Source of the DNA: an uncultured virus (IMG/VR IMGVR_UViG_3300023110_000026)
Taxonomy: Duplodnaviria > Heunggongvirae > Uroviricota > Caudoviricetes
Length of the DNA stretch: 20,000 nucleotides
Reading direction: 5' to 3' (one strand)
IMG/VR virus record: IMGVR_UViG_3300023110_000026
The notes beneath the pieces were generated by a model. That model made no database searches. It worked only from the letters and a program-made list of their open reading frames with translations, and was not told the origin of the DNA. The position numbers and the translations under genes were made by a program. Shown here piece after piece: positions 1-20,000 of this stretch; within the stretch, counting starts at the first letter, position 1; each line of letters opens with the position of its first letter.

Positions 1-1145
1 GGTTGATAAACTTCACCATTGCTCCACGAATCTTCGTATTCTAATCCTGGAACAAAAATTGACCAATTGCCTTCATCTGTTGCAAAACTATTAGTTGCTG
101 TATGAGCCGCTGTACAAATCCAAATGTTTGCGCCATATTTTACAATGTCATTAATTCTATAACGTGTACCTGTTGACCAAGTTTCTCTGTATTCAATACC
201 TTTATGAAAGTGTTGCCATTTTGCTTGATCTACTTCTAATCCATCTGCTAAATCTGTTGCAGACTGGTGGCCTTGAATACAAACATAAATTTGACCACCA
301 TACTTAACAAGGTCATTTAGTTTGTACCTAGTTGAAATTGCCCAGTTGTTTTTCCATTCAAAACCTTCTGTAAAAATATTCCATCTGTCTGCAACTGAAG
401 CAATTCTAAATGTCACATTAGGAGCGCCACCACCACCAAGTTGTGCATCAGTAATTGTTAATACATCGCCAACTGCATATCCTGTACCATTGCTTGTTAA
501 TGTAATCGCAACACCACCAATGTTATCAACTGTGGCATCTAAAACTAATCCTGATCCAGAACCGTCTGTTGGTGTAATTCCTGTATATGTTCCCTGACTT
601 CTAGAAACGTTTGCCGCTGATATCGAATCAATTGTTAATGCTTTACCATCGTTGTCGTTTTCTAAACCATCACTGTCTGAAGATGCTGTTGCACTTGATG
701 TATGATCATCAATACAAACATAAACTGTTCCGCCATACTTGGCAATATCATTAACTTTATATCTTGTGCTAGTTGCCCAAGCGCCGGTATAATTAAAAAA
801 TTCTGCGTATGTGTCCCAGTCGCCTTGGTTAAACTCTAAACCTTTTGTTGTTGTATCGGCTGAAGTGTGGCCATTATTTGCAATATATAGATAACCACCA
901 TATTTTACAACATCACCTGTTTTATAATAAGTGCTAGTTGCCCAGTCTTCCTTCCATGCAGAACCATCAGCAAACGTATTCCAGTTTGCACTATCTACAT
1001 AAAAGTCAGCGTCTGCGGTATGTGCTTCAGTACAAATATATACTTTACCACCGTACCTTACAACATCGTCTTTAACGTATGCTGTACTGGTTGTCCAGTC
1101 GCCTTTCCATACAAATTTAATTCTTCCTAATAGAAATTCAGCCAT
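1..1145 (-). CDS. Virion structural/adhesin protein with tandem CBM5/12 (ChtBD3)-like repeats; N-terminal part only, runs off the left edge; paralog of 1178..7762
   Basis: Not in the ORF track because there is no stop inside the window. ATG at 1145-1143 is preceded by GGAG. My translation: MAEFLLGRIKFVWKGDWTTSTAYVKDDVVRYGGKVYICTEAHT..., open to position 1, with 5 complete W-x5-Y-x3-D-x-V-x-YGG-x-Y-x-C-x3-H repeats and the start of a sixth. Confidence 0.9.
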   Translation of the reverse strand, partial: MAEFLLGRIKFVWKGDWTTSTAYVKDDVVRYGGKVYICTEAHTADADFYVDSANWNTFADGSAWKEDWATSTYYKTGDVVKYGGYLYIANNGHTSADTTTKGLEFNQGDWDTYAEFFNYTGAWATSTRYKVNDIAKYGGTVYVCIDDHTSSATASSDSDGLENDNDGKALTIDSISAANVSRSQGTYTGITPTDGSGSGLVLDATVDNIGGVAITLTSNGTGYAVGDVLTITDAQLGGGGAPNVTFRIASVADRWNIFTEGFEWKNNWAISTRYKLNDLVKYGGQIYVCIQGHQSATDLADGLEVDQAKWQHFHKGIEYRETWSTGTRYRINDIVKYGANIWICTAAHTATNSFATDEGNWSIFVPGLEYEDSWSNGEVYQ

Positions 1146-1166
1146 GTTTTGCTCCGATATCGTAGT

Positions 1167-1174
1167 TATTTATT
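1167..1174 (-). promoter_or_regulatory. T4-type late promoter -10 box (AATAAATA)
   Basis: Minus-strand AATAAATA in the 32-nt gap between the two CBM-repeat genes, upstream of the GGAG SD. It matches the TAAATA core found in other gaps. Confidence 0.6.
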
Positions 1175-1177
1175 ATA

Positions 1178-4100
1178 TTATGCTCCGTAGTTATCATTCG
1201 TATTCCCTCCGGACTCATCTTGTCCTCCAAAATCATCTGAAATAGCAATGTCAGTACCAAATGCAAAGAACGCTCTAGCCGCCATATCACCGCCTACACC
1301 GCCTTCAAACGATATTTTTGCTTTTGCTTGTATAACACTACCGTCGGTAGTATCTATTTCTTGACCACTATCACCTGATGTAATAACACCAGCAGTGACT
1401 TTGTTAACATTAACACTAGAACCACCACCTGTAATACGTGATTTAACGTATGCCGCTATTGCTTTTTGTGTTGGTACTACGTTATCACTGTTTGCTACAA
1501 ACAGCGGATCAATTGAGAACTCTTTAATTACTGCACCCGTACCACCAAGTGTCACACCACCTAATGATAATTCTGTTAATCCTGATAAATCAAACTGATC
1601 AGCATTAATAGTAATAATACCCGATGCCTGCTCAACTTCAAATAGTTCACCTACTCTAAAGTTTCCATCTTGGTCAGTGGACGAGTAAAACACTCTACCA
1701 CCATCACTAAAGTCTGTTTCGTTTTGTTGTTTTACAGCATCTTCGTCTGCTTCAGTAAATCCTTGTAAGTATCTTACAGGATATCTAGTTGAATTTTTAT
1801 TACCAGTACCAATATCTAGGAAGTCATGGAATGTTAAACGAACCTGACTGTATTGTTCACGCATTACTAGTGCTGTGTTATGATCTGGTGACTCGTCAAC
1901 TCCTAATGTTGGACTAATCTGTATTGTTGCTGACAACGTTGGTTCAGATCCTGTAATATCAGTGACTTTTGTGACCAAATATGTTTTTCCGTCAATACCT
2001 GTAATTGATAAGTTAGCACCCGGACCTGGTTCTCTAGTTAAATCAGTGACCTTAATTTTGTTTCCTGTTTGATATACATCAGCATATCCGTCGCCTGTGA
2101 CACTTGCTGTTGCACTTCTAAATTTAGTACCTCTATTTCTAAATGAAGGTTGAGGTAATACACCATTTGCAATTCTTAATTTAACATAAGGATCAACAGT
2201 TGCTAAAGGATCACTAACTGTCATACTCATAGCATCTGTTTCTTCAATTGTAATTGCTGTTGCGCCAGCATCTTCTGTGCTACCATAATACAGACCACTT
2301 GGTGCATCATATTGAATTTCAATTTCAACTGTACGATTTGCATAATCTGCAAAATCTCTAAGGAACACGTCTCTGCTTACAACTGTTGTTCCAAAACGAT
2401 ATACAACATTATCGGACCAAACAATAGTTTTAGCCGCATCTTGATAGATATTCAATGGATGAATGTTATCTTCAACTACACCGTCAACAACTGCACCACC
2501 ATAGTTTTTAAGTGATTCATCACTTAAATCAAAAGTATATCTTCTACCTTCAGTAAATGTTAATGTTGGGTTTTCGCTTCCGTCGATAAAATAAACATCT
2601 GCTGTATCTGCCGCATTTCTACCAAATGTGACAGCAAACGTATTATTAACATTCAATAAATCGCTTTCGTAGTTTGAACCTGGATCATAAATCCAAAACT
2701 CGCCTGCTCTTGTATTTTTAACAAACATTCTAGCAAATGGTTTTCTACCTGCTTGAATTACAACAGCATTTTGTTCGCCTGAACCTTGTAGAGGACTACC
2801 ACTTCCCATTAATACAAATTTACATGAGTTTCCAGGAGTACCAATTCCACAAGTGGTCCAATTAGCAGTAGTTGGAAGAGTTTTTGCTTCCCAAAAAATT
2901 CCATTTTCTGAAATTGCAAATTCGTCCGTATTAGGTTTAAATGCTACATATACACCTTGGCCGTATCCTAAGAACCAGTTGCCTGTTGATGGTAAAACAT
3001 TTTCTTGTCTATACCACGCACCATGGCCGCCTGTTGGATTAATCCATACATCGTCGCTATTTGTTTCTGTTGCAAGGAAAATGTTATTACCATAAACCAT
3101 GCTTTCAACATTTGACATATCTCCCATGCTAACAAAGTTTTCAGCCCATTCAGTATTACCAGGTGTTTTTGTATAAATTCTCATTTTAGAAGAATCCCAG
3201 TCACCCGCTACTGCAACAAACTTGCCGGATCCGTATGCCATTCCTCTAACGCCGCCGTCAAAACTTTCTGCTGACGGTAATTGTCCTGCTGTCCATGTAT
3301 TGCCATAATCTAAACTTTGGAAATATTCAGGCGAGCCGTTTGATGTCACTAACCATTCTGAACGCCCATCAACTCTTACAAGTGCATACGAACTATCTGG
3401 TTGTACACCTGATCCTGTACTATTATAGTTTACATAATACATAGGAACACCAACTAACGAGTTGGGTACTGTCCATACTACTTTTCTTGTTTGCGCCGCA
3501 TTAAATCCTGATACATAAGCCGCTAAATCTGCAACTTGTTTATTATTAAGATAATATTTTACGCCTTCTGTATATTCGTCGCCGCCGCCATTAATACCTT
3601 CCGGAGTTGAACTAAAATAAATTGGGCAGTTGTTATTTGAGCCATCGTTTTGATTAAACGTATAAGTATTTCCTTCAACAACAGAAATATCTGGAGCAGT
3701 ATTTACTGCGCCATCAAAGTGATAAAGTGGATTGTCTCCAGGTACAGAAACTGTGACTTTAAATGTCTGCTCAATTGTTGGGTTATCACCAAATGCAATA
3801 TATCTTGTTTGAACTCCTGTACTATCGTTAGTGACCTCGTACATTGTCCAGTTTTCGCCGTCGCTTGATACCGCAACAATACCTTCTTTAGCAACAGCAA
3901 CAAACTTACCGCCACCGTAATCTAAATCTTGCCAAGACCAACGACCGGTTGATTGTGGAAGATTACTTCCATCCATATTTCCGGCAGTCCAACTAGTACC
4001 GTTTGTAGAATAAACAAACTGATCTGTTCCTGAATTACCAAATTCACTTTGTGCAATAGCAACGTATCTATTATTACCAAACACAACTTTTTTATAGTCT

Positions 4101-7100
4101 AATGGAGTGTTAACATTGATGCTTTCAGTTGCAAACGGAGGTTTACTAAATTCAACTCTTGGCTCAATTTGATAAAATGCAGTATCGTCAAGACTTGTTT
4201 GAATTGGAGTCCCTGGAATCCAATGATCCCAACCTGGTAAGTCGTCACTTTCTCTTAGAATATATGCAACTTTACTTGACGGATCGTATGATTGGATATA
4301 ACCGTATTGTCCTTTACCTTTACCCTGCGTAATAAAAATACGCTTTCCATCATAAACACCACTACTATCTTCAACAGTATCAGTTGCACTTAATAAAAGT
4401 GTAGAACCTGTTCCACCTTGTGACTGACCTGTAGTAATACTAAATCCTGAACCACCAGGTGTAGATGAATCACCCGGATCAAGCATTCTAACTTGTGATA
4501 GTGATTTGTTTCTAAATTCTTTAAATTCTGCTTCTAAGTTAGAACCAGTACCTGAAAATGCATCAATATCTGCACTTGTATAATTTTGTCCAGCGTGTGC
4601 ATAACCAAACAAATAAATTTCGTTGTCTAAATCTGTTAATACGTTTGATACTGTTGCGTCATTATCTCTGTTGTTTACATTTGCTGTAATTGGTGTTTCT
4701 AATAAGTCATACCCTTCAGCAACAGAACCGTAATCACCGTATGAGTTGTTTCCGTTTGTAGCACGAATCTTTCCGCCTGCTTCAGACAAGTATCCAATAT
4801 GACAATAATATGTAAACACTGATACAAGTTCTGATAATGCACCGTTAGTGACCCAAATACCAATACCGCCACTTATTACTTGTGTAAAGTCGTTAGCAAC
4901 AATAGATTTATTACCACCTAAATGCAACCCACCGTCAATTTTCATTCCTACACAATTAGTACCAAATGTTGTGACATTTTGCACATAAGTAGATTTAGAT
5001 GTGACCCACACATTACTATCACTTGGACCTGTTCCTGGATCTAAACTAACAAACGCAGGATGTCCTCCTACTGGACGTTTAGTGCCAAACTCGTTAACAG
5101 CACTCATAGTTCCTACAAGGCCTTGTAGAGTACAATTTCTAATACCACAACCATTCTTTACGTGGAACATATCTGTTCCTTCGTATCCTGCGGCCGGAAC
5201 AATTCTAGTTGATCTTAATTCATCTCCAACTACTGCAACATTAGCAGGAATTTTTAAAGGTAATATTTCTTTAAATTCACCAGTTGAAACAAATACTGTT
5301 GCTGGTGTTCTGTTTACTGTATCACCTGCAATGTGATCTAGTGCATACTTAACAGTTCTAAACGGATTTTGTTTTGTGGCGCCGCGTGTTGCTTCGTCAA
5401 CACCGTCAAGTGCTACATAAAAATTATTTTTAGAATCTCCTAAAAGATCCCATTGTGGACCTTGTCCTAAACTTGAGTCTGCATTTGTTTGTGGTAAACC
5501 TTTAAGTACAGTTCCTAGGTCACCAATTTCTAAACGCTCATTTGATCCTGCACTGTAAGTTTTAATATCGCCAGGTCTTGCAAGTACGTTTGTTCTAATA
5601 CCTTGTACGTATACTTTCCAGTATACTGGAATAGTTTTTCTTGTATCTTGATCCGGTCTACTATTAGCACTATTAGCATCATGTCTTCTAATACACTGAT
5701 AAGCAGTTCCTGCCCAAAGTACAATGTCGCCTAATTCGTATGCATTAAGTGTAGAGTCTGCATCAAAATCATTCCAAGGTCCTTTAAAAGAAACACCAGG
5801 CATTAATAAATCCCAATTAGATGTTCCACTAACTGAAATTACTTGAACACCACTTGATCCTGTGTTATTATAATCTGCAAAATAAATTGCATCTGGACAA
5901 TCAGGTTCAAGTTTAACAATAACTTGTCTAACTGTTGCTGTATTAAATCCTGAATTATAATCTTCTAAACTTGCTACAATTTCGTCATCTAAAATATAAG
6001 TTGTTTGCACTCCAGTAAATAATTCATTACCACCATCTGCTACATTTAAGAATCCGTCTGTTGTATCTGCTGGATAAATTGGATGAGAATCGTTTGAACT
6101 ATGCGATTGATCTAAAATTAATGTAGTGCCACGTGTATAAGTTTTATTTGGTGTTGTGACTCCGTCCCAATTAAAGGCTGTTCCAAATGTAATACTAACA
6201 TCTGTTTTAATACCGCTGTCTGGTTTACTACCAACGTTGTCGATAACTGCCCAGTACAAATAACCGTGATTTCTTACAACATCACCTACTTTATAAGGTT
6301 GTACCGCAGACCAATCATTTTTAAAATTATACCATTCACTTAAAAGTTCCCAATCATTTACTTCTACTGAAGGAACTTTATTAGTATGGAACGTTTTACA
6401 ATAGTATGTATATCCACCATATTCAACAATATCACCGGGTTGGTAATTTGTATCTGCGTTCCATTGTTCTTCATATGCCATTCCTGCAACATATAAATTC
6501 CAATAAGATTCTGTGTCTCTAAATAACGGATCATCAGTTTCCTCGTCAGTGCCTGTGACAGTATGTGTAGCATTACAAACATAAATTGCTTGACTATGCC
6601 TAACCATATCACCAACTTTCCATTTAATTGTGTTTGGTGTTCCGCCTTGAACGTGTGCTGTTGGTGCTGTCCAGAGACCTTTGTATTCAATACCAGGAAC
6701 AACTAAATCCCACCAACCTTCTACGTCTACTTCGTTTTCAAAATTACTTGTTGAAGTGTGTTGAGCATTTGCTCTATAAACATATCCTCCATAACGAACA
6801 ATGTCTTGTGGTTTATAATTTGTTGCAGGTGCCCATTCGTTTAACCAATCATCACCTGTGACTATTCTTTCCCAATATCCTTGATCGCCTGCTAGTCCTT
6901 CGGCATTTGTTCCTGAAGTGTGTGCAGTTGTACATCTCCAAGTTGAACCGCCGGCTCTAACAACATCACCGACTTGATATGGTGTAAATCCAACCCAATC
7001 TCCAGACCAATGAGATCCAAATACGTGAGTTGTCCAAAATCTAATGTTATTTGCGTGACCAAAATCAGCATCTGTTAGTGCCTGGTGTCCTTGTGTACAA

Positions 7101-7762
7101 CGGTAAATTATGCCGCCTCGTTCTACTAAATCGTTTATGTAATATAGTTTAGGCGTAATAGTAATAACATTGTTTCCGGTTTCAGGATCAATTGAACTTA
7201 CTGAAGTACTGTTTTGCCATGCACCCTGCCAACTATATCCTTCAGACATAATTTCCCATCTAGTAGTAGCAGGAGTACCGCTAACTTCTAAACTTTGAAC
7301 TACACCAGGTACAACTAACGCACCTTCGTATGCATTATCAACTGTGGCTACTGTGACTGTTGCATCATTTACTCCGCGGACGCCGCCTACTTGATCGCCT
7401 GGAATTACAAAATATTCTTTAGCAACATAGTTTCTACCACCAGCAACAAGTGTCACAGAATATTTCTTACCGCTTCGTGTGACTGTAAAGTCAATTCCTG
7501 TTCCGTCTACTGTTGTATTTTGACCGCCAGCATTTGCAGATAGGTTAAATTCGTCATCAACACCGTTTGGTGCACTATATGGCTCTGGATATGTAAAGTC
7601 ATATAAAAAGTCGCCATAAAAATCATCTTGTGATGTGTGTGCCGCTGTACAGAAGTAAACATTACCATTAACTGTCACAATGTCATCTAGTGCATATGCG
7701 ACATCAGGCGCCCAATCGCCTCTGTATTTGTAAGTAAATCTGTCTAGTTTAAACTGTGCCAT
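1178..7762 (-). CDS. Large (2194 aa) multi-domain tail fibre/receptor-binding-like protein: 8 CBM5/12-like repeats, pectate-lyase-like beta-helix, beta-propeller-like region, 3 inserted beta-sandwich modules
   Basis: Repeats such as GDWVGFTPYQVGDVVRAGGSTWRCTTAHTS; beta-helix start FYVALDGVD...NPFRTVKYAL...GDELRST; Asp-box-like YSTNGTSW, VSSDGENW, QSLDYGNTW and ISENGIFW with YGGGKFVAV blades; SD AGGTGAG. Confidence 0.8.
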   Translation of the reverse strand: MAQFKLDRFTYKYRGDWAPDVAYALDDIVTVNGNVYFCTAAHTSQDDFYGDFLYDFTYPEPYSAPNGVDDEFNLSANAGGQNTTVDGTGIDFTVTRSGKKYSVTLVAGGRNYVAKEYFVIPGDQVGGVRGVNDATVTVATVDNAYEGALVVPGVVQSLEVSGTPATTRWEIMSEGYSWQGAWQNSTSVSSIDPETGNNVITITPKLYYINDLVERGGIIYRCTQGHQALTDADFGHANNIRFWTTHVFGSHWSGDWVGFTPYQVGDVVRAGGSTWRCTTAHTSGTNAEGLAGDQGYWERIVTGDDWLNEWAPATNYKPQDIVRYGGYVYRANAQHTSTSNFENEVDVEGWWDLVVPGIEYKGLWTAPTAHVQGGTPNTIKWKVGDMVRHSQAIYVCNATHTVTGTDEETDDPLFRDTESYWNLYVAGMAYEEQWNADTNYQPGDIVEYGGYTYYCKTFHTNKVPSVEVNDWELLSEWYNFKNDWSAVQPYKVGDVVRNHGYLYWAVIDNVGSKPDSGIKTDVSITFGTAFNWDGVTTPNKTYTRGTTLILDQSHSSNDSHPIYPADTTDGFLNVADGGNELFTGVQTTYILDDEIVASLEDYNSGFNTATVRQVIVKLEPDCPDAIYFADYNNTGSSGVQVISVSGTSNWDLLMPGVSFKGPWNDFDADSTLNAYELGDIVLWAGTAYQCIRRHDANSANSRPDQDTRKTIPVYWKVYVQGIRTNVLARPGDIKTYSAGSNERLEIGDLGTVLKGLPQTNADSSLGQGPQWDLLGDSKNNFYVALDGVDEATRGATKQNPFRTVKYALDHIAGDTVNRTPATVFVSTGEFKEILPLKIPANVAVVGDELRSTRIVPAAGYEGTDMFHVKNGCGIRNCTLQGLVGTMSAVNEFGTKRPVGGHPAFVSLDPGTGPSDSNVWVTSKSTYVQNVTTFGTNCVGMKIDGGLHLGGNKSIVANDFTQVISGGIGIWVTNGALSELVSVFTYYCHIGYLSEAGGKIRATNGNNSYGDYGSVAEGYDLLETPITANVNNRDNDATVSNVLTDLDNEIYLFGYAHAGQNYTSADIDAFSGTGSNLEAEFKEFRNKSLSQVRMLDPGDSSTPGGSGFSITTGQSQGGTGSTLLLSATDTVEDSSGVYDGKRIFITQGKGKGQYGYIQSYDPSSKVAYILRESDDLPGWDHWIPGTPIQTSLDDTAFYQIEPRVEFSKPPFATESINVNTPLDYKKVVFGNNRYVAIAQSEFGNSGTDQFVYSTNGTSWTAGNMDGSNLPQSTGRWSWQDLDYGGGKFVAVAKEGIVAVSSDGENWTMYEVTNDSTGVQTRYIAFGDNPTIEQTFKVTVSVPGDNPLYHFDGAVNTAPDISVVEGNTYTFNQNDGSNNNCPIYFSSTPEGINGGGDEYTEGVKYYLNNKQVADLAAYVSGFNAAQTRKVVWTVPNSLVGVPMYYVNYNSTGSGVQPDSSYALVRVDGRSEWLVTSNGSPEYFQSLDYGNTWTAGQLPSAESFDGGVRGMAYGSGKFVAVAGDWDSSKMRIYTKTPGNTEWAENFVSMGDMSNVESMVYGNNIFLATETNSDDVWINPTGGHGAWYRQENVLPSTGNWFLGYGQGVYVAFKPNTDEFAISENGIFWEAKTLPTTANWTTCGIGTPGNSCKFVLMGSGSPLQGSGEQNAVVIQAGRKPFARMFVKNTRAGEFWIYDPGSNYESDLLNVNNTFAVTFGRNAADTADVYFIDGSENPTLTFTEGRRYTFDLSDESLKNYGGAVVDGVVEDNIHPLNIYQDAAKTIVWSDNVVYRFGTTVVSRDVFLRDFADYANRTVEIEIQYDAPSGLYYGSTEDAGATAITIEETDAMSMTVSDPLATVDPYVKLRIANGVLPQPSFRNRGTKFRSATASVTGDGYADVYQTGNKIKVTDLTREPGPGANLSITGIDGKTYLVTKVTDITGSEPTLSATIQISPTLGVDESPDHNTALVMREQYSQVRLTFHDFLDIGTGNKNSTRYPVRYLQGFTEADEDAVKQQNETDFSDGGRVFYSSTDQDGNFRVGELFEVEQASGIITINADQFDLSGLTELSLGGVTLGGTGAVIKEFSIDPLFVANSDNVVPTQKAIAAYVKSRITGGGSSVNVNKVTAGVITSGDSGQEIDTTDGSVIQAKAKISFEGGVGGDMAARAFFAFGTDIAISDDFGGQDESGGNTNDNYGA
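5610..7730 (-). repeat. Eight protein-level CBM5/12-like tandem repeats (boundaries approximate)
   Basis: Recurrent W...Y-x-x-(G/D/N)D-(I/V/L/M)-V...G-x-x-Y-x-C...H...W units in the translation. Confidence 0.8.
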
Positions 7763-7779
7763 TTATTTCTCACCTATAT

Positions 7780-8127
7780 TTAACTGTAATCATATGGTTG
7801 ATTTACTCTTGCGACTAAATTTCCATCTTCGTTGATGTAGTAATTAATCTTTTGGTAATCCCATCTGTATTGTTCATATTTTAAGTTGTTATAAACCTTT
7901 TCGTGGTTTACATCTCTACCTTCAAAAAAGTCTTGTCCAATATCAAAATCGTTATAGTTCTCTGCACTATTACCAGGAACGTTAATTTCAATTTGATCAT
8001 TTGGATTTAATTGGTCAACAATAGCAAGGTAAATTGTACCGTCGTCTAGTTTTCTTAAACCATAGAAGTATCTGGTATTCATACCATCTATTAGTTGTTC
8101 CATATTTCCGCCGATATAATTTGCCAT
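7780..8127 (-). CDS. Hypothetical protein (115 aa), likely virion-associated
   Basis: ORF with SD AGGAG, tightly packed between structural genes; aromatic-rich (RYFYGLR, YEQYRWD). Confidence 0.8.
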   Translation of the reverse strand: MANYIGGNMEQLIDGMNTRYFYGLRKLDDGTIYLAIVDQLNPNDQIEINVPGNSAENYNDFDIGQDFFEGRDVNHEKVYNNLKYEQYRWDYQKINYYINEDGNLVARVNQPYDYS

Positions 8128-8139
8128 CGTTATCTCCTA

Positions 8140-8469
8140 TTAAGTTTGTTCCGCATAACTTATTACTGCGTCAACGCTATCTGCATAACTTGACGAAATT
8201 TGTAAAGTATGATATTCATCTAGTACTAATTTCTCACTACCATTTAATGCTCTTAGTGATCCGTTTGGTGGTATTGGAACATCTTTTGCGTAATATGCTA
8301 CAACACTACCTGCGTCTTTAACCATAACACTTCCTAACACTGTACTATCTTTTGTATTTGCTAGTGAAATGCCCATAATTACAACTTTTCTATTAACAGG
8401 AACATTGATCGCATCAATTGGTAATTGACCTACGTCTTTTATAATTGCATTTTTTAATATCGTTGCCAT
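8140..8469 (-). CDS. Small beta-rich virion protein (109 aa), paralog of 12805..13149
   Basis: Shared pattern I-x-x-x-N...(V/L)-x-(I/V)-P...EK-(L/F)-V-(L/M)...(V/T)-IS. Starts 9 nt after the stop of the 1228-aa gene. Confidence 0.8.
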   Translation of the reverse strand: MATILKNAIIKDVGQLPIDAINVPVNRKVVIMGISLANTKDSTVLGSVMVKDAGSVVAYYAKDVPIPPNGSLRALNGSEKLVLDEYHTLQISSSYADSVDAVISYAEQT

Positions 8470-8478
8470 CTATTTTCT

Positions 8479-11400
8479 CTATCCATATATTAATGCGTTT
8501 AAGAATGATAGTTCTTCCGCTTCTTGGAATGTAATACCACCCTGTTGTCCAACAACAGATGCCCATACACTACCATCCCACACTTCTAATCTACTCTGCT
8601 GAGTGTTATATCTTGTTAAACCTACAGCAAGATTAGACACTGGTCTATTGTTGTTATCACCTACTGGAAACTTAAGACCATATGTTCCATTAAAATCCAC
8701 ATATCCTTCGTCTGTTCCAGCAAAGTTAATCTGTGAATCACTTACTACATTAGTTATCGTATTTGTGCCCTGATCCCACTCTACATCTCCAATTACTACT
8801 TTACCTGTACCGTTTGGAGCAATAGTTAAATCTGCATCTGTAGCCTCTGTACTAAGTGTATTAACGTGAATTGTGTCAGTATTAAAACGTGTTGCATTTA
8901 AATCTGCTGTTAGTCCTGCCGCGCCATTATAAAATCTAAATGTATCGTCGTCATTACCTTGTGTTAATTCTGCTGTGATATAAGTGTCTAAGTCTTGGTC
9001 AACAACACCACTTACACTACCACCAACTGCATTCCAAAATCCGTCTGCATATAATTCAAATACGTTTGAACTTGTGTTATATCTAAACATACCATTAACA
9101 GGTGTGCCCGGTCTTTGAGCAGTTGTACCTGCAGGAAGTTTAATAGCATCATCACTGTTAAAGTCTACATATCCGTCGCCGTGTGCAAAAATTTCTAAAT
9201 TAGTATCGTTTCTAAATGTTTGTACAGAGTTGTTAATTAATTTAACTTCGTCTGAAATAAATGATGTTGTTTGTAAACCATCACTATCGATATAAGCAAT
9301 AGTTGTTCCTGCAACATCAAAAGTAATAACATCATTGTCTGCACCAAGTGTAGTTTCAACGTTTACTTTAGTATCACCATCTTGGTCACGGATTTCATTA
9401 AATCCGCCATTAATCACTAAGTTTCCGTCAATTACAACATCTGATGATCCATCTGGATTAATTGTTAAGTCACCGCTTGTAGTAATGATTTGATTACCAC
9501 TAATTCTAATATTTCCTGTTTCAACTCTGCTAGGATCTACAATAGTTGTATTTCCACCGTCAGTAAATGTTAAACCAGATAATGAACTAATATCAAAACT
9601 TTCTGCTTCAAATGTGACGTTTCCTGTTTCTTGGTCAACAGTAAATGCATTACCAACTCTAAAGTCACCGCTTTGGTCAATTGAACTGAATAATACTTTA
9701 CCGTTGTTTGTTTCAGTAATTTCGTTTGCTTGAATTACTCTAGAAACATCATTTTCTAAATTCTTTCCAACGCCTACGTATCCAAAGTTATGATTGATCA
9801 ATCTTAGGAGAACACCGTCGCCGTCTGCAATAACACCTTGATTTCCGTAAACGTTTGCACTACCAATTGCTCTTAGTTCAGCACCAAATTGTTTAAGATC
9901 AATAAATTCAATGCCTGTTGCACTACCACCACTTGAAGAAGAAATATCAACTTGAACTGCTACATCTTCTGTGACTGTTGTACTAGCATTTGCACCATTA
10001 AAGTGTGTTAAAAATACTGTTGTGCTATCTCCAACAAACTCTGCTGTTGGTGTTGAAAAACCTGACAAATATCTTGGTAAACCTTTAGTGACTCTTAGTT
10101 CGTCTACATATCCTGTAAACAAGTTTGTGTTATTATAGTCGCCACCAATACCAAACATTCTTGCTGTACCATAGTTGTTTGTATCACTATATGTTGATCC
10201 GTCTTGATTTCCGTTAACAAACAATTTTGTTCCATCGTTTGATCTAGAAACAGCAATATGGTACCAAGTGTTTGTTAGTAGTACATCTGTTCCAGTAATA
10301 ACATCACTACCAGCAACAGCAACTCTTACATTAGCACCGTTAGTATAAACACTAATTGCATTATCACTTGCTTCTGTTCTCATATCAAACAAGTATTGTG
10401 TTCCTGTGACTCCGTCAAATCTAAAGAAGCCTTCAACTGTAAAGTTTCCTTCTCCAAATCCAAAATCATTTGAACTAGGCACACTTGCATAATCACCTGT
10501 GCCATCTAGGTATAAACTTGCTGTACCAAACTTTTTCTGTGTAGTACTTAAAGAACTATTTCCTGTTAGGTTAATAGTTTTACTTTTTCTATCAGTTGTT
10601 GTAGACCAACCTGAAACTTTACCATCAAATGTTAATCTTAATCTGCCGTCAACTGTTTCTTTTGATTCAATAGTACCTTGTGCTAGTACTGTTGATCCGT
10701 CTTCTGATGTTAAAGTGACTGTGTCGGTGACATTAAACGTTCCTGTGTATCCCGATAAATCAACAATAGTTTTTCCGTCGCCGCCTCTACCAGCACTACC
10801 TGATTCGCCAACAATGCCTTTGTCAGCAAAATAAACAAAACTGTTTAACCACTCACATCTTGCACCATTAGTCATATACAAACCAACGGAATTTGGTACA
10901 AAGAAAGTAGTATCATTAAACAACATTGCCGCTTCAATTGAACTTGCAGAAACTAAACTACCATCAATTTTTGCACCACGTCCTGCATCTCCACTATCAA
11001 AACCATAAGGATCACTAGCACTAGTTGTAGTACCTTTGTTTAATACTGTACAGTTTATTATATATGGTGATTGCAATGGAACACTTAATGATCCAGCAGG
11101 ATCAAAACTAAAAGCATAACCTGTGTCGTTTGACGAGTTATACTTCATATTTTTAATTGCTAAATGTTGAATAGTTGTAGCACTGTTTAAGTGAAAACAA
11201 TCTAAATCTTCTGTTGCAACAGTTGGACTAACAACAGTTGCACGTAAGCCTGCGCCGTCTACTGTGACTCCTGCTGGTACTACTAGTGGAAATTCTTCTG
11301 TATAAATTCCTGCAGAAACTTTAATAATATCACCTGAACTTGCTTGACTCAAAGCGTGTTTGATTGTTGCAAATGCACTGTCAATACTAGTGCCTTCTTC

Positions 11401-12165
11401 TGCGTCGTCACCGTTTTGTGTCACAAATAATGTCTGACCTTCTTCATTTAAAAGCAAGTTTTCAATTCTTACTTTACCTGTTCCGTTAGCACGAATAGTT
11501 AAATCTGCATTACTGTCAATAGTTTCAATTGTTGAATCTGTAATTTGAATATTATCAATATTTGCTTGTCTAGAGTTTAGTGTTTTCCAACGTTTGCTAG
11601 GAGTACCTAGTGTGTAAATTTGATCAGCATCTGGAATAATATTTGAAACAACATCTGCTTTAAAATTAACAGTGTCTGTGTCAGCATCACCTAAATTAAT
11701 ATTTCCGCCAGCAGTAATATTGCCAGTTGCATATAAGTTTCCTGTGACGTTTGTGTTTCCTAATAGTTCAATAGTACCTGTTCCATTAGGAGCAAGTTCG
11801 ATAGGAGCATTACTATCAATTGTACTGATAGTGTTGTCATTCATTTCTAATGAATCAACTTGAATTCTTGAATGGTAAATTACAGGATCACCACCTGAAG
11901 GTGTAAGTTCAATAGTACCTAGTGTACTACTAATTGTGTTTCCTTGAAAAGTTAAATTACCTGTTGTTGCTGAATTTGTTGCAATCCAGTCTGTGACTTG
12001 TACTGTACCGTTTACATCTAGTTCATAGGAAGGATTGGTCTTTTTGATACCAATGCGACCATTGTTAACATCCAAATATAATAAATCCGTTTCAAACGCC
12101 AAGTCCACACCATTACGGAGCAGATTTGCCTTTAACAACGGACCCGAAATACGACCGACGGCCAT
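8479..12165 (-). CDS. Fibre-like virion protein (1228 aa) with beta-helix, inserted LamG/concanavalin-A-like domain and fibre shaft repeats
   Basis: KFGTASLYLDGTGDY...FTVEGFF...WYHIAVSR...LFVNG...FTGYVDELRVTKG (LamG-like); LFVTQNGDD...AFATIKHAL (beta-helix start); repeated I-x-T-x-x-x-(N/D)-x-(D/P)-L-x-I-x-(P/A)NGTG; SD AGGAG. Confidence 0.8.
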   Translation of the reverse strand: MAVGRISGPLLKANLLRNGVDLAFETDLLYLDVNNGRIGIKKTNPSYELDVNGTVQVTDWIATNSATTGNLTFQGNTISSTLGTIELTPSGGDPVIYHSRIQVDSLEMNDNTISTIDSNAPIELAPNGTGTIELLGNTNVTGNLYATGNITAGGNINLGDADTDTVNFKADVVSNIIPDADQIYTLGTPSKRWKTLNSRQANIDNIQITDSTIETIDSNADLTIRANGTGKVRIENLLLNEEGQTLFVTQNGDDAEEGTSIDSAFATIKHALSQASSGDIIKVSAGIYTEEFPLVVPAGVTVDGAGLRATVVSPTVATEDLDCFHLNSATTIQHLAIKNMKYNSSNDTGYAFSFDPAGSLSVPLQSPYIINCTVLNKGTTTSASDPYGFDSGDAGRGAKIDGSLVSASSIEAAMLFNDTTFFVPNSVGLYMTNGARCEWLNSFVYFADKGIVGESGSAGRGGDGKTIVDLSGYTGTFNVTDTVTLTSEDGSTVLAQGTIESKETVDGRLRLTFDGKVSGWSTTTDRKSKTINLTGNSSLSTTQKKFGTASLYLDGTGDYASVPSSNDFGFGEGNFTVEGFFRFDGVTGTQYLFDMRTEASDNAISVYTNGANVRVAVAGSDVITGTDVLLTNTWYHIAVSRSNDGTKLFVNGNQDGSTYSDTNNYGTARMFGIGGDYNNTNLFTGYVDELRVTKGLPRYLSGFSTPTAEFVGDSTTVFLTHFNGANASTTVTEDVAVQVDISSSSGGSATGIEFIDLKQFGAELRAIGSANVYGNQGVIADGDGVLLRLINHNFGYVGVGKNLENDVSRVIQANEITETNNGKVLFSSIDQSGDFRVGNAFTVDQETGNVTFEAESFDISSLSGLTFTDGGNTTIVDPSRVETGNIRISGNQIITTSGDLTINPDGSSDVVIDGNLVINGGFNEIRDQDGDTKVNVETTLGADNDVITFDVAGTTIAYIDSDGLQTTSFISDEVKLINNSVQTFRNDTNLEIFAHGDGYVDFNSDDAIKLPAGTTAQRPGTPVNGMFRYNTSSNVFELYADGFWNAVGGSVSGVVDQDLDTYITAELTQGNDDDTFRFYNGAAGLTADLNATRFNTDTIHVNTLSTEATDADLTIAPNGTGKVVIGDVEWDQGTNTITNVVSDSQINFAGTDEGYVDFNGTYGLKFPVGDNNNRPVSNLAVGLTRYNTQQSRLEVWDGSVWASVVGQQGGITFQEAEELSFLNALIYG

Positions 12166-12178
12166 TGTGTTCTCCTAT

Positions 12179-12262
12179 AAACCGGGCATCCTGTGCCTCT
12201 AACCACCTTACATAGCGGGTTAACCACTGTTTGTCCTGCAAACCTAAACGGTCAAGTTTGCA
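12179..12262 (-). ncRNA. Putative structured 5' leader RNA of the 1228-aa gene
   Basis: Minus-strand hairpins TGCAAAC(TTGA)/(TTAG)GTTTGCA, TAACC/GGTTA and GGCA-CAGGA-TGCC, with possible closing helix AAACAG/CGGTTT. Lies between a TAAATA box and the SD. Confidence 0.5.
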
Positions 12263-12269
12263 TTAATAG

Positions 12270-12277
12270 TATTTAGT
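12270..12277 (-). promoter_or_regulatory. T4-type late promoter -10 box (ACTAAATA)
   Basis: GACTAAATA occurs identically here, at 14118-14126 and at 14732-14740, each upstream of a structural gene. Confidence 0.7.
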
Positions 12278-12311
12278 CTTTATTGGAAAAACCGTAAGTA
12301 TGTAGTTAAAA

Positions 12312-12800
12312 TTAACCTACGATACTACCGTCGAAGCCGTGTATAACGGTGACGTCTTTACCTAAAGGAACAGGAGAATCAAACTTAATATATTTGTTGC
12401 CGTTAACATCAACAGTCATAGTATAGTTTACACCTGCAATTTGCACAACGTTTTCAACAAGTACAAGTACATTCTCAGCCGCGGCTGGTGATGGACTTAG
12501 TACACCAAATTGTGTTTCAGAGGCATCGCCAGTTCCTAAGTTTTGAACTTGAATGTTTCCTGGACGATCAGATCTAATTGTTTCCCAAGCATTATTAATA
12601 TATGCTTCAATCTCATTAATTTGACTATTATAACGAATTGTTCCGTTAACAGGTGCGCCACTACGTTGGCTAGTATCACCAGTACCAAGTTGTAAACCAC
12701 CAACAGCACCTTGGAAACTTACAGAGCCGTCAATGTCAACAAACACTGATTTGTCAACTATCATTTTTCTGTTAATCTGTTGTTGTTTTACAAAACGCAT
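12312..12800 (-). CDS. Virion structural protein (162 aa) with a fibre-type G-x-T-x-QR...G-x-x-RYN motif
   Basis: LQLGTGDTSQRSGAPVNGTIRYNSQINEIEAY matches two segments of the 1228-aa protein; C-terminal VLVLVENVVQIAGVNY...F.SP.P.G module; starts 4 nt after the upstream stop. Confidence 0.75.
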   Translation of the reverse strand: MRFVKQQQINRKMIVDKSVFVDIDGSVSFQGAVGGLQLGTGDTSQRSGAPVNGTIRYNSQINEIEAYINNAWETIRSDRPGNIQVQNLGTGDASETQFGVLSPSPAAAENVLVLVENVVQIAGVNYTMTVDVNGNKYIKFDSPVPLGKDVTVIHGFDGSIVG

Positions 12801-12804
12801 ATTA

Positions 12805-13149
12805 TTACACCGCTATTGTTGAAATAGTGACTGAAATAGTTGCTGGAGATGTTGTTTGACAAATGATTTTGTCACCCGACTCCATTACAAACTTTTCAGT
12901 ATCCATGATAAAAGTTTCACCTGCTGGAACTTTTAACTGATGTAAAATTTTGTTAACATCAGTTGCACTTTGTCCTGATTGTACAACGTGTACGTCAAGA
13001 TATGTGTCAGCATCAGTTAGAATATTATCACCTGGAATGTTATCTGCATCAGCATAATTACAGAAAATCATACTAGTAATAGCATTTTCACCTGTAGATG
13101 TGTATACTGTTGTTAATGTTGCATCTATAAAACTATTCGTTATTGCCAT
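12805..13149 (-). CDS. Small beta-rich virion protein (114 aa), paralog of 8140..8469
   Basis: SMIFCN...LKVPAGETFIMDTEKFVMESGD...VTIS; SD AGGA; starts 9 nt after the 309-aa gene. Confidence 0.8.
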   Translation of the reverse strand: MAITNSFIDATLTTVYTSTGENAITSMIFCNYADADNIPGDNILTDADTYLDVHVVQSGQSATDVNKILHQLKVPAGETFIMDTEKFVMESGDKIICQTTSPATISVTISTIAV

Positions 13150-13158
13150 ATCTTTATC

Positions 13159-14088
13159 CTAAAATATCATGCTCATTAGCATGGCTTTTCGTTTACTTGT
13201 CACCTCTCCACTAGTACTGTTATTTACAAAAAATAGGCCAGTTCCACCGAATCCTTCTGAATCAACATAGACTTTTAAACGCCCTGCAACACCAGTAGGA
13301 GTAGCACTTGCAGTAGGTAATGTTAACACCTCGTCAACAACTACATTTCCGCTACCGTTTGACTGTAAAACTAAATCTTCGTTAGTATTAGTAGGTCTAA
13401 TAGTTGTACCATCAAACTCTAAATCACCAAATGTCATGATATCACGTCTAATGTCTACTCTTGTGACATTATCAATTTTACCTAACAGTCTAGATACAGC
13501 ATCGCCTTCTTGTATGTCTTCTGCTTTAAAGATTGTGTTATCTGCTTGAATTTGTGGAATATTAATAGTTTGGAAAGCGTTATTAACATATCTTACGTTT
13601 GGAATATCGTCATCAGTTAAGCCTGTTTCATAATTAGTAGTACCTCTAACACTTAGTTTTGCGTTAGGAGCATTTGTGCCTAAGAAAACAATATCGTCGC
13701 CTGTTGTACTAATATGATTAGTTCTAATTGCGGCTAATCCTGAACCAACTTTAAACGTAAAAATACCTTCGCCAGTACCACCGTTTGGTCTAGTATAACT
13801 TAGTGTATCATCCCAAAGAATAGTTGCGTTATCAGCAGTTCCTCTTTCAATATCAATACCGCTTTGTCCAAGTGAAACACCATTTCCTGTTTCATTTTTG
13901 TTTAACGTAATGATAGCATCTTCAATTGCAAGTTCTTCAGTATCTACACTAGTTGTAGTACCTTCAACAATAAGATTACCTGTGACTCTTGTAGTACCTT
14001 TTCTATTGCCCGTATTGAGGGTGATTTCTCCCGCACTTACGGTAGTAATTTTGTAGTCACCAGTGAGTTTTAAAACATCAGTTGCCAT
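13159..14088 (-). CDS. Fibre-like virion protein (309 aa)
   Basis: VTGNLIVEGTTTSVDTEELAIEDAIITLN...GIDIERG segment typical of phage fibre shafts; IRPTNTNEDLVLQSNGSGNV repeat shared with the 1228-aa protein; short hydrophobic C-terminal helix. Confidence 0.75.
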   Translation of the reverse strand: MATDVLKLTGDYKITTVSAGEITLNTGNRKGTTRVTGNLIVEGTTTSVDTEELAIEDAIITLNKNETGNGVSLGQSGIDIERGTADNATILWDDTLSYTRPNGGTGEGIFTFKVGSGLAAIRTNHISTTGDDIVFLGTNAPNAKLSVRGTTNYETGLTDDDIPNVRYVNNAFQTINIPQIQADNTIFKAEDIQEGDAVSRLLGKIDNVTRVDIRRDIMTFGDLEFDGTTIRPTNTNEDLVLQSNGSGNVVVDEVLTLPTASATPTGVAGRLKVYVDSEGFGGTGLFFVNNSTSGEVTSKRKAMLMSMIF

Positions 14089-14117
14089 TCTATTAGAATC
14101 CTATACAAGTATAGTGT

Positions 14118-14125
14118 TATTTAGT
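14118..14125 (-). promoter_or_regulatory. T4-type late promoter -10 box (ACTAAATA)
   Basis: Same motif as 12270 and 14732. Lies directly downstream of a terminator and upstream of the 309-aa gene. Confidence 0.7.
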
Positions 14126-14126
14126 C

Positions 14127-14160
14127 AAGAGAAAAGGGCAAAGCGAATTTGCCCTCTCTC
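14127..14160 (-). terminator. Intrinsic terminator after the 148-aa gene
   Basis: Minus strand AGGGCAAA-TTCGC-TTTGCCCT followed by TTTCTCTT. Confidence 0.75.
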
Positions 14161-14182
14161 CAAGTTTTGGTAAAAACTACGA

Positions 14183-14629
14183 TTATGCGTTAGTAAAATC
14201 GTCGTCATCAACACCAGCCGCGTCATCGTCACCAGCCTCTTCAACTTGTGCCGCGCCATCTACTAGTGATGTGCTAAAGTTCCATGGCACTGACTTACCA
14301 TCATATGCGTTAGAACCTGTACCGTCTGGAGCAACTAGTGTTGCTTTACGACCTGAAATTTTAGAAACTTGATAAGTTTCAGAATCGTCCATTTTAAACG
14401 TGATACCCATTTCACCAGCCGCTAGTGCTGACATTAGTTTACCAGTTGTTAATGTACAAGTGTATTCAGTGTCTGAAGCACCAATTTCTGCTACTACAAA
14501 CTTTTTGCTACCTTTTTGTTTTACAATATGTCCTTCAACTACACTAGTGCCGTTGTGAAAATCAACTTTGATTTCATTTCCGCCCGCAGTAGGTTCGCCG
14601 AAGTATCTTTTATTAAGTGGTCTACCCAT
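14183..14629 (-). CDS. Hypothetical protein (148 aa, MGRPLNKRYFG...), possibly an abundant virion/decoration protein
   Basis: Strong SD AAGGAG, own late promoter, structured leader and terminator (monocistronic unit); acidic C-terminal tail. The function is inferred from position only. Confidence 0.75.
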   Translation of the reverse strand: MGRPLNKRYFGEPTAGGNEIKVDFHNGTSVVEGHIVKQKGSKKFVVAEIGASDTEYTCTLTTGKLMSALAAGEMGITFKMDDSETYQVSKISGRKATLVAPDGTGSNAYDGKSVPWNFSTSLVDGAAQVEEAGDDDAAGVDDDDFTNA

Positions 14630-14649
14630 TTGTTTTCTCCTTTTTAGAA

Positions 14650-14727
14650 GTCCGATCCGGGTTCTATCCGGTACGCAGTGGGTTTAATACTGCATAAGTC
14701 CATTACTTCAAATGGAACATATCTGAC
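14650..14727 (-). ncRNA. Putative 78-nt four-way-junction (cloverleaf-like) RNA in the 5' leader of the 148-aa gene
   Basis: Minus strand GTCAGAT/ATCGGAC closing stem enclosing TCCATT/AATGGA, TATGCAGT/ACTGCGTA (one U-G pair, favouring the minus strand) and CCGG/CCGG arms. Confidence 0.6.
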
Positions 14728-14731
14728 AATG

Positions 14732-14739
14732 TATTTAGT
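14732..14739 (-). promoter_or_regulatory. T4-type late promoter -10 box (ACTAAATA) overlapping the stop codon of the 91-aa gene
   Basis: GACTAAATAC, identical over 10 nt to 12269-12278. Confidence 0.7.
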
Positions 14740-15010
14740 CAACCCTGCTAAACAGGTGTAATAAGTGTGTTTGTGAGAACAATTTTATTGCATCGTTTAT
14801 TTCACGTGCTTTTTCTTTGTGTTTAAGTTGTAAACTGTCTGTTGGTCTTCTACGGATTTCTATTTCTATATCAGATAGTTTTCTAACTTCTCTTCCTATG
14901 CTTGAACAAAACTTAATAACATTAAATTTAAACTCAGGAGCAGTCTTAGTTAACTCTCTAAGTTCTTGTTCAATGTCTTTCCAGTCTAATGAAATTTCTA
15001 ATTCTTTCAT
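14735..15010 (-). CDS. Hypothetical helical protein (91 aa), probably leaderless
   Basis: Fills the gap between the gp23 terminator and the next promoter; TAAATA 5 nt before ATG; no SD. Confidence 0.7.
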   Translation of the reverse strand: MKELEISLDWKDIEQELRELTKTAPEFKFNVIKFCSSIGREVRKLSDIEIEIRRRPTDSLQLKHKEKAREINDAIKLFSQTHLLHLFSRVD

Positions 15011-15015
15011 AACTG

Positions 15016-15023
15016 TATTTAAG
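15016..15023 (-). promoter_or_regulatory. Late promoter -10 box (CTTAAATA), 5 nt upstream of ATG
   Basis: Minus strand CTTAAATA-CAGTT-ATG. Confidence 0.65.
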
Positions 15024-15027
15024 TCGT

Positions 15028-15057
15028 AAAAAAAGGGCGACCTAAGCCGCCCTTTTT
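15028..15057 (-). terminator. Intrinsic terminator after the major capsid gene (potentially bidirectional)
   Basis: Minus strand AAAAAGGGCGGC-TTAG-GTCGCCC followed by a T-run of 7. Confidence 0.9.
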
Positions 15058-15077
15058 AATTCCTCTAATACTAGATA

Positions 15078-16250
15078 TTAAGAGAATGATACGTTGGCAG
15101 AAGTAATTTGTACTTTACCAAGGTAGTCAGCCGCATTACCTAGTGAAGATGCAGTGTTTGTCAACTCTACATAACCATATCTAGTCATAAATGACACAAC
15201 TGGTTCGAAAGTTGATGGATCTAAAACAACACCTGAAGACATTAGCGGAATGTATGGGCAGTAGAATGCCGCCGCATCTGCTTCTGATGAACCTTTATAT
15301 CCAACAAGCACTTGGTTAGCATCTTGACCTGAATCAGCCAAGTAAGCGTCAACGTAAACTCTCATAGAGTTATTTAAAGTACCAACATACTTAGTGTTTG
15401 TTGGGCCTTCAAAAGTACCTTCAGTTGTTCTTGCGAACGCAGAAGTTGTAGCAGACTGTAGGATTGTCAATGCTTGGTTTGAAACCACTGCAAAGTTTCC
15501 TGCGCCTCTACGTGTACGTTGAGCAATTTTGTTAGCAACTCTGTTAATTTGAACTGCTAAAGCCGCGTGTTCGTCACCAACGAAAGTTGCAGTACCACTT
15601 ACGCCTGCTTGGTCGTAAGTTTCTTCAACTGATGCTAATGAACGAAGTGATTGGATGATCTCTTGATCGATTTCAGCAGTAATTTCTTGTGCTAAAGCCG
15701 CCATGATTTCAGCCTCTACGTCGATGCCTTGCTGTGCTTGAGCATCTTGAGCCGCTTCAAATGTCCAACGAGCAGATAGTTTACGAGTTTTCGCTTCTAC
15801 TGCTTGTTTTAAGATTTGAATGCTTAACTTTTTACCTGCAGAACCTTCTAATGTTGCAGTCGCATCTGCCGCATTAGTAGTTGCATTACCTGAATAACCT
15901 TCAGCAATTTTAAATGGTGAAAGTGCTTCTTCGCCTGCTGTTGCAGAATCGAAAGTTTCAGCATAACGTACTCTTAGTGTGTGGATCTGTGCTACAGGTC
16001 CAGTCATTGGTTGTACACCAACAATCTCGTTAGCGATTGTAGTTGGCATAACACGTCTAATTACTGGAAGGATAACTCTGTTTAGAGTTGCTACGTTCCC
16101 TGCGGAAGTTGCCCCAGCGGTTGCCGCCTCAGCGAGATACTTGCGAGTGTTCTCGAGAGTGACATCCATAACACCTTTTTTAGAACCTTGAAGGCCTTCT
16201 AAAAGTGCTTCTTTGGTTTCCTGCCAGTTGTTGTTGATATTTTCTGACAT
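15078..16250 (-). CDS. gp23: Major capsid protein, T4 gp23 family (short, 390 aa)
   Basis: Hallmark motifs IRRVMP...IVGVQPMTGP, VEAKTRKLSARWTFEAAQD, EITAEIDQEI, TRRGAGNF, VGYKG...DAAAFYCPYIPL, DPSTFEPVVSFMTRYG; follows protease and scaffold genes; SD AAGGAG. Confidence 0.97.
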   Translation of the reverse strand: MSENINNNWQETKEALLEGLQGSKKGVMDVTLENTRKYLAEAATAGATSAGNVATLNRVILPVIRRVMPTTIANEIVGVQPMTGPVAQIHTLRVRYAETFDSATAGEEALSPFKIAEGYSGNATTNAADATATLEGSAGKKLSIQILKQAVEAKTRKLSARWTFEAAQDAQAQQGIDVEAEIMAALAQEITAEIDQEIIQSLRSLASVEETYDQAGVSGTATFVGDEHAALAVQINRVANKIAQRTRRGAGNFAVVSNQALTILQSATTSAFARTTEGTFEGPTNTKYVGTLNNSMRVYVDAYLADSGQDANQVLVGYKGSSEADAAAFYCPYIPLMSSGVVLDPSTFEPVVSFMTRYGYVELTNTASSLGNAADYLGKVQITSANVSFS

Positions 16251-16267
16251 TTTTTTGTCTCTCCTTT

Positions 16268-17353
16268 TTAGTTTAATCCCGCTAATCTGCGGAGTTCAAT
16301 TAAGTTTGAAGTAGTATCTTCCTTAATTGTGTTTTCTTTATTGCCTGTGATTTCAACGCCTTCGTTTAACGCCTTTTTAACTTTTGGAGCCTTATCTTCC
16401 ATCACTGCTGGTAGATACTTCTCAAACGCTGTGTGCAACTTATTAGTTTGCACCGACTCCAAAAGTTCAGACATAATTTCTTTTTTGTCTTTACCCAATG
16501 GAGATAGCAACTCATTCATCACTGCTACTCTTTCTGCTTTGTCTTTAGCCGCAGTAATTTCTGCTTCCTTAGACTCAACAAGAGTTTCCTTCTCTGTGAT
16601 GGCTTTCTTAGCCTCTGCTAACGCTTCGTCTTTCTCTGAAACAAGTTTCATTAACTTCGCAGTTTCTGATTTCTCATTTAAGTAAGATGAACCATATTCA
16701 TTAGCAAACGCTTCGAAGATTTTTCTACCAAAGTGGTTTTCTCTAGAAGCCGTGATGTCTTCTTTGAGTTGTTTGATTTCTTCTGCCAACTTAGTGTTAA
16801 CAGCGTCCTCAACCACTTTAGCGGACTTAGCAACAAACTTAGATTTAAGTTCATTGAATTTTGATTTTGCTTCTTTAACAAGTTTAACCTTAGTTTCAGC
16901 AAGATCTCTTTTGTCAACTGCAAACTCGTTGATTTCTTTTGCAAGTGCTTTAACTACAAAGTCTTCGAGTTTTACAAAGTTTTCTGTGACTTTTTGACGG
17001 TCTTCATTTAACTCTGCAATTTCTTTGGTCAATTGCTTGAGCATAAACTCTTGCAATTTCTCAGAATGCTCTGAAACTTTCTTCTTATATTCAACTCTTG
17101 CTTCTGCAAGTGCCTTCTTATCTTCAGAAAACTCAGAAATTTCTGATTCCAAACGCTCGGAAACCATGCGATCAATTGCTTCAACCATGTTTTGTTTGTC
17201 ATGCTCGTAGCGATTTGCAAATTCTTCACGTAGTTCAGCAGTCACACTATCACGGTGTTCTTTAATCTTTTCGTCCCAAGCACCAGTAATTTGGTCTTTG
17301 ACCTCTTCACTGATAATTCCAGTTTCAAAAAGTTTATTAAAAACATCACTCAT
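16268..17353 (-). CDS. gp22: Prohead core scaffolding protein, gp22-like (361 aa)
   Basis: E/K-rich coiled coil between gp21 and gp23, with GRKIFEAF segment and many L/I-x-E candidate protease sites; SD AGGAG. Confidence 0.85.
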   Translation of the reverse strand: MSDVFNKLFETGIISEEVKDQITGAWDEKIKEHRDSVTAELREEFANRYEHDKQNMVEAIDRMVSERLESEISEFSEDKKALAEARVEYKKKVSEHSEKLQEFMLKQLTKEIAELNEDRQKVTENFVKLEDFVVKALAKEINEFAVDKRDLAETKVKLVKEAKSKFNELKSKFVAKSAKVVEDAVNTKLAEEIKQLKEDITASRENHFGRKIFEAFANEYGSSYLNEKSETAKLMKLVSEKDEALAEAKKAITEKETLVESKEAEITAAKDKAERVAVMNELLSPLGKDKKEIMSELLESVQTNKLHTAFEKYLPAVMEDKAPKVKKALNEGVEITGNKENTIKEDTTSNLIELRRLAGLN

Positions 17354-17369
17354 CGTGTTTCTCCTAATA

Positions 17370-17996
17370 TTACTTCAAGCCTTTAATGACTCTTAGCATT
17401 GCTTCTTTAAGATACTTTTGTGCTTTAGCATCTTGTTGTACCTCTGACGCAGTCCTAAACGCACTATAACCACCTCGTGTATTCATGATGTGTTCATAGA
17501 TTGGTGTAGGATATGCACCTGGGGCACTAGGTTGTGCTACCACGTCTACCGTGATAATTTCGAAATCGCTAACTTCGCCGTTAGACTCGTTAACATTTCC
17601 ACTACCCCTGCTGGATACACCTAGTTTAACTCCGCTTTGCAACATAGTTTCAACTAGTTTACCCATGGGAGTCGGCAAGATTTTCATCTTGCCAAACCCG
17701 TTAGGACCATCCATCCACATATCAGTAATCATATGCGATACACGATCCAAATTTACTTTCAAATCATCTGGGTGATCTACTTCACCTAGTACAGAATAAC
17801 CGCCTGAGATTTGATCCTTGAGTGTTTTAACAGCGTTGCCTATCTCGGAAACAGGGTACACACGCTGGTTAGCGTTTTTGACACCACCCTGAATACAGAT
17901 GCCTTTAAGATAGAGATCCTTGCTATCTCCATCTCCCTTTGACTCAAGGGTGACCTGTGCTTGGTCGAATGTCAAATTCTCACGTAAGTAAGCCAT
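17370..17996 (-). CDS. gp21: Prohead core protein protease, T4 gp21 family
   Basis: NANQRVYP, LGEVDHP (His), LGVSSRGSG (Ser), TVDVVAQPSAPGAYP (Asp) motifs; SD AAGGAG. Confidence 0.95.
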   Translation of the reverse strand: MAYLRENLTFDQAQVTLESKGDGDSKDLYLKGICIQGGVKNANQRVYPVSEIGNAVKTLKDQISGGYSVLGEVDHPDDLKVNLDRVSHMITDMWMDGPNGFGKMKILPTPMGKLVETMLQSGVKLGVSSRGSGNVNESNGEVSDFEIITVDVVAQPSAPGAYPTPIYEHIMNTRGGYSAFRTASEVQQDAKAQKYLKEAMLRVIKGLK

Positions 17997-18015
17997 GTGG
18001 CTTTCTCCTTAACAA

Positions 18016-18885
18016 TTATTCAGCACTCTTTGGTGCAGATGCTTTCTTAAAAGAGTCCCCCGCGTTAGCACCTGGTTCATTCTCGAAAGATTTTCCCATG
18101 TCCTTAACTTTTGGAGCACTACCGCCCTTTTCTTCACCACTTTGTGCAATGTTTTTACCATTAGCACCTGAGTCTTTACCACCTTTCGATGCTACAGGAC
18201 TCGTAGTGTTATCAGCGCCTTCTGAATTCGATGGTGCAGAAACCTTTTCAACATATTCTCTCATGGTTTCGCCAGCGGATTTACTTTTTGCACCCTCTTC
18301 AACTTCTTCACCATCTTCTTCTGTTGCTTCAAATGGTGCTTCAATTGCTTCTTCGGCTTCTTCTGATTCTTCTTCGTCGGCTTCAGGTGCTTCGTCTTCA
18401 CCTTCTTCTCCGCCGTTGTCGCCCATCATGGCTTCAAATTCTGCTTTAAGATCATCAAGTGCGTCTTCTAAGTCAACAACACGATCTTCAAGTTCTTCGT
18501 TTCCACCCATGTCAGCGTGGTGATCTTCTTCATCACCCATATCCATTTCAGGTTCGTCACCTGCTTCAACGTCATCAATCATGTCGTCAGCGGCATCTCC
18601 GCCTACTTCTTCAACTGATTCTTCGTCAAATGACTCATCTGTTTGTTCTTCTTCATCGTCTGATGCTTCAGCAACTTCCTCAACTGATTCCTCTACTTCA
18701 TCTTCTTTTTCTTCAGTAGACTCTTCAACTTCGTCTTCCTTTTCTGATTCATCAGATTCAATTAATCCTTGATAAATTTCTTTTGACTTCTCTACAACGA
18801 TATCATGGAATAAAGACTCGGCTTTATCCTGCTCTTCGTTGACAAGCAAGTCTAATAACTGTTCAAATTTAGTTTTATCAGACAT
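18016..18885 (-). CDS. Highly acidic prohead core/internal protein (positional analog of T4 gp67/gp68)
   Basis: Very D/E-rich, with helical N-terminus and short coiled coil LEDRVVDLEDALDDLKAEFEAMM; immediately upstream of gp21; SD AAGGAG. Confidence 0.7.
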   Translation of the reverse strand: MSDKTKFEQLLDLLVNEEQDKAESLFHDIVVEKSKEIYQGLIESDESEKEDEVEESTEEKEDEVEESVEEVAEASDDEEEQTDESFDEESVEEVGGDAADDMIDDVEAGDEPEMDMGDEEDHHADMGGNEELEDRVVDLEDALDDLKAEFEAMMGDNGGEEGEDEAPEADEEESEEAEEAIEAPFEATEEDGEEVEEGAKSKSAGETMREYVEKVSAPSNSEGADNTTSPVASKGGKDSGANGKNIAQSGEEKGGSAPKVKDMGKSFENEPGANAGDSFKKASAPKSAE

Positions 18886-18930
18886 CTTCTTATCTCCTTT
18901 AGTTTGTTAATTGGCAAGGCTGTCATAATA

Positions 18931-18938
18931 TATTTACA
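18931..18938 (-). promoter_or_regulatory. Late promoter -10 box (TGTAAATA) for the core-protease-scaffold-capsid operon
   Basis: TAAATA core 45 nt upstream of the 289-aa ATG, directly after a hairpin plus T-run. Confidence 0.65.
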
Positions 18939-18985
18939 AAAAAACCAGTTTTACCGGTACAAATAGGCCGAAAAACGCTAGTTTT
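18938..18985 (-). terminator. Probable intrinsic terminator after the 195-aa gene
   Basis: Minus strand AAAACTAG...TTTT-TCGG-(loop)-CCGG-T-AAAA-CTGGTTTT followed by more T; imperfect long hairpin. Confidence 0.5.
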
Positions 18986-18992
18986 ATCAATA

Positions 18993-19580
18993 TTACTTAT
19001 CTAATATGTTTTCGAATTCTTTATAAGTGATAGTTTTGTAGTTGCTATACGGTGCAAAATTGTTAGGATTATAACATTTCTTTGTTATAACACGTACAAA
19101 ACTAGTGCTAGAGTGTGCTTTTAGTATGGTTTCTGTTTGTCTTAACCAGTTTCCATAGTAGGTTGCAGGCTCGTGTGCGCCTTTGTAGTTGGGTGATCCT
19201 GCATAAATGTTGTTTACTCGCTTACCGCCTTCTAAACCAACATAATCAAACCCTAAAATATAGATAGTTTGACAGCCATCAGTGCAGGCTTTATTCAATG
19301 CTGTTGGTCCACTGCTCCATCCTTTGCTCGGATTAAAGTAATTTAAACCAACATATGTTTCGTATGCTTTGTTATAGTTGGTCCATACTTCTGTGTCGAA
19401 TTGTGCTCGTTTAGCAACTATTTCATGTACCATCTTAGGGTCAACTGCTATTAATACGTTGGGTAAAAACTCGCGATAAACGGCATTGCAGGCATACATT
19501 ATACCTTTATCAACAAGTTTATTAAGATCAAATTTTTTGCGGGACGTTCCGTTCCCTATTACAAAGCCTGTTCTGTGCAT
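18993..19580 (-). CDS. Rossmann-fold protein resembling the CstII-type sialyltransferase / Maf / MptE-like (DUF115) superfamily; putative glycosyltransferase
   Basis: FVIGNGTSR, YACNA, LIAVD, WSSG and IYILGFD motifs in the order typical of this superfamily. Confidence 0.65.
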   Translation of the reverse strand: MHRTGFVIGNGTSRKKFDLNKLVDKGIMYACNAVYREFLPNVLIAVDPKMVHEIVAKRAQFDTEVWTNYNKAYETYVGLNYFNPSKGWSSGPTALNKACTDGCQTIYILGFDYVGLEGGKRVNNIYAGSPNYKGAHEPATYYGNWLRQTETILKAHSSTSFVRVITKKCYNPNNFAPYSNYKTITYKEFENILDK

Positions 19581-19585
19581 TGTAA

Positions 19586-19593
19586 TATTTAAA
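19586..19593 (-). promoter_or_regulatory. Late promoter -10 box (TTTAAATA), 5 nt upstream of ATG
   Basis: Minus strand TTTAAATA-TTACA-ATG; no SD. Confidence 0.6.
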
Positions 19594-19604
19594 CGAAATA
19601 AAAA

Positions 19605-19853
19605 TTAAAGGCCTGTAGCCTGGTCTGCTGGTGGTTGACCGTACATTGTTTTTACAAACTCAACATCTTTTGCGTGTTCAAGTTCACGTGCTTCTGCTGT
19701 ACGTCTAATTTGATTAATTTGTGAAAGTTTTAATCTTGTTTTTCTTGTATCATCAGAACGGACCACTGAAATATCTCTTTCAGCATCGTATCTGTTATCG
19801 GTAGTAAATTTATTACCGTCAGTATCAAAATAAAAGAATTCTTTTAACAACAT
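19605..19853 (-). CDS. Hypothetical head-module protein (82 aa)
   Basis: ORF between the probable portal and the GT-like gene; basic helix RKTRLKLSQINQIRR; TAAATA 5 nt upstream of ATG. Confidence 0.75.
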   Translation of the reverse strand: MLLKEFFYFDTDGNKFTTDNRYDAERDISVVRSDDTRKTRLKLSQINQIRRTAEARELEHAKDVEFVKTMYGQPPADQATGL

Positions 19854-19858
19854 AAAAC

Positions 19859-19866
19859 TATTTACC
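19859..19866 (-). promoter_or_regulatory. Late promoter -10 box (GGTAAATA), 5 nt upstream of ATG
   Basis: Minus strand GGTAAATA-GTTTT-ATG. Confidence 0.6.
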
Positions 19867-19868
19867 TT

Positions 19869-20000
19869 CTATGCGCCTGGAGTGCCGCCTGGTGGTGGTG
19901 GTGTTGCTCCGCCTTCGCCTCCGCCTGCTGGAGTAGTATCTCCGCCTTCTTCTGCTGGTGGTGGTGCTTCTGCATCTGGTGATGCATCACCAAGATTATC
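19869..20000 (-). CDS. C-terminal 43 aa of an upstream gene, probably the low-complexity tail of the portal protein (gp20-like)
   Basis: Translation DNLGDASPDAEAPPPAEEGGDTTPAGGGEGGATPPPPGGTPGA*, TAG at 19871-19869. Portal identity rests only on T4-type synteny (20-67-68-21-22-23). Confidence 0.55.
   Translation of the reverse strand, partial: DNLGDASPDAEAPPPAEEGGDTTPAGGGEGGATPPPPGGTPGA

Follow-up and report, generated by a model that had tools for sequence, protein, structure and literature searches.

The minus-strand RNA at 14627-14716 of the window, as we call the whole 20,000-nt stretch of DNA analysed here, is a member of the freshwater-2 family, an already known RNA that is catalogued in Rfam as RF02980 and whose function is unknown. 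The match extends over the entire model (positions 1-84 of 84) and reaches 75.4 bits, where the gathering score is 49.9, with an E value of 3.2e-10; the assignment is based on this full-length covariance-model score exceeding the curated threshold (Rfam 15). No other Rfam 15 family exceeded its gathering score anywhere in the window; the virus record to which the window belongs (103,536 bases) contains just this one copy, and 14 control genomes contain none. Rfam classes the family as type Cis-reg, which agrees with the translational control leader offered as one interpretation by an earlier, sequence-only reading of this DNA, and we infer that the leader acts in cis on translation or stability. 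Freshwater-2 identity together with a cis-acting leader role is, in our judgement, very likely correct. The best overall explanation, which we consider likely, is that the RNA is a freshwater-2 leader of three hairpins at the 5′ end of a late message that carries a single gene, and that the phage is an uncultured giant of the T4-like kind.

The sequence-only reading had recognized a conserved, structured phage RNA, and both the covarying hairpins described below and the RF02980 match bear this out. It had also called the RNA undescribed and expected Rfam to be negative; the scan instead gave RF02980 well above its gathering score, and novelty is refuted because a match to a described Rfam family was what that reading had itself named as decisive against it. 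The freshwater-2 motif presumably originates in a comparative screen by Weinberg et al. 2017 (PMC5737381), in whose main text the word 'freshwater' is absent; full-text literature searches by motif name and by accession returned nothing relevant.

As the RNA is already in Rfam, the discovery value is low. The modest value of the locus is the context that it gives to an orphan motif, which is placed here in a putative late transcription unit of uncultured jumbo T4-like phages and tied, in short and long forms, to a single abundant family of genes whose products are probably virion-surface proteins. The late-promoter box, the gene family and the jumbo-phage context may go beyond the catalogue entry, and a motif of unknown function gains a testable hypothesis, namely translation control that would be mediated by a protein or by a start-codon clamp.

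Layout of the leader

The RF02980 consensus consists of three hairpins followed by an unpaired tail, a Shine–Dalgarno (SD) sequence and an AUG codon, and has no closing stem. The same order is found on the minus strand of the window. Hairpin 1 (14699-14716) pairs UCCAUU with AAUGGA around the loop UGAAGU; hairpin 2 (14672-14696) pairs UAUGCAGU with ACUGCGUA, with the invariant base UAUGC/GCGUA and a C-rich loop; and hairpin 3 (14657-14671) pairs CCGG with CCGG around the loop AUAGAAC, which includes the invariant UAGAAC. All three are defined by the Rfam alignment and by covariation. They are followed by AUCGGAC (14650-14656), the long-form tail, which is unpaired in the Rfam consensus and was proposed from the fold as the 3′ strand of a closing stem, by the SD sequence AAGGAG (14637-14642), which lies within the family consensus, and by the AUG (14627-14629) of a 148-aa open reading frame, which is the final position of the RF02980 model. 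The open reading frame itself (14183-14629), whose product begins MGRPLNKRYFG and which we call the MGRP gene, is the gene served by the leader. Upstream of hairpin 1, sequence and fold place GUCAGAU, the 5′ end of the leader and the proposed 5′ strand of the closing stem, at 14721-14727, and a T4-type late-promoter-like box, GACTAAATA, occupies 14732-14740 (TAAATA at 14732-14737). Downstream of the gene, folding predicts a terminator-like hairpin with a U-rich 3′ side (14128-14161). The RNA as originally delimited, 78 nt at 14650-14727 on the minus strand, was confirmed on the sequence in all its letters, arms and coordinates, as was the proposal that it begins beside the late box and reaches the ribosome site of the 148-aa gene.

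Compared with freshwater-2, the window copy shares the three hairpins, the invariant CUUAUGC...GCGUA and UAGAAC elements, the AAGGAGAAAACAAAUG end and the position before a protein gene. The blocks CUUAUGC..GCGUA, the loop UAGAAC and AAGGAGAAAAcAAAUG are all present in the window and are invariant or nearly so in our alignment of relatives (A1). There is no essential difference from the consensus; the window copy has a 9-nt loop in hairpin 2 and a tail of the long form, which would permit an extra closing stem.

Three hairpins conserved in relatives

From 215 confirmed IMG/VR relatives of the 148-aa protein, 80 loci were kept, and a pattern search with the motif core yielded at least 120 further stretches. 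A full leader could be parsed in 195 of 200 loci, giving 131 distinct sequences, and a covariance model built from 31 leaders gave 102 matches in 100 sources. In the alignment of these 102 relatives, which leans towards the covariance model because it was fitted to it, both bases have changed in 13 of 18 pairs; covariation scores 0.325, where shuffles score 0.090 and 0 of 500 reach the observed value, and sliding the partners by 1-3 columns reduces pairing from 81.6% to 25-47%. Hairpins 2 and 3 looked the same in an alignment made with MAFFT only. Chance falls far short of accounting for the three hairpins.

Hairpin 1 is variable in length, with 60.3% of cells paired in the 102 relatives; all six of its pairs covary, and at least six unrelated stem sequences occur. 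Hairpin 2 pairs in 94.4% of cells and has compensatory changes in three pairs, and the five pairs at its base never vary; one of these is U-G, which fixes the transcribed strand. Hairpin 3 pairs in 87.4% of cells with compensatory changes in all four pairs, and its UAGAAC loop is invariant in alignment A1. Invariant unpaired and stem-base nucleotides (GGACUUAUG, CGUA and UAGAAC) persist in leaders whose proteins have diverged to approximately 35-45% identity. Applied at its gathering score to 20 test loci, RF02980 recovered 14 copies in 12 of them, and the eight loci missed were all of the short form described below.

Two further pairings were considered and rejected. The complementarity of GAAGU and ACUUC, noted earlier as a possible pseudoknot, is present in the window but the pseudoknot is not conserved: 40.7% of cells pair across relatives, a value equal to the shuffle mean. 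The pairing of the 5′ arm of hairpin 1 with the start region, which appears in the minimum free energy (MFE) structure when flanking sequence is included, is confined to the window and unseen in relatives with other hairpin-1 sequences.

Proposed closing stem and four-way junction

The four-way junction described in the sequence-only reading holds for the isolated 78-nt RNA but not for the family. Folded alone, the 78 nt adopt the four-way shape as both MFE and centroid structure (−21.6 kcal/mol, z −2.65), an energy equalled in 2 of 200 shuffles; the opposite strand folds nearly as well (z −2.10), so fold energy alone says little. The 131 distinct leaders comprise 65 long forms with a ..GGRCU tail and 66 short forms, in which hairpin 3, often GAC/GUC, stands 2-10 nt before the SD sequence. 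At this spacing a closing stem is impossible, and its 3′ strand is missing altogether from the 66 short forms. As the stem is also absent from the Rfam consensus, we reject the four-way junction as a family feature.

A closing stem that serves as an add-on of the long forms, outside the family core, is possible if somewhat doubtful. The corresponding structure would be a real four-way junction in the long forms, the window included, with GUCAGAU pairing to AUCGGAC or AUAGGAC around hairpins 1-3 as a lineage-specific elaboration of freshwater-2; we entertain it tentatively and lean against it. The isolated fold argues for such a junction, as does pairing between the two strands: in the 63 of 65 distinct long forms that begin with GUC, stem positions 1-3 always pair, position 6 pairs in 62 and position 7 in 58. 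Yet none of these five positions covaries, and there are no compensatory changes at all among the 63; position 4 is an A-G mismatch in 59 and pairs in three, position 5 is unpaired in 43 (G-C in 17, G-U in two, A-U in one), and many short forms, which lack the 3′ partner, retain GUC too. Two long forms, L096 and L164, carry GUUCAA/UUGGAC, with six contiguous pairs and A-U where the window has G-C, and provide the sole hint of compensation in the closing stem.

Folding predictions for the long forms depend on where the RNA is cut. The outer pair has a probability above 0.5 in 64 of 66 long forms when they are cut like the 78-nt RNA and in 61 of 66 when cut before the SD sequence, but in only 5 of 66 once the SD sequence and 35 nt of coding sequence are added. 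In the window with its natural flanks the closing stem leaves the MFE structure. The long-form tail has alternatives, either a small hairpin of its own or, in the window, pairing of CUUCU with AGGAG, and it is unpaired in the Rfam consensus. If the stem did form, 8-11 nt would separate the folded domain from the SD sequence, near the 2-10 nt of the short forms, a point in favour of the junction.

The cloverleaf-like outline had also suggested a processed tRNA mimic or decoy. Like tRNAs and viral tRNA-like structures, the RNA is about 78 nt long and has a four-way MFE structure when cut out, with a 7-nt loop on its last arm. Unlike a tRNA, it has no T-loop, D-loop, anticodon-type 7-nt middle loop or CCA, and the acceptor-type closing stem is not conserved, its 3′ strand being absent from half of the distinct leaders with no compensation in the 63 long forms. 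ARAGORN found 0 tRNA genes in the window and no tRNA-clan Rfam model matched 14000-15200 even at E up to 10, which rules out a tRNA or tmRNA and confirms the absence of tRNA features that had been noted on the sequence. The processed mimic or decoy is unsupported by these detectors, and the family model continues through the SD sequence and the AUG. A discrete, undescribed tRNA-sized RNA (a tRNA mimic, decoy or assembly RNA) cut from the leader is extremely unlikely, given in addition that the family is already described and that no terminator interrupts the conserved block as it runs on into the gene.

A putative late transcription unit

The T4 late-promoter consensus is TATAAATA, read by a gp55-type factor. 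The box upstream of the leader resembles this consensus and is for that reason read as a putative T4-type late promoter; its sequence is ACTAAATA in the window and GATAAATA in most relatives. In 79 of 80 loci TAAATA precedes the motif core at a fixed short distance, never more than 70 nt away, the 80th locus being cut by the end of its contig. All seven TAAATAY sequences in the window are on the gene strand, and five of them sit 5-110 nt upstream of the start of an open reading frame. A sixth box, again GACTAAATA, is located at 14118-14126, 30 nt before a 309-aa gene.

The leader, promoter and gene had been described as a self-contained unit with a terminator. The promoter box and the gene stand; in place of the terminator there is a strong terminator-like hairpin at 14128-14161, which the consensus terminator scan did not call (0 found). 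The fold of 14120-14185, which contains it, has −19.2 kcal/mol and z −3.34, and 0 of 200 shuffles were as good.

Contigs from RNA libraries span the 148-aa gene without differences in four of four runs, and in run X1 they cover the leader and promoter too; these are assembled contigs, from which start, end, strand, level and transcription cannot be read. Positions 14092-14153 are uncovered among the RNA pieces listed for the four runs, an observation that carries no evidential weight.

Phage and genomic context

The window holds a T4-type head module, with a Gp23 major capsid protein (PF07068, 3e-98), a prohead protease and a gene in the scaffold position, and giant baseplate and fibre genes come after it. 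The nearest relatives of the capsid protein are those of Sinorhizobium phage Phosso (70%), Vibrio phage 2.275.O (67%) and PA5oct (65%), and the gene order agrees with PA5oct and Vibrio phage 2.275.O. The 103.5-kb virus record is 30% complete according to CheckV, and relatives of the 148-aa protein sit on contigs of up to 330 kb. The source phages are uncultured, T4-like relatives of jumbo phages.

Of 74 loci, 72 have gp23 upstream of the MGRP gene, and the 309-aa gene stands downstream of it in all 71 of 71. The 91-aa open reading frame was rejected as a conserved partner, having a homologue in just 13 of 74 loci. A tblastn search of 50,697 isolated-phage records with the 148-aa protein gave no match. 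Translation of the gene that follows the capsid gene showed it to be unrelated to MGRP in Phosso and Vibrio phage 2.275.O, and no gene annotated after the capsid gene of PA5oct resembles MGRP. Among prokaryote genomes there were 44 matches to the motif pattern, of which 39 were chance and five passed the covariance model; these five entries are contigs of metagenome-assembled genomes, 1.4-335 kb long with no host given, and are probably binned phage DNA.

The MGRP protein

The leader is strictly tied to one gene family with the N-terminus MGRP. M-G-R follows 120 of 121 distinct leaders and M-A-R the remaining one, and where the gene is present as tandem paralogs, in the two loci L196 and L109, each copy has its own leader before it. 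No Pfam or PHROG family includes the 148-aa protein. In the 50% library 255 clusters match it at E 0.001 or better, and its 1419 database relatives of near-equal length are all unnamed.

An AF2 model built from 35 sequences is all-beta with a pLDDT of 89.2. Foldseek found no match to it in the PDB at E 0.001 or better, and VIA-align returned generic Tudor, chromo, SH3 and KOW barrels with Z of 5.4 or below, none reaching 8. The model suggests an SH3/Tudor-like beta-barrel of generic likeness, and, the fold matches being generic (Z ~5), RNA binding gains no evidence from them. Matches in BFVD were uncharacterised phage proteins, two of them from Agrobacterium phage Atu_ph07, and those in the ESM Atlas stayed below 0.9 and gave only head-fibre and tail leads. 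Residues 1-50 have a pI of 9.6, R3, K7 and K90 are conserved, and the last 23 residues include nine acidic and no basic ones.

Among 20 longer homologues, 11 add fn3, Ig/Big_2, PA14/GLEYA, Laminin_G_3 or E1_FCCH domains after the MGRP domain, and nine have no Pfam family. An anchor domain with interchangeable display domains, encoded beside the capsid gene, suggests that MGRP is probably a virion-surface protein of the decoration type. T4 Hoc and T5 pb10 are capsid decoration proteins composed of an anchor domain plus a display domain. The MGRP family resembles them in its small anchor-type domain, in the Ig, fn3, PA14 or lectin fusions of its homologues and in the position of what appears to be a late gene beside the major capsid gene, and differs from them in having no sequence or fold match and in not having been found in isolated phages.

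Possible modes of action

We propose that transcription probably starts a few bases after the box at 14732-14740 and that the RNA would fold into hairpins 1-3, ahead of a ribosome site that is strong and unsequestered and of the MGRP start codon. A protein would recognize the invariant stem base of hairpin 2 and, in hairpin 3, the invariant UAGAAC loop; the simplest candidate is unassembled MGRP protein, whose synthesis would thereby be coupled to assembly, and the AUG-GGN start may in addition be clamped by the C-rich hairpin-2 loop. A sequence-specific trans factor seems likeliest because of the invariant nucleotides, the absence of the motif from other late genes and the lack of an anti-SD sequence or terminator: no conserved anti-SD sequence lies between leader and gene in alignment A1, and the consensus terminator scan found no terminator there. 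That the leader is a gene-specific translational operator, with autogenous control by the MGRP protein as its simplest version, is the likeliest of the mechanisms, though a reading that we put forward tentatively. We also count in its favour the basic first 50 residues of the protein, the conserved R3, K7 and K90, the Tudor/SH3/KOW kind of fold and the CCC of the hairpin-2 loop described below.

Most of the facts cited for an operator could be accounted for by a plain stabiliser or enhancer. Such a constitutive leader, whose hairpins would protect the late mRNA from 5′-end-dependent decay or present the ribosome site for very high output of an abundant virion protein, would require neither a trans factor nor a switch; we find it doubtful, though nearly as likely as an autogenous operator. 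It fits a structure that begins at or near the predicted 5′ end, an SD sequence that is strong, conserved and unsequestered in the RF02980 consensus and in alignment A1, and the finding of no conserved alternative fold, and the closing stem of the long forms could pair the very 5′ end. It fits less well with the fixed nucleotides, since hairpins that merely stabilise need no invariant sequence, whereas UAGAAC, UAUGC/GCGUA and GGACUU are fixed while the stems covary, nor would it explain why the other late genes of the record, gp23 included, are without the motif.

A small-molecule riboswitch, in which a metabolite or ion would bind at the junction of hairpins 1, 2 and 3 to control MGRP translation, would likewise show conserved nucleotides in its junction and loops within a covarying scaffold ahead of a gene. 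In relatives, the intergenic region of the leader also houses a glutamine riboswitch aptamer, so such phages do use riboswitches. Here, however, the expression platform is absent, with neither a conserved anti-SD sequence nor a terminator; hairpins 2 and 3 abut and the linker between hairpins 1 and 2 is 2-3 nt, leaving little room for a pocket; and the gene encodes a late protein of structural type without a metabolite link. We consider a riboswitch very unlikely.

Returning to the operator, its most specific version holds that free MGRP protein, bound to the hairpin-2 base and the UAGAAC loop, would stabilise a clamp between the hairpin-2 loop and the AUG-GGN start in an S15-like manner, with the long forms adding a four-way stem. 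We regard this version as rather unlikely; if it were true, synthesis of a capsid-surface protein would be metered against assembly. The pseudoknot 'entrapment' operator of Escherichia coli S15 (rpsO) and the operators of phage T4 gene 32, gene 43 and regA are autogenous translational operators. The leader in the window resembles them as a structured element beside the SD sequence and AUG of a single gene, with gene-specific occurrence, a possible pairing of loop and start codon, and a predicted barrel of basic nucleic-acid type with an acidic tail. It has no sequence or structural homology to them, and the comparison is only a proposal that it works like them. The distance from hairpin 3 to the SD sequence varies from ~2 to ~25 nt between short and long forms, which argues against a simple steric operator.

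Covariation is no guide to pairing between the hairpin-2 loop and the start, since the protein sequence fixes AUGGG. The loop is weakly conserved and A-rich in the Rfam consensus; in our collection it contains CCC, opposite the invariant AUGGG, in 95 of 131 distinct leaders. The best duplex of the loop overlaps the start in 97 of 135 leaders, at a mean energy of only −5.2 kcal/mol, and in 68 of 135 when the loops are shuffled, a test of low specificity. In the sole leader followed by AUGGCA, the hairpin-2 loop ends in ACCAU, which is complementary to AUGG.

Late-promoter-like boxes and the hairpin downstream of the 148-aa gene

A pattern search of the window located boxes resembling T4-type late promoters at 3699-3705, 7776-7782, 12269-12275, 14118-14126, 14731-14737, 15015-15021, 18930-18936 and 19585-19591. 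All seven TAAATAY occurrences in the 20 kb fall on the gene strand, against a chance expectation of 12.7 over both strands; five lie 5–110 nt 5′ of ORF starts and one is within the 2194-aa gene. Each of the three GACTAAATA occurrences precedes a gene. The TAAATAY and GACTAAATA boxes look like the late-promoter set of this phage. Located 3′ of the 148-aa MGRP gene is a strong hairpin whose 3′ arm is U-rich (14128-14161; fold z -3.34). It stands immediately ahead of the next GACTAAATA box and was not called by the consensus terminator scan.

The freshwater-2 leader and its surroundings among relatives

In the window's clade, the tail of the freshwater-2 leader, between hairpin 3 and the Shine–Dalgarno sequence (SD), can pair through CUUCU with AGGAG of the SD (14637-14650; five pairs closing an AAAA loop), and folding recovered this pairing in the minimum free energy structure. 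The same tail position reads CUACU in most relatives, which places a central mismatch against the SD. In two phages the MGRP gene is present as tandem paralogs (123 aa and at least 89 aa; 367 aa and 134 aa), each paralog having a separate freshwater-2 leader (L196:263-374 and 745-855; L109:1-80 and 1169-1264).

In relatives, the interval that separates the MGRP leader from the capsid gene is variable, and scanning with Rfam revealed other catalogued RNAs there, above the gathering score: glutamine riboswitch aptamers (RF01739) at three loci, manA RNAs (RF01745) at two, and one tRNA (L063:2024-2073 and 2353-2557; L040:2345-2397; L021:2332-2379; L132:700-913; L057:2790-2860). The Rfam scan of the window found none of these RNAs; its own interval is occupied by a 91-aa ORF instead.

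Among 185,579 prokaryotic species genomes, true copies of the leader motif were confined to five loci (L218, L222, L242, L244 and L246), all on contigs of metagenome-assembled genomes labelled Rhizobium, Crocinitomicaceae, Rickettsiales and Neomarinimicrobiota; two of the contigs (153 kb and 335 kb) carry the Neomarinimicrobiota label. These contigs are probably phage DNA binned together with bacteria.

Repeated modules in fibre and Ig-type proteins

The 162-aa protein (12312-12800) and the 1228-aa baseplate-type protein (8479-12165), the latter in its C-terminal part, have PHROGs in common (1325, 24138, 29838 and others), and phrog_1276 is common to the 114-aa (12805-13149) and 109-aa (8140-8469) proteins; small modules are therefore repeated in the fibre module. 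In P0103, a 2155-aa protein with 12 Ig_2 repeats by Pfam, 12 stretches match residues 24–63 of the 148-aa protein. This could mean that the first barrel of the 148-aa protein is distantly Ig-like, or composition could account for the match.
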